Shown: positions 1 to 64,000 of the stretch, in pieces
Position numbering within the stretch: the stretch's first letter is position 1
Layout of the letters: each line of letters begins with the position of its first letter
Origin: Flavobacteriales bacterium
Lineage (GTDB): Bacteria > Bacteroidota > Bacteroidia > CAIKAF01
Assembly: GCA_044376575.1 (NCBI GenBank)
Contig: JBILKR010000001.1
Span: 109,492-173,491, forward strand
Direction of reading: 5' to 3'
Length of the DNA: 64,000 nt
Program-made: the position numbers and the translations under genes
Notes under the pieces: generated by a model
What the model was told of the DNA's origin: nothing
The model's input: only the letters and a program-made list of their open reading frames with translations
Databases searched by the model: none

Positions 1-99
1 TGTGGCTGTAACGCGAAGACATATTCAAATAGTTGTAGGGCAGAGGCAGAAGGAGTAATAAAATGGGAAAAAGGAGAATGCAAAACAAACAAAGAATAG
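1..99 (+). CDS. 3' end of a CDS entering from upstream; Kazal-type (protease-inhibitor-like) cysteine motif at the C-terminus
   Basis: Frame 1 reads CGCNAKTYSNSCRAEAEGVIKWEKGECKTNKE followed by TAG at 97-99. The C-x-C...TY-x-N-x-C...G-x-C spacing matches the Kazal pattern. Confidence 0.45.
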   Translation, partial: CGCNAKTYSNSCRAEAEGVIKWEKGECKTNKE

Positions 100-192
100 T
101 ATAATCTGGAAAACCTAGACGAAATAATAAGCGGCTGTATTGCAGGCAAGCGCACAGATCAAAATGCGTTTTATAAGCTTTTTGCGTCAAAA

Positions 193-675
193 ATGTATGC
201 TGTGTGTTTGCGCTATGCCTCTGATTCTACAGAAGCGGAAGACGTTCTACAGGAAGGATTTGTAAAGGTTTTTCAGCATTTGGCGAACTTTAAAAAAGAA
301 GGCTCTTTTGAGGGCTGGGTAAGAAGAATTATGGTGAATACGGCATTGGAGAAACACCGAAAAAAAAATATAATGTATCCCGTTGCTGAGCTATATCCGG
401 TGTCTAAAAATATGAAGACAGAAGATATCGAGAGCAATATTTCTGCACAGGAACTGATGGGATTAATTCAAAAATTATCTCCCGGCTACAGAACAGTTTT
501 TAATTTATATGCCATTGAAGGATACTCGCATCAGGAAATAGCAGATCAGCTTGGAATCAGCGAAGGGACTTCAAAATCACAACTTGCAAGAGCGCGAAAT
601 GTTTTGCAGGAAGAGGTAATTAAATTGTACCAATTATCAAAAAAAAAAGAATTAGTTAAAGAAAATGGAAAATAA
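193..675 (+). CDS. RNA polymerase sigma-70 family ECF sigma factor (N-terminus probably extends upstream to about 100-139 with a non-ATG start)
   Basis: Region 2 (DVLQEGFVKVF...GSFEGWVRRIMVNTAL) and region 4 HTH (YRTVFNLYAIEGYSHQEIADQLGISEGTSKSQLARAR). The frame is open from 100 and reads LENLDEIISGCIAGKRTDQNAFYKLFASK, typical of ECF region 2.1. Confidence 0.85.
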   Translation: MYAVCLRYASDSTEAEDVLQEGFVKVFQHLANFKKEGSFEGWVRRIMVNTALEKHRKKNIMYPVAELYPVSKNMKTEDIESNISAQELMGLIQKLSPGYRTVFNLYAIEGYSHQEIADQLGISEGTSKSQLARARNVLQEEVIKLYQLSKKKELVKENGK

Positions 676-2170
676 ATTTTCGGATATTGATGATGTTTTC
701 AGGAATGCGCTTTCTTCTATGGAGATAGAGCCAAACCCGGAATCATGGGAGAAAATATCATCACAGTTAAGTCAAATAGAAAACAAAAAAAGATTTGGAA
801 CCTTTTTCTTTTGGCTGGGCATAATTAGTATTGTTTCTGCGTTTACAATTGGGGCGTTTGTTCCTTTTGCAAATGAAATTAAGCCAGAAAAAAACATTTC
901 AACCGAAAACAAACAAGTCCAAAAACAAGAAAGCGCAACCGAAGAAAATCTCAATAAACAACAAGCTCAAAACTCAGAAAATAAGACAAAAGCAGAGAGT
1001 AAAACCGCCATGCCAAAATCGAATGAAAGCATCGAAGAAAACAAAGAAGCACAATTCAAAAATGCGCAAACAAAAAATAAAAAATCTTCACAATCCGGGC
1101 TGATAAATATTTCGAAAAACAATGCGAGCCTTAATGTTAATATGGAGGAGGAAGACGTTGTTTCAGAGAAAAATTATACGGAAGAAAAATCAATAATTAG
1201 CAACACAGATCAGAAGAGCAGCAATGCATTAATGGTGTCTGAAAATAAAAACAGTTCGTCTGTTGTTGAAAAAAATGAGGAGGAAAACAATACAAACAAC
1301 ATTTTAGAAGCATCGAAATCAGCGGATTCGGCAAGAAAAGAAGAAAAGGGAACAGTAACAGAAGAGTCACAGGCGAAATCAATTGATTTATATGAAGGAC
1401 TGGAATCAACAGCGAGTGGGTTCACGCAGTTTAGTGTTCAGCCATTTTTCTCTCCAATGTATGTATTGAGAAATTCCAATGGAAACGATCAAAGCTACGC
1501 TTCGATTGGAAATTCCGGAGGAGATTTTGAGCAGAATCCCGCATTTTCTTATGAAGCAGGCGTGTTGCTAGGATATAATTTTACGTCGAAGATCAGTTTA
1601 CATGTAGGTGTTTCATATCATCAGATGACTCACACCACAAGCCCAGACCATCTTTTCTCTACGCCATTTGCTCAGCTTGGTCCGCTGGACACAGCTGTTT
1701 CTTTACATTCTAGCGCCGGAGAATTAGATGGAGTAACAATGTTGCCTAACACAACGGCAAATCCGCCCTCATATCAGCTAAGTACAGACGAGTTGTTGGG
1801 ATCTGCCACGACAAGAATTTCGCAAATCTTTTCTTTTATTGAAGTCCCTGTTATTGCAAAATACAGATTTGGAAAAGAAAAAATAGGATTTACTGTTGGC
1901 GCGGGGCTGAGTACAGGATTTTTGGTGAGAAATGAGGCACATGCCGAATCGGCCAACGGCCATGTATTGTTTGGACAAACCAAAGACATCAGAAATGTAA
2001 ACTTTAATGTTTTGATACAACTTGGCATAGACGTTCGTATACTTCCCTGGATGTATCTTACACTTGAGCCAACATTCAGATATTCATTACTCGACTGGAA
2101 TATTTCTGACAACGTAAGTATGAATCCAATATTTTTTGGAGCAAACACCGGCTTATCGTTCAGATTTTAA
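665..2170 (+). CDS. Chimeric envelope protein: short anti-sigma-like N-terminus, one TM helix, K/N/E/S-rich low-complexity linker, C-terminal OMP-type beta-barrel-like domain
   Basis: Overlaps the sigma gene by 11 nt. TM is FGTFFFWLGIISIVSAFTIGAFVPF. About 200 aa are low complexity. The C-terminal region has alternating hydrophobic strands and ends in GLSFRF (terminal aromatic residue, OMP beta-signal). Confidence 0.55.
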   Translation: MENKFSDIDDVFRNALSSMEIEPNPESWEKISSQLSQIENKKRFGTFFFWLGIISIVSAFTIGAFVPFANEIKPEKNISTENKQVQKQESATEENLNKQQAQNSENKTKAESKTAMPKSNESIEENKEAQFKNAQTKNKKSSQSGLINISKNNASLNVNMEEEDVVSEKNYTEEKSIISNTDQKSSNALMVSENKNSSSVVEKNEEENNTNNILEASKSADSARKEEKGTVTEESQAKSIDLYEGLESTASGFTQFSVQPFFSPMYVLRNSNGNDQSYASIGNSGGDFEQNPAFSYEAGVLLGYNFTSKISLHVGVSYHQMTHTTSPDHLFSTPFAQLGPLDTAVSLHSSAGELDGVTMLPNTTANPPSYQLSTDELLGSATTRISQIFSFIEVPVIAKYRFGKEKIGFTVGAGLSTGFLVRNEAHAESANGHVLFGQTKDIRNVNFNVLIQLGIDVRILPWMYLTLEPTFRYSLLDWNISDNVSMNPIFFGANTGLSFRF

Positions 2171-2205
2171 GATAGACACAATTTTCTCCTTACATTTGCT
2201 GTTAT

Positions 2206-3537
2206 TTGATTATGCTTACAGCGATGCGGGTGTTTTTGCCGATTCTAATATTCTTGTTTAATAGTGTATATTATGCACAGCGAGGCTTAATTTTTGAACG
2301 GGTGACGATTGATCTCGGAACACATCAAAACTGGGAAAACACTCCGGCCGTCTTTAAATTTGAAAACACCTCGTTTGATGCTCAATATATTTTAGCGCCC
2401 AAAACAAGCAAATACATATCGGTTGATTATCCAAGAAACAAAATTGAATCAGGAGAAAAAGGTGAGCTCAGAATTTTTTATTACACAAATACAAAAGGAG
2501 CATTTTCAGAAGATATATTAATTTATTACAGCGGAAGCCAGACACCGGTCCGCCTTACAATTAAAGGCAACATTAAGGGGTTTGCTCAAAATGCACTTAC
2601 GGAATGTCCGGATTTTAAAAACGATAAAAAAGAAAATTCTGGAGAGGCCAAGGTGGGTATCAAGGTTATTCATAAGATTACTAAAGAACCTATAACGCTT
2701 GCTCTTGTTGGAATTGGCACAGAAAAATATTATTCACAGCAAAACGGAGAATTAAATGTGAAAGTAAATCCCGGCGTTTATGGTCTTTATGCACAGGCCG
2801 AAGGATTTCATGATTTTTCTGAATTTGTTGGAATAAAAAAAGGCGCGGGCATGTATATTATAGAAATGCTTCCACTTGATCAACCGCTGCTACCCGATAC
2901 AATAATTGAAAATCTAGTTACTGAGGTTGACACGATATCGCCACTTCCTGATGAGCCACCCGGATTTTCATATAAAGAATATAAGGCGAACCACATCGTT
3001 CTTTTGTTGGACGTTTCGGGTTCTATGAAGCAAAAAGGAAGACTCGACTCATTAAAAGCAGCCATTACGTTATTGGTTAAAAACCTGAGAAGTGTAGATA
3101 GGGTTACAGTAATCACGTTTGCAACTAAAACAAAAGAAGTGCTTTCAAATATATCCGGCACAGAAAAAGACAGCGCCTTATCTACAATTCAGTTATTGTC
3201 GGCAAAAGGAACTACTGACGGAGTTGCCGGGATAGAACTTGCTTATGAAAAGGCGATTAATCATTACATTGAAGGAGGAAACAATCAGGTAATTGTTGCT
3301 ACGGACGGGGTTTTCAATAGCCCCAATTTTTCAGAACAACAGCTGCTTTTAATGATCCGCTCGTTTAAGAAAAAAGGAATAAAATTATCTGTCATCGGCT
3401 TTGGCAAAGAAGAAGAATATGCCCCTTCAATGGTTAAAATGGCGAAAGAAGGAGAGGGGAATTATTTGCCTTTTGGATATAATCAGGAGGTCAAAAAACT
3501 CATTTTGGAAGAGATTAAAACACAATCTAGAAGATAA
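2206..3537 (+). CDS. DUF1573-like N-terminal domain plus von Willebrand factor A (VWA) domain protein
   Basis: Signal/anchor peptide. VWA MIDAS motif is HIVLLLDVSGSM...TTDG...VIVATDG. The ATG at 2212 is the likelier start, because 2206 is TTG. Confidence 0.7.
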   Translation: MIMLTAMRVFLPILIFLFNSVYYAQRGLIFERVTIDLGTHQNWENTPAVFKFENTSFDAQYILAPKTSKYISVDYPRNKIESGEKGELRIFYYTNTKGAFSEDILIYYSGSQTPVRLTIKGNIKGFAQNALTECPDFKNDKKENSGEAKVGIKVIHKITKEPITLALVGIGTEKYYSQQNGELNVKVNPGVYGLYAQAEGFHDFSEFVGIKKGAGMYIIEMLPLDQPLLPDTIIENLVTEVDTISPLPDEPPGFSYKEYKANHIVLLLDVSGSMKQKGRLDSLKAAITLLVKNLRSVDRVTVITFATKTKEVLSNISGTEKDSALSTIQLLSAKGTTDGVAGIELAYEKAINHYIEGGNNQVIVATDGVFNSPNFSEQQLLLMIRSFKKKGIKLSVIGFGKEEEYAPSMVKMAKEGEGNYLPFGYNQEVKKLILEEIKTQSRR

Positions 3538-3538
3538 A

Positions 3539-4459
3539 TTATTTCTTTAATAAATCTGTGTCTTTTTGAAGGTATTCATCATATAATTTATGAATGATAC
3601 CATCAGATAATCCAATCTTCGGAACAAATATTGATTTGATTTCAGCGTATTTAGTGATATGAAGTAAAATTTCTGAAGCGGGAATAATAACGTCTGCTCT
3701 GTCGGCATTCATTCCATATTTTCTCATTCTGTCTTCATAAGAAATAGATTTAAGATCTTTGTATATGTCTTTTAACCTCGAACGACTAAATGGTTTTTCT
3801 TCGCTTTCTTCGGTAAGTTTTTGCAACTTAATGATATTACCACCGCTGCCAATTCCAATAATATTTTTATATAAAATATTCAATTCAGAGCACTTATTTT
3901 TTAGCCTGTTCCATTCATCAGGATCTACCTTGTCGTGTAACATTCGAACAGTGCCAATATTAAACGATTCTGAATAGTGTTTCCGGCCTTTGTAAAACAG
4001 CGTGATTTCTGTGCTTCCGCCACCGATATCAATGTATAGATATGCTTTTGAATCGCTCATTTTTTCAGCGATGTGATTATTGTAAATTAAATCGGCCTCT
4101 GCTCCTCCATCAATCACATCGATTTCAATTCCCGACACTGCTTTTATTTTTTTTACAACTTCTGCAGCGTTTTTAGCCTCTCTCATGGCTGAGGTGGCAC
4201 AGGCTTTATATGCAATAACTTCATGCACCTCGATGAGATTTTTAAATGCGATCATTGCCTTTTTTAACTTCTCTATTTTTTCATCTGAAATGTAATTTGT
4301 TACGAACGCATCTTCTCCAAGACGAATAGGTACACGGGTTAGCGCAACCTTTTTAAATACCGGCTCGTTGTTTAGGTCCAAATAAATATTATAAATCAAC
4401 AAACGAATTGCATTACTTCCAATGTCAATTGCAGCAAAGTTGTGTATAACGGAATTCAT
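3539..4459 (-). CDS. Ppx/GppA family exopolyphosphatase / guanosine pentaphosphate phosphohydrolase
   Basis: ASKHA-fold motifs AAIDIGSNAIRLLIY and YIDIGGGSTEI, with typical length. Confidence 0.8.
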   Translation of the reverse strand: MNSVIHNFAAIDIGSNAIRLLIYNIYLDLNNEPVFKKVALTRVPIRLGEDAFVTNYISDEKIEKLKKAMIAFKNLIEVHEVIAYKACATSAMREAKNAAEVVKKIKAVSGIEIDVIDGGAEADLIYNNHIAEKMSDSKAYLYIDIGGGSTEITLFYKGRKHYSESFNIGTVRMLHDKVDPDEWNRLKNKCSELNILYKNIIGIGSGGNIIKLQKLTEESEEKPFSRSRLKDIYKDLKSISYEDRMRKYGMNADRADVIIPASEILLHITKYAEIKSIFVPKIGLSDGIIHKLYDEYLQKDTDLLKK

Positions 4460-5325
4460 AATTTAAACTTCTTTTGATAATAATTAATTAAACTTTCTAT
4501 GGGCCGCTGTTCTATATGCAAAGGAACACAAAGCGGCGAAAAAACTTCAATTAATTGTTCCTGAAAATAATGTGCAACAGATCCAATAAAATGAACTGAA
4601 GAAAATTGTATGTTATTTTTCAAATAATAATCAATATGTTCTTGGTATAACAAGATGAAAGCCTCTCTTGGAATATTTGCAATATCAGGCTCGAGGAGAT
4701 TCTTTTTAATGAATCTAGTGAACGACGCCAGAAAGGCCGCCGGCGATTCATGTGTATATACTTTTCCAATTATATTTTCTTTATTCAGCTGGAATTCTTT
4801 TTCAAATTCAACGATAATATCATTGTTCAGTTTTCTTCTAATAACGTTGCGCAACAAGATTTTTCCCATTGCTGAGCCACTGCCCTCATCTCCTAAAAGA
4901 TAACCGCCTGAGCCAGCCTGAGAAACAATTTCTTCACCATTCCAGTAACAGGAGTTGCTTCCAGTGCCGAGAATAAAAACAAGCCCTTGGCTGTCACCAC
5001 AGGTAGCAATACAAGCCCCTATCATATCAGACTGAACGCTGATTTCAGCGGTTGGCCACGAATTGGAAATCAGTTTTTTTACTCGTTGCGAATTTTCATT
5101 TCCTAGGCATCCGGCACCAAAAAAAAATATTTTTGATGGATGAAAGTTCTCTGATGACATAGTCTCTATAGGCTCTGTCATTTTTTCATCAGACATCCAA
5201 ACAGGATTTATTCCGCCGGTTTCCAGTTGTACAATATCATTCTTGTTTATCAGCGCCCAGCTTGTTTTCGTGGAGCCAGCATCCGCAATCAATATCATGG
5301 GATAAAAATATGTAACCAATGACAA
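4456..5325 (-). CDS. BadF/BadG/BcrA/BcrD-type ATPase (N-acetylglucosamine kinase-like)
   Basis: Motifs LIADAGSTKTSWALI, ILGTGSNS and GYLLGDEGSG. It has a 4-nt overlap with the downstream ppx-like gene. Confidence 0.65.
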   Translation of the reverse strand: MSLVTYFYPMILIADAGSTKTSWALINKNDIVQLETGGINPVWMSDEKMTEPIETMSSENFHPSKIFFFGAGCLGNENSQRVKKLISNSWPTAEISVQSDMIGACIATCGDSQGLVFILGTGSNSCYWNGEEIVSQAGSGGYLLGDEGSGSAMGKILLRNVIRRKLNNDIIVEFEKEFQLNKENIIGKVYTHESPAAFLASFTRFIKKNLLEPDIANIPREAFILLYQEHIDYYLKNNIQFSSVHFIGSVAHYFQEQLIEVFSPLCVPLHIEQRPIESLINYYQKKFKL

Positions 5326-5352
5326 TTATACCGACAAAACAAATTGAAGTTA

Positions 5353-6441
5353 TTAACCAACGTGCAAATCATTTTTTGTTTGCCATTGATCAACAAGAGG
5401 ATTCATTGTTTTGAACCAAAGCGGAGGAAAAAGAGAAAGCACCATACTGCCGGGATATCCGAAAGGAAGCTGAGGGCTTTCATCAAAATGCCGAAGAACC
5501 TGATATTTTCTGGTTGCTTTATAATGATGATCAGAATGTCGTGTTAACTCATACAGCATGATTCTTCCCAGATAGTGATCTGAATTCCACGAATGCGTAG
5601 GCTTCACTTTTTCATAAATTCCGGGCTCAATTTCTTTTCTTCTTAATCCATAATGTTCAATGTAATTAACGGTTTCAAGCAATAAAATTCCAATTGCGGC
5701 AGCACAGAGAAATGCAATTAGACCAGCAAATCCAAAATATAAACCAATGGCCAGGGCAAAAATGAATTCAATGATTATAAACCGAATCATTTCATTTTTT
5801 ATCGACCATGTTTTTTTTCCGATTCTTTCAAGACGCATCTTTTCAAGATTCCAGGCAGAAATAAAACTGAATGTAATTGAACGAAAATAAAAGGCATAAA
5901 TAGACTCGTTTTTTTTAGCTGATGCAGGATCTTCTTTTGTGCTTACATTTTTATGGTGTCCACGGTTGTGTTCAATGAAAAAATGCATATACATAGATGT
6001 AAGCAATAATGCCTTGCTTAGTCGCTGTTCCCATCGCGATGTTCTGTGCCCGAGTTCGTGTGCAACATTAATACCAAGAACACCGCACGAAATACCCATA
6101 GAAAAAATCATACCTGTTTTCTCCCACCATAATAAATCAGGTTGTGTAACGCGAAACAGCATATACAAAAGAAGCCCATATTGAAACAATACGTTTAGGT
6201 AAAGAAGTACATCAAAAAAAATATTTTTCTCTTTTTCTGTTTCTTCTTTTTCGCTAAGGTTTTTATCGCTTTTAGGTAATAAGATTTCCAGCAAAGGAAT
6301 AATAACAAAAGCATACACAGGAACAATAAAACTTATAACCCCTGCTAAATAAAGAGAGAGAAAGGTTCCTAGTGGCACTATATATGAAACTAGATATTTT
6401 GAATCAGAGATATAAAACTTCATTTTCTCTTTTATTATCAC
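5353..6441 (-). CDS. alkB: Alkane 1-monooxygenase (AlkB-type integral-membrane di-iron hydroxylase)
   Basis: All four AlkB signature boxes are present: HELGHR, EHNRGHH, NYIEHYGL and LTRHSDHH. It has multiple TM helices. Confidence 0.8.
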   Translation of the reverse strand: MIIKEKMKFYISDSKYLVSYIVPLGTFLSLYLAGVISFIVPVYAFVIIPLLEILLPKSDKNLSEKEETEKEKNIFFDVLLYLNVLFQYGLLLYMLFRVTQPDLLWWEKTGMIFSMGISCGVLGINVAHELGHRTSRWEQRLSKALLLTSMYMHFFIEHNRGHHKNVSTKEDPASAKKNESIYAFYFRSITFSFISAWNLEKMRLERIGKKTWSIKNEMIRFIIIEFIFALAIGLYFGFAGLIAFLCAAAIGILLLETVNYIEHYGLRRKEIEPGIYEKVKPTHSWNSDHYLGRIMLYELTRHSDHHYKATRKYQVLRHFDESPQLPFGYPGSMVLSLFPPLWFKTMNPLVDQWQTKNDLHVG

Positions 6442-6444
6442 ATT

Positions 6445-8364
6445 TTAAAAATACAATTTTCCCGAACGCAAATGACGTTGATTAGAAGGAAGTCTAATGC
6501 TTTTTTTATCAATAAAAATTATTCCGGTTGCTTCCCAGTTGTTAATCATCTCTTCTTGCCCCCATTTATCTACCCCCATTAATTCTATTCTTATTATATC
6601 TTCTGCGAAAACTTTTTGGGATATGTTTTTAAAATAAAATGTTTTTTTCCCTATAGATAACGTGTCGGTTACTGAAATAATTTTAGGCCCATGATATAGG
6701 CGAAAATAAAATTTTTCGATATGTTTTATTTTGTTAGTACACACAATATGAAAGGAAGGAATTTCTATTAATTCAATAGGACTGAAATCGAGAATTTCGC
6801 TTGCAGCGCCAACGGGTAAATTGTTTTTTGATAAAACACCCATAAGATTAACGTGAAGTTTTCGCAAATTACCAGCGTCATAAAACGGAAGGAAAAAAGA
6901 TAGAGAATGGTTAGATCGGAGAAGCTGAAAACGTTGAAAAGAGAACTTTTTTGAATTACTTATAAGGAATATTTTCTCTGACATATCTTCTTTTTCTTCA
7001 TTTAATATTTGAAGAGAAAAAAATAATTCACCAGGCGAAAGATTTTCCCAATATGATTCCGGAACAATTCCAGAAACAGATATTTTAATTCCTTTAATCC
7101 CATTGTGGCTGAACTTTTCTTCGGCCTCAACACGAAACCGAACATCTTTAATTTCTCTTGGCAAAAAAGAAGAAGTGTCCGCAAAGCGCTTAAGTAAAAT
7201 TCCATAGTCGTCCATGAAATATTCAATAGCAGGAGCTGCCGAGTAGGTTGTTGCGTAATGAGGCACAAAGAGTTCATTCATTCCATCTTTTTCAACGCCA
7301 ATTAATCCTGAGGCTGAAGCAGAAAAAGATCCTTTAATAAGAGAAACAAAAGGAGGAACAACTAAAGACGATTCTTTACTTATAAAAACAGGACGAACAG
7401 AAACGGGTGCCGGAGTGCTGATTTGATGATTTATAGAAATGTTGATACCACTTGTTCCTTCGTGAGAACTATATTGTGATTTAATAGAAGCATATTCTAT
7501 AGATGGAATTTTTTGTTTGATAATTTTAAAACCAGCTTCAAAAACATTTTGAAATTTCATGCTCGGATAAGAAATTGTATCTCCTGCAGGAAAATGAGGA
7601 ATGATTGTATCTCCAATTAACTCGTCGTGTGTAAACTGATCGTTATCGAACACACTAAGGTGTATTGTGTCTGCCCCGGACACTTTAAATACTGCAACTC
7701 CTTTAGGTATAATAAAATCGTTGGTAGCTTCTTCTGACTCAAACACCACTTGATCCCCAATAATTATTCTCCACACGAGGTCTGGTCGTCCGTTTCCGGA
7801 CTTCGCCTTATCATTAATAAACATATTCAGCAACGGGATGCTTTTGCCGGGCAGGTCATACTCCATTTTTGTGACAGAGCCTCCGTTAAACAATAGCTTT
7901 ACAGCGTAGATGTCCGGAATAAAATAAGGTTCTTCTGTGGTCTGAAATAGTTCAAGTTTTTTTTTAGTATTCGGGTTGTATGCAAAAAACCGCAATTCGA
8001 GATCAACCATTCCCCCTGAAAAATTCAACAAATGGAATGGAATAAATCCGGAAAATATTTTATCTTTTTTATCCAGAGAAAAAATTTCATTTGAAGAAAT
8101 GTTTTTGTTTTCGACAATTTTTGGGGAGTATATACACCCATATTTTTTACTCCAAAACTCAAGAACTCCAAGCCAAACAGCCGAGTCAACATCAGTTTCG
8201 CCAACAAAATCTGCCGTACCCGAGAATACCACACCCGCAGCACCGTTGAGGTAAACAGACTTATTGATTTGAATATTTTTTAAAACAAAAGGTGCTTGCG
8301 AATACAGAAGACAAGGTAAAAAAAACAATGCAAACAGATAATATTTTACTGAATTGCGCATCAA
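6445..8364 (-). CDS. Secreted hypothetical protein with an internal C2-like (Ca/lipid-binding-like) segment
   Basis: Signal peptide is YYLFALFFLPCLLYSQA. The segment DLVWRIIIGDQVVF...HLSVFDNDQFTHDELIGDTIIP resembles C2 domains. The ATG at 8361 forms a TGATG overlap with the upstream gene's stop. Confidence 0.4.
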   Translation of the reverse strand: MMRNSVKYYLFALFFLPCLLYSQAPFVLKNIQINKSVYLNGAAGVVFSGTADFVGETDVDSAVWLGVLEFWSKKYGCIYSPKIVENKNISSNEIFSLDKKDKIFSGFIPFHLLNFSGGMVDLELRFFAYNPNTKKKLELFQTTEEPYFIPDIYAVKLLFNGGSVTKMEYDLPGKSIPLLNMFINDKAKSGNGRPDLVWRIIIGDQVVFESEEATNDFIIPKGVAVFKVSGADTIHLSVFDNDQFTHDELIGDTIIPHFPAGDTISYPSMKFQNVFEAGFKIIKQKIPSIEYASIKSQYSSHEGTSGINISINHQISTPAPVSVRPVFISKESSLVVPPFVSLIKGSFSASASGLIGVEKDGMNELFVPHYATTYSAAPAIEYFMDDYGILLKRFADTSSFLPREIKDVRFRVEAEEKFSHNGIKGIKISVSGIVPESYWENLSPGELFFSLQILNEEKEDMSEKIFLISNSKKFSFQRFQLLRSNHSLSFFLPFYDAGNLRKLHVNLMGVLSKNNLPVGAASEILDFSPIELIEIPSFHIVCTNKIKHIEKFYFRLYHGPKIISVTDTLSIGKKTFYFKNISQKVFAEDIIRIELMGVDKWGQEEMINNWEATGIIFIDKKSIRLPSNQRHLRSGKLYF

Positions 8365-9542
8365 TTAATTTTATTCCTTGAAATTTTTATTTGTTCAGTA
8401 ATTGTATTTATTAAATTAGGACTGGCAAGTGTTATTAACTCCGTTTCTGAAGGAAAAGGAAGAGGTTTTTTTTGAAGTAAAGCTAACGAGTTACTTGAAA
8501 GCGCCCTGTTATCGCCCGATGCAAAAGCGTATTCATTCTTAAATGAATACGCGCTTGTTAGTGGTGTATTAATTATATACTGATTTCCACTGCTTGGATA
8601 AAAGAGATACGTTCCTTGTATAGTACATTGTTTAACCTGCTCATATTTTGTAACAGAAGCGGAAACTTCGCGATAGATGATTTTCTTTATCTTATTTCCG
8701 GCACTGTCTGTTCGAATACTGCCATCCGGATTTTTTTCCCACTCCCATCCATCTTCGATATTTTTTTTCTCAGTGAAAATGGTTTTATTAACCTGATCAG
8801 CGGAGGTCACAACATCATTAATTAAAACTTCTCCAAAATAATGGTAAATAATATTTTTTTCATCTGTAAATCCAATTTTAACCCAGTTATTATTTTCATT
8901 TTGAAGATTGATTTGCCTTATTTTTTGTTCCAATTCTGCCGGAATGGGCTTGGTTGTTTTTATTTGAACATTGAGTAAAACACGCGTAAACCCATTGTTA
9001 AGGGCGAGCTGCATTTTTTGTTGTAAATCCTGGATTTTTACATTGTAACCGGCAGCCCGCTGAAAATATTCATAAGCCTTTCTGCTTGAAAACCTATCGC
9101 CACTTTCTAGCAATCTAACTCCTTCATTATAGAGCGCCTCTCCCGCTTTTTCTTTTGACTGCTGCATTTCCAAAGAATAGTCTCTGAATTCAAAAGAAAT
9201 TTCTGTGAGTGGATTTGTTGGGCGGAGTGTCGGAAGTTGTTTCACCAGTTGTTGTCTGTTTTGAAGCCGGCGGTATGCATTGTATATGCTTTCCCAAGAC
9301 GACTCATTTCCATTTTTTCTTAACTCTTCAATTTCGTTGATATCTTGTTCGTTGGCGATGCGATAGGAGTCAAGAAGGATATCAATATGTTTTTGATCAT
9401 CGGGTTTTTTGTGAAGTTTTTTACTACAAAGTTCTATAGCCCGATCATATCTTCGGTTTTCAAAGCTTTTCTTTGCGGAGTCGCAAGAAGACACGATAAA
9501 AGAAAGTGCTAAAATGAATAATAAATGTATTTTCAATCTCAT
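8361..9542 (-). CDS. Hypothetical lipoprotein with an N-terminal TPR-like helical region
   Basis: Lipobox is LSFIVSSC. The N-terminal third is helical and repeat-like. It is translationally coupled to the 6445..8364 ORF. Confidence 0.4.
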   Translation of the reverse strand: MRLKIHLLFILALSFIVSSCDSAKKSFENRRYDRAIELCSKKLHKKPDDQKHIDILLDSYRIANEQDINEIEELRKNGNESSWESIYNAYRRLQNRQQLVKQLPTLRPTNPLTEISFEFRDYSLEMQQSKEKAGEALYNEGVRLLESGDRFSSRKAYEYFQRAAGYNVKIQDLQQKMQLALNNGFTRVLLNVQIKTTKPIPAELEQKIRQINLQNENNNWVKIGFTDEKNIIYHYFGEVLINDVVTSADQVNKTIFTEKKNIEDGWEWEKNPDGSIRTDSAGNKIKKIIYREVSASVTKYEQVKQCTIQGTYLFYPSSGNQYIINTPLTSAYSFKNEYAFASGDNRALSSNSLALLQKKPLPFPSETELITLASPNLINTITEQIKISRNKIN

Positions 9543-9651
9543 AAAATCAAAGATAAGGGTTTATCCAATAATTATTTCAAATAATACCATATAACAACTA
9601 CACTTGGCTGAAATAATATCCAACATCGTTTTATTATTCGTGATATTGGCT

Positions 9652-9659
9652 TATTTTTG
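9652..9659 (+). promoter_or_regulatory. Candidate Bacteroidota sigma-A -7 box (TAnnTTTG)
   Basis: TATTTTTG lies 28 nt upstream of the ATG at 9687. No clear -33 TTTG was found. Confidence 0.35.
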
Positions 9660-9686
9660 TTAATATAATAAAAGGCGCTTTTAAAT

Positions 9687-10742
9687 ATGATTTCCAACGG
9701 ACACATTACAATTACAGATCCTGTTTATATTAAAAAGGAAAAACTCACCAGGTTTGACAGGTTCTGTATGCGATTTATCAACGACGAAAAAGATTTGCCA
9801 TTTATTCGTCTGTCAATTTTATTGATGTTAATTTTTCCGCCACTTGCACTGTGGCTGTTTATTGATTTTAGCTGGTGGGTGGCAGCTGTTTATCTTTTTC
9901 TGAATTGGGCAATATTTTTAGGCCCCTTTATTTTAATGTTGCATAATACATCTCACCGATCATTATTTAAACACAAGTATAAGGCCTGGAATAATTTTAT
10001 TCCTTGGTTTATCGGTCCGTTTTTTGGAGAATCTCCGGAAACATATTTTGCACATCACGTCGCAATGCATCATCCGGAGAACAATATGGAAGAAGATCTT
10101 AGCACAACAATGCCTTATCGCAGAGATAGTGTTCGCGGATTTATTCTTTATTTTCTTGAATTCTTTTTTACTACAGTTGCTCATCTTGGAAGTTATTTGT
10201 GGCGAAAAAACAGAAAGCCAATTATGTGGAAAATGATTATAGGAGAATTGTCATATTTCGGAATGTGTATTGGAATGTCATTTGTAAACTTTGAAGCAGC
10301 CCTCGTAACACTAATTATACCACTCTGCTTTACACGATTAATGATGATGGCAGGAAACTGGGGACAGCATGCTTTTGTTGACGCAGCAGAGCCAGGAAAT
10401 CCATATCGCAATAGCATAACATGCATCAATACGCCATACAATAAGAAAAGCTGGAACGACGGCTACCATATCAGCCACCACGAGAGAGCTAACAGACACT
10501 GGACACAACACCCGCAGGAATTATTGGATAATATTGATACATACATTAAAGAGGGCGCGATTGTTTTTCAAAAAATTGATTTTACTACCGTTTGGTTGTT
10601 TTTGATGTTGAAGCGTTACGATTGGCTGGCCAATCATTATGTTCAATTAGACCCAAACAATATTAAATCAAAAGAAGAAGTTATTGCATTCTTAAAATTA
10701 AGAACGAGACCCATAAAAGACAGGCAATATGTTTTAGCATAA
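9687..10742 (+). CDS. Membrane fatty acid desaturase family protein
   Basis: Three histidine boxes (HNTSHR, HHVAMHH, HISHH) plus TM helices. Confidence 0.7.
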   Translation: MISNGHITITDPVYIKKEKLTRFDRFCMRFINDEKDLPFIRLSILLMLIFPPLALWLFIDFSWWVAAVYLFLNWAIFLGPFILMLHNTSHRSLFKHKYKAWNNFIPWFIGPFFGESPETYFAHHVAMHHPENNMEEDLSTTMPYRRDSVRGFILYFLEFFFTTVAHLGSYLWRKNRKPIMWKMIIGELSYFGMCIGMSFVNFEAALVTLIIPLCFTRLMMMAGNWGQHAFVDAAEPGNPYRNSITCINTPYNKKSWNDGYHISHHERANRHWTQHPQELLDNIDTYIKEGAIVFQKIDFTTVWLFLMLKRYDWLANHYVQLDPNNIKSKEEVIAFLKLRTRPIKDRQYVLA

Positions 10743-10747
10743 TCAGC

Positions 10748-11179
10748 ATGAGCGGCAAATCAATCATAGAATCGTCTAAAGCACCCGAACCAGTAGGTCT
10801 TTATCCTCACGCAAGAAGAGTAGGAGACTTTGTATATTTTTCTGGAATCGGACCGCGCGAAAAAGGAACAAAAAAAATTCCTGGTGTTGATTTGAACGAT
10901 GACGGAAGCATTCGCGATTACGACATTGCCACGCAGTGCCATTCTGTGTTTAAAAACTTACAGTATGTGGTTGAAGATGCTGGAGCAAGCTGGGCAGATG
11001 TTATTGACGTAACGGTTTTTTTAACCAATATGAAAGCAGATTTTCCAATTTATAACAAAATATATGCAGAGTATTTTAAAGATAATTTACCCTGCCGCAC
11101 AACCATTGAAATTAAATCGTTGCCAACCCCAATCGCTATTGAAGTAAAGGCGATAGCCTTTGTTGGAGAAAAAAAATAA
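10748..11179 (+). CDS. RidA/YjgF/UK114 family protein
   Basis: Motifs PEPVGLYPHARRVGDFVYFSGIG and LPCRTTIEIKSLP, with the typical fold length. Confidence 0.75.
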   Translation: MSGKSIIESSKAPEPVGLYPHARRVGDFVYFSGIGPREKGTKKIPGVDLNDDGSIRDYDIATQCHSVFKNLQYVVEDAGASWADVIDVTVFLTNMKADFPIYNKIYAEYFKDNLPCRTTIEIKSLPTPIAIEVKAIAFVGEKK

Positions 11180-11184
11180 AGTGA

Positions 11185-11568
11185 TTATTTAACAGCAATT
11201 CCTGAAATTTCTACGTCAGCGCCAGCAGGCAAGCCCTTTACAGCAACGGTTTCTCTGGCGGGAAAGTGATTCTCCAATGCCTTAGAATATGTTTCGTTCA
11301 TGGCTTTAAAATGTGCCATATCAGAAAGGAAGATGGTTGTTTTAACCAGGTTTGAATAATTCATCCCGGCCTCTTCTAGAATAGCCAGAAGGTTTTTTAA
11401 AACCAAAGTAGTTTGTTCTTCAATGCTACCGCCACAAAAAGCTCCACTTTCAGGGTCGATAGCAATCTGTCCGGAAATATATAGCGTTGAAGTTTCTCCC
11501 GTGGTAATTACAGCCTGATTGTATGGACCGATGGGCTGAGGTGCTTTAATGGTATTAACAACCTTCAT
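11185..11568 (-). CDS. ridA: RidA family reactive-intermediate (enamine/imine) deaminase
   Basis: Canonical APQPIGPYNQAV...LYISGQI...PARETVAVKGLP at 127 aa. Confidence 0.85.
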   Translation of the reverse strand: MKVVNTIKAPQPIGPYNQAVITTGETSTLYISGQIAIDPESGAFCGGSIEEQTTLVLKNLLAILEEAGMNYSNLVKTTIFLSDMAHFKAMNETYSKALENHFPARETVAVKGLPAGADVEISGIAVK

Positions 11569-11574
11569 ATTCGC

Positions 11575-12954
11575 CTATTCTTTAATGAATTTTTTTCGGA
11601 TGCGAGTCTCTCCCGATTTTATTTCAGCTAAATACATGCCCGAGCAAAGCTCTTCTACTGAAATTGTATTTGTATTTTTTACAGTAGAAATGAAAGACCC
11701 GTTTAATGAATAAATTGAAATAGCATCAATGTTATCTATCCCCGATAAAGAAATTACGTGGCTTGCCGGATTAGGATATATTTTAATTTTTTCAGAAGAA
11801 ACGGGCTCGTTTCCAGCGAAGAATAAAGGCTCAAAAACATAGCAACCGCTTTGCATGTCTCCAAGCAATATTCTTCCTGAAGGGAGAAAGGGATATGTTC
11901 CCCATGCGCCGGCAAAATCCAAAGGAGGAAAAGAAGTGTCAGGATAAGTATCATACCATGCAATTTTTTCAACACCGCAGTCTTCGGAATAAGCATATAC
12001 TTGTAATCCATGATGGTAATATGCAACATAAATAAAATTATCCCTGATGAGAGGGTTGTGGGGAATGGCATTTGCGTCTAAATCAACTTCTCCCAGCACA
12101 TTACAAAAATCAATGTTCAGCAAATTTTCTACATTCATTAATTTTAATTTTTTTCCATGGGTTTCATCGGCCATAACGTATTTTTTTTCATCTGCCGACA
12201 TCCATCCGCTATGACAATAGCCCTTTTCAGGATAACTTGTATAATCTGCAATGACAATAGGATTTCCGGGATTGGTAAAATTCCCGATATAAAATCCCTC
12301 GTTTCCGCAATTCAAAAACGCAGTATCATTTTTTACATATCCGTCATGAACATAAGTGTATAAAGGATGAATAAACTCACCTAAGAATGAGGGGTTTTCC
12401 GGGTTCTCCAAAGAAAAAGAAATCATTGCATGGTTTTGATTTGAATATGGAGGATGAATGTAAGTTCTTGCTCCAAAAATATGCAGTCGGGATTTCGCGG
12501 TATCAATAAATAGATTGTGTGCGCGTACAATTAACGAATCATTATCATAAACCACATGCACACTGTCAGGTAAATAACTCATGTCAATAATCTGTAATGA
12601 ACTAAATCCCTGATCGCAAACAGCGTAAAGATACTTTCCAAAATTTTTAAAATCTCGATGCACAATATGGCTTCCCGCTGAACGCCCCTGTACAAAATCA
12701 ACCTCTGTTAAATTTCCTGAAGATGCTGGGATTTGCAAAAAATGAACTCCATCCAGAGATCCCATAATCGCATATTCAATTCCATCTTGTTCGTATCCCC
12801 ATACTTCATTATATCTTCTGAAATCATTTGCACTGACACTGATTGAAGGGTTATGCCAGTTGTATAAAAGATTTATATTTTGAGAGTTTTGTGCTGTTAC
12901 AAATAATGTTGTACAGCCAATTAAAAATGACAGTATAAATTTTGACATACGCAT
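11575..12954 (-). CDS. Beta-propeller (LVIVD / choice-of-anchor B-like) protein with a T9SS type-A C-terminal sorting domain
   Basis: Has a signal peptide. The repeat-rich body contains YNEVWGYEQDGIEYAIMGS. The C-terminus reads KIYPNPASHVISLSG...GMYLAEIKSG. Confidence 0.55.
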   Translation of the reverse strand: MRMSKFILSFLIGCTTLFVTAQNSQNINLLYNWHNPSISVSANDFRRYNEVWGYEQDGIEYAIMGSLDGVHFLQIPASSGNLTEVDFVQGRSAGSHIVHRDFKNFGKYLYAVCDQGFSSLQIIDMSYLPDSVHVVYDNDSLIVRAHNLFIDTAKSRLHIFGARTYIHPPYSNQNHAMISFSLENPENPSFLGEFIHPLYTYVHDGYVKNDTAFLNCGNEGFYIGNFTNPGNPIVIADYTSYPEKGYCHSGWMSADEKKYVMADETHGKKLKLMNVENLLNIDFCNVLGEVDLDANAIPHNPLIRDNFIYVAYYHHGLQVYAYSEDCGVEKIAWYDTYPDTSFPPLDFAGAWGTYPFLPSGRILLGDMQSGCYVFEPLFFAGNEPVSSEKIKIYPNPASHVISLSGIDNIDAISIYSLNGSFISTVKNTNTISVEELCSGMYLAEIKSGETRIRKKFIKE

Positions 12955-13937
12955 TAGAGTTTTGACAACTCAGTTTTTAAATAATTAATTACATCTACCT
13001 CCATAATATCTACCTTGTTTTTTTTACTCAAATGAAATGAAACCCAATCACAGAAATGAATAATGTAGAACGTTTCAATTACCGCGTTTTCTCCCTCTGC
13101 CCAAATTTCAGAGATACAGCCGGCATGAGGGGCAATCACTCCCTTAATAATTTCCATCCTTGTCTGATTTCGCTCAAAATCATTTTTTGACCGAATAAAA
13201 ACAACCGAAAGAAAATCTTTTCCTCCGGCCCAGCCAACTAACTCGTTGTGGTTCATTTCCGGAATTACATGATGCCAAGCAAGCATTTTAGCATTTTCGT
13301 TGATTTGCTGACGAAAACGAACGGCAACCCCTTCTTTATTAGAGTCGGAGTATATAACCGGAATCTTATTATAAAGTCGATCAGCAATGGCGTTTGCCTC
13401 AGATGAAATTTTTTCTTGATTTGAAATCAGAAAAGAAGCGGTGGCGCCAAGATCTTCAGCATACTTTTCTGGGAGTTGACCGATATGAACAAAAAGCAAA
13501 ATAAGTTGTGATAAAGAATAACCTAAACAAGCCCTGGGGGGATTTCCGCCGGGAATCTCTATTAGGCCCAACCCGTGTTTCTTAGCAATTTCCTTCATCT
13601 TGCCCCCGCTTGTAATACAAACAACTTGAGCCCCAAGCGCGACACCCTTTTCTAGAACAGACAAAGTTTCTTCTGTATCGCCCGAATATGAAGAGGCGAT
13701 TAGCAAAGAATCTTTACCGACATAAGACGGAATAAAATAGTCCTTGGTAATACCAATTGGCAGTGTCGCGTGTGTTTTGGCAATGTCAGTAACAATACTT
13801 GCACCAATGCCGGACCCACCCAATCCTGCAATCACAATATTTTTAATTGCAACAATATTAATGTTAATATTGCTTGAATTAAAAATTACGATACTTTCTT
13901 CAATGTGATTCGGGAGTTGCTCTATCAAACTACGCAT
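12954..13937 (-). CDS. Bifunctional phosphoglucose/phosphomannose isomerase (SIS domain)
   Basis: SIS motifs are IAGLGGSGIGASIV and SSYSGDTEET. Size matches the PGI/PMI family. Confidence 0.7.
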   Translation of the reverse strand: MRSLIEQLPNHIEESIVIFNSSNININIVAIKNIVIAGLGGSGIGASIVTDIAKTHATLPIGITKDYFIPSYVGKDSLLIASSYSGDTEETLSVLEKGVALGAQVVCITSGGKMKEIAKKHGLGLIEIPGGNPPRACLGYSLSQLILLFVHIGQLPEKYAEDLGATASFLISNQEKISSEANAIADRLYNKIPVIYSDSNKEGVAVRFRQQINENAKMLAWHHVIPEMNHNELVGWAGGKDFLSVVFIRSKNDFERNQTRMEIIKGVIAPHAGCISEIWAEGENAVIETFYIIHFCDWVSFHLSKKNKVDIMEVDVINYLKTELSKL

Positions 13938-14048
13938 TGTTCAAATTTTATCTAAATGTAAACCTACATAAAACAGATTAAATCTACAAAAACAATCTTT
14001 CCGGAAGCCTCGAAAATATGAATGAAAGTTGTTAATTTGTAAAAAGCA

Positions 14049-14519
14049 ATGGGATCATTTTCTCACATAGATATTTATACTGATGGAGCCGCAAGAGGCA
14101 ACCCCGGACCGGGAGGGTTTGGTGTGGTGCTTATCGCCGGCCCCCACAGAAAAGAGCATAGCGAAGGTTATCGATACACCACCAACAACAGAATGGAACT
14201 TCTCGCAGTAATACGTGGGCTTGAAATGCTGAAAACAAAATCAAGCCCCGTACGGATTTACTCAGATTCAAAATATGTAGTAGATGCTGTACAGAAAAAA
14301 TGGGTATTTAATTGGGTAAAAAAGGGATTTAAAGACAAAAAAAATCCAGACCTGTGGAGTCGCTTTCTCGAGCTTTATCCTCATTTTAATGTTGAACTGA
14401 TATGGGTGAAGGGACACGCAGAAAATATTGAAAACAACCGATGCGATGAATTGGCAGTCCGCGCATCTCATAACCCACACCCAATGATTGATGCTTTTTT
14501 TGAAAGCCATAGTAATTAA
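14049..14519 (+). CDS. rnhA: Ribonuclease HI
   Basis: Motifs IYTDGAARGNPGPGGFGVVL, NNRMELLAVI, YSDSKYVV and VKGHAENIENNRCDELA. Confidence 0.9.
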   Translation: MGSFSHIDIYTDGAARGNPGPGGFGVVLIAGPHRKEHSEGYRYTTNNRMELLAVIRGLEMLKTKSSPVRIYSDSKYVVDAVQKKWVFNWVKKGFKDKKNPDLWSRFLELYPHFNVELIWVKGHAENIENNRCDELAVRASHNPHPMIDAFFESHSN

Positions 14520-14534
14520 AGTTAAAGTCTGATA

Positions 14535-15491
14535 ATGAAACTCCAATACTCCGTACCGTTGTCTTCAACAGAGCATCCTATTACACATCGCGCCCCTGTA
14601 ATGATGATTGGTTCCTGTTTCTCAGAAAACATAGCACAACGGATGAGAAGAACCGGGTTTTCGGTGTTAAACAATCCTCACGGGATTATCTATAACCCCA
14701 TCTCTCTCAGACAATCATTGGAAGACGTTTTTTACAATAAAAAATTTGAAGAGAATGATCTCTATTTCGACGGGGACTTGTGGCACAGCTATGCACATCA
14801 TGGCGTTTTTTCATCCCCGTCATCAGAAACAACGATAAAACGAATCAATCAATCCATAGCTCAGGCACACGAATCCCTTTCTCAAATATCTCACCTTATT
14901 ATTACTCTCGGAAGTGCCTGGACATATTATACAATTTCTGACAATAAACCTGTTGCGAACTGTCATAAGCAGCCAGGAAAAAATTTCTTTAAAAAAACGA
15001 TTGAAGTCAAATTAGAAAAAGAAAAATGGATTAAAATTTTAGATGAGTTTAAAAATAAATACCCGAATGCTAATATATTATTAACTATAAGCCCTGTAAA
15101 ACATCTAAAAGACGGAGCATTTGAGAATAACTACAGCAAAGGCATTTTACATCATTTGGTGGCTGAATTATTGACCGCAAAAAATGACATTAAATATTTT
15201 CCTGCATTTGAAATTCTACAGGATGAATTGCGCGATTATCGGTTTTATGCCAGTGATTTTGCGCACCCCAATGAACTGGCCATTGATTACATTTGGAGTC
15301 GCTTTGAAGAAGTCTATTTTTCAAATGAATCCAAAATCATTGCACAGGAAATAAGTCAGCTGCGGTCATTATTTCAACATAAAGTTGTGCACGCTGAAAC
15401 TAAGCAAACCCTCAATTTTTTAGCACAACGGGCTCAGAAACTTTCAGATTTTAAAACAAAATGGCCAACAATACAACTAGATTTTATATGA
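14535..15491 (+). CDS. GSCFA domain-containing protein
   Basis: Carries the eponymous IGSCFSENI motif near the N-terminus, with the typical ~320-aa length. Confidence 0.75.
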   Translation: MKLQYSVPLSSTEHPITHRAPVMMIGSCFSENIAQRMRRTGFSVLNNPHGIIYNPISLRQSLEDVFYNKKFEENDLYFDGDLWHSYAHHGVFSSPSSETTIKRINQSIAQAHESLSQISHLIITLGSAWTYYTISDNKPVANCHKQPGKNFFKKTIEVKLEKEKWIKILDEFKNKYPNANILLTISPVKHLKDGAFENNYSKGILHHLVAELLTAKNDIKYFPAFEILQDELRDYRFYASDFAHPNELAIDYIWSRFEEVYFSNESKIIAQEISQLRSLFQHKVVHAETKQTLNFLAQRAQKLSDFKTKWPTIQLDFI

Positions 15492-16252
15492 AAATTATTT
15501 CTTACAACGTAAATGGGATAAGGGCTGCAATGACCAAAGGATTTACATCATGGCTGAAATCGGCCAATCCGGATGTACTTTGTCTTCAGGAAATTAAAGC
15601 CGAGCCCTCACAGATTAATATATCTGAATTTGAAGAGTTAGGGTATCAGTTATTCTGGTACCCGGCTCAGAAAAGAGGATATAGTGGAGTTGCAATTTTC
15701 AGTAAACACAAACCCAAGCATGTGGAATATGGTTGCGGAATCTCAACATATGACGAAGAGGGTAGAGTTATTCGCATTGATTTTGATAATGTTTCAATAA
15801 TGTCTGTTTATTTTCCTTCGGGTACATCCGGCGACCACCGCCAGGATTTTAAATACCGTTTTCTCGACGATTTTATAACATACATCAATCACCTCAAAAA
15901 AAGCAAGCCTAACCTGATTATTTGTGGAGACATCAATATCTGTCACAAGGAAATAGATATTCATAATCCGGTTTCAAATAAAAACACAACAGGGTTTTTA
16001 CCTCCGGAAAGAGCCTGGGTAACCGATTTTCTCAATAGCGGATTTGTTGACTCGTTTCGTGCATTCAACGAAGATCCGCACCAATATACTTGGTGGAGCT
16101 ACCGGTTTAGTGCAAGAAAGCAAAATAAAGGATGGAGAATCGATTACCAACTTGTTGCAGAATCTTTAAAAAAGAAAATGAAACGCGCAGCAATTTTATC
16201 AGAAGCACATCATTCTGATCATTGCCCAACACTACTTGAAATTGATGATTAA
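15488..16252 (+). CDS. xth: Exodeoxyribonuclease III
   Basis: Motifs MKIISYNVNGIRAA, CLQEIK, GDINICH and SDHCP. The ATG at 15488 overlaps the GSCFA stop (ATGA). The track start at 15461 is probably too early. Confidence 0.9.
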   Translation: MKIISYNVNGIRAAMTKGFTSWLKSANPDVLCLQEIKAEPSQINISEFEELGYQLFWYPAQKRGYSGVAIFSKHKPKHVEYGCGISTYDEEGRVIRIDFDNVSIMSVYFPSGTSGDHRQDFKYRFLDDFITYINHLKKSKPNLIICGDINICHKEIDIHNPVSNKNTTGFLPPERAWVTDFLNSGFVDSFRAFNEDPHQYTWWSYRFSARKQNKGWRIDYQLVAESLKKKMKRAAILSEAHHSDHCPTLLEIDD

Positions 16253-18064
16253 TTAGCGCGTTAATATTTTTATCTGTAGATTTCGGTATTCGCCGGGCAT
16301 TTGTTTGAAATTCCAAAAATAAATAGTCAATCTTACAGAATCCTCTTGTAATTCAGGAACTGAAAAAAACTGATGGAATTCTTCGCCATAACTTTTATTG
16401 TATGCTGTTTTTAAACCATGCGTACTTACGGATTGATAATATAAATTCTTCATGTCAGACAGATTGTCAACACTTACAACTACCACTCCTTTCATTGGAC
16501 TTGTCGGAGAATTAAAAAGAAGTTTTACATCAACCCCCAAGGCTTTTTTTCGTAACCGGTTTGTTTTTTCTTCATAAAAAACGAGGTATTCTTTTTTGTC
16601 AAAATCAACAGCCGTATTATTTATAATTGTGGTGTCTTCTGTCCATGTGGTATTGATTTTTCTTTTATAATAGGCTATTCCAGAGTAGGGATCTTTTTCA
16701 AGCAATGTGTATAAATTCACCGAAGGCATCTGTTGTTCCAGCGGATTCAATACCAAATAATCATAATGAAATGAGGGATAATCAGAAAAACTCAACATCG
16801 GATTGTTGCCTCCGTGTTTGAAATTGTAGTAATTCCAAACCTGATGTTGAATTCCATATCCGCCAACAGAAGCTGCAAATTCAGGATTGGGGTTGTCTTT
16901 TAAAATGCGCAAAAAAGATGATTCATCCATGTGCTCGTTTTTCCAATGTGTAGAATAAGCAAGGTTCGCATGGTTGATAAAATGAACTGGGAAAGCCAAC
17001 AAAGGCAAAAGAAAAAACAACACACCCCGTTGATTTGAAAATGTATTAACTCCGAAAAAGACAGCAACGATAAAGAGTACAACAAGATGCATGCCGGTTC
17101 TGTCTTCGGGAAATCGGATGTTTAATACCCAGTGTTGAATAAAAATAGCGCACAGATTTGCTGTTAGTAATCCTAAAAAAACAACAGCCTGTTGCTTGAA
17201 AAAATTCAGGCGGTATTTAATGAGAGAGACAAACAAGATCAATAACAAGAATAAAGCAAGTATTCCGGCAAAAAAATCAATAAAAACATGATGACTTCCA
17301 AACATCATTTTTATTAAACTTTGAGTTGTGTTCGGAAAAAAACCGGAAGCAAATCCATAATACAAGAGCCCGCGGTTTTTCAATTCAAAACTAATGTATG
17401 CGGCGATTAAAAAAGGGATGCATCCCAATCCAAGAACAATTAAAATTTGTTTGATTTTTTTTATGTTTTCATTTCCAAGAAAAATAATCCATACCAACCA
17501 AATAATAATTGCCAGCAGGGCGTTGCTTAACGTTAAATTTGCAAAAACGGCCAATGACATCAATAGCAAGCAGAAGACAAGCAATCGCGATTTATTCTGC
17601 TGAATAAATTCAATCATAAAATAAATGGCACCCAACATCAGCGACATTGACATTCCGTACCCTCTGGTGTATCCAAAAAACTCAATAACACCATGTATCG
17701 TTAACATCACCAAAATAAAACCAAGCTTCACAAAATTTCCTGATAGCTTTTTGCTGATTAGAAAAATAAAAAAAGCATACAATGGGAAAAAAAGTATATT
17801 TCCTAATCTTAACACCCACTCTTCTGCGCCTAACCAATGATAAAATAAAATCGAGATTGCAGTATTTAAGATGTGATTATTTGCATCCCAGTGTGCTTCA
17901 CCGGGAATAAATTCCGCAACATGAATGTAATGATAAAAGGTGGATGCTTCGTCGTGTACTAACGGAACGTATATGGAGCGAAGTATAATATATCCCCAGA
18001 TACACAAAGCACAAAGCAAAAAAACAATTTTGTGATGAGGAAAAAAATCTTGTTTGTTTTTCAT
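16253..18064 (-). CDS. Large polytopic membrane protein, possibly a GT-C-fold (ArnT/PMT-like) glycosyltransferase
   Basis: About 12 predicted TM helices are followed by a ~230-aa soluble C-terminal domain. No diagnostic motif was recognised. Confidence 0.35.
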   Translation of the reverse strand: MKNKQDFFPHHKIVFLLCALCIWGYIILRSIYVPLVHDEASTFYHYIHVAEFIPGEAHWDANNHILNTAISILFYHWLGAEEWVLRLGNILFFPLYAFFIFLISKKLSGNFVKLGFILVMLTIHGVIEFFGYTRGYGMSMSLMLGAIYFMIEFIQQNKSRLLVFCLLLMSLAVFANLTLSNALLAIIIWLVWIIFLGNENIKKIKQILIVLGLGCIPFLIAAYISFELKNRGLLYYGFASGFFPNTTQSLIKMMFGSHHVFIDFFAGILALFLLLILFVSLIKYRLNFFKQQAVVFLGLLTANLCAIFIQHWVLNIRFPEDRTGMHLVVLFIVAVFFGVNTFSNQRGVLFFLLPLLAFPVHFINHANLAYSTHWKNEHMDESSFLRILKDNPNPEFAASVGGYGIQHQVWNYYNFKHGGNNPMLSFSDYPSFHYDYLVLNPLEQQMPSVNLYTLLEKDPYSGIAYYKRKINTTWTEDTTIINNTAVDFDKKEYLVFYEEKTNRLRKKALGVDVKLLFNSPTSPMKGVVVVSVDNLSDMKNLYYQSVSTHGLKTAYNKSYGEEFHQFFSVPELQEDSVRLTIYFWNFKQMPGEYRNLQIKILTR

Positions 18065-18128
18065 AGTTATTGCTACAAGATTACAAATAACTTTTTTGTT
18101 TCTTTATCATGAAATTCTGAAAGCCGAA

Positions 18129-19631
18129 ATGAAGCTAAAATCAATGATCATAAAGCCGGTGGCAAAAGCGATTGCAAAAAAAATTAAACAATGGAGTTTG
18201 CACCCGCATGAATATCAGCAAAAACAATTTGATGTTTTAATAAAAAAAGGAAGGAACACCGCTTTTGGAATAGACCACAATTTATCATCAGTTCGCAATT
18301 ATGAGGATTTTAAAAAACATGTTCCCGTCAGAGAATATGAGTTGTTAAAGCCATATATAGATCAAGTGCTGAAAGGGAAAGAAAATGTATTGTGGCCAGG
18401 GAAGCCTCTATATCTGGCCAAAACATCAGGCACAACATCAGGCACAAAATATATTCCTATCACCAAAGACTCTGTCGCTCACCATGTGAATAGTGCCAGA
18501 AATGCCGTGTTTTGCTATATCGCAGAAACGGGGAATGCCTCTTTTTTTGACGGAGGAATGATTTTTTTATCCGGTAGTCCAGCGCTTGAAAAAACCGCAG
18601 GAATTTTTACCGGAAGATTGTCAGGAATTGTAAACCACCAGGTGCCTTGGTATGTTAAGAGAAACCAATTACCCTCTTACAACACCAACCGTATAGAAGA
18701 TTGGGAAGAGAAGGTGGATAAGATTGTTGATGAAACGTTTTACAGAGATATGCGTCTGATTGGAGGCATTCCTTCTTGGGTACAGATGTACTTTGAGCGA
18801 CTGCTTGAAAAAACAAACAAAACCAACATAAGAGAGATTTTTCCTAATCTTCAGTTATATGTTTATGGCGGAGTTAATTATGATCCATACCGCACTAAGT
18901 TTAAAAGTATGTTAGGAGGTAGCGTTGACACGATTGAGACGTATCCGGCATCAGAAGGGTTTATCGCATTTCAAGATACACAGCAATCACCGGGGCTTTT
19001 ATTACAACTCAACTCCGGAATTTTTTATGAATTTATTCCTGCAGAAGAAGCCCATCTCTCTAGTCCAACTCGCCTGCAATTGAGCGAAGTGAAACTAGGG
19101 GTGAATTATGCACTGGTATTGAATACCAATGCTGGTCTTTGGGGATATTTAATTGGAGACACGATAAAATTTGTTTCGTTATCGCCTTACCGAATTGTTG
19201 TTACCGGGCGAACCAAGCATTTCATTTCTGCCTTTGGCGAACATGTTATCTCCGAAGAAGTAGATACCGCAATGAAAATAGCACTTGAAAATGAGCCCGC
19301 AGAAGTTACGGAGTACCATGTGGCACCTCAGGTAAATCCTCTCGCCGGGGAACTTCCATATCACGAATGGTTTATTGAGTTTGCCCACCCACCAAAAAAC
19401 CTAGATCGGTTCATACAGATTTTAAATGAAACAATAGCAGAAAAAAACACTTATTACAATGACCTGATGGAGGGCAGAATACTTCAGCCACTCAAAATAA
19501 CGATGGTTGAAAAAGACGGATTTATCAGCTACATGAAATCAAAGGGAAAACTTGGAGGACAAAACAAAGTTCCGCGCCTTTCTGATCATCGTGAAATTGC
19601 TGATTCGCTTCCTGTGAAACAAACTCTCTAA
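18129..19631 (+). CDS. GH3 auxin-responsive-promoter family protein (acyl-adenylate-forming enzyme homolog)
   Basis: GH3-type P-loop is LAKTSGTTSGTKYIP, later followed by YGGVNYDPY, with length ~500 aa. The track start at 18054 is TTG and overlaps the divergent gene; the ATG at 18129 is preferred. Confidence 0.75.
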   Translation: MKLKSMIIKPVAKAIAKKIKQWSLHPHEYQQKQFDVLIKKGRNTAFGIDHNLSSVRNYEDFKKHVPVREYELLKPYIDQVLKGKENVLWPGKPLYLAKTSGTTSGTKYIPITKDSVAHHVNSARNAVFCYIAETGNASFFDGGMIFLSGSPALEKTAGIFTGRLSGIVNHQVPWYVKRNQLPSYNTNRIEDWEEKVDKIVDETFYRDMRLIGGIPSWVQMYFERLLEKTNKTNIREIFPNLQLYVYGGVNYDPYRTKFKSMLGGSVDTIETYPASEGFIAFQDTQQSPGLLLQLNSGIFYEFIPAEEAHLSSPTRLQLSEVKLGVNYALVLNTNAGLWGYLIGDTIKFVSLSPYRIVVTGRTKHFISAFGEHVISEEVDTAMKIALENEPAEVTEYHVAPQVNPLAGELPYHEWFIEFAHPPKNLDRFIQILNETIAEKNTYYNDLMEGRILQPLKITMVEKDGFISYMKSKGKLGGQNKVPRLSDHREIADSLPVKQTL

Positions 19632-19696
19632 CAAGCATGAAAACTTCTCTATTTATTACTATTTTCGCATTCTGTCAATTTGATTGATTAATACCT

Positions 19697-22600
19697 ATGA
19701 ATAAATTTAAAACACTGAACATTGTTTTTGGCTGGATAAGTTTTGCTGTCGCCATGATAACCTATGGTTTAACCATTGAACCAACGTCGAGTTTTTGGGA
19801 CTGTGGAGAGTTTATCAGTACAGCGTATAAACTTCAGGTAGGTCACCCGCCAGGAGCACCTTTGTTTGCTATGATGGCCAGGGTTTTTACAGTTTTCGCC
19901 GGAGACGATGTAAGCAAAGTGGCGATGATGGTGAATATGTTCTCAGCATTTGTTAGTGCGCTTACCATCGCCTTTTTGTTCTGGAGCATCACTGCGCTGG
20001 TTCAAAAAATATACCGCGACATGGAGCCTCAAAAAGAGTTTCAGTGGGATGGAATGAAAATGTTTACTGCTATTTGCAGCGGATTGTTAGGAGCGTTGGC
20101 TTATACATTCACAGATACATTTTGGTTTTCTGCGGTTGAAGGCGAGGTATATGCCCTTTCGTCTTTGTTTACAGCGGTAGTATTCTGGGCCATTTTAAGA
20201 TGGGAGCAAGTAGCTGATGAACCACACGCTGATCGATGGATTGTATTAATTGCATACCTCATGGGATTATCAATCGGTGTACACTTGTTGAACTTATTAA
20301 CTATTCCTGCGCTGGCCTTTACGTATTATTTCAGAAAATATAAAACAGATACCCGCGGTGTGATTATTACATTTATTACATCTGTATTTGTATTGTTGTT
20401 TATTCAGTACGGTATCATACAACGCGCAGTAGGATTGGCCGGAGTTTTTGATAAGATTTTCGTGAACTCATTTCACATGAACTTTGGTTCAGGAATTATT
20501 TTCTACTTGGTATTTCTTACCGCTGTATTTGCCGGCGGAATCATATACTCGGTAAAAAAGAATATTCCTGCATTGAACCTTTCGCTATGGTCAGCGGCTG
20601 TAATTATTATCGGATATTCTTCTTACGGGATGATTATTACCCGTTCGGTAGCGAATACACCGATGGACGAAAACAATCCGGAAAACGTTTATTCTTTTAT
20701 TTCCTACCTCAATCGCGAGCAGTATGGAGACCGTCCATTATTCAGAGGCCCATTTTATGATGCCAAGGTAATTAAGTCTGAAAAAGGAGACCCTATTTAT
20801 ATACAGGCTTTTGTGGTTAAAAATAAAAAAGGAAAGGCGCAGGAAACATTTACCGTCTTGAGAGAAGCAGAAGCATTTATTGAAAGCCATGAAGACAAAG
20901 CCAATTTAAAAATTGTAAACGAATATGTGCTGAATGGACATAAGCCAGAGTATGTGTATGACCCGAACAGGATTACATTATTTCCGAGAATGCATAGCCC
21001 TGAAAAAAATCACATTGCCGAATATGAATATTGGGCCAACATGAAAAAAGGAGAAAAGCCTGATTTTGGTGATAACATTTTCTTCATGTTCCGGTATCAG
21101 TTTGGATGGATGTACGGTCGTTATTTCATGTGGAATTTTGCCGGAAGAGAAAACGATAATCAAGGCTATGGCGATCCCAATAAAGGGCACTGGATGAGTG
21201 GAATCCCGGCTGTTGATGAGTGGAGCACAGGCATGCCTCAAACCAACCTGCCTGACGAATTGAAAGATAATAAAGCGCGTAACCGCTATTATTTCTTACC
21301 ATTGATATTGGGTTTAATCGGTTTCGTTTTTCAATTGAATAAAGATAAAAAAGCATTTACTGTAGTGGCGCTGTTTTTCTTAATGACAGGACTGGCCACC
21401 GTATTTTATTTGAATCAGCCTCCTGTAGAGCCCCGCGAAAGGGACTATACATTTGCCGGCTCGTTTTATGCATTTGCCATTTGGATTGGACTGGGATTCA
21501 TGGCGTTGATGCATTATATGAAAGATTTGAATAAAAATGATTTAATGATTCCTGCGGTTGGCGCCGGCCTTGGAATTGTTGGCGTTGTATTAGGCTCTGC
21601 TACCGGAAATGCAGGATTTGGATGGATGCTGGTATTTATTTCAGTAATTTATGCCGCATTGATTTATCTGCCGAATGTATTGTATAAAGCGATTAAGCAG
21701 GAATTGATGATCGGCATATTATTTTTCATTATCACGATGGTTTCTGCACCGGTATTGCTTGCAAAAGAAAACTGGGACGACCATACCCGAGCCAAACGAT
21801 ATACGGCGCGAGATACTGCATTCAATTATTTGAATTCATGTGCCCCGAATGCAATTCTCTTTACCAATGGAGATAATGATACCTTCCCATTATGGTATTT
21901 ACAGGAGGTGGAAGGCGTGCGCACCGATGTGCGTGTTGTAAATCTGAGTCTGTTAAATACCGATTGGTATATTAATCAGATGAAGCGCAAGGCTTATGAT
22001 GGAGAGCCGGTTCCTTTTGGGCTGAAAGAAACAGAATACCGACAAGGCACGAGAGATATAGTTTATCTTGACAACTGGCTTGAGGAACAGAATTCTTGTA
22101 TGATTGATAATACCGGAAGAAAGTGTCAGCAGTACTATCGCGTTTCTGATCAGATGAAAAAGATGTTAAAGGGTGGTGAAAGGGTAGATTATTTCCCATC
22201 CAATAAGTTCATCCTTCCAATTGATTCTGCAAAAGTTGTGGATAATGGAACTGTTCCGAAAGGAATGGAAGGTCGAGTGAAAAAATACCTTGCCTGGGAA
22301 TTAAATAAATCATACGTTTTAAAGTCTGAATTAATGGTGTTGGATTTATTGGCCAACTTTAACTGGGATCGCCCTGTGTACTTTGCTGTAACTGTCGGCG
22401 GAAGAAATTATGTAGGCCTTGAAAACAACTTTATGCTTGACGGACTTGCATATCGACTGGTTCCATTCGATACTCGTTCTCACGACGGACAAGACGGAGA
22501 GGTAAATACTGCTGTGATGTATGAAAATTTCATGAAGAAATTCAGATGGGGTAACATTAATGATCCGGAGGTTTACTTAGATGAAACCAACATGAGAATG

Positions 22601-23041
22601 ACCATGAATTTCAGAAGTAATTTTGTACGTCTTGCATCTAAATTACTCATGGAAGGAAAGATTAAGAAAGCGACAGAAGTGCTTGATAAAGCCGAAGAAC
22701 TTATGCCTGATAGTAAAGTGCCATATAATTATTTCACATTAATGATGGCAGATGTTTATATGAAACTGGGAGAAAACGACAAGGCTATTGCATTGCTCAC
22801 TCGATTGAAGGAAAGGTCAGAACAGTGGATTACATATTATGGCCAGGTCGAAAAAATGAGTAAATCATTGCAGGAAGAATTGCAGCGCCATGAAATGGTA
22901 GCTCAGCAATGTCAGGCATTTATTCAAAAGGCGAACGAAGACAAGAATAAGCCTGCTGTGAAAAAACAGAAAAATGCGAATGAAGAAGTCTCACCAGACT
23001 CTTCAACAGCTCCAATCAAGGATAGTGTTGAAGTAAATTAA
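19697..23041 (+). CDS. DUF2723 domain-containing giant membrane protein (GT-C-like) with a C-terminal TPR-like region
   Basis: N-terminal SFWDCGEFISTAYKLQVGHPPGAPLF is the DUF2723 hallmark. It has many TM helices and a helical C-terminus. Confidence 0.7.
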   Translation: MNKFKTLNIVFGWISFAVAMITYGLTIEPTSSFWDCGEFISTAYKLQVGHPPGAPLFAMMARVFTVFAGDDVSKVAMMVNMFSAFVSALTIAFLFWSITALVQKIYRDMEPQKEFQWDGMKMFTAICSGLLGALAYTFTDTFWFSAVEGEVYALSSLFTAVVFWAILRWEQVADEPHADRWIVLIAYLMGLSIGVHLLNLLTIPALAFTYYFRKYKTDTRGVIITFITSVFVLLFIQYGIIQRAVGLAGVFDKIFVNSFHMNFGSGIIFYLVFLTAVFAGGIIYSVKKNIPALNLSLWSAAVIIIGYSSYGMIITRSVANTPMDENNPENVYSFISYLNREQYGDRPLFRGPFYDAKVIKSEKGDPIYIQAFVVKNKKGKAQETFTVLREAEAFIESHEDKANLKIVNEYVLNGHKPEYVYDPNRITLFPRMHSPEKNHIAEYEYWANMKKGEKPDFGDNIFFMFRYQFGWMYGRYFMWNFAGRENDNQGYGDPNKGHWMSGIPAVDEWSTGMPQTNLPDELKDNKARNRYYFLPLILGLIGFVFQLNKDKKAFTVVALFFLMTGLATVFYLNQPPVEPRERDYTFAGSFYAFAIWIGLGFMALMHYMKDLNKNDLMIPAVGAGLGIVGVVLGSATGNAGFGWMLVFISVIYAALIYLPNVLYKAIKQELMIGILFFIITMVSAPVLLAKENWDDHTRAKRYTARDTAFNYLNSCAPNAILFTNGDNDTFPLWYLQEVEGVRTDVRVVNLSLLNTDWYINQMKRKAYDGEPVPFGLKETEYRQGTRDIVYLDNWLEEQNSCMIDNTGRKCQQYYRVSDQMKKMLKGGERVDYFPSNKFILPIDSAKVVDNGTVPKGMEGRVKKYLAWELNKSYVLKSELMVLDLLANFNWDRPVYFAVTVGGRNYVGLENNFMLDGLAYRLVPFDTRSHDGQDGEVNTAVMYENFMKKFRWGNINDPEVYLDETNMRMTMNFRSNFVRLASKLLMEGKIKKATEVLDKAEELMPDSKVPYNYFTLMMADVYMKLGENDKAIALLTRLKERSEQWITYYGQVEKMSKSLQEELQRHEMVAQQCQAFIQKANEDKNKPAVKKQKNANEEVSPDSSTAPIKDSVEVN

Positions 23042-23049
23042 AAGTAAAA

Positions 23050-23075
23050 GGCCTGAAATTTTCAGGCCTTTTTTT
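23050..23075. terminator. Bidirectional rho-independent terminator between convergent genes
   Basis: GGCCTGAAA/TTTCAGGCC stem flanked by an A-run upstream and a T-run downstream. Confidence 0.7.
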
Positions 23076-24018
23076 ATAAAAGAATGTCTTTCAAATTCTT
23101 CAGCATATCCTCAACCATAGCCTCTAATGAGTATTGGGGCTTCCAGTTCCAGTCGTTACGTGCGGCCGAATCATCAATACTTTGTGGCCATGAATCAGCG
23201 ATTTGCTGCCTGAAATCCGGAGCATAGGAAATAGTAAATTCCGGAATATGTTTCTTAATGCTATCTGCAAGCTCTTTCGGTGTAAAACTAAACGCCGCTA
23301 CATTATAACATGACCGTATTTTTACTTTATCTGAAGGTGCTTGCATAATATCAATTGTTGCGCGTATGGCATCCGGCATATACATCATCGGCAAGCGGCT
23401 TTCAGCTCCCAAAAACGAAGTATAACTTTTTGTTTTTAATGCCTGATGAAAAATATCTACAGCATAATCTGTTGTTCCTCCGCCTGGAGGAGCACTGTAG
23501 CTTATAAGCCCCGGATAGCGCAGGCCCCGCACATCTACCCCAAATTTATGATTGTACCATTCGCACCAGCGCTCTCCCGCCAGTTTGCTAATTCCATAAA
23601 TGGTGGAGGGTTCTGTAATGGTATGCTGAGGCGTATTTTGCTTTGGTGTTGTAGGGCCAAACGCAGCGATGCTGCTTGGCCAGTAGAGTTGTGAAAAATG
23701 TTTTTCCTTCGCCATGTCCAGCACATAAAACAAACTATTCATGTTGAGCTCCCAGGCCTTTTCCGGATATTTTTCTCCGGTTGCAGATAGCATTGCGGCA
23801 AGAAGATATACATGGGTAATGTCATGTTTTTTTATCACCTCAAATACCCGTTGTTTGTCCAGCACGTTGATTACTTCATATGGTCCGTCGCTGTCGTTCG
23901 CCTCTTTAATATCAGAGGCAATTACATGTCCATTGCCATATATATTTCGAAGGGCAGCTACTAGCTCGGTACCGATTTGTCCGCCACTTCCAAGAACTAG
24001 AATGTTATCTTTTTTCAT
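23074..24018 (-). CDS. NAD-dependent epimerase/dehydratase family protein, L-threonine 3-dehydrogenase-like
   Basis: Rossmann motif is ILVLGSGGQIGTEL. The extended SDR has YGISK (YxxxK). Length is 314 aa. Confidence 0.65.
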   Translation of the reverse strand: MKKDNILVLGSGGQIGTELVAALRNIYGNGHVIASDIKEANDSDGPYEVINVLDKQRVFEVIKKHDITHVYLLAAMLSATGEKYPEKAWELNMNSLFYVLDMAKEKHFSQLYWPSSIAAFGPTTPKQNTPQHTITEPSTIYGISKLAGERWCEWYNHKFGVDVRGLRYPGLISYSAPPGGGTTDYAVDIFHQALKTKSYTSFLGAESRLPMMYMPDAIRATIDIMQAPSDKVKIRSCYNVAAFSFTPKELADSIKKHIPEFTISYAPDFRQQIADSWPQSIDDSAARNDWNWKPQYSLEAMVEDMLKNLKDILL

Positions 24019-24071
24019 CTCGCTGATTTTATCACAAACCTACATACACTGTTTTCATTTTACAACAGGTA

Positions 24072-24311
24072 TTAGTTTTTCTTTTGTTTGCGATACTTCC
24101 ACCACAATAGACCTATGGCAGTAAGCATCACATAAGGAATGGCCATTAAGTAAAGGATACCATTATTCAGTGCAATCGCATTTTCTTGATGATCCTGCGT
24201 GGCTGTTCTTGCTGTTTCGTTACACATGGCACATTGTGCAGATAAATCTATCGTGGAGCAGATAATCAACACAAACAAAAAGAAAAGAAATTGTATTTGC
24301 GTTTTTTTCAT
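24072..24311 (-). CDS. Small signal-peptide protein with a CxxC motif and a C-terminal TM anchor
   Basis: MKKTQIQFLFFLFVLIICSTIDLSAQCAMCNE...ILYLMAIPYVMLTAIGLLWWKYRKQKKN. The ATG at 24311 forms an ATGA overlap with the DUF420 stop. The longer track ORF to 24383 is probably an artefact. Confidence 0.5.
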   Translation of the reverse strand: MKKTQIQFLFFLFVLIICSTIDLSAQCAMCNETARTATQDHQENAIALNNGILYLMAIPYVMLTAIGLLWWKYRKQKKN

Positions 24312-24847
24312 GCAGGATAGTAGGGTGAAATCATGAGATAAACAACAACGCCGGTAACAGAAACGTATAACCATACAGGCCATGTATATTTCGCTAGTTT
24401 TTTATGTACCGGATATTCTCCTGTAAGTGCACGATATGCTGTAAACAGAATAAAAGGCAGAATAATTGCTGCCAGAAAAACATGAGTTATTAATACAAAA
24501 TAATAAATAGTTTTTATGATTCCTTCGCCAATAAATGACGTTGGGTCGGTAAGTAGATGATGAAAGATGTAAGACACTAAAAACAATACAGACAAAGCCA
24601 TCGACGACATCATCAATAGGCGGTGCAGCTCTTGTTTTTTTGATTTGATAGCAACAAGACCTAAAATCAGCAAAACAGAAACGACAGAGTTGATACCGGC
24701 ATTGATCTTGGCAAAAATATGCACATCAAATCCAGGATCAAATTCAAGTTTAATTTTTGAAAGTGCTGTTACAGCAATAAAAACAACAGCTGATACAATT
24801 CCGATAAATATATAAGCCGCTTTATCATTTTTTTTAATCGTATTCAT
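24308..24847 (-). CDS. DUF420 family membrane protein (CtaM-like cytochrome oxidase accessory protein)
   Basis: Four to five TM helices, ~180 aa, and the conserved position next to SCO in oxidase clusters. Confidence 0.55.
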   Translation of the reverse strand: MNTIKKNDKAAYIFIGIVSAVVFIAVTALSKIKLEFDPGFDVHIFAKINAGINSVVSVLLILGLVAIKSKKQELHRLLMMSSMALSVLFLVSYIFHHLLTDPTSFIGEGIIKTIYYFVLITHVFLAAIILPFILFTAYRALTGEYPVHKKLAKYTWPVWLYVSVTGVVVYLMISPYYPA

Positions 24848-24854
24848 AATTTAA

Positions 24855-25583
24855 TTATTTATTAAGTAATAGTTTTTTAATGTCACTTACAATACTGTCG
24901 GCCACTTCATTTCGTGTACCATCGTATACACCGCGGATGTGTTTGTTTTGATCCACTAGCACGAGGAACCCGCTGTGTAGGTATCCTCCTTCTGCATTTG
25001 CATCTTCTTTTGCAAAGGCCATATAAGATTCTTCGCAAATAGTGTAGATAGAGTCCCTGTTACCGGTAACAAATGTCCAGAGAGATTCGTCGGCATTGTT
25101 TTTTTTCGCATATGCTTTTAGCTCTTCTGGCGTGTCATGTTCCGGATCAATGGAATGAGAAAGGATATAAAAATTATTTTCACCTTTCATCTTTTCTTGA
25201 ACGCGTTGTAAAGTGGTTGCCATTTTCGGACAAATGCTCGGACAAGTGGTAAAGAAAAATTCAGCGAGGTAAACTTTTTCGTTGAAATAAGTGTCTGTGA
25301 TTACCTCATTGTTTTGATTGATAAAAGAAAACGACGGAATGGTGTGATATATAGTATCCGGAACCAATGTCCCATTGACTGTTTTTTCCGTGATTAAATG
25401 CGGTCCAATATACGGCAATGAAGGAGCCGTAAACTTCATTTCGCGCTCAGGAGAAACACTTTTTGGGCCACAAGAAATAAGTGTACCCACCACAACAAGC
25501 GTGCTTAAAACGCGATTAATTCCTTTTTTGCTCAATTTTATCATCATACTTAAAATACCGGTGTGTCTTAAAATTGAGTTCAT
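24855..25583 (-). CDS. SCO1/SenC family copper chaperone (lipoprotein)
   Basis: Thioredoxin fold with Cu-binding FFFTTCPSICP (CxxxC) and a downstream HSGFLVLVD. Lipobox is LISCG. The real start is probably the MMIKLSKK methionines near 25547. Confidence 0.8.
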   Translation of the reverse strand: MNSILRHTGILSMMIKLSKKGINRVLSTLVVVGTLISCGPKSVSPEREMKFTAPSLPYIGPHLITEKTVNGTLVPDTIYHTIPSFSFINQNNEVITDTYFNEKVYLAEFFFTTCPSICPKMATTLQRVQEKMKGENNFYILSHSIDPEHDTPEELKAYAKKNNADESLWTFVTGNRDSIYTICEESYMAFAKEDANAEGGYLHSGFLVLVDQNKHIRGVYDGTRNEVADSIVSDIKKLLLNK

Positions 25584-26217
25584 ATTCGCGTTTCAAATAA
25601 CTAATCTCTTGTTTAAGCCGTTTAATATCAGCAGCTAAAATTGGATTGTAATATCCTCTTATCCTTTTTTCTTTATCGATGAGTATAATGCTGTAGGGAT
25701 CTGTTTTTTCATTTTCCGGGAAATAAAATTCTCTTATAAATGCAGAAGAGTCATTAAGAAACAGGTACGTCCAGAGAGAATCAACGGGGGCAAGTTTTTT
25801 TGTAAAAGATGAAGGACGAGACCAGTCCATGTTTTCGCCGTGAATGATGTGTGTTAGCGCTTTAATATCCCGATGTTCAGGAAGAGCTTCGGAAATGGCA
25901 TACACTATTTCTTTTGGGATGGTATTGATTTCTTTTGCATCGATAAAGTGAGCAATATAAATTTCGCCATCGAATGTACTGCTGTTAAATTCTTTTTTAT
26001 CGTGTGTTGGTGCCGTATAAACTCCCACTTCGTGATACAGGGTATCTTGTATCATTTTTCCACGGTAACTTTTTTCCACGATTTTTTTAGGACCATAAAA
26101 CTTAAGACGTGATACATGATGAACGCCGGTATAAACAAATACGTAAAATAAAATCGAGGGTACTGCAAGCAACCCGAATACAATGCTATACTTAACAACA
26201 GATTTTTTTGACATCAT
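25516..26217 (-). CDS. Membrane-anchored SCO-like paralog lacking the CxxxC copper site
   Basis: Aligns by eye with the neighbouring SCO: IYIAHFIDAKEINTIPKEI versus VYLAEFFFTTCPSICPKMA, and ILIDKEKRIRGYY versus VLVDQNKHIRGVY. It has no cysteines at the metal site. Confidence 0.45.
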   Translation of the reverse strand: MMSKKSVVKYSIVFGLLAVPSILFYVFVYTGVHHVSRLKFYGPKKIVEKSYRGKMIQDTLYHEVGVYTAPTHDKKEFNSSTFDGEIYIAHFIDAKEINTIPKEIVYAISEALPEHRDIKALTHIIHGENMDWSRPSSFTKKLAPVDSLWTYLFLNDSSAFIREFYFPENEKTDPYSIILIDKEKRIRGYYNPILAADIKRLKQEISYLKREYELNFKTHRYFKYDDKIEQKRN

Positions 26218-26250
26218 AGTTATTCAACAAAATTCACGATGAAAGGTTAC

Positions 26251-26280
26251 AAAAAACCCGGTTAATTTTTTAACCGGGTT
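26251..26280 (-). terminator. Rho-independent terminator/attenuator after the oxidase subunit genes
   Basis: AACCCGGTTAA-TTTT-TTAACCGGGTT perfect 11-bp stem, followed on the minus strand by a T-run. Confidence 0.65.
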
Positions 26281-26287
26281 TATATGA

Positions 26288-26680
26288 TTAATGCGTTGCT
26301 GCACCTTGTTTCAGGAAATCGGGAAAGATAAGTCGGATATCTGTTTGATAATACCCTTCAATCATCATTAAAAGAATAAAGTAACTCAAAATAATAATTA
26401 AGAATCCAAGCGTTAACTTAAAATTCTTGCGCTCATCTTTTAAGTGCATGTATGAAAAAACAATATAATAAGCCTTTAAAAGGGTTAAAAGAATGAATGT
26501 TGGCTTTAACCAGGCATCCCATCCCATGTGGCCATAATAGTTAACGCTTGCCAGCCCAACTTCAATAAGTGTTACGCCAAGCAAATACCAGAAGATAACC
26601 CAGATCCATTTTGTTTTAGGAGGATCAATGGTTTGACCGGGTTGATAAAGATGCTGATGATATGAATCTTGAACTTCCAT
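26288..26680 (-). CDS. Cytochrome c oxidase subunit IV-like small membrane protein
   Basis: 130 aa with 3-4 TM helices, immediately downstream of the subunit III genes. Confidence 0.55.
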   Translation of the reverse strand: MEVQDSYHQHLYQPGQTIDPPKTKWIWVIFWYLLGVTLIEVGLASVNYYGHMGWDAWLKPTFILLTLLKAYYIVFSYMHLKDERKNFKLTLGFLIIILSYFILLMMIEGYYQTDIRLIFPDFLKQGAATH

Positions 26681-26708
26681 AGTATAATTAATTGATTTTG
26701 GTTAATGA

Positions 26709-27419
26709 TCAGATTAAGTAGAAGAAAGTAAATACGAATACCCACACAAGGTCAACGAAGTGCCAGTATAACCCGACTTTTTCAACGAATTCATAATGGC
26801 CGCGTTTTTCAAATACACCCCGCATTGCCATAATTAACGTGATGACATTAAGAACAACCCCGCTAAATACATGAGAACCATGAAACCCTGTGATAAAGAA
26901 AAATAATTGTGCAAAGAGCGGATGTCCATACTCATTCTGCGTTAGATTGGCGCCATAGAAAACAGATCCGTCTGGCAATGGTCTTCCATCATGTGTTCCT
27001 GTAATGAATGCAGTCCACTCATAAGCCTGTGATCCTAAGAACATCAAGCCACCAATGATGGTTAATACCAACCAGAAAACAACATTTTTCTTATCGAATC
27101 TGTGACCGGCCTCAACAGCCAATACCATCGTTACAGAACTCATGATCAATATAAATGTCATTAACGAAACGAAAGCAAGAGGAATATGTGCTTCTACAAA
27201 AGGGAAGTGGTTAAAAACCATGTCCGGATCAGGCCAACTTCCTTCGCCGCGATAAGTATTGCGCGATGCTCCGTAATAAATCAATAAACTGGAAAATGTC
27301 AATGCATCAGAAACAAGGAAAAACCACATCATCATCTTTCCCCAACTGATATTATACGGTGCCGCTCCGCCACCCCAGGCCTCTTTAGCCGATACCGTTT
27401 CTGTTGTTGTGTGCGCCAT
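26709..27419 (-). CDS. Heme-copper oxidase subunit III
   Basis: Motifs FFFITGFHGSHVFSGV and WHFVDLVWVFVF. Confidence 0.8.
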   Translation of the reverse strand: MAHTTTETVSAKEAWGGGAAPYNISWGKMMMWFFLVSDALTFSSLLIYYGASRNTYRGEGSWPDPDMVFNHFPFVEAHIPLAFVSLMTFILIMSSVTMVLAVEAGHRFDKKNVVFWLVLTIIGGLMFLGSQAYEWTAFITGTHDGRPLPDGSVFYGANLTQNEYGHPLFAQLFFFITGFHGSHVFSGVVLNVITLIMAMRGVFEKRGHYEFVEKVGLYWHFVDLVWVFVFTFFYLI

Positions 27420-27455
27420 AGTTATAAATTCTGTAGGTTAACTATTATTAAAAAT

Positions 27456-28055
27456 TTATAAAATTCGATCCTGAAATTGTAAAAACAGGAACAAATATAA
27501 CCACAATCCATCTAAAAAATGCCAAAAAGTAGCCGACAATTTTAATCCCAGATAATTTTTTGTAGTGTATTTGCCTCTCATAGATTGTATAAAACTCACA
27601 AAAACAGCGATAATCCCGCCAATCATGTGCAGTAAATGCAAGGCTGTAACCACATAAAAAAATGATCCGGAGATATTTCCGGTTTTGTTATCAATAAAAT
27701 ATATATCGTTTTGTACCAGTGCCTCCCAGCCTTTAAATTGTAACCAGGCAAAAATCAACCCGAAAATAAACGTGACAAGCAATAACAATGACGCAGGTCC
27801 TTTCCGTTCTTTTTTAGTGAGTGTAACTGCGGCGCCAATGCTTATGCTGCTCAAAAGAAGAACAACAGTGCTTAATGTAAATTCAAATGGGATAGCAAAA
27901 GAAAACCAGTTGCCATCAGCTTTTCTCACAACTATAGCGCTTGTTAGTGCTGCAAAAATCATCACCATAGAGATCATGCTCAGCCATAAAAGAAATTTTT
28001 TTGAACGCTCGTTGTCTTCTGCAGAAATTTGCGTAGATGAAATATTTGAATTCAT
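27456..28055 (-). CDS. Heme-copper oxidase subunit III family protein (second, shorter paralog)
   Basis: Motifs FYVVTALHLLHMIGGI and FWHFLDGLWLYLF. It has a 4-nt overlap with cyoE. Confidence 0.7.
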   Translation of the reverse strand: MNSNISSTQISAEDNERSKKFLLWLSMISMVMIFAALTSAIVVRKADGNWFSFAIPFEFTLSTVVLLLSSISIGAAVTLTKKERKGPASLLLLVTFIFGLIFAWLQFKGWEALVQNDIYFIDNKTGNISGSFFYVVTALHLLHMIGGIIAVFVSFIQSMRGKYTTKNYLGLKLSATFWHFLDGLWLYLFLFLQFQDRIL

Positions 28056-28951
28056 AGATTAAACAGTATGATTAATTGAACAATCGGTAAATAAACAAAT
28101 GAAGCAAACATAAGTTGTGTTGCCGATTTCATATCTAATTTTAAAAATAAAAATATAGCAGGTATTAGAAAAGCAATAGATGAAATTAATATTAAAATTC
28201 CCGACGTTAAATTAATTATTCCAAATAGCCAGGGAAGGATGCTAATAGGGATCAATACAATATTATACAATAGAATTTGCTGGGCATTTTGTTTGGAATG
28301 ACCTGTGGGGAACGGAAGCAGATTGAAGCCCGCTTTTTTGTAGTCATCATCTAATTTCCAGGCAATCGCCCAAAAGTGGGGGAACTGCCAGATAAACTGA
28401 ATGGCAAATAAAAGCAATGCCATGTATGATATGTTTTCTGTGGCAGCAACACACCCTAACAATGGAGGAAGAGCACCCGGAATGGCTCCGATAAATACAG
28501 CAATCGGACTGATTTTTTTTAATGGCGTATAAAAAAACGCATAGATAATTAATGATCCCAGACTTAATAATGTGCACAACAGGTTGGTGTAAATTAATAG
28601 AATTGCAGTACCCGATGAAATAAATATTCCCACTAAAATATATGCCTGGTATAAACTCATTTTTTGTTTAGGCAACGGTCTTTCTTGTGTTCTTTTCATC
28701 AACGCATCAGAAGCCCTCTCGAAAATCTGATTTAACCCATTAGATGCAGAAGTAATCAGCATCCCACCAATAAAAACACCGGCAAGCACAGACCATTGAA
28801 AAGAGGTGTTTTCTGAAAACTGTATTTCTATCAGATAGGCAAAGACAGCGGAAATGATTACCAACATCGATAGCCGCAATTTTGCAAAAGCTAGATAGTC
28901 TGATAAACGAAGTTTTGGGAATTTGTCTCCTACTTTTTTCTCTACACTCAC
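28052..28951 (-). CDS. cyoE: Protoheme IX farnesyltransferase (heme O synthase)
   Basis: UbiA-family motif NQIFERASDALMKRTQERPLP and about 9 TM helices. Confidence 0.85.
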   Translation of the reverse strand: MSVEKKVGDKFPKLRLSDYLAFAKLRLSMLVIISAVFAYLIEIQFSENTSFQWSVLAGVFIGGMLITSASNGLNQIFERASDALMKRTQERPLPKQKMSLYQAYILVGIFISSGTAILLIYTNLLCTLLSLGSLIIYAFFYTPLKKISPIAVFIGAIPGALPPLLGCVAATENISYMALLLFAIQFIWQFPHFWAIAWKLDDDYKKAGFNLLPFPTGHSKQNAQQILLYNIVLIPISILPWLFGIINLTSGILILISSIAFLIPAIFLFLKLDMKSATQLMFASFVYLPIVQLIILFNL

Positions 28952-29022
28952 AGCGCTGAATTCAACAATTCAAAGGTAATATTTTAAGTGATACACTCGC
29001 GTTTTGTTGAAATGATAAAAAC

Positions 29023-29055
29023 AAAAAAAGCATCTCTTTTAAAGAGATGCTTTTT
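29023..29055. terminator. Bidirectional hairpin terminator downstream of tRNA-Gln
   Basis: GCATCTCTTT/AAAGAGATGC 10-bp stem flanked by A7 and T5 runs. Confidence 0.7.
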
Positions 29056-29056
29056 G

Positions 29057-29127
29057 TTGCCCGAGATGGATTCGAACCACCACAAGCAGAACCAAAAACT
29101 GCTGTCCTGCCGTTAGACGATCGGGCA
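29057..29127 (-). tRNA. tRNA-Gln (anticodon TTG)
   Basis: Hand-folded cloverleaf of 71 nt. Acceptor is TGCCCGA/TCGGGCA with a U1-A72 pair, D stem GTCT/GGAC, anticodon stem GCAGT/TCTGC, loop TT-TTG-GT, T arm GGTGG-TTCGAAT-CCATC. There is no encoded CCA. Confidence 0.75.
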
Positions 29128-29171
29128 ATAAGAAGTGCAAAGATAATAAAATTTCATTTTTTCAAGCGATG

Positions 29172-29549
29172 CTAATTATTTTTACCAAAAAAGACAAAAA
29201 ATACTGCCATTACAAGACAAATAAAAGCGGCGATGTGATTCCATTTGATACTTTCTTCTCTGAAGAAAAAGAATGTAAATACAGTAAATACAATAAGAGT
29301 AATCACTTCCTGCATCACCTTTAATTGAATTAAACTAAATGGTCCACCGTTTTCCTTAAATCCTAATTTATTTGCAGGCACCTGAAAAACATATTCAAAT
29401 AATGCCAGACCCCAACTGATTAGAATAACAGAGATGAGTCCAAGTTTTGCAAACCACGAAAACTCTTTGAATTTGAGATGACCATACCATGCAAGGGTCA
29501 TGAACACATTTGAAATGATAAGCAATAGAATGGTATATATTACTTTCAT
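29172..29549 (-). CDS. DMT-superfamily small membrane protein (DUF486-like)
   Basis: 125 aa with four TM helices and an N-terminal SNVFMTLAWYGHLKFK. Confidence 0.55.
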   Translation of the reverse strand: MKVIYTILLLIISNVFMTLAWYGHLKFKEFSWFAKLGLISVILISWGLALFEYVFQVPANKLGFKENGGPFSLIQLKVMQEVITLIVFTVFTFFFFREESIKWNHIAAFICLVMAVFFVFFGKNN

Positions 29550-29573
29550 GACGAAAGCTTGATAAAAATATCT

Positions 29574-30455
29574 TTATCCTTTCAAGGCATCTGCACCGGC
29601 AACAATTTCTAAAATTTCATTCGTAATGGCAGCCTGACGTGCTTTATTATAACTTAATTTTAGATTCTTAAGCAATTCAGAGGCATTATCTGTTGCCTTG
29701 TGCATTGCGGTCATTCTTGCGCCGTGTTCTGCGGCATGAGAATCTAGCAGAACTTTAAAAAACTGCATTTTTAATGACAGAGGAATAAGATTTTCAATGA
29801 TTTCTGATTTGCTTGGCTCAAAAATATATTCTTGTGTTGCGGTATTGTCTTGTATATTCTGCGGCGGTAAAACCGGTAAGAATTGTTCATTTGAAACAAT
29901 CTGTGTTCCTGCAGATTTGAATAAATTATAGATAAAATCAACGCGATCAACTTTCCCTTCTGTAAACAGTTTCATTACACGTTCTGCAACTGTAACTGTG
30001 TTTTCAAAAGAAAGCTCTCCAAATAATTCATCGTGAGATGATATATGAGTGATGCCTGTTTTTTTGCTGAAGTAAGCCGTTGCTTTTTTACCAACTGTGA
30101 TTACAGAAACTCCTCCTGCATTATATTGTGCCGCATATTCATTTTCAATTAAACTATTAGCTTTTTTAATAACGTTAGCATTGAATGCGCCGCAGAGCCC
30201 ACGATTTGATGTTACAACCACCAATAAAACATTTTTAATTTCCCTTTGCTGAGCATACGCCCCTTCAGAAGCATCAATGGTTTGACTTAGATTAGATAAA
30301 ATCTCTTTTAATTTATTCGCATACGGCCTCATTTTAATGATGGCATCCTGCGCTTTTTTCAACTTCGCAGCACTTACCAGTTTCATCGCACTGGTAATTT
30401 GCTTTGTTGAGTTGACAGAGCTAATTCTATTTCTTACTTCTTTAAGATTTGGCAT
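29574..30455 (-). CDS. atpG: F0F1 ATP synthase subunit gamma
   Basis: Starts MPNLKEVRNRISSVNSTKQITSAMKLVSAAKLKKAQ and ends ITNEILEIVAGADALKG. Confidence 0.95.
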   Translation of the reverse strand: MPNLKEVRNRISSVNSTKQITSAMKLVSAAKLKKAQDAIIKMRPYANKLKEILSNLSQTIDASEGAYAQQREIKNVLLVVVTSNRGLCGAFNANVIKKANSLIENEYAAQYNAGGVSVITVGKKATAYFSKKTGITHISSHDELFGELSFENTVTVAERVMKLFTEGKVDRVDFIYNLFKSAGTQIVSNEQFLPVLPPQNIQDNTATQEYIFEPSKSEIIENLIPLSLKMQFFKVLLDSHAAEHGARMTAMHKATDNASELLKNLKLSYNKARQAAITNEILEIVAGADALKG

Positions 30456-30473
30456 TGTACAGTATAATTTTGC

Positions 30474-32048
30474 TTAAAAACGTTTGGCCACATCAGTAGC
30501 GACACGATCTAACACAGCGGTAATTTCATCATTATATTCTCCTTTTCGCAAGCGCTCAAGCACGTCTTTATGAGAGACTTCAAGTTCACTAATGTAAGCT
30601 GCTTCATATTCTTTAACCTTGTTTACAGGTACAGAACGCAATAGGTTTTTTGTTCCTGCATAGATTATTGCAATTTGCTTCTCAACACTAACAGGAGAAT
30701 ATTGTCCTTGTTTTAGGATTTCCACGTTGCGCGCACCTTTATCAAGAATAGATTTTGTTGCAGCGTCTAGGTCTGACCCGAACTTAGCAAATGCCTCCAA
30801 CTCGCGGTACTGAGCCTGATCAAGCTTTAGCGTACCGGCCACTTTTTTCATGGATTTGATTTGGGCATTTCCTCCTACACGTGATACGGAGATACCAACG
30901 TTAATGGCAGGACGCACACCCGCATTGAACAGGTTTGATTCAAGGAATATCTGTCCGTCTGTAATTGAAATTACGTTTGTAGGAATGTATGCAGAAACGT
31001 CTCCTGCTTGTGTTTCAATGATTGGAAGCGCAGTTAGAGATCCGCCACCTTTTACTTTTCCTTTCAGGGAAACAGGAAGATCGTTCATATTCGCAGCAAT
31101 CGCATCATTTGAAATTACTTTCGCAGCTCTTTCAAGCAAGCGGCTGTGTAAGTAAAATACATCACCGGGATAAGCTTCGCGTCCGGGTGGACGACGTAAT
31201 AATAATGACACCTCGCGGTATGCAACTGCTTGTTTTGAAAGGTCATCAAATACAATCAACGCCGGTCTTCCGGTATCACGGAAATACTCACCGATGGCCG
31301 CGCCCGCAAAAGGAGCGTAGAACTGCATAGGCGCAGGATCTGCCGCAGACGCAGACACGATAATTGTATAAGGCATCGCACCTGCTTTTTCAAGCGTATT
31401 TGCAATAGCTGCTACAGTAGAACTTTTTTGACCTACAGCAACATATATACAATATACTGGTTCTCCGCGATCAAAAAATTCTTTTTGATTTATGATGGTG
31501 TCAATAGCAACCGCTGTTTTTCCGGTTTGACGGTCTCCGATAATTAATTCGCGCTGACCTCTTCCGATTGGAATCATTGCGTCAATGGCTTTGATACCGG
31601 TTTGTAGAGGCTCGTTTACAGGTTGTCTGTAAATAACTCCCGGGGCTTTTCTTTCTAAAGGCATTTCCAACAATTCACCGGAAACAGGTCCTTTTCCGTC
31701 TATCGTTTCACCAAGCGTATTGATTACACGTCCGGCCAAACCATCACCAACGCGAATAGAAGCAATACGTCTAGTTCTTTTAACTGTATCTCCTTCTTTA
31801 ATGTCTCTTGCTTCGCCAAGCAATACCACACCAACGTTGTCTTCTTCCAGGTTTAATACAATCCCCTTTAACCCGTTATGAAACTCAACAAGCTCTCCGG
31901 CTTCAACATTGTTCAATCCGTAAACCCTTGCCACCCCGTCTCCAATTTGAAGAACAGTGCCAACCTCTTGTATGTCTGCGCCGGTTTTAAGTCCGGATAA
32001 TTGTTCCTTTAAGATTGCGGTTACTTCTGCCGCTTTAATTTCTGCCAT
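30474..32048 (-). CDS. atpA: F0F1 ATP synthase subunit alpha
   Basis: Walker A GDRQTGKT plus overall canonical alpha-subunit sequence. Confidence 0.97.
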
Positions 32049-32075
32049 GGTTTATCTTTTTATTCTCTTTTGTTA

Positions 32076-32648
32076 TTAAAATTCTTTTTCGTATAAATTT
32101 TCGCTGAACGCCTGACGAAGCTGGTTGAATTTGCTTGAAAAACTCGCATCCACCTGTCGGTCGTCAACCTGTACAATTAATCCACCAATAATACTTTTAT
32201 CAACTTTTTCTATCAATTCAAATGAAGACGCTTTTGCATATTCATTGTTATGCTTTACAATTTCAATGATTTGATTTTTTACATCTGAACTCAGAGGTGC
32301 AGCAGAAGTTACATAAATAGAAAGCACACCTTTAAGTTTTTTGTAATGACTGATAAATGCATTTGCAATATCTCCCAGGTAATACTCTCTTCTGGCTGAG
32401 GCTATTTTTTTTATGAAAGCAAGTGTTAAGTCTGTTGTTTTACCAGCAAACATTTTTTCAAGAATCGCTATTTTAGTCAATACGTTGATAACCGGACTTT
32501 TCAGAAACGATCGAAATTCTGCCTCAGACCGGTAAGTTTCTGCAATTCCTGTCATGTCTTTGTATAACGCATCAAGGCTTCCTGATTCAGCAGAAAGAGC
32601 TGCCAAAGACTGGGCATAACGAAGAGCGACTGTAGGATAGCGGTTCAT
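32076..32648 (-). CDS. atpH: F0F1 ATP synthase subunit delta (OSCP)
   Basis: ALRYAQSLAAL start, 190 aa, positioned between atpF and atpA. Confidence 0.85.
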   Translation of the reverse strand: MNRYPTVALRYAQSLAALSAESGSLDALYKDMTGIAETYRSEAEFRSFLKSPVINVLTKIAILEKMFAGKTTDLTLAFIKKIASARREYYLGDIANAFISHYKKLKGVLSIYVTSAAPLSSDVKNQIIEIVKHNNEYAKASSFELIEKVDKSIIGGLIVQVDDRQVDASFSSKFNQLRQAFSENLYEKEF

Positions 32649-32652
32649 ATCA

Positions 32653-33147
32653 TTAATTAAGTTTAATGTCTTTGATAATGTTTTCTACAGACTCTTTCTG
32701 TTTAGCATCATCAGAAAGACGCTCTTTTAAAATTTTCTCAGCAATTTCTATAGAAAGCTGAGCTACTTGATTTCTCAGGTCGGTCATTACTTTCATTTTC
32801 TCATTATGAATACTTTCCTGAGCTGCAGCTACAACTTTAGCAGCTTCTTGGGTTGCAGTTGATTTTGCGTCTGCGATTAATTTTTCTCTGATTTCTCTGG
32901 CTTCTTTAAGAATTTCGTCTCGCTCTTTTTTTGCCTGAGTAAGTAGTGCTTCATTTTCAGACTTCAGAGAACTTAATTTTTTTTCAGCGGCAGCAGCAGC
33001 GTTAAGCGCGTTGTTAATCGATTCTTCTCTGGACTTAATGGCTCCGATTATTGGCTTCCACGCAAACTTGGCAAGCAGGAATAATAGGATGAAGAATGAA
33101 AGCATCATCCAAAAAACAAGACCTACACTGGGGTTTAGCAATTCCAT
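32653..33147 (-). CDS. atpF: F0F1 ATP synthase subunit b
   Basis: N-terminal TM helix followed by a long charged helix. Motif is FAWKPIIGAIKSREESI. Confidence 0.85.
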   Translation of the reverse strand: MELLNPSVGLVFWMMLSFFILLFLLAKFAWKPIIGAIKSREESINNALNAAAAAEKKLSSLKSENEALLTQAKKERDEILKEAREIREKLIADAKSTATQEAAKVVAAAQESIHNEKMKVMTDLRNQVAQLSIEIAEKILKERLSDDAKQKESVENIIKDIKLN

Positions 33148-33179
33148 TTGATATATACTTTTAAATTAAATTTTAAAAA

Positions 33180-33213
33180 CAGGGCTGATATGCCAACCGC
33201 ATATGCAGCCCTG
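33180..33213 (-). promoter_or_regulatory. Strong intra-operon stem-loop between atpE and atpF
   Basis: CAGGGCTG-ATATGC...GCATAT-(G)-CAGCCCTG gives about 14 bp of pairing with one bulge, immediately 3' of atpE. Confidence 0.5.
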
Positions 33214-33219
33214 AAAGTT

Positions 33220-33474
<255 letters not shown>

Positions 33475-33498
33475 TTATAATTGATTAATAAATCCAAA

Positions 33499-34644
33499 TT
33501 AATGATGTGCTGTTTCGTGCCCGTGATCTTCATGTCCATGTCCTTCTTCTACTGCCTGCCCGATCATTTGAGCCGTCAACAACGTAAAAATATATGCCTG
33601 TATCGCAGCTACCAGTAACTCGAGGGTAAACATCGCAACAGAGAACACCGATGTTACCACCCCAACCGCATAACTTTGTGCGATAAATGTTATTCCAATA
33701 ATACTCATGATAATAATGTGTCCTGCAGTGATATTTGCAAAAAGACGAATCATTAATGAGAATGGCTTGGTAAGGATACCGATCAATTCAATCGGAACCA
33801 AAATTACTTTTACAATAAACGGCACACCCGGGGGATTGATGATGTGCAGCCAGAAATGCTTGCTTCCGTTTAATACTACAATCATCAGCGACAAGAAGGC
33901 CAGCGAAAGGGTGATCGCTATATTTCCTGTAACATTCGCACTCCCTGGAAAAATTGGAATCAATCCAATTAAATTATTTATCCAGATAAAGAAGAATAAA
34001 GTTAACAGGTAGGGAAGAAATTTTGCATATTTCTTTTCTCCAACAAAAGGTCTTGCAATTTCGTCCTGCACAAATAAAATGATAGGCTCCATGGCCCCCT
34101 GTAGACCGCGAGGCGCAACACCTGGATTTTGTTTGTATTTTGACGCAACGCTGAAAAAGATTAAAAGAAGGAGTGATGTTGCCAGTAATAATCCAAATAC
34201 ATTTTTGGTGATAGAGAAATTATAAAACACATGGTGATTGCCGGAAAAAACGTCACCCAACGTTGCTTCATGCTTTCCTATGGGATGTCCTAGTTCATCA
34301 TTTTTTATGTGGCCGTGCTCATCAAGTTCAGGAATAAAAAGTTTGCCATGATGATAATAATATTTGCCTTTGGATAAATGGTTTTCATCGGCATGATGGA
34401 ACTCACTGGACATAAAAAAGTCCCATCCAGAGCCGGACTCATAAATAATTACAGGCAGCGGAACATGAACATCACCAAATATGTGAAACTGATAATCATC
34501 CGAAATGTGATGGGTGATAAAACCGCTCAGATCAAATTTTTCATTTGAAGACGAGTCTGCCGCCTTTAAATTTTGTACCGACATTGCCAGGAATAAAACG
34601 GCAATGATAAATTGGTATATTGAAAATTGCAGAGAAAACTTCAT
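33499..34644 (-). CDS. atpB: F0F1 ATP synthase subunit a (with a long N-terminal extension)
   Basis: Essential Arg motif is SLMIRLFANITAGH. Ends in a His-rich tail HGHEDHGHETAHH. Confidence 0.9.
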   Translation of the reverse strand: MKFSLQFSIYQFIIAVLFLAMSVQNLKAADSSSNEKFDLSGFITHHISDDYQFHIFGDVHVPLPVIIYESGSGWDFFMSSEFHHADENHLSKGKYYYHHGKLFIPELDEHGHIKNDELGHPIGKHEATLGDVFSGNHHVFYNFSITKNVFGLLLATSLLLLIFFSVASKYKQNPGVAPRGLQGAMEPIILFVQDEIARPFVGEKKYAKFLPYLLTLFFFIWINNLIGLIPIFPGSANVTGNIAITLSLAFLSLMIVVLNGSKHFWLHIINPPGVPFIVKVILVPIELIGILTKPFSLMIRLFANITAGHIIIMSIIGITFIAQSYAVGVVTSVFSVAMFTLELLVAAIQAYIFTLLTAQMIGQAVEEGHGHEDHGHETAHH

Positions 34645-34675
34645 ATCTAAACCCAGCCTCAGTTATTTGTGGTCG

Positions 34676-34683
34676 CAAAAGTA
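34676..34683 (-). promoter_or_regulatory. Candidate -7 box (TAnnTTTG) upstream of atpB
   Basis: The minus strand reads TACTTTTG, ending about 31 nt upstream of the atpB ATG. Confidence 0.3.
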
Positions 34684-34763
34684 GCAAAATCACATATAAA
34701 TAAAAATTTATCTGGCTAATTTTTAAGGAGCGTTTTTAAAAACAAACCAAGGCTTGATTTCAA

Positions 34764-35156
34764 TTATTGTTTTCCTCTCATCAGTGGGCGCAAAAACAGA
34801 ATTTCAAAAAGGGTATAAACAACATAGCACCCAAAGAAAACCATGACAAATGAAATCGACAAACCCTGATATCCCAAAAACATCACCGCCAGAAAAATCA
34901 GATACGACAACATTTTAAAAGACATGGCTCCAAGAAAGTAATTCAGGAATTTTTTAGGGTCGCGGGTAAGCGCACGAAGAAGTAAAAAATGTGAAAGCGT
35001 GGTAATAATATAAAAAGCCGGAATGATATACATTGCGTTGTTTGGCAACAGATCTTTAAAAGCAAAATAAATACCAAGCAAAAAAATTGTCAGTAAACTG
35101 ATATAAATAAAATAATTAGAAGGGTTTTTTTTCATGGTTGTCTCTTTTTTCTCCAT
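34764..35156 (-). CDS. Small four-TM membrane protein (ATP synthase protein I-like position)
   Basis: 130 aa and hydrophobic. It sits between the AtpZ-like gene and atpB, with a 1-nt stop/start overlap with the upstream gene. Confidence 0.4.
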   Translation of the reverse strand: MEKKETTMKKNPSNYFIYISLLTIFLLGIYFAFKDLLPNNAMYIIPAFYIITTLSHFLLLRALTRDPKKFLNYFLGAMSFKMLSYLIFLAVMFLGYQGLSISFVMVFFGCYVVYTLFEILFLRPLMRGKQ

Positions 35157-35359
35157 TACTTCTTTTTTATAAAATCTTTAATAATTAAACCCATGGCCAA
35201 CAATACGGAAATCAAAGAAAAAAACACGGTAAAGGTTTTTTTTTCGGGATTCCATTTTTTATCGGCCCACGAACCCAGAGCCACGCCGGCGCCAATAATG
35301 GCAAGCATTTGAAATGCAATGCCGGTATATTTTAGGTAGTCATTTCCTGGTTTTTTCAT
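35156..35359 (-). CDS. AtpZ/AtpI family protein
   Basis: 67 aa with two TM helices. Motif is YLKYTGIAFQMLAIIGAGVALGSWADKKW. Confidence 0.65.
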   Translation of the reverse strand: MKKPGNDYLKYTGIAFQMLAIIGAGVALGSWADKKWNPEKKTFTVFFSLISVLLAMGLIIKDFIKKK

Positions 35360-35369
35360 GAGACTTTTA

Positions 35370-35759
35370 TCAAGAGCCTTGTTGTGATGTTGTCATGTTA
35401 CAGTTTCCGTTAAATTCGCACCCAGCCTCAATAGCAAGGGATCCGGTTTGTAAATTTCCAAGCAGTTTTCCGCCAGTGCGAATACTTGTTTTTTCGGATG
35501 CAACCACCCGCCCCTCTACACGACCCAGAATATCTACATTTGTTCCTGTAACATCGCCTTTTACGATGCTTGATTTTCCAATCACCACCTTTCCGGAGCA
35601 ATCAATGTTGCCGCTAATATTTCCGTCAATTCTGATATTTCCATTGCAACGGATGTTGCCGATAATTTCAGTGCCGGCATTAATTTGATTAGGTGAAACG
35701 GATTCTTGTTGAACAGGAGTTTTAGACATGGCCATTTTTTTATGGTGTATAATTTTCAC
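35370..35759 (-). CDS. Bactofilin (polymer-forming cytoskeletal protein, DUF583)
   Basis: Beta-helical repeats IIGNIRCNGNIRIDGNISGNIDCSGKVVIGKSSIVKGDVTGTNVDILGRVEG. Confidence 0.8.
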   Translation of the reverse strand: MKIIHHKKMAMSKTPVQQESVSPNQINAGTEIIGNIRCNGNIRIDGNISGNIDCSGKVVIGKSSIVKGDVTGTNVDILGRVEGRVVASEKTSIRTGGKLLGNLQTGSLAIEAGCEFNGNCNMTTSQQGS

Positions 35760-38334
35760 TGTAGAATTTAAGGTAATTATTTACATCCTGATTTTTAAAT
35801 AAAAGCGTGTAATTGGAAATGGAGATTGCAAAGACACTTGTTCCTGATCCGAGAGCCAATTGATCTGCCACCCCTTTTTTATTAAAAACGGATAAATAAT
35901 TCATAGATTCATTTTTGTTTTTGAACCGTCTGATCAAAAGTACTTGTTGCTGTGTGCCAAGCAAAGAGGTTGTTACGCTGAGATTGTTGTTTGAAAATTC
36001 CAGGTCATTAAACGCTGTAATTTTTTTGGTTGCCCCCGACACATTTACTTTAATGGTTGGCACAATGATGGCAACGAAATGTTCTTCATTTTCTCCAAAC
36101 GTATAATTATCTGCTTTTTTTTCAGGTGTTTCATTTTCTTTTTGATTCGGGGTTGTCTCTGTTTGATTCGCAGGAATCAATAATGCAATAATTCTTTCAG
36201 CGGTTAATGCAGACTCTGTTCCTTTATATGTTTTTATGACTTCTTTTAATCGGTCAGAAAAACCATCTTTCATGCCCGACTCATAAACAGCGATTGCTTT
36301 GAGTAAAGCAAAACGATGTAGGTTAGGGCTAGACGGATAAGATGACATTGCCTGTTCGCATTTGGCGATAACGGTGCTATAAGATTTTTGAACATAGTCC
36401 TGATATGCGTTGTCGTATAATGCGAGGGCTGTATCTTTTACATCTTTGGTTGCTGCAAAATAATTTTCATTACTTAAGATCTGAGCATATTCGCTAAGTG
36501 GATATTCGCGCAGAAGGATAGATTTATAATTATTCGCCTTATCTGTATTGTTTAATGTTTTATATACAAGATAAAGTTGATAATAAGTTAGCGGGAAATG
36601 TTTATTTGTATTGTTTCTTTTAACAAGCGACTCAAACGACTCTGCTGAGCGTTCGTAATCGTTTATTTTTTCTTTATAAACAACACCTAAGTTATACAAT
36701 GCGTCCCAGATCATTTCATACGAGGCCTTTAACATCGAGTCGCTGAGGGGAATTTCTTTCAGATAGGTTGATGGGTCATAGCGAGGATTATATATCGGCT
36801 CATTGGTGGTGATTTCATTACCGACCCCGGTAGAACTTTTATTGCTTCTTCTCCAGTCGTCTTCCAGCACTCGTTCGCCCCATATTTTTTTAAATTCACT
36901 TAACCCAAATGTCATGGCTTGTTTATTATAAAAATACCAAGTGCCTCCGGTTCCGGCCTGATTGTTATTTTGAACATTGGCAGCCGGTTTGTTTTTATTT
37001 TCTTCGTCTTCCTGTTTTAATTTTTCTACATAATCTTCCAAAAACGCAATCCTGTCTTTCTCTGTCATTGAGGCAATGCGCTGCAAACTGTCCTGCAACT
37101 GAATAACCTTAATATTAAATACGACTTCTGTTAAGTTCTCTTTTAATCGAATTACATTTTCATATTCCGGATTCTCTTTCTGTAAAAAATTAGAGGTTGA
37201 ATCGTAATAGGCTTGAGCCATCTCATATTGTCGGTCTTCAAAGTAGATTTTTGCCAATGCTAAAAACGAGACTCCCTTTTGATCTTTGTTTTTGGTACTA
37301 TTTTTTGATGATAACTCAAAATTTTCAATTGCTTCTTTTTTCTTTTTTTCTTTCAGATCAATAACACCAAGCGCATAATAGATTTGGTCCATGTAATCAA
37401 TATTCTTTTCATCCTTTAGCATTTTCTTTAAAATCTTCCGAAGGTCATCTCCGCTTTGATCTTCTGAAGAAAGGGCCATATTAATTTTTGATTGGAATTC
37501 CAGTTCGTATTCCGGTCGTAGTTTTAATACCTTTGAATAATAGGCAAAACTATTGGCATTGTCTTTTAACTGCTGATAAATTTGTGCTTTTACGAAAGTA
37601 TATCTTGCTTTTTTCTTTTTTGTTTTTTCTTTTTCAATGGAGAGATCAAGGGCTTCAATGGCTTTTTCAAAATCTCCTGATTTAATTCTGTACTCCGCAA
37701 TGGAGGGCCAGTATTCCGGCTCAATTTTTTTATCCAGCGCCCCCTTGTCTATCTGACGAAGCACGCTTGTAGCCTCAGCCAATTCTCCCTTTTCTACATA
37801 GCTGCGCAACATCCAAATTCTTGCCAGTTGTTGTGTTGATTTTTTTTCGCTGTTTTCTGAAACATAGCGTAACTGACCGATTCCCATGTCGAAATCAAGT
37901 TTGAAGTAATGAGCAATACCCATCATCAGATAACAGTCGTCGATATATTTATTGTATTGTTTTCCGTTGATCAGCATGGAATGTTTTTTTATCATCAACA
38001 CTCCCTTTTTTATTGACCGGTCCCACATGGCATTTTGTTCTGACCACCCGGTTCTGCTTCCGAAATCATATACTGTGATGATTTGATTGAAGTTGTCTTT
38101 TTTGGCTTTTGACACTTCCAATATGCCATTTTTTAAGGCATCGTTTCCGTTAAAATACCCATTAAACTTGGTATTGGTGCTATGCCAAAACCGGTTAAGG
38201 AACTTATTTTTCTTAGTAGAACAAGCGGGCAAAAGAAACAAGCCGATGGCTAGCAGAAAAATGATATATGTAAGACGATGGTTCAAAATCAACACTTCAA
38301 CAAGACAAAAATAAGATAATAACTTACAGCGCAC
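35740..38334 (-). CDS. TPR-repeat lipoprotein, SprE/PorW-like (T9SS/gliding associated)
   Basis: Lipobox is LFLLPAC. N-terminal KFLNRFWHSTNTKFNGYFNG resembles the SprE/PorW N-terminal motif as I recall it. Multiple TPR-like repeats give ~860 aa. The track start is GTG; an internal TTG/GTG near 38295 would give a normal signal peptide. Confidence 0.5.
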   Translation of the reverse strand: MRCKLLSYFCLVEVLILNHRLTYIIFLLAIGLFLLPACSTKKNKFLNRFWHSTNTKFNGYFNGNDALKNGILEVSKAKKDNFNQIITVYDFGSRTGWSEQNAMWDRSIKKGVLMIKKHSMLINGKQYNKYIDDCYLMMGIAHYFKLDFDMGIGQLRYVSENSEKKSTQQLARIWMLRSYVEKGELAEATSVLRQIDKGALDKKIEPEYWPSIAEYRIKSGDFEKAIEALDLSIEKEKTKKKKARYTFVKAQIYQQLKDNANSFAYYSKVLKLRPEYELEFQSKINMALSSEDQSGDDLRKILKKMLKDEKNIDYMDQIYYALGVIDLKEKKKKEAIENFELSSKNSTKNKDQKGVSFLALAKIYFEDRQYEMAQAYYDSTSNFLQKENPEYENVIRLKENLTEVVFNIKVIQLQDSLQRIASMTEKDRIAFLEDYVEKLKQEDEENKNKPAANVQNNNQAGTGGTWYFYNKQAMTFGLSEFKKIWGERVLEDDWRRSNKSSTGVGNEITTNEPIYNPRYDPSTYLKEIPLSDSMLKASYEMIWDALYNLGVVYKEKINDYERSAESFESLVKRNNTNKHFPLTYYQLYLVYKTLNNTDKANNYKSILLREYPLSEYAQILSNENYFAATKDVKDTALALYDNAYQDYVQKSYSTVIAKCEQAMSSYPSSPNLHRFALLKAIAVYESGMKDGFSDRLKEVIKTYKGTESALTAERIIALLIPANQTETTPNQKENETPEKKADNYTFGENEEHFVAIIVPTIKVNVSGATKKITAFNDLEFSNNNLSVTTSLLGTQQQVLLIRRFKNKNESMNYLSVFNKKGVADQLALGSGTSVFAISISNYTLLFKNQDVNNYLKFYSENYTP

Positions 38335-38391
38335 AATATTATTGTGAACCCATCAACACCATTCATCATCTTTTCATATCGATCATCCTTT

Positions 38392-38399
38392 TATATTTG
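38392..38399 (+). promoter_or_regulatory. Candidate -7 box (TAnnTTTG) for the KMO gene
   Basis: TATATTTG ends 18 nt upstream of the ATG at 38418. It lies inside the track's TTG-started ORF extension. Confidence 0.4.
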
Positions 38400-38417
38400 T
38401 CAAATAAAATTCATCAA

Positions 38418-39776
38418 ATGAAAAACTTTACCATCATTGGTGCCGGATTGGTAGGAACCTTGCAGGCGGTATTTCTTGCAAAAAGAGGACATCGCGTTCA
38501 GGTTTTCGAGCGGAGGCCTGACATGAGAACAACCAATGTTTATCAGGGGAGGTCGATTAATCTTGCGCTTTCTCATAGAGGGTGGAAAGCACTTGAAAAA
38601 GTAGGCATTGATGATGCTATTCGAAAGATTGCCATACCGATGTATAAGAGAGCGATGCATGACAGAAACGGGAATCTCACCTATCAGCAATATGGTAAGG
38701 ATAATCAGGCGATTTATTCTGTTTCTCGTGGAGAGTTGAATAAAACATTATTGGAACTGGCCGACCAGCACGATAACGTTACATTTCATTTTAATCATCG
38801 TACAAGTGATGTTGATCTTCAACATAAAAAAATACATTTTAATATTGAAAATACAGGAGAGAAAAAAGAAGAGTCGTATGAATATTTAATTGGTACAGAC
38901 GGTGCCTATTCTGCTGTTCGACATAGGTTAATGTTTACAGATCGGTTTAACTATTCACAGTATTATATTGAACACGGATATAAGGAACTTCACATAGAGT
39001 CGAATGCAGACGGTTCGCATAAAATGGAAATTAACGCCCTGCACATTTGGCCCAGAGAAGACTTTATGTTGATTGCGCTCCCTAATATTGATGGAAGTTT
39101 TACATGTACGTTGTTTTTTTCATTTGAAGGAAAAGTTTCTTTTGAAGCAATAAAAACAGAAAGAGATATCATTAGTTTCTTTCAATACTACTTTCCCGAT
39201 GTAATCCCAATGATGCCGGATTTTGTTGAGCAGTTTATGAAAAACCCATCATCGTCCCTGGTTACAGTTCGGTGTGAGCCCTGGAACTATCAAGACCACG
39301 TGTTATTGATGGGTGACGCTGCGCATGCGATTGTTCCTTTCTACGGACAAGGGATGAATGCTGGATTTGAAGATTGTCGCGTTTTTGATGAAATGATTGA
39401 TGCGTATTCAAATAATTTTGATCAGTTTTTTGCAGATTATGGAAAGAACAGGAAGCCGAATGGAGACGCTATCGCGAGTCTTGCCCTGGCGAACTTTATA
39501 GAAATGCGAGACCTTACAGCTGATGCGGATTTTTTACTTCGAAAAAAAATTGAAGCTAAAATTCATGATAAGTATCCGGAGAAGTGGACTCCTCTATATA
39601 CGATGGTTTCTTTTTCACACATCCCGTATTCCGTTGCACTTGAAGAAGGTAAAAGACATGACGTGATTATGTCTGAAGTAATGAAAACAAAAAATATTCA
39701 CGAGAACTGGAACAGCGAAGAAATCGAGTCACTGATTTTGAATTTAATTGAAAAAAATCCTAGCAGTTATAAATAA
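38418..39776 (+). CDS. kmo: Kynurenine 3-monooxygenase (FAD-dependent)
   Basis: FAD motif IIGAGLVGTLQAVFLAKRGHRVQVFERR, then GRSINLALSHRGWKAL, LIGTDGAYSAVR and GDAAHAIVPFYGQGMNAGFED. Confidence 0.8.
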   Translation: MKNFTIIGAGLVGTLQAVFLAKRGHRVQVFERRPDMRTTNVYQGRSINLALSHRGWKALEKVGIDDAIRKIAIPMYKRAMHDRNGNLTYQQYGKDNQAIYSVSRGELNKTLLELADQHDNVTFHFNHRTSDVDLQHKKIHFNIENTGEKKEESYEYLIGTDGAYSAVRHRLMFTDRFNYSQYYIEHGYKELHIESNADGSHKMEINALHIWPREDFMLIALPNIDGSFTCTLFFSFEGKVSFEAIKTERDIISFFQYYFPDVIPMMPDFVEQFMKNPSSSLVTVRCEPWNYQDHVLLMGDAAHAIVPFYGQGMNAGFEDCRVFDEMIDAYSNNFDQFFADYGKNRKPNGDAIASLALANFIEMRDLTADADFLLRKKIEAKIHDKYPEKWTPLYTMVSFSHIPYSVALEEGKRHDVIMSEVMKTKNIHENWNSEEIESLILNLIEKNPSSYK

Positions 39777-39854
39777 ATCCCATCCTTTTATTTACTATCT
39801 TGCAACCATTGAATCAATAATATCATTAAGATATTAGTATCGATAACCTACACG

Positions 39855-41633
39855 ATGATAAAAAAACTATTTGTGATTATTTTGGGGTTGTTTCTTTTTA
39901 TTGGAACAATCAATGGTCAGAATAATTTGTGTGAAGCCGCAGATCCGTTCTGTTCGGGTCAAAACTACACTTTTCCTGCTGGAGTAAATGCTGGAACAGC
40001 TCAGGCTGGTCCCGATTATGGATGCTTGTTTACTCAACCGAATCCAGCATGGTACTACATGCAAGTGGCTCAAAGTGGAAATATTACCATCAACATGCAA
40101 AGCGCTCCCTTGGTTGATATTGATTTTATCTGTTATGGCCCATTTAATTCGCTCACGGGTGCCTGCAATAATTTAACAGCAGGAAATACGGTCGATTGCA
40201 GTTATTCAACAGCAGCAATAGAGACGTGTGTAATTCCCAATGCTGTTACCGGACAGTTTTATTTACTACTAATCACCAATTTCTCAAATGTAGTTTGTGA
40301 TATTTCATTTAGTCAAACCAACTTCAATCAGCCCGGCGCAGGCTCAACCGATTGTAGCATCGTGGCTCCTGCTGTTGGAAATAATGGGCCAATATGTGAA
40401 GGAGAAACCCTTGAGTTGTATTCTGCCACAATTATCAATGCCGTTTCATATAACTGGTATGGACCGAACGGATTTACAGCATCTGCTCAGAATGTAACGA
40501 TTCCCAACGCAACCATGCAACATTACGGACAATATATGTTAATCGTAAGCGATGGTTTTGATGAAGACACGACCTATACAACTGTTCAAATCAATCAGGT
40601 TCCAGAGGTCAGTTTTGTTGCCAACAATATTTGTGACAGCACATACGCGTTGTTCAATTCCACAGTAATTCTTGACTCCGGCTTTGTTGCTACTTACGAC
40701 TGGACTTTTGGCACACCACCTGTTGGTACATCAACTGTTGCAGATCCCACTTTCTTATTTCCGGGGCCGGGTACATATCCCGTCGGGTTGATAGTTGCTA
40801 CAGACCGGGGATGTGTAGATACCGCAATAGGGATAATAAATATTTATCCCAAGCCACAGGCCATGTTTAACGCTACCCTTCTGGAAAGCTGCAATCCGCT
40901 TTGTCCGGGCCTTACTGATGGAAGTACAATTGTGCAACCATCAACAATTAATTCATGGGAATGGTATATTGACAACCAGTCATTTTCAACTTCTCAAAAT
41001 CCTGCAGAATGTATTCTTCAGCCCGGTCAATATGATGTTACGCTGATTGTAACATCGGACAAAGGATGTAAGGATACCATGAGGGTTCTTAATCTTCTTA
41101 CTTCGCATGGCATCCCATCAGCAGAGTTTTTTGTGGATGATGAAATTCCAAACACAGTAATTTCTATCCCATTTATTTCAAATACAAACTTTGCTGTTTC
41201 GTGGCAGTGGGATTTTGGAGACGGAAACACCAGCACGCTGCAAAACCCGTATCATGAATACGCTGACACCGGTCGTTATTGTGTTACATTAATTGCCACA
41301 AGTGCTTTTGGATGCGCAGATACAAGCACGGCATGTTTATATTATTATCAGGATTTCTTTTTATATATTCCCAATGCATTTACTCCGAATGCAGATGGTC
41401 TTAATGATGTATTTCAAATTATTGGAGGGGGTATTGTTGAGATGGATATGAGAATATTTAACCGATGGGGGCAGGAAATTTTTTACACAGATAAAGCAGA
41501 TGGCGGTTGGAACGGCATGCTCAATAACAACACGGTGTTTTCGCCGCAGGGCGTTTACTCATATCGAATTGAGGCTAAAGATATTTATGGAGAAGACCAC
41601 TTGCTACTTGGAAAAGTAACCCTAATGAAATAA
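39855..41633 (+). CDS. PKD-repeat protein with a T9SS type-B (gliding-motility-associated, CHU_C) C-terminal sorting domain
   Basis: Has a signal peptide. Repeated WDFGDGNTS-type PKD motifs. C-terminus is IPNAFTPNADGLNDVF...VFNRWGQEIF. Confidence 0.8.
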   Translation: MIKKLFVIILGLFLFIGTINGQNNLCEAADPFCSGQNYTFPAGVNAGTAQAGPDYGCLFTQPNPAWYYMQVAQSGNITINMQSAPLVDIDFICYGPFNSLTGACNNLTAGNTVDCSYSTAAIETCVIPNAVTGQFYLLLITNFSNVVCDISFSQTNFNQPGAGSTDCSIVAPAVGNNGPICEGETLELYSATIINAVSYNWYGPNGFTASAQNVTIPNATMQHYGQYMLIVSDGFDEDTTYTTVQINQVPEVSFVANNICDSTYALFNSTVILDSGFVATYDWTFGTPPVGTSTVADPTFLFPGPGTYPVGLIVATDRGCVDTAIGIINIYPKPQAMFNATLLESCNPLCPGLTDGSTIVQPSTINSWEWYIDNQSFSTSQNPAECILQPGQYDVTLIVTSDKGCKDTMRVLNLLTSHGIPSAEFFVDDEIPNTVISIPFISNTNFAVSWQWDFGDGNTSTLQNPYHEYADTGRYCVTLIATSAFGCADTSTACLYYYQDFFLYIPNAFTPNADGLNDVFQIIGGGIVEMDMRIFNRWGQEIFYTDKADGGWNGMLNNNTVFSPQGVYSYRIEAKDIYGEDHLLLGKVTLMK

Positions 41634-41656
41634 GTGTAAAAAAGACACTAAGCAAC

Positions 41657-42349
41657 ATGTCAAAAACTAAAATTGCTGTTTTATCGGGCGCAGGGATAAG
41701 CGAGGAAAGTGGAATAGGCACGTTTAGAGGTGCAGGAGGATTATGGGAGGGGCATAAAGTTGAGGATGTAGCCACTCCTGATGGATGGAATAAAAACAAA
41801 GAATTGGTACTGCGTTTTTATAATCAGCGCCGTGCTCTTTTACAAACGGTTAAGCCCAACCGTGCGCATCTTGAAATTAAAGAATGGGAAGAAAATTTTG
41901 ATGTAACGGTGATAACACAAAATGTTGATGACCTTCATGAACGCGCCGGATCATCAAATATCATTCACCTTCACGGAGAACTGAATAAAGTAAGAAGTAC
42001 AGGCGATCCGTCTTTAATTTATGAATGGGAAAAAGACCTGTCAATCGAAGATTTTTGCGAGAAAGGGTATCCGTTGAGACCGCATATTGTTTGGTTTGGA
42101 GAATCGGTTCCGCTATTTGAAGAGGCGGAAAAAATAGTATCATCTGCTGATGTTTTGGTTGTTGTTGGAACAAGCCTTAAGGTATATCCTGCCGCAGGAC
42201 TTATATACAGTGTAAAAAACAATGTACCTGTTTTTGTGGTCGATCCGAATAATGTTGCTCCCAACAAAGCAAATATTCATCACGTAAATAAAAAAGCAAC
42301 AGAAGGATTAGCAATCATAACAGAAGAGTTGAAAAAACGATATGTATAA
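41657..42349 (+). CDS. cobB: Sir2-family NAD-dependent protein deacylase (short CobB type)
   Basis: Motifs GAGISEESGIGTFRG, TQNVDDLHERAG, LHGE and VVGTSLKVYPAAG. Confidence 0.85.
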   Translation: MSKTKIAVLSGAGISEESGIGTFRGAGGLWEGHKVEDVATPDGWNKNKELVLRFYNQRRALLQTVKPNRAHLEIKEWEENFDVTVITQNVDDLHERAGSSNIIHLHGELNKVRSTGDPSLIYEWEKDLSIEDFCEKGYPLRPHIVWFGESVPLFEEAEKIVSSADVLVVVGTSLKVYPAAGLIYSVKNNVPVFVVDPNNVAPNKANIHHVNKKATEGLAIITEELKKRYV

Positions 42350-43334
42350 TCTTCAACACATTCTTATTATTCGCTTTAGTTCTATTGGTGATATTGTGCT
42401 TACTACTCCGATAGTAAGAGCATTGAAAAAAAAATATCCTTCAGCAACGATTCATTTTTTGACAAAAAAAACGTATGCCCCGCTATTGCAAAACAGTCCG
42501 TATATTTCTCATTTACATACAATAGAAAAAAGTATTTCTGAATTAAAAGATGATTTTAAATCAATTCGATTTGATGCCGTTATTGATTTGCATAAAAACA
42601 GGCTCAGTCGAAAAGTGAAAGGTTTTTTTAATGTACCGGCGTATTCCTATAACAAGAGAAATATTGACAAGTGGATACTGGTTAATTTAAAAATCAACCG
42701 GATGCATAACGAACATATCGTTGACCGGTATTTTCAGTCAATAGCAATGCTTGGTGTAATCAATGACGAAGAAGGCCTTGATTATTTTTTAACCGAACAG
42801 GACGAAGTAAACTTGTCTTCAATGTTTTCATTTGACTATAAAGACTATGTTGTGGTTGCTATCGGCGCACAACACGCAACCAAACAGATTCCAACTTTAA
42901 AGTTGATTGAAATTATTCAACAATGTTTTAATCCGGTGGTATTGATTGGGGGTGAAGAAGACAGGAGTAAGGCGCAGGATATTTTGAGTGGATTAGTCAA
43001 TAAAAAAGTTATTTCTACCTGTGGCGAACTTACACTATCTCAGTCAGCGGCTGTGATTAAAAACTCAAGGTGTATTTTAACCGGAGATAGTGGAATGATG
43101 CATGTTGCTGCGGCTTTGAAAAAGAAAATTATTTCTGTTTGGGGTTCAACTGTTCCTGAGTTTGGAATGACTCCTTATTATGGTAAAAACAGCAATCCCA
43201 ATTCTGTCATTATTGAAAATAAAAACATCTCTTGCCGGCCATGTTCTAAACTAGGCCATTCTGCTTGTCCGAAAAAACACTTCGATTGTATGCTATCAAT
43301 AAATAGCAAAGAAGTGGCTACATATCTGAATTAA
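42342..43334 (+). CDS. Glycosyltransferase family 9 (heptosyltransferase-like)
   Basis: ILIIRFSSIGDIVLTTP start and a C-terminal GDSGMMHVAAAL motif. Confidence 0.75.
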   Translation: MYNLQHILIIRFSSIGDIVLTTPIVRALKKKYPSATIHFLTKKTYAPLLQNSPYISHLHTIEKSISELKDDFKSIRFDAVIDLHKNRLSRKVKGFFNVPAYSYNKRNIDKWILVNLKINRMHNEHIVDRYFQSIAMLGVINDEEGLDYFLTEQDEVNLSSMFSFDYKDYVVVAIGAQHATKQIPTLKLIEIIQQCFNPVVLIGGEEDRSKAQDILSGLVNKKVISTCGELTLSQSAAVIKNSRCILTGDSGMMHVAAALKKKIISVWGSTVPEFGMTPYYGKNSNPNSVIIENKNISCRPCSKLGHSACPKKHFDCMLSINSKEVATYLN

Positions 43335-43335
43335 A

Positions 43336-43368
43336 AAAGGCGAAAGAATTTTAATTCTTTCGCCTTTA
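43336..43368. terminator. Bidirectional terminator between GT9 and icd
   Basis: AGGCGAAAGAATT/AATTCTTTCGCCT 13-bp stem with an A-run before and a short T-run (3 nt) after. Confidence 0.7.
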
Positions 43369-43370
43369 TA

Positions 43371-44600
43371 TTATTTCTGCAATGCTGCTTTTAAATTATG
43401 ATCCAGCGCGTCGAGAAACTCTTCTGTATATAAATAGTGTTCTCCATGATTTACTTTATTTCCATGAATACACACTGCAAGATCTTTAGTCATCTTTCCG
43501 CTTTCTACCGTTTCGATACAAACCTTTTCAAGGGTCTGACAGAAATTAATCAACTCCTGATTGTTGTCTAGTTTTCCGCGGAACTCCAACCCTCTTGTCC
43601 ATGCAAAAATTGACGCGATTGGATTTGTAGAAGTTGGCTTGCCTGCCTGATGATCTCTGTAGTGACGAGTAACTGTTCCGTGTGCCGCTTCTGCTTCCAT
43701 TACTTTTCCATCTGGCGTTACCAAGGTGGATGTCATTAATCCCAATGAACCAAAGCCTTGAGCTACGGTGTCTGACTGCACGTCGCCATCATAATTTTTA
43801 CAAGCCCACACAAAATTTCCGTTCCACTTCAATGCAGACGCAACCATGTCGTCAATTAAACGATGTTCATAGACGATACCGGCTTCTTCAAATTTTGATT
43901 TAAAATCTTTTTGATAAATTTCTTCAAAAATGTCTTTAAATCGACCATCATATTTTTTCAAAATGGTATTCTTTGTGGACAAATACAATGGCCACTTTTT
44001 CTGTAATGCAGTATTAAAACAAGAATAGGCAAATCCGCGAATTGACTCTTCGGTATTATACATGGCCAAGGCAACACCATCTCCTTTAAAATTAAATACT
44101 TCGTGTTCGATGACTTCTCCGTTTTCTCCTTCAAACTTGATGGTTAATTTTCCTTTTCCTTTGGTAACAAAATCAGTAGCACGGTATTGATCACCAAAAG
44201 CATGGCGTCCGATACAGATTGGCGCAGTCCAGTTGGGTACAAGTCGAGGTACATTGCTGCACACAATTGGTTCGCGAAAAACAGTACCATCCAAAATATT
44301 ACGAATGGTTCCGTTAGGCGACTTCCACATTTGTTTAAGATTAAATTCTTTTACACGTGCTTCATCCGGAGTTATGGTTGCGCATTTAATACCCACGCCA
44401 TATTCACGAATGGCATTGGCGGCATCAATAGTAACTTGATCATTCGTCTGATCGCGGTATTCAATACCCAAATCATAATATTTAATGTCCACCTCAATGT
44501 AAGGCAGAATTAATTTTTCCTTTATAAATTTCCAAATGATTCTTGTCATTTCGTCGCCATCCAGCTCAACAACCGGATTACTCACTTTAATTTTGCTCAT
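43371..44600 (-). CDS. icd: NADP-dependent isocitrate dehydrogenase (eukaryote-like subfamily II)
   Basis: [23 protein letters not shown] start and ~410 aa. The track's extra 37 N-terminal residues (to 44711) look non-coding. Confidence 0.9.
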
Positions 44601-44733
44601 GTAGTTACAGGTATTTCTAATTCTGCTGTAAAATTGAAAAAAAAATAACAAAAAAGAAGTGATGTTCAAGAATATATCTTCTACCGGCCATTCATTTTGT
44701 ATGATCTGCAATAAAATCTACCATTCATTCGAT

Positions 44734-44741
44734 TACCTTTG
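44734..44741 (+). promoter_or_regulatory. Candidate -7 box (TAnnTTTG) directly upstream of gldB
   Basis: TACCTTTG ends 5 nt before the ATG at 44747. Confidence 0.35.
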
Positions 44742-44746
44742 TTACT

Positions 44747-45730
44747 ATGAATAAGTTTTGGACTTCCATTATTATTCTGTTGGTTTGCGGTTGTTCTCCA
44801 ACAGCTCCTGATGTTTCAAAAGTCAATGTAAACATCTCCGTTCGTCGTTTCGACCAAGATTTTTTTTCTGTGAAATCACAACAGGATTTAAAAAAACTGA
44901 AATCGAATTACGGAACATTTTATGAGATTTATACGAACAGAATTATACAGCCTTCGATTCGTCCTGATTCTTTAGAATTATCATCTGTACAAACTTTTCT
45001 GAATGATAAGGACATGAAGAAAATTTATAAAGAAACGCAAGTAGAATGGAATGATTTTAGTGTTCACCAGGCATCAATTAAAAAAGCGTTTCAGTATTAT
45101 CGTTATTATTTTCCCCAAAAAATTATACCTGAAGTGATTCCATATTTCTTTGGATTTAATTATGCTGTTGTTGCCACAGACAGCGCCGTATGTATTGCAC
45201 TGGATCAGTATTTAGGCAAAGATTATGCGTATTACAATCATTTGCCCGATTATATCAGGTATAGAAAAGAAAAACAATTCATGATTTCGGATTTGCTTCG
45301 GGGTTGGGCAATGACTGAGTTTGAGGGCCCCCAATCCAGAAAGGATTTACTCGACGAAATAATTTTTCAGGGCAAGACCATGTATCTTCTTTCTCATCTT
45401 TTACCCGAAACACAAGATTCTGTATTGATGGGGTATACCTCAAAACAAATTAAATTTTGTGAAGACAGTGAGTGGAATATCTGGACCTTTTTTGTGGAGA
45501 AAAAACTATTGTATTCTACCAATCCCAAAGACATTTCCAATTATACCGGCGAAGCCCCTTTCAGCGCAGGGATGCCTGATCATTCTCCCGGCAGAACAGG
45601 AGTGTGGCTGGGATGGAAAATTGTTGAAGCATATATGAAAAACAATAAAAATGTGACGCTTGAAAAATTAATGGAAGAGCACGATTACCGAAAAATTTTA
45701 AATAAATCTAATTATAAACCGAAAAAATAA
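44747..45730 (+). CDS. gldB: Gliding motility lipoprotein GldB
   Basis: Lipobox is LLVCGC and length ~325 aa. It is followed immediately by a GldC-sized gene, as in Flavobacterium johnsoniae gldB-gldC. RFDQDFF lies near the N-terminus. Confidence 0.7.
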   Translation: MNKFWTSIIILLVCGCSPTAPDVSKVNVNISVRRFDQDFFSVKSQQDLKKLKSNYGTFYEIYTNRIIQPSIRPDSLELSSVQTFLNDKDMKKIYKETQVEWNDFSVHQASIKKAFQYYRYYFPQKIIPEVIPYFFGFNYAVVATDSAVCIALDQYLGKDYAYYNHLPDYIRYRKEKQFMISDLLRGWAMTEFEGPQSRKDLLDEIIFQGKTMYLLSHLLPETQDSVLMGYTSKQIKFCEDSEWNIWTFFVEKKLLYSTNPKDISNYTGEAPFSAGMPDHSPGRTGVWLGWKIVEAYMKNNKNVTLEKLMEEHDYRKILNKSNYKPKK

Positions 45731-46075
45731 ATGTCGAACGAAGTTGTAAAAAAATCAGAAATATCTATAGTTGTTGGGCTTGATGAAAGTAAAAATCCAG
45801 TTGAAATTCACTGGCAGGCTACGGATAGTGGAGTAAACGAGCAACGAGAAGTAAAAGCTTTTATGCTTGCTTTGTGGGACAAAAAAGAAAATAATTCTAT
45901 GCGCCTGGATTTGTGGAATAAAGAAATGATGGTAGAAGAAATGCGCATGTTTGTATATCAGTCGCTGGTATCAATGTCTGACTTGGTGGAGCGCTCAACC
46001 GGTGATCAGGAGCTTTCGGAAGACATGAAAGATTTTGCCGCATACTTTGCCAAGCAATCCGGATTAAATCCCTAA
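45731..46075 (+). CDS. gldC: Gliding motility protein GldC
   Basis: 114-aa soluble protein starting 1 nt after the gldB stop. Motif is IVVGLDESKNPVEIHWQATDS...KAFMLALWDK. Confidence 0.65.
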   Translation: MSNEVVKKSEISIVVGLDESKNPVEIHWQATDSGVNEQREVKAFMLALWDKKENNSMRLDLWNKEMMVEEMRMFVYQSLVSMSDLVERSTGDQELSEDMKDFAAYFAKQSGLNP

Positions 46076-46078
46076 CCA

Positions 46079-46945
46079 TTAAAATGAAATAAACTCTTCA
46101 GGATTTAATGGAGAGCCATTATACCATAGTTCAAAGTGAAGATGTGGACCGGTAGATAATTCGCCGGAATTTCCAACAATAGCAATAGGTTCACCAGCCT
46201 TAACATACGCGCCCGATTTTTTAAGCAATAAGGCATTGTGTTTATATACAGAAACTAAATTATCCGCATGTTGAATCATAATCACGTGTCCTGTTTCGGG
46301 AGTCCAGGTATCGAGCATAACCGTTCCATCTAATACTGATTTTACAGCCTCATTTTTCTTGGCGGCAATATCTACCCCAAAGTGATTTGTTTTTTTGTCA
46401 AATGAGTCCGTAATCAATCCTCTTAGTGGAGAAAAAAACAAAAATGAAGTTAGTTTATTACCTCCCTTTTTTTTGTTTGAAACGCTATAAAAATCAGCCT
46501 TCTCCACCTCAATTCGCAACAACGAATCTTCTTTTGATTTAATATTTCGAATGTCTTTAAAGTTAGAGGCAGTATCTTTTACATACAGTTGATCATCCTG
46601 AATTTTTTTTCCAAGTATTGCCAGTTGTACATTCTCTAAAAATATGTCAGTAGCTTTAATTTTATTCTCCAGCGAATCGGTTGTTCTGAGAAGTTGCAAC
46701 ATTCTTTTTTTAGAGCCGGAATCGGCATAACCTGGAATATATTCTCTCAAACTCGTAAAGGCAACCAGATAAATGGTTAGCGAAACCATAACAATAATCA
46801 CTGAAGAGAATACAATTACCAGGTGTAATGCAGAAAGACGAAGAGACGCTTTTTCTTCAAAGTGTTCTTCGCTAATGATATTTACCCGATATCGCCTGCG
46901 AAGACGTTGCCACCAGGCCGCAAATCCTTTTTTCTTTTCTGCCAT
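46079..46945 (-). CDS. M23 family metallopeptidase (membrane-anchored)
   Basis: N-terminal TM helix. LytM motifs are HFGVDI and GNSGELSTGPHLHFELW. Confidence 0.85.
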   Translation of the reverse strand: MAEKKKGFAAWWQRLRRRYRVNIISEEHFEEKASLRLSALHLVIVFSSVIIVMVSLTIYLVAFTSLREYIPGYADSGSKKRMLQLLRTTDSLENKIKATDIFLENVQLAILGKKIQDDQLYVKDTASNFKDIRNIKSKEDSLLRIEVEKADFYSVSNKKKGGNKLTSFLFFSPLRGLITDSFDKKTNHFGVDIAAKKNEAVKSVLDGTVMLDTWTPETGHVIMIQHADNLVSVYKHNALLLKKSGAYVKAGEPIAIVGNSGELSTGPHLHFELWYNGSPLNPEEFISF

Positions 46946-47116
46946 GTATTACAAACCTAATGAATTTCTTTATGATTAGGAACGAATTTGTACGTTCTCG
47001 CTTATTAAATCTTTCGTAAAAAGCAATGAAAAAAAAGAAGATTGTTAATAAATAATCTCAAATAAAAAGTAATTCACGAATTATAAACATTGACCTTTTC
47101 AACAAGCCTAGAAACG

Positions 47117-47124
47117 TAAATTTG
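47117..47124 (+). promoter_or_regulatory. Candidate -7 box (TAnnTTTG) for the SMC-like operon
   Basis: TAAATTTG ends 24 nt upstream of the ATG at 47149, inside a 200-nt AT-rich intergenic region. Confidence 0.4.
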
Positions 47125-47148
47125 TTACTCGTGTAAAAAATTAAAAGT

Positions 47149-49824
47149 ATGCTTACAAAGCTTGTTATTCTGAATTCAAAAGTTTATGGAAAAGCGGAAG
47201 TCCGTTTTGATGATATTGATTCATTGCAATTGGTTGGTCCCAATAATATTGGTAAAAGTACCCTGATATATGCGTTGAACTTTTTATTTGTGATTGATGG
47301 TTCTAAAATGAGTTTCAGTGGAAACAGAAAAGGCGATAAAGAAACGATTCATCACTACTTCCCGAATCCCAATCAGAGTTATATTCTTTTTGAAATTAAA
47401 AAAACACGCAACTACTGTATTCTTCTTAAGCGAGATGTAGATGGCGAAATTGAATATTATGAATTAGATGCGCCATACAGCGATTCCATGTTTTTTGAAG
47501 GAGATAAAAACACTCAGCGATTATTAAAATTTGAAGAGTTAAAGGCAAGACTTACAGAATTGGGCATTGCGTATTCTCAATATAAAAACAAATCCGAAGT
47601 GTTGAGCGCAGTTTATCAGCGCGGAAGACAAAATGATGCTGCGGTATGGCTTGAAGAAAATGTAAAAACAGACGGACTCACCAATAGTTTTTCAAAAGTT
47701 TATCGATACCTGATTAACTCAAAATTAATCAATAACAAAACGCTGAAGGAAGCATTGATTATTGCAGATAATCGCGAACACGAAGTGTTGAACTTTTCGC
47801 AAAAAAATAAAAAAGACATAAGCGACCTGCTTAAATTAAATGATGAAATTAAAGCCGTAAAGTCTATACAAAAAGAGTTTGAAGTTTTTCGCGAAACGGT
47901 AAATCAGTATAAAGCAAAAACTAAAATTGTTTCTGAATACATCTATGCTTTTAACCATTCGTATGAAAGTACACTGGAAGATATTGAACATCGAATTCTT
48001 AAAAAATTAAATGATATATCGCATTTGCAAAACGATATCGATGGTGTCTTGAAACCGAAGGAACAGGAGTTTAATCAACAGATTGGGGCAAAAAAACAAA
48101 TTATTGCTTTTGCAGAGAAAGAACACCAAACGCTGGTTGAATATCAAAAAAGGGTCGAGGCATTTGAAAAAATTGATTTTCTTCAACAGTCATTAAATAA
48201 CCTGGATGATAAAAGGCGTTCACTTGAACTAAAGCTTACCAAAATTGAAACGCAAAAACTATCATTAAAACAGGTTGAGCAGAAGTTGCAATCCATTCAA
48301 CAGGAAAAAGCAAAACTCGAAACCCAAATTAAAAATTTCGATGAACAATTAATTCACTCGCTGTCTTCAAAACAAGAAACGAAAAAATTATTAAATACTA
48401 TTTTCTCTGAAGAGTTCACCAGTCTGCCGGCTTCATTAATTAAAAAGAAAGTAAGTAAAACCGGGAAAACACTTCAGATTTTTGACGGTGAAATTGCACT
48501 TCCGGAAAAAATGGAGCTAAAAGATCTCCCATCTGTAGATGTATTGAAAACTGAATTAAATGAAGTTAAAGCGGAAGAAAAAGAATACAAAGAATTACAA
48601 TCACTGATCTCAAATATTGAATCCGGTAAAAAACAATTATCAGATACACGCACAGAGATACAAGAAGTACTCGAAAAAATTAAAGAAGTGGAGGCTTTGC
48701 CAGCACTTCAGAAAAAAGTAAAAGAGAAAGAAGCAGAAATTAAATCACTACAACAAGAGAGAATTGCACTGGAACGTGATTTGAAAAAACTGCTCGAAGA
48801 CATGGTCGAAAAGGCAGAAGCGCTGAAAGGCGAACATGAAGGAAAAATTAAAATGGAGCAACGCCGCGATTTGTTAAGACAACGTAAACTGGAATTGGAA
48901 ATCATCGGAATCGAACCCCTTGAATATACAACAAATGAAAGTTTAGACCAGGTATTCGAAAAAATACAGTTATACAACAAAGACCGTGAAATTCTGAAAG
49001 CGGGAAAAGATAGCAAGTTTGACTTACTTCGATTTAAATTACACAACGCAATTTCAGACGAAGAAGAATTTATCAAATTCGTGGAAGAAGAAATTGCATG
49101 TATTCACGATAAGGAGAAAAGTATTGAAGGCTTGTTACAAAGCATTTCTACACAGTTTGCCAATCCTGCGTTTAACTTGTTCAGAAGATATCAGGAGTTC
49201 AAAGAATTCATGTATTCAAGGTTTAATCAAAAACTTTCAAAAATCAGAATTTCGAATATTGAAGACCTTCGCATTGAAATCGTAGATAATCAAAAGATCA
49301 TAGGTGAAATCAAAAAAATCAGTGCCATTCAGGATTTTACAGGACAGCTGATGTTTGAGTTTGATCAAAGTGAAAACCTTCAGGTGTTAAATCACTATCT
49401 GGATACCGGTAAAAAAATCTCTTTTGATGAATTGTTTGACATTGAACTTCAGTTAACGATTAAGGGCGAAAATAAAAAAGTTGACTTAAAAGATCAGGTT
49501 GAATCTGATGGAACCGACCGTATGATTCGTCTGGTGATTATCATGGCGGTAATTAACAGGCTTGCACTTAGTGACGAATTAAACCGGGTAGTATTGTTTA
49601 TTGATGAGATTGGAACCATCGATGAACACAACCGTCCAGAGTTGGTAAAATTCTGTCGCGAACATCACTTCATTCCCATCTTTGCAGCACCACAGGCATT
49701 TGATGGATTTGACAAATATTATTTCATCATCCGACAGGCTGGAAAAATTAATGTTGGCGAGCGCCATGCTGTAATTAGTCAGCACAGAAGTCCGGCCGGA
49801 ATTTCTTCTAATGAATCAAAATAA
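47149..49824 (+). CDS. SMC-like coiled-coil ABC ATPase of the MukB/MksB/JetC type (compact, 891 aa)
   Basis: Walker A is VGPNNIGKST (aa 29-38). About 600 aa are K/E/L/Q heptad-rich, interrupted by a ~70-aa non-coil segment around aa 401-467. Signature-like motif is QVESDGT. Walker B is VVLFIDEIGTID (aa 814-). This is followed by HHFIPIFAAPQ, which resembles the MukB-type LIIAAPE motif. Confidence 0.65.
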   Translation: MLTKLVILNSKVYGKAEVRFDDIDSLQLVGPNNIGKSTLIYALNFLFVIDGSKMSFSGNRKGDKETIHHYFPNPNQSYILFEIKKTRNYCILLKRDVDGEIEYYELDAPYSDSMFFEGDKNTQRLLKFEELKARLTELGIAYSQYKNKSEVLSAVYQRGRQNDAAVWLEENVKTDGLTNSFSKVYRYLINSKLINNKTLKEALIIADNREHEVLNFSQKNKKDISDLLKLNDEIKAVKSIQKEFEVFRETVNQYKAKTKIVSEYIYAFNHSYESTLEDIEHRILKKLNDISHLQNDIDGVLKPKEQEFNQQIGAKKQIIAFAEKEHQTLVEYQKRVEAFEKIDFLQQSLNNLDDKRRSLELKLTKIETQKLSLKQVEQKLQSIQQEKAKLETQIKNFDEQLIHSLSSKQETKKLLNTIFSEEFTSLPASLIKKKVSKTGKTLQIFDGEIALPEKMELKDLPSVDVLKTELNEVKAEEKEYKELQSLISNIESGKKQLSDTRTEIQEVLEKIKEVEALPALQKKVKEKEAEIKSLQQERIALERDLKKLLEDMVEKAEALKGEHEGKIKMEQRRDLLRQRKLELEIIGIEPLEYTTNESLDQVFEKIQLYNKDREILKAGKDSKFDLLRFKLHNAISDEEEFIKFVEEEIACIHDKEKSIEGLLQSISTQFANPAFNLFRRYQEFKEFMYSRFNQKLSKIRISNIEDLRIEIVDNQKIIGEIKKISAIQDFTGQLMFEFDQSENLQVLNHYLDTGKKISFDELFDIELQLTIKGENKKVDLKDQVESDGTDRMIRLVIIMAVINRLALSDELNRVVLFIDEIGTIDEHNRPELVKFCREHHFIPIFAAPQAFDGFDKYYFIIRQAGKINVGERHAVISQHRSPAGISSNESK

Positions 49825-51024
49825 TTGGATATGCAAGGAGTAGAACCGATTACCATATTGCGCTTTCTTACCAATCATTTTGAAGTGGTAAAAGAGTTGT
49901 ATGAAATTCAGACGAATGATGGACTTATTCGCAAAGAGCAATTTCATGAAACAATTAAGAACAGCGGATCAGAAATTACGCAGCAGTTTTATGATTATAA
50001 AATCATTAAAACCGTTGGCGAAGATGTTGAGATGCGAAAAGTTTTTGTGGATCTCTTGTCTTTTATTTTGGTGGAATTTCGTCCGATACTTCCCGAATCC
50101 ATCGAAAAATATTACGGGGTTATTCATGAACTCTTCAGAAAAATAAAAACGGGAGAAGCCGCCGATCGTATGATCATGGAAGCCCGCATCGAAGAACTTT
50201 CAGAACAGATCAAGGAATTTGTAGAGCAAATTGAAAAAAACACTGTTCGACTATTAAGTGAATCGCGCGAATTAAAGGCAAATCAGGAAAAAATTGACTA
50301 TCGTCAAAAACTTCATAAAGCATCATTTTGGATTGACTATTACATCATCCCGTTAAATAAAATTCTGGATGTAAATAATCAGCTTTCAATTGCATATAAA
50401 CTGGCTGAAGTGGCCGAATACGTTAATCATAAACGACTGGTATATCCGGATGAAAAAATTCGTCTTCGTTTTGAAAAGATGTATTATCAACTGGTTCAAA
50501 CCAATGATGATTTAATTCGAAATTCAAAAATCCTCACCAATGAGTTGTTGCCGCTGATTGAGCGTATCCGAACCGAATCTACAATTCTTGCAGGATGGAT
50601 ACAGTTCCTTAAAAATCCGTTCCGCCACGAAACACCAGAGATGTTGAAAGAGTTTTCGCCCAGTGTATATTCGAATGACATGTACTATAACACCAAAGAA
50701 TTTTTTGAGCAGTTTGATGTACAGGATGAAGTAATTTTTGACAGCGATGGCGAAGATGTGGACAAATGGATTTACAATAAAGCATTCTATAAAGAAAGAT
50801 TGTTGAGCCAACTTCCGGTAGAAAATTTTTTCGATTGGATGCAATCACAAATCAAACAAGAGTTTGGAGAGGCCGATACTGAAAAGCTATTTACACTTGC
50901 CAGCCTTGTGTTTGAAGAAGATTTAAAAGTCGAATTTTCTGAAGCCAATCAATACATCGAAACAGAAACATCAAAATTTAAAGTACCAAAAATTAAAATA
51001 GAACAAGATGGTTTACCCGAGTAA
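49825..51024 (+). CDS. All-helical hypothetical protein in kleisin (MksF/JetA-like) position
   Basis: Starts directly at the stop of the ATPase gene (TTG 49825 or ATG 49831). It has a central coiled segment, ARIEELSEQIKEFVEQIEKNTVRLLSESRELKANQEKI. No catalytic motif was recognised. Confidence 0.35.
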   Translation: MDMQGVEPITILRFLTNHFEVVKELYEIQTNDGLIRKEQFHETIKNSGSEITQQFYDYKIIKTVGEDVEMRKVFVDLLSFILVEFRPILPESIEKYYGVIHELFRKIKTGEAADRMIMEARIEELSEQIKEFVEQIEKNTVRLLSESRELKANQEKIDYRQKLHKASFWIDYYIIPLNKILDVNNQLSIAYKLAEVAEYVNHKRLVYPDEKIRLRFEKMYYQLVQTNDDLIRNSKILTNELLPLIERIRTESTILAGWIQFLKNPFRHETPEMLKEFSPSVYSNDMYYNTKEFFEQFDVQDEVIFDSDGEDVDKWIYNKAFYKERLLSQLPVENFFDWMQSQIKQEFGEADTEKLFTLASLVFEEDLKVEFSEANQYIETETSKFKVPKIKIEQDGLPE

Positions 51025-51571
51025 TCATAGAACAATCGTTGAAGATTTAATGAAAGGAAAGTTTGTGCTTTCTGCAGAAAAGCATTTTGAATCATTAAAA
51101 AACAATGAAGAATTTTATCAGCAGTTTTTTCAGGAATCGTTTGGCCTTGCATTGCGCATTCAAGCCGAATATGCATTTCTGATTTCTACAGTTACCAACG
51201 AAACACTTTCTAAATCTATCAGTATATTTTTTGCAGTGTTGTGTTATGAACTCGATAAGGACGGAAAGAATTTTATGGATCAGTTGCAATATAACGAGTT
51301 TGACATGGATACCATTGAACGGTATTTTCAAAACACCTCCTATATTGATTTGGTGAAGGCAACAAAACAATTGGAAGACGAAGAAAAACGTAAAACACTC
51401 ATTGAAACGATGCGCCGCAGAAACATCATTGAAAGAACCGGTGAAGATCGTTTTATATTTACTTCTGCATATAAAGTGTTTACGGAGTTCGCTCTTGAAC
51501 TGGTGCGTAAGAAAAGAGAAGAGCGTGCGTCAGAAGAAGCTGAAAAACAAATTGACATCTGGAAAGAATAA
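51008..51571 (+). CDS. MksE/JetB-like (DUF4194-like, KITE-type winged-helix) protein
   Basis: LMKGKFVLSAEKHFESL...FFQESFGLALRIQAEYAFLIS...SISIFFAVLCYEL...RRRNIIERTGEDRFIFTSAYKVF parallels the DUF4194 pattern (LLKG..., GLEL...EGYAFL, LL.VLLR, GFL.R...Y). It overlaps the preceding ORF by 17 nt. Confidence 0.5.
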   Translation: MVYPSNHRTIVEDLMKGKFVLSAEKHFESLKNNEEFYQQFFQESFGLALRIQAEYAFLISTVTNETLSKSISIFFAVLCYELDKDGKNFMDQLQYNEFDMDTIERYFQNTSYIDLVKATKQLEDEEKRKTLIETMRRRNIIERTGEDRFIFTSAYKVFTEFALELVRKKREERASEEAEKQIDIWKE

Positions 51572-51573
51572 AA

Positions 51574-52461
51574 ATGAAAAAAAATCTTCAACTCATTGTT
51601 TTTATTTTCTTTTTTCTTTTTAACGGAAGAAGCATTGCACAGTCTTTCACGGAAAGTTTTGAAAATGTTGACAGTCTGTTGAGCAATGGATGGTATCAAA
51701 CCAATAATTCTGAGCCCATAGGAACAGGAACGTGGAGACAAGACAATGGAAATTTTACAGCACACAGCGGATCGCCCAACTCTTCAATAATCTGTGATTA
51801 TTCAAGTGTTGCCGGGTCGGGAAATATTAGCCATTGGTTGTTTACTCCGGTTATTAATTTTTATGCGGGTGATACGTTGTTTTTCTGGACGAGATCTTAT
51901 GCAAATAATTATTACGCTGATCGATTGGAAATACGCGCATCCATAACAGGCGCAACAATTAATGTGGGCAATGATCAATTTTCAACCGGTCAGTTTACAG
52001 AATTACTTTATACAATTAATCCAACATTAGATACGACCTTTTCAGCCTATCCGCTGACATGGAAAAAATATACGCTTCCTGTTTCTTCTGTGATGGCAGG
52101 GAATTCAGGACGCATAGCTTTTCGTTATTTTGTGGAGAACGGCGGAGCTGATGGTGTGAATGGTTCTACCATTGCCCTCGACGATCTGTATTACAAGTCG
52201 AACGAACCAATGTCAACACAAACGGAGGTTATTTTAAATGCAAATATATTTCCGAATCCCGCTTCTACTTTTATTACAGTTCAGTTGAATACAAATGCAA
52301 CATATACCATGTCTAATCTTTTGGGAGAATTTGTTTCTACAGGAATATTGAATAACGGAGAAAATAAATTAGACCTTTCTTCATATCCAAGCGGAATATA
52401 TTTGCTCTCATTTTTCGATCAAAATCAACAGATTCATACGCAGCGCATCATTGTAAATTAA
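51574..52461 (+). CDS. Choice-of-anchor J-like secreted protein with a T9SS type-A C-terminal sorting domain
   Basis: Has a signal peptide. Motifs are FTESFENVDSLLSNGWYQTNNSEPIGTGTW and HWLFTP. C-terminus is IFPNPASTFITVQL...GIYLLSF. Confidence 0.7.
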   Translation: MKKNLQLIVFIFFFLFNGRSIAQSFTESFENVDSLLSNGWYQTNNSEPIGTGTWRQDNGNFTAHSGSPNSSIICDYSSVAGSGNISHWLFTPVINFYAGDTLFFWTRSYANNYYADRLEIRASITGATINVGNDQFSTGQFTELLYTINPTLDTTFSAYPLTWKKYTLPVSSVMAGNSGRIAFRYFVENGGADGVNGSTIALDDLYYKSNEPMSTQTEVILNANIFPNPASTFITVQLNTNATYTMSNLLGEFVSTGILNNGENKLDLSSYPSGIYLLSFFDQNQQIHTQRIIVN

Positions 52462-52513
52462 TCGGATGCTTGACATATTCGGTTGACTGAGCGAATATTG
52501 AATATCAACCCAA

Positions 52514-53218
52514 ATGAATATGTCGCTTATTCAATATTTTTTTGACTTACGAGATCTCATGTATCCACAGGCCTGTGTGGGGTGTGGACAAAAATTATTG
52601 CAATCTGAAGTTGAAATTTGCATCTCGTGTTTACTTTCTCTTCCTCAGACACATTTTCATTTGCAACGAGACAACCCGGCAAAAGCCTTGTTCAGAGGTC
52701 GGGTTAATATAGATACTGTGAATGTACTTTTTTATTTCACAAAAAATGCAACCATTCAGCGGGTAATGCATGCCATTAAATATAACGGCAACAAAGAGCT
52801 TGCTGTGGCACTCGGAGAATATTACGGATCCATTATAAAACAAAATGCTCATGATCAAGCGGGCGATCTGTTGGTGCCGGTTCCCTTGCACCCTGAAAGA
52901 TTGAAACGAAGAGGGTATAATCAGAGTGAAGAGTTTGCGAAGGGATTAAGTAATATTTTAGAGATTCCAATTCTTTCCGATGGTTTCATCAGAAAAGAAA
53001 ACACAGCAACACAAACCAATAAATCAAGAATGGAACGATGGGAAAATGTAAAAGATATTTTTCAGGTATTGGATACAACGGTGTTTAATAAGAAAAACAT
53101 TTTAATTGTGGATGATGTATTAACCACCGGATCAACCCTGGAAGCCGCTGCTGAAAAGCTATTACAAGCAGGAGCAGTAAAGGTCTCTATCATCGTGCTG
53201 GGCTGTGTAATTAAATAG
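52514..53218 (+). CDS. comF: ComF family protein (phosphoribosyltransferase domain)
   Basis: N-terminal CVGCG...CISC zinc-finger-like pairs. PRTase motif is ILIVDDVLTTGSTL. Confidence 0.8.
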   Translation: MNMSLIQYFFDLRDLMYPQACVGCGQKLLQSEVEICISCLLSLPQTHFHLQRDNPAKALFRGRVNIDTVNVLFYFTKNATIQRVMHAIKYNGNKELAVALGEYYGSIIKQNAHDQAGDLLVPVPLHPERLKRRGYNQSEEFAKGLSNILEIPILSDGFIRKENTATQTNKSRMERWENVKDIFQVLDTTVFNKKNILIVDDVLTTGSTLEAAAEKLLQAGAVKVSIIVLGCVIK

Positions 53219-53219
53219 C

Positions 53220-54506
53220 TTAAATCAAATCTTTAATAAAAAACATGATTTGTTTAAATATTTCGGAGATAAAACGAATTGTAATATATAAAGAGCTTGA
53301 ATTAACAGCACTTATTAAATGCCAGGAATATCCGCTGAAACCAATCAAAAGACAAAACATTAACACGGTTGATTTATTCAGTAATCGATCTAAAATATTG
53401 TTGATAGCCGTACTAATAACAAAAATAGATTTTGGAAATAGTGTATTCAATAATTTTTCTGGAACTAACATAATGATTGCAAAAGATGTGGTTGTCCAGT
53501 AAAAAATCCAGCGCCCATAATCCCACCCCAATATGAAAAGAGGTATAACACCGAGTAGCTGTAAAATTAAAATATTTGATATGTGTATGCGATTGAAATG
53601 AATAATTGGTTTATAGTTTAAGATATTAAAATTTAATTCTGAGGTGTTGGTGAGTATAAAATATATAATGGTAATCGTGATCAACCAGGCAATTGGAGCA
53701 TAAATCCCATCATTAAAATTTTTTAATGTATTTGTTACGGATGACAATCCGTTACTTAAAGACCATGAAATAGCGTCAATTGCTGCCGGTGCCGGTTCAT
53801 AATTTGTCGTTTGAATCGGGAATTCAATCGTTTTCCACGACCCCCATATTTTATTTGCAATTTCCGGACTTCCTTTAAAATATAAAACACAAAAGAAAAC
53901 CAAAATTGCAGGGAGTATTCGAAGGGTTGAAACTATAAAACCTTTAATTTTTTGGTTGTTTTGAATGGCTATATATTTTGCTTGTAAAATCAGGAATAGG
54001 ATAGGGAAAATCAGGAATCCTGAACTTTCGTGGATCAACAGACTTGCTGAAAGTAACAGATTTAAAAATATAACATTTAGCAATCCATCTTTTACTGCAA
54101 AATGAATGCTAACGATAAAGAATAAAACAATAATAATATCTTTCCTCACCCAGAAATCATGAATTATCGGATTGCCAAGAAAAAAAACAAATGGCAAAAA
54201 GAACAATGTATATCCTTTATGAATAAAGGATTTTACAAAGAATCCAATCAGAATAACATAAGCACTTATGCATAAAAAAAGGATTGTAGTGTATGGATTG
54301 ACACCGGTGAATTGATAAATGTATAAAATCACCTGTCCCAGCAAACCCCTTCTTACAAAACCTCCTTCATAATTGATTAGAAATTCGGTAATCGGCCAGC
54401 TTTCTTTTGCATATCCATTAAATATAAACGAGAAAAATTTTATTAGCAGAATGAACAAAAAGAAGAAAAAATAAACATTCAGAATATTGTTTTTTGATCG
54501 TGTCAT
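53220..54506 (-). CDS. Polytopic membrane protein of unknown function (polymerase/GT-C-like topology)
   Basis: About 12 hydrophobic segments and no recognised motif. Confidence 0.3.
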   Translation of the reverse strand: MTRSKNNILNVYFFFFLFILLIKFFSFIFNGYAKESWPITEFLINYEGGFVRRGLLGQVILYIYQFTGVNPYTTILFLCISAYVILIGFFVKSFIHKGYTLFFLPFVFFLGNPIIHDFWVRKDIIIVLFFIVSIHFAVKDGLLNVIFLNLLLSASLLIHESSGFLIFPILFLILQAKYIAIQNNQKIKGFIVSTLRILPAILVFFCVLYFKGSPEIANKIWGSWKTIEFPIQTTNYEPAPAAIDAISWSLSNGLSSVTNTLKNFNDGIYAPIAWLITITIIYFILTNTSELNFNILNYKPIIHFNRIHISNILILQLLGVIPLFILGWDYGRWIFYWTTTSFAIIMLVPEKLLNTLFPKSIFVISTAINNILDRLLNKSTVLMFCLLIGFSGYSWHLISAVNSSSLYITIRFISEIFKQIMFFIKDLI

Positions 54507-54649
54507 TTTAATCTTTTAAAAACAGAAGTTGCTTTCTTACGTTCAAAGAAAGCAAATTTGAAATCGATTATCAACATCGGCAGACCTAATTTAATTTCAG
54601 TTTTAACCTTTTTATTCACTTCGTCTTCTGCTATCTGAAATGAAAAGAG

Positions 54650-54657
54650 TATTTTTG
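54650..54657 (+). promoter_or_regulatory. Candidate -7 box (TAnnTTTG) for rseP
   Basis: TATTTTTG ends 22 nt upstream of the ATG at 54680. Confidence 0.4.
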
Positions 54658-54679
54658 CAACTTACTATATTTATTTCCC

Positions 54680-56026
54680 ATGGAGTGGATGATTAAAGTC
54701 GGACAATTATTACTAAGCTTATCAATATTAGTATTGTTGCATGAAGGTGGTCACTTTGTTGCTGCCAGAATGTTTAAAACACGCGTCGAAAAATTTTACT
54801 TGTTTTTTGATTTCCTTTTTCCTTTCCCCAATCTCGCAAAGTTTTCATTGTTTAAATTTAAACGCGGCGATACGGAATATGGCATCGGCTGGTTTCCGTT
54901 GGGAGGCTATGTGAAAATAGCAGGAATGCTAGACGAGTCTGCAGATAAAGAAGCGCTGCAACAACCGCCACAACCCTGGGAATACCGCTCAAAGCCGGCA
55001 TGGCAGCGATTGATTATTATTCTCGGAGGAATTATTGTTAACCTTATTCTCGGTTTTTTCATTTATTCAATGACGTTGTTCGTATGGGGCGAACAATATC
55101 TTCCTACAGAAAATGCAAAAAATGGAATTTGGGTCACTGATTCCATCGGATATTCTACCGGTCTGAAAGACGGAGATAAAATTGTCTCTATTGACGGACA
55201 GCCTGTAAAAGCATTTCATCAGATCGTAGGGCGATTAGTGATTGATCAGGCAAAAACAATTCAGGTTGAGCGTGATGGTCAGAAAATGGATATCCCTGTA
55301 AGCAACACCTTTATTCGTGATGCCATTAAAAAAGTAAAAAACACCAGTATCATCGAACCTCGTGTTCCGTTTTACATTGGTGGATTTGGCGCCGATTCTC
55401 CTGCGCAAAAAGCGGGAATGAAAGAGGGCGATCAGATCATTGCGCTGAATGGAATACCTACGCTCTATTTTGATCAGTTCTTTCGTCAGATTACATCATT
55501 CAAAAATCAAGACGTGCAGGTAACTGCATTGAGAAATAAAGATACGCTACAATTCACCGTTACAACTACTGCTGAGGGCAAGCTGGGCGTGGGCCCAAAG
55601 TCGTATGCACAGTTGGATGAGTTTCAGTTTAAGACACAGGAATATTCATTTTTTGAAGCCATTCCTGCCGGATTTAAAAAAGCAGTAAAAGTAATTGTGG
55701 ATTATGCGAAGCAATTGAAACTGATGTTTTCTCCGGAAACAGAAGCATACAAGCAGGTGGGTGGTTTTAAATCGATTGCCAGTATTTTCCCTTCAGTATG
55801 GGACTGGGAGTCGTTCTGGAACCTAACGGCCTTTTTATCATTGGTACTGGCCTTTATGAATTTCCTTCCTATCCCCATGTTGGATGGAGGTTATATGATT
55901 TTCATTTTATATGAAATGATTTTCAGAAGACCGCCCAACGAAAAGGTGATGGAATATGCCAACATGATTGGATTTATTTTAATTCTAGCCTTATTGTTAT
56001 ACGCAAACCTGAATGATTTCTTTTAA
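54680..56026 (+). CDS. rseP: RIP metalloprotease RseP (site-2 protease, M50)
   Basis: Motif HEGGHF, two PDZ-like segments, and NFLPIPMLDGG. Confidence 0.9.
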   Translation: MEWMIKVGQLLLSLSILVLLHEGGHFVAARMFKTRVEKFYLFFDFLFPFPNLAKFSLFKFKRGDTEYGIGWFPLGGYVKIAGMLDESADKEALQQPPQPWEYRSKPAWQRLIIILGGIIVNLILGFFIYSMTLFVWGEQYLPTENAKNGIWVTDSIGYSTGLKDGDKIVSIDGQPVKAFHQIVGRLVIDQAKTIQVERDGQKMDIPVSNTFIRDAIKKVKNTSIIEPRVPFYIGGFGADSPAQKAGMKEGDQIIALNGIPTLYFDQFFRQITSFKNQDVQVTALRNKDTLQFTVTTTAEGKLGVGPKSYAQLDEFQFKTQEYSFFEAIPAGFKKAVKVIVDYAKQLKLMFSPETEAYKQVGGFKSIASIFPSVWDWESFWNLTAFLSLVLAFMNFLPIPMLDGGYMIFILYEMIFRRPPNEKVMEYANMIGFILILALLLYANLNDFF

Positions 56027-56036
56027 TAATTAGTAT

Positions 56037-57581
56037 ATGAGTTTTTCTGTATCAGATATTTTAAAAAAACTGGAAATTGATGTCAACGGTGTAAATCCTG
56101 GCATCTCAACGGGCACTTCATTTATGACAGGTGCTGGCGCGGCATTGGATTCTTATTCTCCTGCTGATGGGAAAAAAATTGCCAGCATCGGAACGGCTTC
56201 ACATGAAGAGTATGAAGCCGTAATTAAAAAAGCAGAAGCCGCTTATGCAGAATGGAGACTTGTTCCTGCGCCAAAGCGTGGCGAAGTGGTGAGACAACTT
56301 GGAGACGAGTTTAGAAAATACAAAAATGAACTGGGTGCACTTGTTTCTTATGAAATGGGAAAAAGCTATCAGGAAGGATTGGGAGAGGTCCAGGAGATGA
56401 TAGATATCTGTGATTTTGCGGTAGGCTTATCTCGTCAGTTGTATGGATTAACCATGCATTCAGAGCGCCCGTCGCATCGTATGTATGAGCAGTGGCATCC
56501 GCTGGGTATTGTAGGAATCATTACTGCATTTAATTTTCCTGTTGCTGTATGGAGCTGGAATACTGCATTGGCATGGATTTGTGGAGATGTTTGCATTTGG
56601 AAGCCATCAGAAAAAACACCATTGTGTTCGCTGGCTTGTCAAAAAATTACCGCCCGCGTATTTGAACGCAATCAGGTTCCTGAAGGTGTAAGTTGTATTG
56701 TTAACGGAGATTATAAGGTGGGCGAGTGGCTTACACAAGATCATCGCGTGCCATTGATTTCTGCAACAGGATCTGTGCGTATGGGTAAAATTGTGGGTGC
56801 TGCCGTAGCTCAGCGATTGGGAAAATCATTGTTGGAGTTGGGAGGAAATAATGCGATTATCGTATCTGAACACGCGAACTTAGACCTTGCAATTCGTGGA
56901 GTGTTATTCGGAGCCGTAGGAACCGCCGGACAGCGTTGTACCACCACTCGAAGAATTATAGTACATGAATCCATTTATGATACATTTACTTCAAAACTAA
57001 AAACAGCTTACGGTCAGTTAAAAATTGGAAATCCACTCGATCCATCCATGCATGTTGGTCCGCTGATTGATCAGCAAGCAGTCAATGCTTATCTCAATGC
57101 AATAGAAAAAGCAAAAGCAGAAGGCGCAAAATTTATGGTAGAAGGAGGCGTATTATCCGGTGATGGATTTGAATCCGGATGTTATGTAAAGCCGTGCATA
57201 GCAGAAGCGAATAATTCGTATGCTATCGTGCAGCAGGAAACATTTGCACCAATTCTCTATGTAATGAAATATAAAACCATCGACGAAGCCATCGCCATTC
57301 AAAACGGCGTGCCACAAGGATTGTCGAGCGCAATATTTACCAATCATATACTTGAAAGCGAAAGGTTCTTGTCGCAACAGGGATCTGATTGCGGAATTGC
57401 GAACGTAAATATTGGTACATCGGGTGCTGAAATCGGAGGAGCTTTTGGTGGAGAAAAAGAAACCGGTGGTGGTCGCGAATCAGGCTCAGATGCATGGAAG
57501 CAATACATGCGCAGACAAACCAATACGATTAATTACGGTACTACATTGCCACTGGCTCAGGGAATAGAATTTACAGTGTAG
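56037..57581 (+). CDS. Aldehyde dehydrogenase family protein (ALDH7 / piperideine-6-carboxylate dehydrogenase-like)
   Basis: Motifs ELGGNNA, catalytic GQRCTT, FNFPVAVWSWN and EKETGGGRESGSDAWKQY. Confidence 0.8.
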   Translation: MSFSVSDILKKLEIDVNGVNPGISTGTSFMTGAGAALDSYSPADGKKIASIGTASHEEYEAVIKKAEAAYAEWRLVPAPKRGEVVRQLGDEFRKYKNELGALVSYEMGKSYQEGLGEVQEMIDICDFAVGLSRQLYGLTMHSERPSHRMYEQWHPLGIVGIITAFNFPVAVWSWNTALAWICGDVCIWKPSEKTPLCSLACQKITARVFERNQVPEGVSCIVNGDYKVGEWLTQDHRVPLISATGSVRMGKIVGAAVAQRLGKSLLELGGNNAIIVSEHANLDLAIRGVLFGAVGTAGQRCTTTRRIIVHESIYDTFTSKLKTAYGQLKIGNPLDPSMHVGPLIDQQAVNAYLNAIEKAKAEGAKFMVEGGVLSGDGFESGCYVKPCIAEANNSYAIVQQETFAPILYVMKYKTIDEAIAIQNGVPQGLSSAIFTNHILESERFLSQQGSDCGIANVNIGTSGAEIGGAFGGEKETGGGRESGSDAWKQYMRRQTNTINYGTTLPLAQGIEFTV

Positions 57582-57586
57582 TATTC

Positions 57587-58135
57587 ATGCGGATTATTCT
57601 TTTTTCTTTCGTTATTTTATTTCTCTCTTCCTGTGAAAAAAAAGAAGCGGCATCAACTGCTAAAAAATATTTTTCACTCGACGAATGGATAACTGCAAAA
57701 TCCAACGAATGGAAATCATTGAATCAGCAATCACGGAAAACAGTCTATCTCAACGGATCCACAGATACTATTACATCAACGTCCTCTTCTGTTGACTGGA
57801 ATAATGAGATGAAGGCATTTAAACGTTTTGATATTAATCAGCCGGCATTTTCTTCCAGTTATGAAATTATTTCCGGACAAATGGGTGGCGAAGATGTACT
57901 GATGTACAAAGCGGCAGACAATGACTTAACCGTTCAGCGATTTAGAATTTTTCATCGATTCGATCCACCGCGACTACGTCTGGAAATAGAAGCAAAAACA
58001 AAAACATTATTACACACTACCACCATTGAATTTTTTATGGATTCCACAGGATATACATACAGGGAGTTTACCAAGCCGCGCTGGTGGGGCGATGATAACA
58101 CATTGATTATCGAAAGAAAAAATATTCAACCCTGA
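57587..58135 (+). CDS. Hypothetical lipoprotein
   Basis: Lipobox is LFLSSC. No recognisable domain. Confidence 0.4.
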   Translation: MRIILFSFVILFLSSCEKKEAASTAKKYFSLDEWITAKSNEWKSLNQQSRKTVYLNGSTDTITSTSSSVDWNNEMKAFKRFDINQPAFSSSYEIISGQMGGEDVLMYKAADNDLTVQRFRIFHRFDPPRLRLEIEAKTKTLLHTTTIEFFMDSTGYTYREFTKPRWWGDDNTLIIERKNIQP

Positions 58136-58138
58136 TGC

Positions 58139-59266
58139 ATGGCCGGAATTTATATTCATATTCCATTTTGTAAACAAGCCTGTCACTATTGCGATTTTCA
58201 CTTTTCAACTTCTGATCAAACCCGCGCTGCAGTATTGTCTTCACTGCATATTGAATTGCAGCAACGTGTAGAGGAATTAGCAGGGCAAAAAATACAGACC
58301 ATATATTTCGGCGGCGGCACCCCATCTTTACTTACTATTTCAGAGTTGATGTTGTTATTCGAAACGATATATCGATTTTATGATGTATCTCCCAACGCAG
58401 AAATTACACTCGAAGCCAATCCAGATGATCTGCATAAATCAAAAAGAAAAGAATACAGAAATACACCAATCAACCGACTGAGTATTGGTGTGCAATCTTT
58501 TCATGATGATGATTTGAAATACATGAATCGTTGTCACAATTCCAACGAAGCGGAATCTGCGATCAAAGGTATGCAGGATGAAGGGTTTGAAAATATCACC
58601 ATTGATTTGATTTATGGCACTCCCACCATGAACAATGAACAATGGCAACACAACTTAACGCAGGCGATAAATTGTAAGGTACCACACATCTCATCTTATG
58701 CATTAACTGTTGAAGAAAACACCCCGCTGTTTCATTTGATTAAACGAAAAAAAACATCTCCGGTAGATGAAGAAAGATTGGCATCACAATTTTTTATTTT
58801 AACTGAACGACTTGCAGAAGCGGGATTTGAGCAGTATGAAATTTCCAATTTTGCGAAAAAAAATTTTGAATCGAAACATAACACATCCTATTGGAAAGGC
58901 ATTCCTTATCTCGGTATCGGGCCATCCGCACACTCTTATGATGGTTATTTGGTTCGTCGATGGAATGTTTCCAATAATGTGAAGTATATGAAAGGCATTG
59001 CAGGAGAAGGCAATTGGTTCGAAAGAGAACACCTCACGGATGAAAATCGTTGCAATGAATATATCATGACCCAACTTCGTTTGCGCGAAGGATTATCACT
59101 TTCTGAAATTGAAAAACGATGGGGATCAGCAACTAAAAAATCAATTGAACAGACAATAACTCATCACCCCCAAGAATGGTTTATACCTAACAATGAAGAC
59201 AGTATTGTATTGTCGGTTAAGGGGAAATTATTGGCAGATCGAATTTCTTCATTGCTGATGATATGA
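58139..59266 (+). CDS. hemW: Radical SAM heme chaperone HemW (coproporphyrinogen III oxidase-like)
   Basis: YIHIPFCKQACHYCDF (CxxxCxxC), GGGTPS and HNTSYW. Confidence 0.85.
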   Translation: MAGIYIHIPFCKQACHYCDFHFSTSDQTRAAVLSSLHIELQQRVEELAGQKIQTIYFGGGTPSLLTISELMLLFETIYRFYDVSPNAEITLEANPDDLHKSKRKEYRNTPINRLSIGVQSFHDDDLKYMNRCHNSNEAESAIKGMQDEGFENITIDLIYGTPTMNNEQWQHNLTQAINCKVPHISSYALTVEENTPLFHLIKRKKTSPVDEERLASQFFILTERLAEAGFEQYEISNFAKKNFESKHNTSYWKGIPYLGIGPSAHSYDGYLVRRWNVSNNVKYMKGIAGEGNWFEREHLTDENRCNEYIMTQLRLREGLSLSEIEKRWGSATKKSIEQTITHHPQEWFIPNNEDSIVLSVKGKLLADRISSLLMI

Positions 59267-59306
59267 TGCTGAATATTTACTATTTTAGTCACACTAAATT
59301 TATTCC

Positions 59307-61529
59307 ATGAAACAACTTTACATCTCAATGCTAAGTTTATTTTTTGCGATGTCACTTTCCGCTAACCCCGGAGATACTACTCGTGTAAACAGTCATTCTA
59401 ATGTGCACATGAGCTGGTATGGCAATTATGATCAGTGGGCTGATTTCCCATCTGCTAATCAATCATATCATAAAGTGTTGTTGCGTTACACATTGGGTTG
59501 CCCCACCGGTGGCTGTTCCGACTGGGATTATACAACACAGATATTTGCGAGAAAAAGAACCGGAATGCTGGACTCTAATTTAGTATCTAATCCTTCATTT
59601 CGCGTAAATGGAAATGTATTTACTTCCTATTCATATTCAAACACACCCACATATCAGGTACAATGGAATTCTACATCTAATCAAACCGATACTACATTTA
59701 ATCCGGTGCTTACCATTCAGTTGTTTCAAAACGGAAGCACGCCTACAGTGCCTACAGATACCATCTTTGGATATGCGTGTAATTTTTACACACACATTTT
59801 TGATACAAACGGAAATCTGATTGACTCAACATTCAATGCTTGTGATGCTACATTAAATAATGTTCCCTGGGAAAGTTATAACGTATATGAAGTGATTGAG
59901 AATTACGAAATCGCTCGTATGATTACACCATATAGCGGCAATGTGCCCAACACATGGAAGTGGACCTATACGTTTGATGTAACAGATTACATTTCATTAC
60001 TTCAGGATTCCGTTCAAATTCGTGCATTTTATGGTGGATATCAGGATGGATTTACAGCAACCCTCGACTTTGAATTTATAGAAGGTACGCCGGTTCATCA
60101 GGCATTTAAAGTGGAAAAGCTTTGGCAGGGAAGCTTTCCGTATGGCAGCACCAACGATCCGATTGAAAATTATCTGACGGCTAAAACCATTCAGATTCCT
60201 GCAACTGCAGATCATGTAAAATTCCGTTTCATTCCTACAGGTCATGGATTTGGTGGAAATGAAAACTGTGCAGAATTCTGTCCTAAAAATTATTATTTAT
60301 TTATTGACGGAACACAACGTGGAACCAACTTAATCTGGCGTCCGAATTGCGGTATCAATCCCGTTTATCCGCAGGGCGGTACATGGGTATATGATCGTGC
60401 TAACTGGTGTCCGGGTGCTGCCGTGGATGTATTTGATCATAACATTTCTTCGTTCGTTAATGCTGGTAGTTCTCATACCATTGATGTAAACATGCAGCCT
60501 TTCACAAACATCAACAATAACTATTGTAGTTACATCATGGAAGGACAAGTGTTTTATTATACCAACGAAACAAATGCCGTAGATGCAGAAGTACTTGAAA
60601 TTCTTGCGCCAAGCAAAGACAAAAATTACAGTCGCTTCAATCCGATATGTGACAATGCTTCGGTAATTATCCGAAATACAGGCAGTGAAAATTTAACCTC
60701 ATGTAAAATTACTTACGGCTCAGTGAATGGCGCTGAATATACCTACAACTGGACGGGCAACCTGGCATTCATGAGATCAGATACCGTTACGTTGGGTAAC
60801 ATTTCAGACTGGAGCAATCCAGCAGGAGAAAAGAAATTCAGAGTAAAAATTTCTGAACCCAATGGACAGGCAGATCCACAGCCGATCAATGATGAAAAGA
60901 TTTCTGAATATACTACACCGCCCTCATATCCGGATACTATTCAGATTTATTTTAAGACCAACGGTTTTGCGTATGAAAACAATTATCGCCTGAAAGACGC
61001 ACAGGGAAACATTATTGTTCAGCGTTCAGGGATGAATAATAATACAATCTACAGAGATACCGTTGCGCTTGATCCCGGATGTTACATGCTGGAGTTGTTA
61101 GACAACGACGGAGATGGAATTTCTTTCTGGGCCAACAATGACGGTACAGGAACCTTCCGCATTCAGAAAGTAGGAGCAGCAGGTGTTTTAAAAACATTTG
61201 GTGGCGACTTCGGATCATCCATTATCCATCATTTTACTGTTGGATATTATGTAGGTGTAGAAGAAGAAACCATCGAGTCGCCCATTGATATCTTCCCTAA
61301 TCCAACCACGGGTACCATCAACGTAGCGATGGATAATCACGTTCATCAGGCCGATGAGTGGATTCTTACCGATGTGTATGGTAAAAAGATTGTTTCAGGC
61401 ATGATTGAAATGAAAGGTGCCGGCACACATACAATAAATGCAGAAGGCCTTTCCAACGGAATTTATCTGTTGATGCTAATGAAAAAAGGAAACATCGTTC
61501 ACACTGCAAAAGTGATGTTGCAACAATAA
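59307..61529 (+). CDS. PNGase F-related domain protein with a T9SS type-A C-terminal sorting domain
   Basis: CAEFCPKNYYLFIDGTQRGTNLIWRPNCGINPVYPQGGTWVYDRANWCPGAAV resembles the peptide-N-glycosidase F-like module. C-terminus is IFPNPTTGTINVAM...GIYLLML. Confidence 0.55.
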   Translation: MKQLYISMLSLFFAMSLSANPGDTTRVNSHSNVHMSWYGNYDQWADFPSANQSYHKVLLRYTLGCPTGGCSDWDYTTQIFARKRTGMLDSNLVSNPSFRVNGNVFTSYSYSNTPTYQVQWNSTSNQTDTTFNPVLTIQLFQNGSTPTVPTDTIFGYACNFYTHIFDTNGNLIDSTFNACDATLNNVPWESYNVYEVIENYEIARMITPYSGNVPNTWKWTYTFDVTDYISLLQDSVQIRAFYGGYQDGFTATLDFEFIEGTPVHQAFKVEKLWQGSFPYGSTNDPIENYLTAKTIQIPATADHVKFRFIPTGHGFGGNENCAEFCPKNYYLFIDGTQRGTNLIWRPNCGINPVYPQGGTWVYDRANWCPGAAVDVFDHNISSFVNAGSSHTIDVNMQPFTNINNNYCSYIMEGQVFYYTNETNAVDAEVLEILAPSKDKNYSRFNPICDNASVIIRNTGSENLTSCKITYGSVNGAEYTYNWTGNLAFMRSDTVTLGNISDWSNPAGEKKFRVKISEPNGQADPQPINDEKISEYTTPPSYPDTIQIYFKTNGFAYENNYRLKDAQGNIIVQRSGMNNNTIYRDTVALDPGCYMLELLDNDGDGISFWANNDGTGTFRIQKVGAAGVLKTFGGDFGSSIIHHFTVGYYVGVEEETIESPIDIFPNPTTGTINVAMDNHVHQADEWILTDVYGKKIVSGMIEMKGAGTHTINAEGLSNGIYLLMLMKKGNIVHTAKVMLQQ

Positions 61530-61588
61530 ATAAGTAGTTTATAAAAAAAGGGCGACAAATTATCGCCCTTTTTTTATAAACTACTTAT
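61530..61588. terminator. Bidirectional terminator formed by a perfect 26-bp inverted repeat
   Basis: ATAAGTAGTTTATAAAAAAAGGGCGA - CAAATTA - TCGCCCTTTTTTTATAAACTACTTAT. It has a GC core stem with A7/T7 runs and 13 further perfectly paired AT-rich bases. Confidence 0.75.
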
Positions 61589-61655
61589 AACGGATATATT
61601 GTTTGCTATTCTCTATTGAAGAGCTTTCAATTAATTTTAACAAACACTTTTTTGG

Positions 61656-62543
61656 TTAATTCCTAAAAATTTTTTTCGATGCGTTATCGGCAATCCAGCT
61701 GTAAATAATCATGAATGTGGCCTTCATGCCCGCATAATTAATATACTGCTCATCGTCGCTGGTTTTGTGATAATCTAAATGCATGCCTGTTGTGAAGGTT
61801 GCAGAAGGAATTCCGCGTGCTACAAAATGCCTGGTATCAAGTTGTAATACCCGTTTGGTGTCAGAGATAATTATGTTGCAGAATGGATATTCAGCATCGT
61901 TTATCAGACTGTCAGTAGAAGAAACATAGAGGGTTTTGTCTATATGATTCATCCTTCCCACCATGTCCATGTTGAGCATAGCAATAACTTTACCTAAGCT
62001 TTTCGGTAGGTTAGAGGCAAGGTGTTCTGATCCAAAAGTACCAATTTCATGTGCAGTAAAGGGAACAAATAACATGTTGAAAGGTAATTTTTTACTTTGT
62101 AATGTTCTACATAATTCTATGAGCAATGCCACGCCAGATGCATTATCGTCTGCACCGTTGTGAATATCAGTTGATCCGAAGGATAGAGAGAGTTGATCTC
62201 CGAAGCCGATGTGATCAATATGTGCCCCAACGATTATTGTATAAGGAGAGCGATTATTGATAAACCGGCCGTACATAGTTGTGATGACAGCTGAAGAATC
62301 TTTTTTAGTGACTGTAAAGCGCCAAGTATACACGCGACTTTTACGTTCGGTTTTTGTCTGCTTCAAAAAGTATCTTCCCGCCATCAATTCTTCTTCTGTT
62401 CCTACCGATCGGCCTTTCATGCTGTCGTTGGTTAAAAATAATAGGTGCTGCTTGAGACGACGATGAAGTCCAATAGTATCTGCTTGGGCAAAACTCAAAA
62501 AATGAAGAAGTATACCAATAAAAAAGGGGACTATTTTCTTCAT
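61656..62543 (-). CDS. M28 family zinc aminopeptidase
   Basis: Has a signal peptide. Motifs are GAHIDHIG, GADDNASGVALLIEL and NMDMVG. Confidence 0.8.
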   Translation of the reverse strand: MKKIVPFFIGILLHFLSFAQADTIGLHRRLKQHLLFLTNDSMKGRSVGTEEELMAGRYFLKQTKTERKSRVYTWRFTVTKKDSSAVITTMYGRFINNRSPYTIIVGAHIDHIGFGDQLSLSFGSTDIHNGADDNASGVALLIELCRTLQSKKLPFNMLFVPFTAHEIGTFGSEHLASNLPKSLGKVIAMLNMDMVGRMNHIDKTLYVSSTDSLINDAEYPFCNIIISDTKRVLQLDTRHFVARGIPSATFTTGMHLDYHKTSDDEQYINYAGMKATFMIIYSWIADNASKKIFRN

Positions 62544-62572
62544 CCCCTAAAAGTACTAAATATAAATATGTA

Positions 62573-64000
62573 TTATTCTCCTTTCGGACGTTTTACTGTA
62601 CTAAGGTGTTTAGGCAATTCTCCAAATCGAATTTCTGAACCATCCCACCAGATAGCAGACGCCTTACCTTCTGTATTCCCATCATTGAAAAGTACTTGCT
62701 GCAAGTTGCGGTCGAAGTCTGGAGCGCTAACCATCTGAGTTGCTTCTTCAATTTTATTGTCTATGCGGTTCGCAACTGCAATCCAAGATATAGCAACAGT
62801 ACTGTTTCCGTTACCCAACTCACGCACCGTAAATCCATCTTGGTCAATAGATTCGATATATACGCCATTACATAATCCGTTGGGTGTAATAGTAACCACC
62901 GGTTCTTCGCCAGCCAGGGCTTTAAATTTATCATCAAACAAAATATAAACAGAACCATTGTTCAACAAGGATTTCCCTTTCGTGTATATAGTTGCATCGG
63001 TACTTGTTACTGAATATACAGGTGTTTTTTGACTATTTATTGTTTCAACCAACTCAACATTTTTACCTAAAGTATATGTGTTTCCTGAGTTGTAAGTAGC
63101 AAACAAATCTCCTGAATTTAATGTCCCAATCAACTCTCCTTTGCTCATAGTACCAGTAATACCGCCGAAGAATCCACCACCAACGCCAAATTTTTCAGTT
63201 GAAGGAAGAAAACCGCCACCATTGCCGTATGCGTTTGATCCATAAACGCCAAATGTAGTTGAGCCGCTATTTTTATATCCAAGCGATCCCCAATATGCGC
63301 CCCCTACCTCGGCACCCAATGAACCACCACAACGAGTATAATCATTGTAATTGTGACTTGCGTCCCCAAATGTGTATACATCTCCCCAAAAATTGAATCC
63401 TCCGGAAGCTCTGTTAGTAGCTACTTGGCTATATCCGGTTCCATCATTTTGACTGTCACGAGTACGGTATCCGAATATAGAACATTGACCGTCTCCATTG
63501 ACGGTAAGTTGTTGGCGGTAAATGTACATTTGATATTGTATTGATGGCGGTATGTTAATACCAATACTAGTTCCATTATCTTGAATGACAGAATTCCCAA
63601 TATTGCTGGCAGCAGTAAATTTCGGTACATAGTTTGTGGTTCCTGAACCAGTTACTCCGGTGAATGCAATAGCGCCAAGGTTCCCGGAGTTATCTGTTTG
63701 AACGAATCGTGTTCCGCCCCCTCCTAGGGATGTTACGCGCTCGTTGGTTGTAACAGAGGTACCGTTAACGGTATGTGTATTTGTTCCATTGTTCCATGTA
63801 TTATTTGCTGAGCCAGCAGCTGTTCCAGCATTATTAAAAATAATTTCTGTATCTGATCCTGCTACTGGTCCAGCAGGACCTTGTGCTCCTGTTGGTCCAG
63901 TTGGTCCAGTTGGTCCAGTTGGTCCAGTTGGTCCAGTTGGTCCAGTTGGTCCAGCGGGACCTTGTGCTCCAGTTGCACCTGTTGGGCCTACCGGACCTTG
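62573..64000 (-). CDS. Collagen-like (Gly-X-Y) repeat protein with a globular Gly/Tyr/Asn-rich C-terminal domain; 5' end lies outside the window
   Basis: I translated the frame upstream of the track's Met (63529) and found it open to 64000. It reads [45 protein letters not shown]..., then ...[27 protein letters not shown]..., continuous with [12 protein letters not shown].... Confidence 0.7.
63892..63954 (-). repeat. Seven perfect tandem copies of a 9-bp unit encoding (GPT)n
   Basis: TTGGTCCAG x7 on the plus strand, in frame as Thr-Gly-Pro on the minus strand. Confidence 0.9.

What the first reader, a model, noticed from the sequence alone, without database searches (positions are those of the whole stretch)
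47117..51571. Compact MukBEF/MksBEF/Wadjet-like three-gene operon with permuted order and no nuclease partner
Three co-directional ORFs are packed without spacers. ORF2 begins at the base after the ORF1 stop (TTG 49825, ATG 49831). ORF3 overlaps ORF2 by 17 nt. ORF1 has an N-terminal Walker A, about 600 aa of coiled coil and a C-terminal head (VVLFIDEIGTID...HHFIPIFAAPQ...YYFIIRQ). That head resembles the MukB/MksB/JetC type (E. coli MukB reads ...LDEAARLD...LIIAAPENI...TYKLVRK, from memory) rather than Smc/Rad50/RecN. ORF3 carries the DUF4194 (MksE/JetB) pattern, and ORF2 is an all-helical protein in the kleisin slot. Described relatives are ordered F-E-B(-G) (mukFEB, mksFEB, jetABCD) with ATPases of roughly 1100-1500 aa. 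Here the order is B-F-E and the ATPase is only 891 aa. No Toprim/DUF2220 JetD/MksG-type gene occurs anywhere in the window; the flanks are gldBC plus an M23 peptidase on one side and a T9SS cargo gene plus comF on the other. Bacteroidota are generally served by Smc-ScpAB, so this looks like an accessory SMC-like module. It could be a nuclease-less or trans-acting DNA-surveillance (anti-plasmid/phage) system, or a novel condensin. An alternative reading is a Lamassu-like arrangement (SMC LmuB plus small LmuC plus effector), with ORF2 as an unrecognised effector.
Basis: partly seen in the sequence, partly recalled or inferred. Interest (0 to 1): 0.85.

Follow-up and report, generated by a model that had tools for sequence, protein, structure and literature searches.

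The report
Nuclease-less, permuted Wadjet-type SMC operon
Three adjacent genes encode a small DNA-looping machine of the MukBEF/Wadjet family that has lost the DNA-cutting partner a few close relatives still carry, yet is strictly conserved among core genes of uncultured Bacteroidota, so it probably now does something other than cutting plasmids.

Summary
Three packed, co-directional genes encode an 891-aa SMC-like ATPase (B), a 397-aa kleisin-like protein (F) and a 187-aa KITE protein (E, Pfam MksE, E 1e-20). The predicted folds match MukB best and then JetC (B), and MukF/JetA (F). The B-F-E order recurs in at least 67 of 80 related Bacteroidota loci. It is absent from a published catalogue of about 870 Wadjet-group operons.

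The nearest outgroup is an unannotated compact F-E-B-G system with a short JetD-like Toprim nuclease, found on plasmids and in defence islands. Inside the Bacteroidota clade, three loci carry B-G-F-E. One B-F-E locus keeps a 47-residue relic of G exactly between B and F. So the trio arose from a permuted Wadjet-like ancestor by loss of the nuclease.

It is not decaying. dN/dS is 0.002-0.07, the ATPase motifs are invariant, synteny with housekeeping genes is stable, and the neighbourhood is almost free of defence genes. The nuclease-bearing relative L093 has defence-type neighbours.

The most likely function is a domesticated, nuclease-independent loop-extruding complex for chromosome organisation. 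A nuclease encoded elsewhere, or nuclease-free silencing of mobile DNA, is not excluded. The Lamassu reading is rejected. This is a new variant of a known kind.

The parts
47117..47124 (+). Putative Bacteroidota-type -7 promoter box TAAATTTG, 24 nt upstream of the ORF1 start, in the 203-nt divergent intergenic region
   Evidence: Sequence read directly. The match to the TAnnTTTG consensus rests on my own knowledge of Bacteroidota promoters and was not tested. The sigma-70 scan is uninformative here.
47149..49824 (+). B: SMC-like ABC ATPase of MukB/MksB/JetC type, 891 aa (N-head 1-210, arm 218-395, hinge about 396-462, arm 463-696, C-head 704-868)
   Evidence: The AF2 model has SMC topology. 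The top 4 Foldseek matches are MukB (E 1.6e-15 to 1.5e-13); JetC follows at 1e-8 to 1e-5. hhalign aligns the N-head to E. coli MukB residues 9-264 (E 1.5e-4). Family members pass Pfam DUF3584. More than 740 full-length homologues exist.
47236..47262 (+). Walker A / P-loop GPNNIGKST (residues 30-38)
   Evidence: Invariant or nearly invariant in 32- and 41-sequence alignments; coordinates verified.
48334..48534 (+). Small apical 'hinge' (residues 396-462) with invariant FDG (445-447); no cysteines, so no Rad50-type zinc hook
   Evidence: AF2 shows a globular break between the two arm helices, with two short strands. The cysteine count in the apex is zero.
49501..49518 (+). ABC signature-like motif ESDGTD (residues 785-790)
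   Evidence: Residues Q783 to M792 are invariant in the family alignment.
49588..49623 (+). Walker B VVLFIDE (catalytic E820) followed by the D-loop IGTID; the H-loop His839 lies at 49663-49665
   Evidence: F817, D819, E820, T823, I824, D825 and H839 are invariant.
49831..51024 (+). F: kleisin-like subunit, 397 aa (N-terminal winged helix 1-70, helical bundle 88-261, disordered linker 272-317, C-terminal winged-helix-like domain 317-390)
   Evidence: AF2 model. The six best Foldseek matches among 350,542 PDB chains are MukF or JetA. hhalign to the PF28010 family, the first gene of F-E-B-G operons, gives probability 99.8%, E 1.1e-29 over 383 columns. There is no Pfam, PADLOC, NCBIfam or PDB sequence hit.
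51008..51571 (+). E: KITE subunit MksE, 187 aa; overlaps F by 17 nt
   Evidence: Pfam PF21980 MksE, E 9.7e-21, 75 bits, covering profile positions 2-161 of 163. The same label appears on independent gene calls and on the E genes of the sister and B-G-F-E operons.

Best explanation
SHOWN. The three genes encode the ATPase (B), kleisin (F) and KITE (E) subunits of a MukBEF/Wadjet-group SMC complex. They belong to a distinct, compact Bacteroidota lineage with gene order B-(G)-F-E. The window carries the nuclease-less form. It arose from a four-gene B-G-F-E ancestor by deletion of G, a short JetD-like Toprim nuclease. The trio is kept under very strong purifying selection in core-chromosome contexts.

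INFERRED, by analogy with solved MukBEF and JetABC complexes. B dimerises through its small hinge. ATP binding engages the two heads. F bridges the neck of one B and the cap of the other, and may pair two complexes through its N-terminal winged helix. E dimers sit on the F linker. The ring entraps DNA and extrudes loops, using arms of only about 26-34 nm.

MOST LIKELY FUNCTION, inferred with about 0.4-0.45 probability on its own. Without G there is no cleavage. The complex has been domesticated for a nuclease-independent role in chromosome folding or segregation. This would parallel the proposed origin of MukBEF and of Pseudomonas aeruginosa MksBEF from Wadjet by loss of JetD.
For: Identity:
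- E is Pfam MksE, E 9.7e-21.
- B has SMC topology. Its best folds are MukB, E 1.6e-15 to 1.5e-13, then JetC. Its N-head aligns to MukB 9-264. Relatives pass DUF3584. The ATPase motifs are invariant.
- F has a kleisin layout. Its top six folds are MukF or JetA. It is homologous end to end with the first gene of F-E-B-G operons, E 1.1e-29.

Lineage:
- B-F-E occurs in at least 67 of 80 loci, and no fourth gene recurs.
- The sister F-E-B-G operons carry a JetD-like fourth gene (PADLOC JetD1, E 1.7e-9) on plasmids and in defence islands.
- B-G-F-E occurs in L092, L093 and L079. Against the window, B is 45-51% identical, F 41% and E 47%.
- L079 is nested beside a plain B-F-E locus in the tree.
- A 47-residue relic of the G C-terminus lies in the B-F spacer of L067, domain E 1.6e-10.

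Maintenance and context:
- dN/dS is 0.002-0.07 for all three genes in six close pairs.
- No PADLOC hits occur elsewhere in the window, and the neighbours are housekeeping genes.
- Only about 4-5 of 133 flank proteins from 29 B-F-E loci hit any defence family.
- Synteny within sub-clades is stable; in 25 loci the trio follows a MiaB-like gene.
- The family is absent from viral contigs.
- In contrast, the B-G-F-E locus L093 is flanked by a DrmD-like helicase and a kinase-AAA defence-type gene.

Precedent: reviews propose that MukBEF and MksBEF arose from Wadjet by loss of JetD (PMC10586767; PMC7617805).
Against: - There is no experimental evidence, and every relative is a MAG or metagenomic contig.
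- Whether the same genomes encode Smc-ScpAB, or a G homologue elsewhere, could not be examined. Only 64 kb of this genome and up to 8 kb on each side of the other loci (less where a contig ends) were visible.
- The link of F to MukF/JetA rests on marginal Foldseek statistics (best E 1.4e-3, TM 0.16-0.28), a model of only moderate confidence (pLDDT 70.6), and operon position. No sequence profile of JetA, MksF or MukF matches it.
- The window's own B does not reach the DUF3584 threshold. Its best PADLOC hits are weak AriA and LmuB N-terminal matches, not JetC.
- No multimer model was possible, so subunit contacts are inferred.
- Low dN/dS and housekeeping synteny are compatible with a conserved immune function as well.
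Confidence: 0.6

Rival explanations
1. It is still a plasmid-restricting Wadjet, and the nuclease is encoded elsewhere. B-F-E senses and extrudes small circular DNA, and a JetD-like Toprim protein from a distant locus is recruited to cut it.
For: Family members with an adjacent G exist, so the complex is, or recently was, able to work with such a nuclease. Genes of the system tolerate separation: B is split from F-E by 1.2-4.5 kb in L007, L011, L050 and L075, and F-E are absent from the 8 kb downstream of B in L010 and L029. Whole genomes could not be searched.
Against: No G-like sequence was found in the 64-kb window or in the flanks (up to 8 kb on each side) of the B-F-E loci, apart from L079 and the L067 relic. 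In all G-bearing relatives, G is translationally coupled inside or next to the operon. The L067 relic shows G being destroyed, not relocated. B-F-E loci lie outside defence islands.
Confidence: 0.2
2. It is a nuclease-independent immune complex. B-F-E entraps and compacts or silences small circular or foreign DNA without cutting it, as Smc5/6 restricts episomal viral DNA.
For: It descends from a Wadjet-type plasmid-restriction system. The short arms and compact size are shared with the plasmid- and island-borne sister systems. SMC-based silencing without cleavage has precedent (review PMC10586767).
Against: Stable housekeeping synteny, near absence of defence neighbours and dN/dS of 0.002-0.07 are more typical of core functions than of immune genes. 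None of these observations excludes this rival, and no direct evidence points either way.
Confidence: 0.2
3. It is a decaying remnant of a Wadjet system that lost its nuclease and is now functionless.
For: G has been lost. One locus keeps only a fragment of G, and some loci have B separated from F-E.
Against: All three ORFs are intact in the B-F-E loci examined. The Walker A, signature, Walker B, D-loop and H-loop motifs are invariant. dN/dS is 0.002-0.07. The trio persists across a clade whose members have diverged to about 50% identity.
Confidence: 0.03
4. It is a Lamassu-like system: ORF1 is LmuB, ORF3 a small LmuC-like subunit, and ORF2 an unrecognised effector.
For: ORF1 gives a weak PADLOC LmuB hit (E 1.5e-6, N-head plus coiled coil), which is better than its JetC hit (E 0.0019).
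Against: ORF3 is Pfam MksE, a KITE protein, with E 9.7e-21. ORF2 folds like MukF/JetA and has no enzymatic domain. ORF2 is homologous to the first gene of operons that carry JetD-like nucleases. ORF1's best folds are MukB and JetC. No LmuA-type effector domain is present.
Confidence: 0.02

Closest known systems
Unnamed compact F-E-B-G Wadjet-like systems (PF28010 kleisin-like, PF21980 MksE, PF28007 ATPase, plus a short JetD-like Toprim protein of about 230-320 aa). Examples: Salinibacter ruber pSR76, Polaromonas naphthalenivorans pPNAP02, Pseudomonas amygdali pMPPla107, and Thiolinea and Verrucomicrobia MAGs
   Same: The three core subunits are homologous and of the same small sizes: F about 400-436 aa, E about 180-228 aa, and B about 880-950 aa in all but one example. 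The F families align end to end (hhalign E 1.1e-29). The B N-heads are 37% identical (E 4e-18). The E proteins are all PF21980.
   Different: The sister systems keep the canonical order F-E-B-G and the nuclease. They lie on plasmids or in defence islands. The window has the order B-F-E, no nuclease and a core-genome context. Identity in F is only about 15-20%. RefSeq annotates all of these genes as hypothetical, and none has been characterised.
Wadjet / JetABCD (also MksBEFG, EptABCD), an anti-plasmid SMC nuclease
   Same: The subunit logic is the same: an SMC-like ATPase, a kleisin and a KITE protein. Solved JetC and JetA structures are among the best structural matches. Relatives in the same clade carry a JetD-like Toprim gene.
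   Different: The window has no JetD. PADLOC models for JetA, JetB and JetD give no hit, and the JetC model gives only a weak N-terminal match (E 0.0019). B is 891 aa, against about 965-1475 aa for the catalogue entries I read. The orders B-F-E and B-G-F-E are absent from the catalogue of about 870 operons, which lists FEBG 609, GFEB 155, FEB 93, BEFG 11 and BEF 1. The context is not a defence island.
Pseudomonas aeruginosa MksBEF, a nuclease-less chromosomal condensin
   Same: It is a Muk-like trio without a nuclease, thought to derive from Wadjet by loss of JetD (PMC10586767). It acts in chromosome segregation alongside Smc-ScpAB (10.1101/2020.05.18.101659). It is the best functional analogue for the reading proposed here.
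   Different: Its order is F-E-B and it belongs to a different phylum. A direct sequence relationship could not be tested, because no P. aeruginosa sequence was available in the tools. Nuclease loss here is an independent event, documented by the B-G-F-E relatives and the L067 relic.
Escherichia coli MukBEF
   Same: MukB chains are the best structural matches for B and MukF chains for F. It has no nuclease and a housekeeping role. The N-head aligns by profile.
   Different: MukB is 1486 aa with arms of about 50 nm, and the order is mukF-E-B. No Pfam MukB, MukF or MukE hit was obtained, and hhalign to MukF and MukE gives nothing. MukBEF partners such as MatP were not sought.

Membership tests
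MukBEF/MksBEF/Wadjet group of SMC complexes | SMC-like ABC ATPase of MukB/JetC type: split head, antiparallel coiled-coil arm, hinge | tested here: met
   AF2 topology. The top Foldseek matches are MukB (E 1.6e-15) and JetC is also found. hhalign aligns the N-head to MukB 9-264. Family members pass DUF3584, although the window protein itself does not reach that threshold.
MukBEF/MksBEF/Wadjet group of SMC complexes | Kleisin of MukF/JetA type (winged helix, helical bundle, linker, C-terminal winged helix) | tested here: met
   Met at the level of fold and operon context. The layout fits, the six best PDB matches are MukF or JetA with marginal E-values, and it is homologous to the first gene of JetD-bearing F-E-B-G operons. 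It is not met at the sequence-profile level: there is no JetA, DUF3375 or MukF hit.
MukBEF/MksBEF/Wadjet group of SMC complexes | KITE subunit (MukE/MksE/JetB) | tested here: met
   Pfam PF21980 MksE, E 9.7e-21, near full length. It is not DUF4194.
MukBEF/MksBEF/Wadjet group of SMC complexes | Canonical gene order F-E-B | tested here: not met
   The order is B-F-E here and in at least 67 related loci. It is absent from the Bürmann 2025 catalogue.
Wadjet defence system (JetABCD) | Adjacent JetD/MksG Toprim nuclease | tested here: not met
   None in the window or in the B-F-E loci. It is present in the relatives L079, L092 and L093, and as a relic in L067.
Wadjet defence system (JetABCD) | Recognition by PADLOC JetA, JetB, JetC and JetD models | tested here: not met
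   Only a weak JetC1 N-terminal hit (E 0.0019). ORF2 and ORF3 give no hits.
Wadjet defence system (JetABCD) | Defence-island or mobile-element context | tested here: not met
   None of the 42 other window ORFs hits PADLOC. About 4-5 of 133 flank proteins in 29 loci do. Housekeeping synteny is stable, and the family is absent from viral contigs.
Wadjet defence system (JetABCD) | Restriction of small circular plasmids | not testable with these tools
   This needs transformation or plasmid-maintenance assays.
Smc-ScpAB | Canonical Smc (TIGR02168) with ScpA and ScpB partners | tested here: not met
   NCBIfam SMC_prok_B gives E 0.99, SMC_N gives E 0.045, and ORF2 and ORF3 have no ScpA or ScpB hits.
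Lamassu (LmuABC) | LmuB SMC-like ATPase with an LmuA effector (and LmuC) | tested here: not met
   Only a weak LmuB hit (E 1.5e-6). There is no effector domain, and the partners are a kleisin and a KITE protein.
Rad50/SbcC | Zinc-hook CxxC apex and an Mre11/SbcD partner | tested here: not met
   There are no cysteines in the apex and no SbcD-like neighbour. Rad50 ranks below MukB in the fold search.

The most novel reading that the evidence does not exclude
This clade records a third, independent domestication of a Wadjet-type plasmid-restriction machine into a core chromosomal SMC complex, in uncultured Bacteroidota. The intermediate stages still exist in nature: B-G-F-E next to defence-type genes, then B-(G relic)-F-E, then a tightly packed B-F-E among housekeeping genes. 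It would also be among the smallest Muk-like SMC complexes known (891-aa ATPase, arms of about 26-34 nm). It may complement or replace Smc-ScpAB in these lineages.
Probability: 0.4. Interest if true: 0.75.

Novelty: new variant of a known kind. Interest (0 to 1): 0.6.

Why it matters
How chromosome-organising SMC complexes and anti-plasmid SMC nucleases evolve into one another is an open question. MukBEF and Pseudomonas MksBEF are thought to derive from Wadjet by nuclease loss, but the intermediates are gone. This Bacteroidota lineage offers a natural series within one clade: nuclease-bearing, nuclease-relic and nuclease-free operons, with contrasting genomic contexts. That makes the transition directly testable by comparative genomics and by reconstitution.

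The work also exposes a whole compact Wadjet-like family, F-E-B-G on plasmids and B-(G)-F-E in Bacteroidota. In every record examined here these genes are annotated as hypothetical, PADLOC v2 lacks matching JetA and JetB models, and the family lies at or outside the size and order filters of the largest published survey. Defence-system censuses therefore probably undercount it.

The very short arms make it an attractive minimal system for structural and single-molecule work on loop extrusion.

Tried and rejected
- Single-sequence and HMM-profile searches of all three proteins against PDB sequences found only coiled-coil noise.
- NCBIfam gave nothing useful.
- hhalign of the F and E family profiles against single E. 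coli MukF and MukE sequences found nothing. These are too divergent and the template is a single sequence.
- A Pfam scan of the 28 most distant F relatives found no family.
I rebuilt the alignments from permitted proteins.
- Petrushenko 2011 (PMC3179180) is not held, so the original MksBEF sizes and orders could not be checked.
- I could not establish whether the core P. aeruginosa MksBEF belongs to the PF28010/PF28007 family.
- Literature searches for MksBEF or MksB together with Bacteroidota terms found no paper describing this family.
- The sigma-70 promoter and terminator scan was uninformative: counts equal the shuffled expectation, and Bacteroidota promoters differ.
- A search for further G relics in the B-F spacers of all loci found only L067.
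- Compositional anomaly was rejected: operon GC is 0.35 against 0.377 for the rest of the window.
- The Lamassu, Rad50/SbcC and Smc-ScpAB readings were rejected (see the membership tests).
Full report
**1. The observation**

Three co-directional ORFs lie at 47149-49824 (891 aa), 49825/49831-51024 (399/397 aa) and 51008-51571 (187 aa).
- The ORF1 stop is followed at once by TTG, with an ATG 6 nt later. ORF2 and ORF3 overlap by 17 nt.
- Independent gene calls on identical metagenomic contigs (JGI 3300044614 and two Logan assemblies) give 891, 397 and 187 aa.
This matches the Bacteroidota -7 promoter consensus (own knowledge) and lies 24 nt upstream of the ATG.
- GC content is unremarkable: 0.35 for the operon against 0.377 for the rest of the window.

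**2. What the proteins are**

ORF3 is the clearest. It matches Pfam PF21980 'Condensin complex protein MksE' at E 9.7e-21 over almost the whole profile. It does not match DUF4194 or the PADLOC JetB models.

ORF1 gives only weak P-loop and SMC_N matches by sequence.
- Its family alignment shows an invariant Walker A (GPNNIGKST), a signature-like ESDGTD, a Walker B (LFIDE), a D-loop and an H-loop histidine.
- The AlphaFold model (pLDDT 72.7) has complete SMC topology: N-head 1-210, arm 218-395, a small hinge at about 396-462 with no cysteines, a returning arm 463-696, and C-head 704-868.
- Foldseek against the PDB ranks four MukB chains first (E 1.6e-15 to 1.5e-13). Rad50 follows (E 9e-10 to 6e-9), then JetC and further MukB chains (1e-8 to 1e-5), interleaved with Smc5/6 and yeast condensin.
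- A profile comparison aligns the N-head with E. coli MukB residues 9-264 (E 1.5e-4).
- Several family members pass the Pfam threshold for DUF3584, the MksB/JetC family.

ORF2 matches no library.
- Its model (pLDDT 70.6) has the kleisin layout: N-terminal winged helix, long helical bundle, disordered linker, C-terminal winged-helix-like domain.
- The six best Foldseek matches among 350,542 chains are all MukF or JetA. The E-values are marginal (best 1.4e-3) and the TM-scores low, as expected for a flexible multi-domain protein.

**3. The family**

ORF1 has more than 740 full-length homologues, all labelled hypothetical and all from Bacteroidota MAGs or metagenomes.
- In 80 genome loci, B is followed by F in 70 and by E in 67, always in the order B-F-E. 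Most of the missing cases are contig ends.
- No fourth gene recurs.
- The B-F spacer is 30 nt or less in 35 of 70 loci.
- Elsewhere unrelated genes have been inserted between B and F, for example a LigB/YgiD-like dioxygenase on the opposite strand. In L010 and L029, F-E are not within the 8 kb downstream of B.
- An exhaustive HMMER search of 1.84 billion representatives with the F profile finds only 133 proteins, and the full-length ones are all about 400 aa. The family is compact and closed.

**4. The nearest outgroup**

The most distant F relatives form a sister family that uniformly carries the recent Pfam accession PF28010. It is homologous to the window's F family from end to end (hhalign probability 99.8%, E 1.1e-29, 383 columns). 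Its genomic contexts show four genes in the canonical order:
- a kleisin-like protein of 407-411 aa;
- MksE (PF21980) of 188-200 aa;
- an ATPase of 903-915 aa (PF28007, weak DUF3584);
- a fourth protein of 287-292 aa.

The fourth protein matches PADLOC JetD models over their C-terminal part (best E 1.7e-9). The ATPases match JetC models. One such operon sits among pAgo, DpnII, AbiE and HEPN genes. The same layout occurs on plasmids of isolates (Salinibacter ruber, Polaromonas, Pseudomonas amygdali, Persicobacter), with every gene annotated as hypothetical. The window's B shares 37% identity with a sister ATPase over the N-head (E 4e-18).

**5. The nuclease within the clade**

I built a profile of the sister G proteins and searched six-frame translations of the window and 83 loci.
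- It hit one place only: directly after B in L079 (E 3.5e-22). The Toprim-type motifs align there (VENKETF, SDYDLVGL).
- L079's ATPase is nested in the tree beside L076, a plain B-F-E locus.
- A metagenome scan with the L079 G protein recovered L092 and L093. These carry a tightly overlapping operon: B (886 aa), G (264 aa), F (402 aa), E (172 aa).
- Their B, F and E are 45%, 41% and 47% identical to the window's proteins over the full length. The two G lineages are 40% identical to each other, about as divergent as their ATPases.
- In L067, a B-F-E locus, a 55-codon stop-to-stop segment in the 430-nt B-F spacer matches the last 47 residues of G (domain E 1.6e-10). This is a relic in exactly the expected position.

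The simplest reading is an ancestral B-G-F-E with repeated loss of G. In the window the excision is clean: B and F abut.

**6. Maintained or decaying, island or core**

- dN/dS between six close pairs of nuclease-less loci is 0.002-0.07 for B, F and E alike.
- The other 42 window ORFs have no PADLOC hit. They include ATP synthase, cytochrome oxidase and isocitrate dehydrogenase.
- Of 133 flanking proteins from 29 diverse B-F-E loci, only about 4-5 match any defence family at E 1e-10 or better.
- Within sub-clades the neighbourhood is stable. In 25 loci the trio follows a MiaB-like methylthiotransferase. In 7 it follows what look like split transketolase genes (judged from N-terminal sequences, not profile-tested).
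- The family has no relatives on viral contigs.
- By contrast, the B-G-F-E operon of L093 is flanked by a DISARM DrmD-like helicase (E 7e-203) and a kinase-AAA protein of the mad6/PD-T4-6/IetA type.

**7. Mechanism**

Shown: subunit identities, the lineage, nuclease loss, and selective maintenance.

Inferred from solved MukBEF and JetABC structures (PMC7617805, PMC10512200):
- B dimerises at the hinge, and ATP engages the heads.
- F bridges neck and cap, and may pair complexes through its N-terminal winged helix.
- E binds the F linker.
- The ring entraps and extrudes DNA.
- The arm helices of about 180-230 residues imply arms of about 26-34 nm, roughly half the length of MukB or Smc arms.

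Without G there can be no Wadjet-style cleavage. I judge a nuclease-independent chromosomal role most likely (about 0.4-0.45). A trans-encoded nuclease (about 0.2) and nuclease-free silencing of mobile DNA (about 0.2) follow. Decay and Lamassu are effectively excluded.

**8. Comparison with what is known**

Nuclease-less members of the Wadjet group are known. Bürmann et al. 2025 state that MukBEF and 'several other Wadjet group members' lack MksG. Reviews derive MukBEF and MksBEF from Wadjet by loss of JetD.

Their catalogue lists the orders FEBG (609), GFEB (155), FEB (93), BEFG (11) and BEF (1), but no BFE or BGFE. Its rules would exclude this family:
- MksB must exceed 890 aa.
- MksF must be 400-1200 aa.
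- The B, F and E hits must be consecutive, with G only at a flank.

I found no paper describing the family. It is therefore a new variant of a known kind, not a new kind.

**9. Limits**

- All relatives are uncultured.
- The presence of Smc-ScpAB, or of a distant G gene, in the same genomes could not be tested.
- No multimer modelling was possible.
- The kleisin assignment rests on fold and context, not on sequence profiles.

Noticed in passing
L085, L087, L088; homologue tables: The precomputed Pfam labels look swapped. PF28010 is shown as 'MksB' but hits the 407-411 aa kleisin-like first gene. PF28007 is shown as 'MksF' but hits the 903-915 aa ABC ATPase, which also has DUF3584. By the usual nomenclature MksB is the ATPase and MksF the kleisin. 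Neither family is in the local Pfam copy.
   Followed up: partly
L090 (Salinibacter ruber pSR76), L091 (Polaromonas pPNAP02), L094 (P. amygdali pMPPla107), L095 (Persicobacter pPP6): A compact four-gene F-E-B-G Wadjet-like system with a short (about 230-320 aa) JetD-like protein is widespread on plasmids of isolates. RefSeq annotates it entirely as hypothetical or 'ATP-binding protein'. For the homologous MAG operons tested (L085, L088), PADLOC v2 JetA and JetB models do not recognise the first two genes, so such systems are probably undercounted in defence censuses.
   Followed up: partly
window 51574-52461 (+): A T9SS cargo gene (signal peptide, Por_Secre_tail) starts 2 nt after the ORF3 stop and is conserved downstream in the two closest relatives (L001 and L002, about 52% identity). 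It may be co-transcribed with the trio despite having no obvious functional link.
   Followed up: partly
L093 1950-4781 (-), 15654-17483 (-), 6341-6898 (+), 12540-13202 (+): The nuclease-bearing B-G-F-E operon has defence-type neighbours: a DISARM DrmD-like SNF2 helicase (E 7e-203) and a protein-kinase-AAA fusion matching mad6/PD-T4-6/IetA. A DnaA-like ATPase domain protein and an EEP-family nuclease lie next to the operon.
   Followed up: partly
L007 10724-11599, L011 6158-7063, L075 10446-11261, L008 10724-11068 (all - strand): In one Flavobacteriales sub-clade, a gene of about 270-300 aa lies antisense between B and F and splits the operon. Its N-terminal motif FFGHGSPMNAIE suggests a LigB/YgiD-type extradiol dioxygenase (not profile-tested).
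   Followed up: no
L003, L008, L028, L004, L022, L027, L054, L056, L074, L078 (record titles): Several MAGs carrying this Bacteroidota-type locus are titled Competibacteraceae, Comamonadaceae, 'Chryseobacterium gleum' or 'Chitinophaga pinensis'. These are probably binning or labelling errors in the public records.
   Followed up: no
window 19697-23041 (+): This 1114-aa ORF might have been taken for an SMC by size. It is instead a TMEM260-like protein O-mannosyltransferase (Pfam E 2e-75). No canonical smc, scpA or scpB is present in the 64-kb window.
   Followed up: yes
window 47117-47124: TAAATTTG, 24 nt upstream of the ORF1 ATG, matches the Bacteroidota -7 promoter consensus TAnnTTTG.
   Followed up: partly
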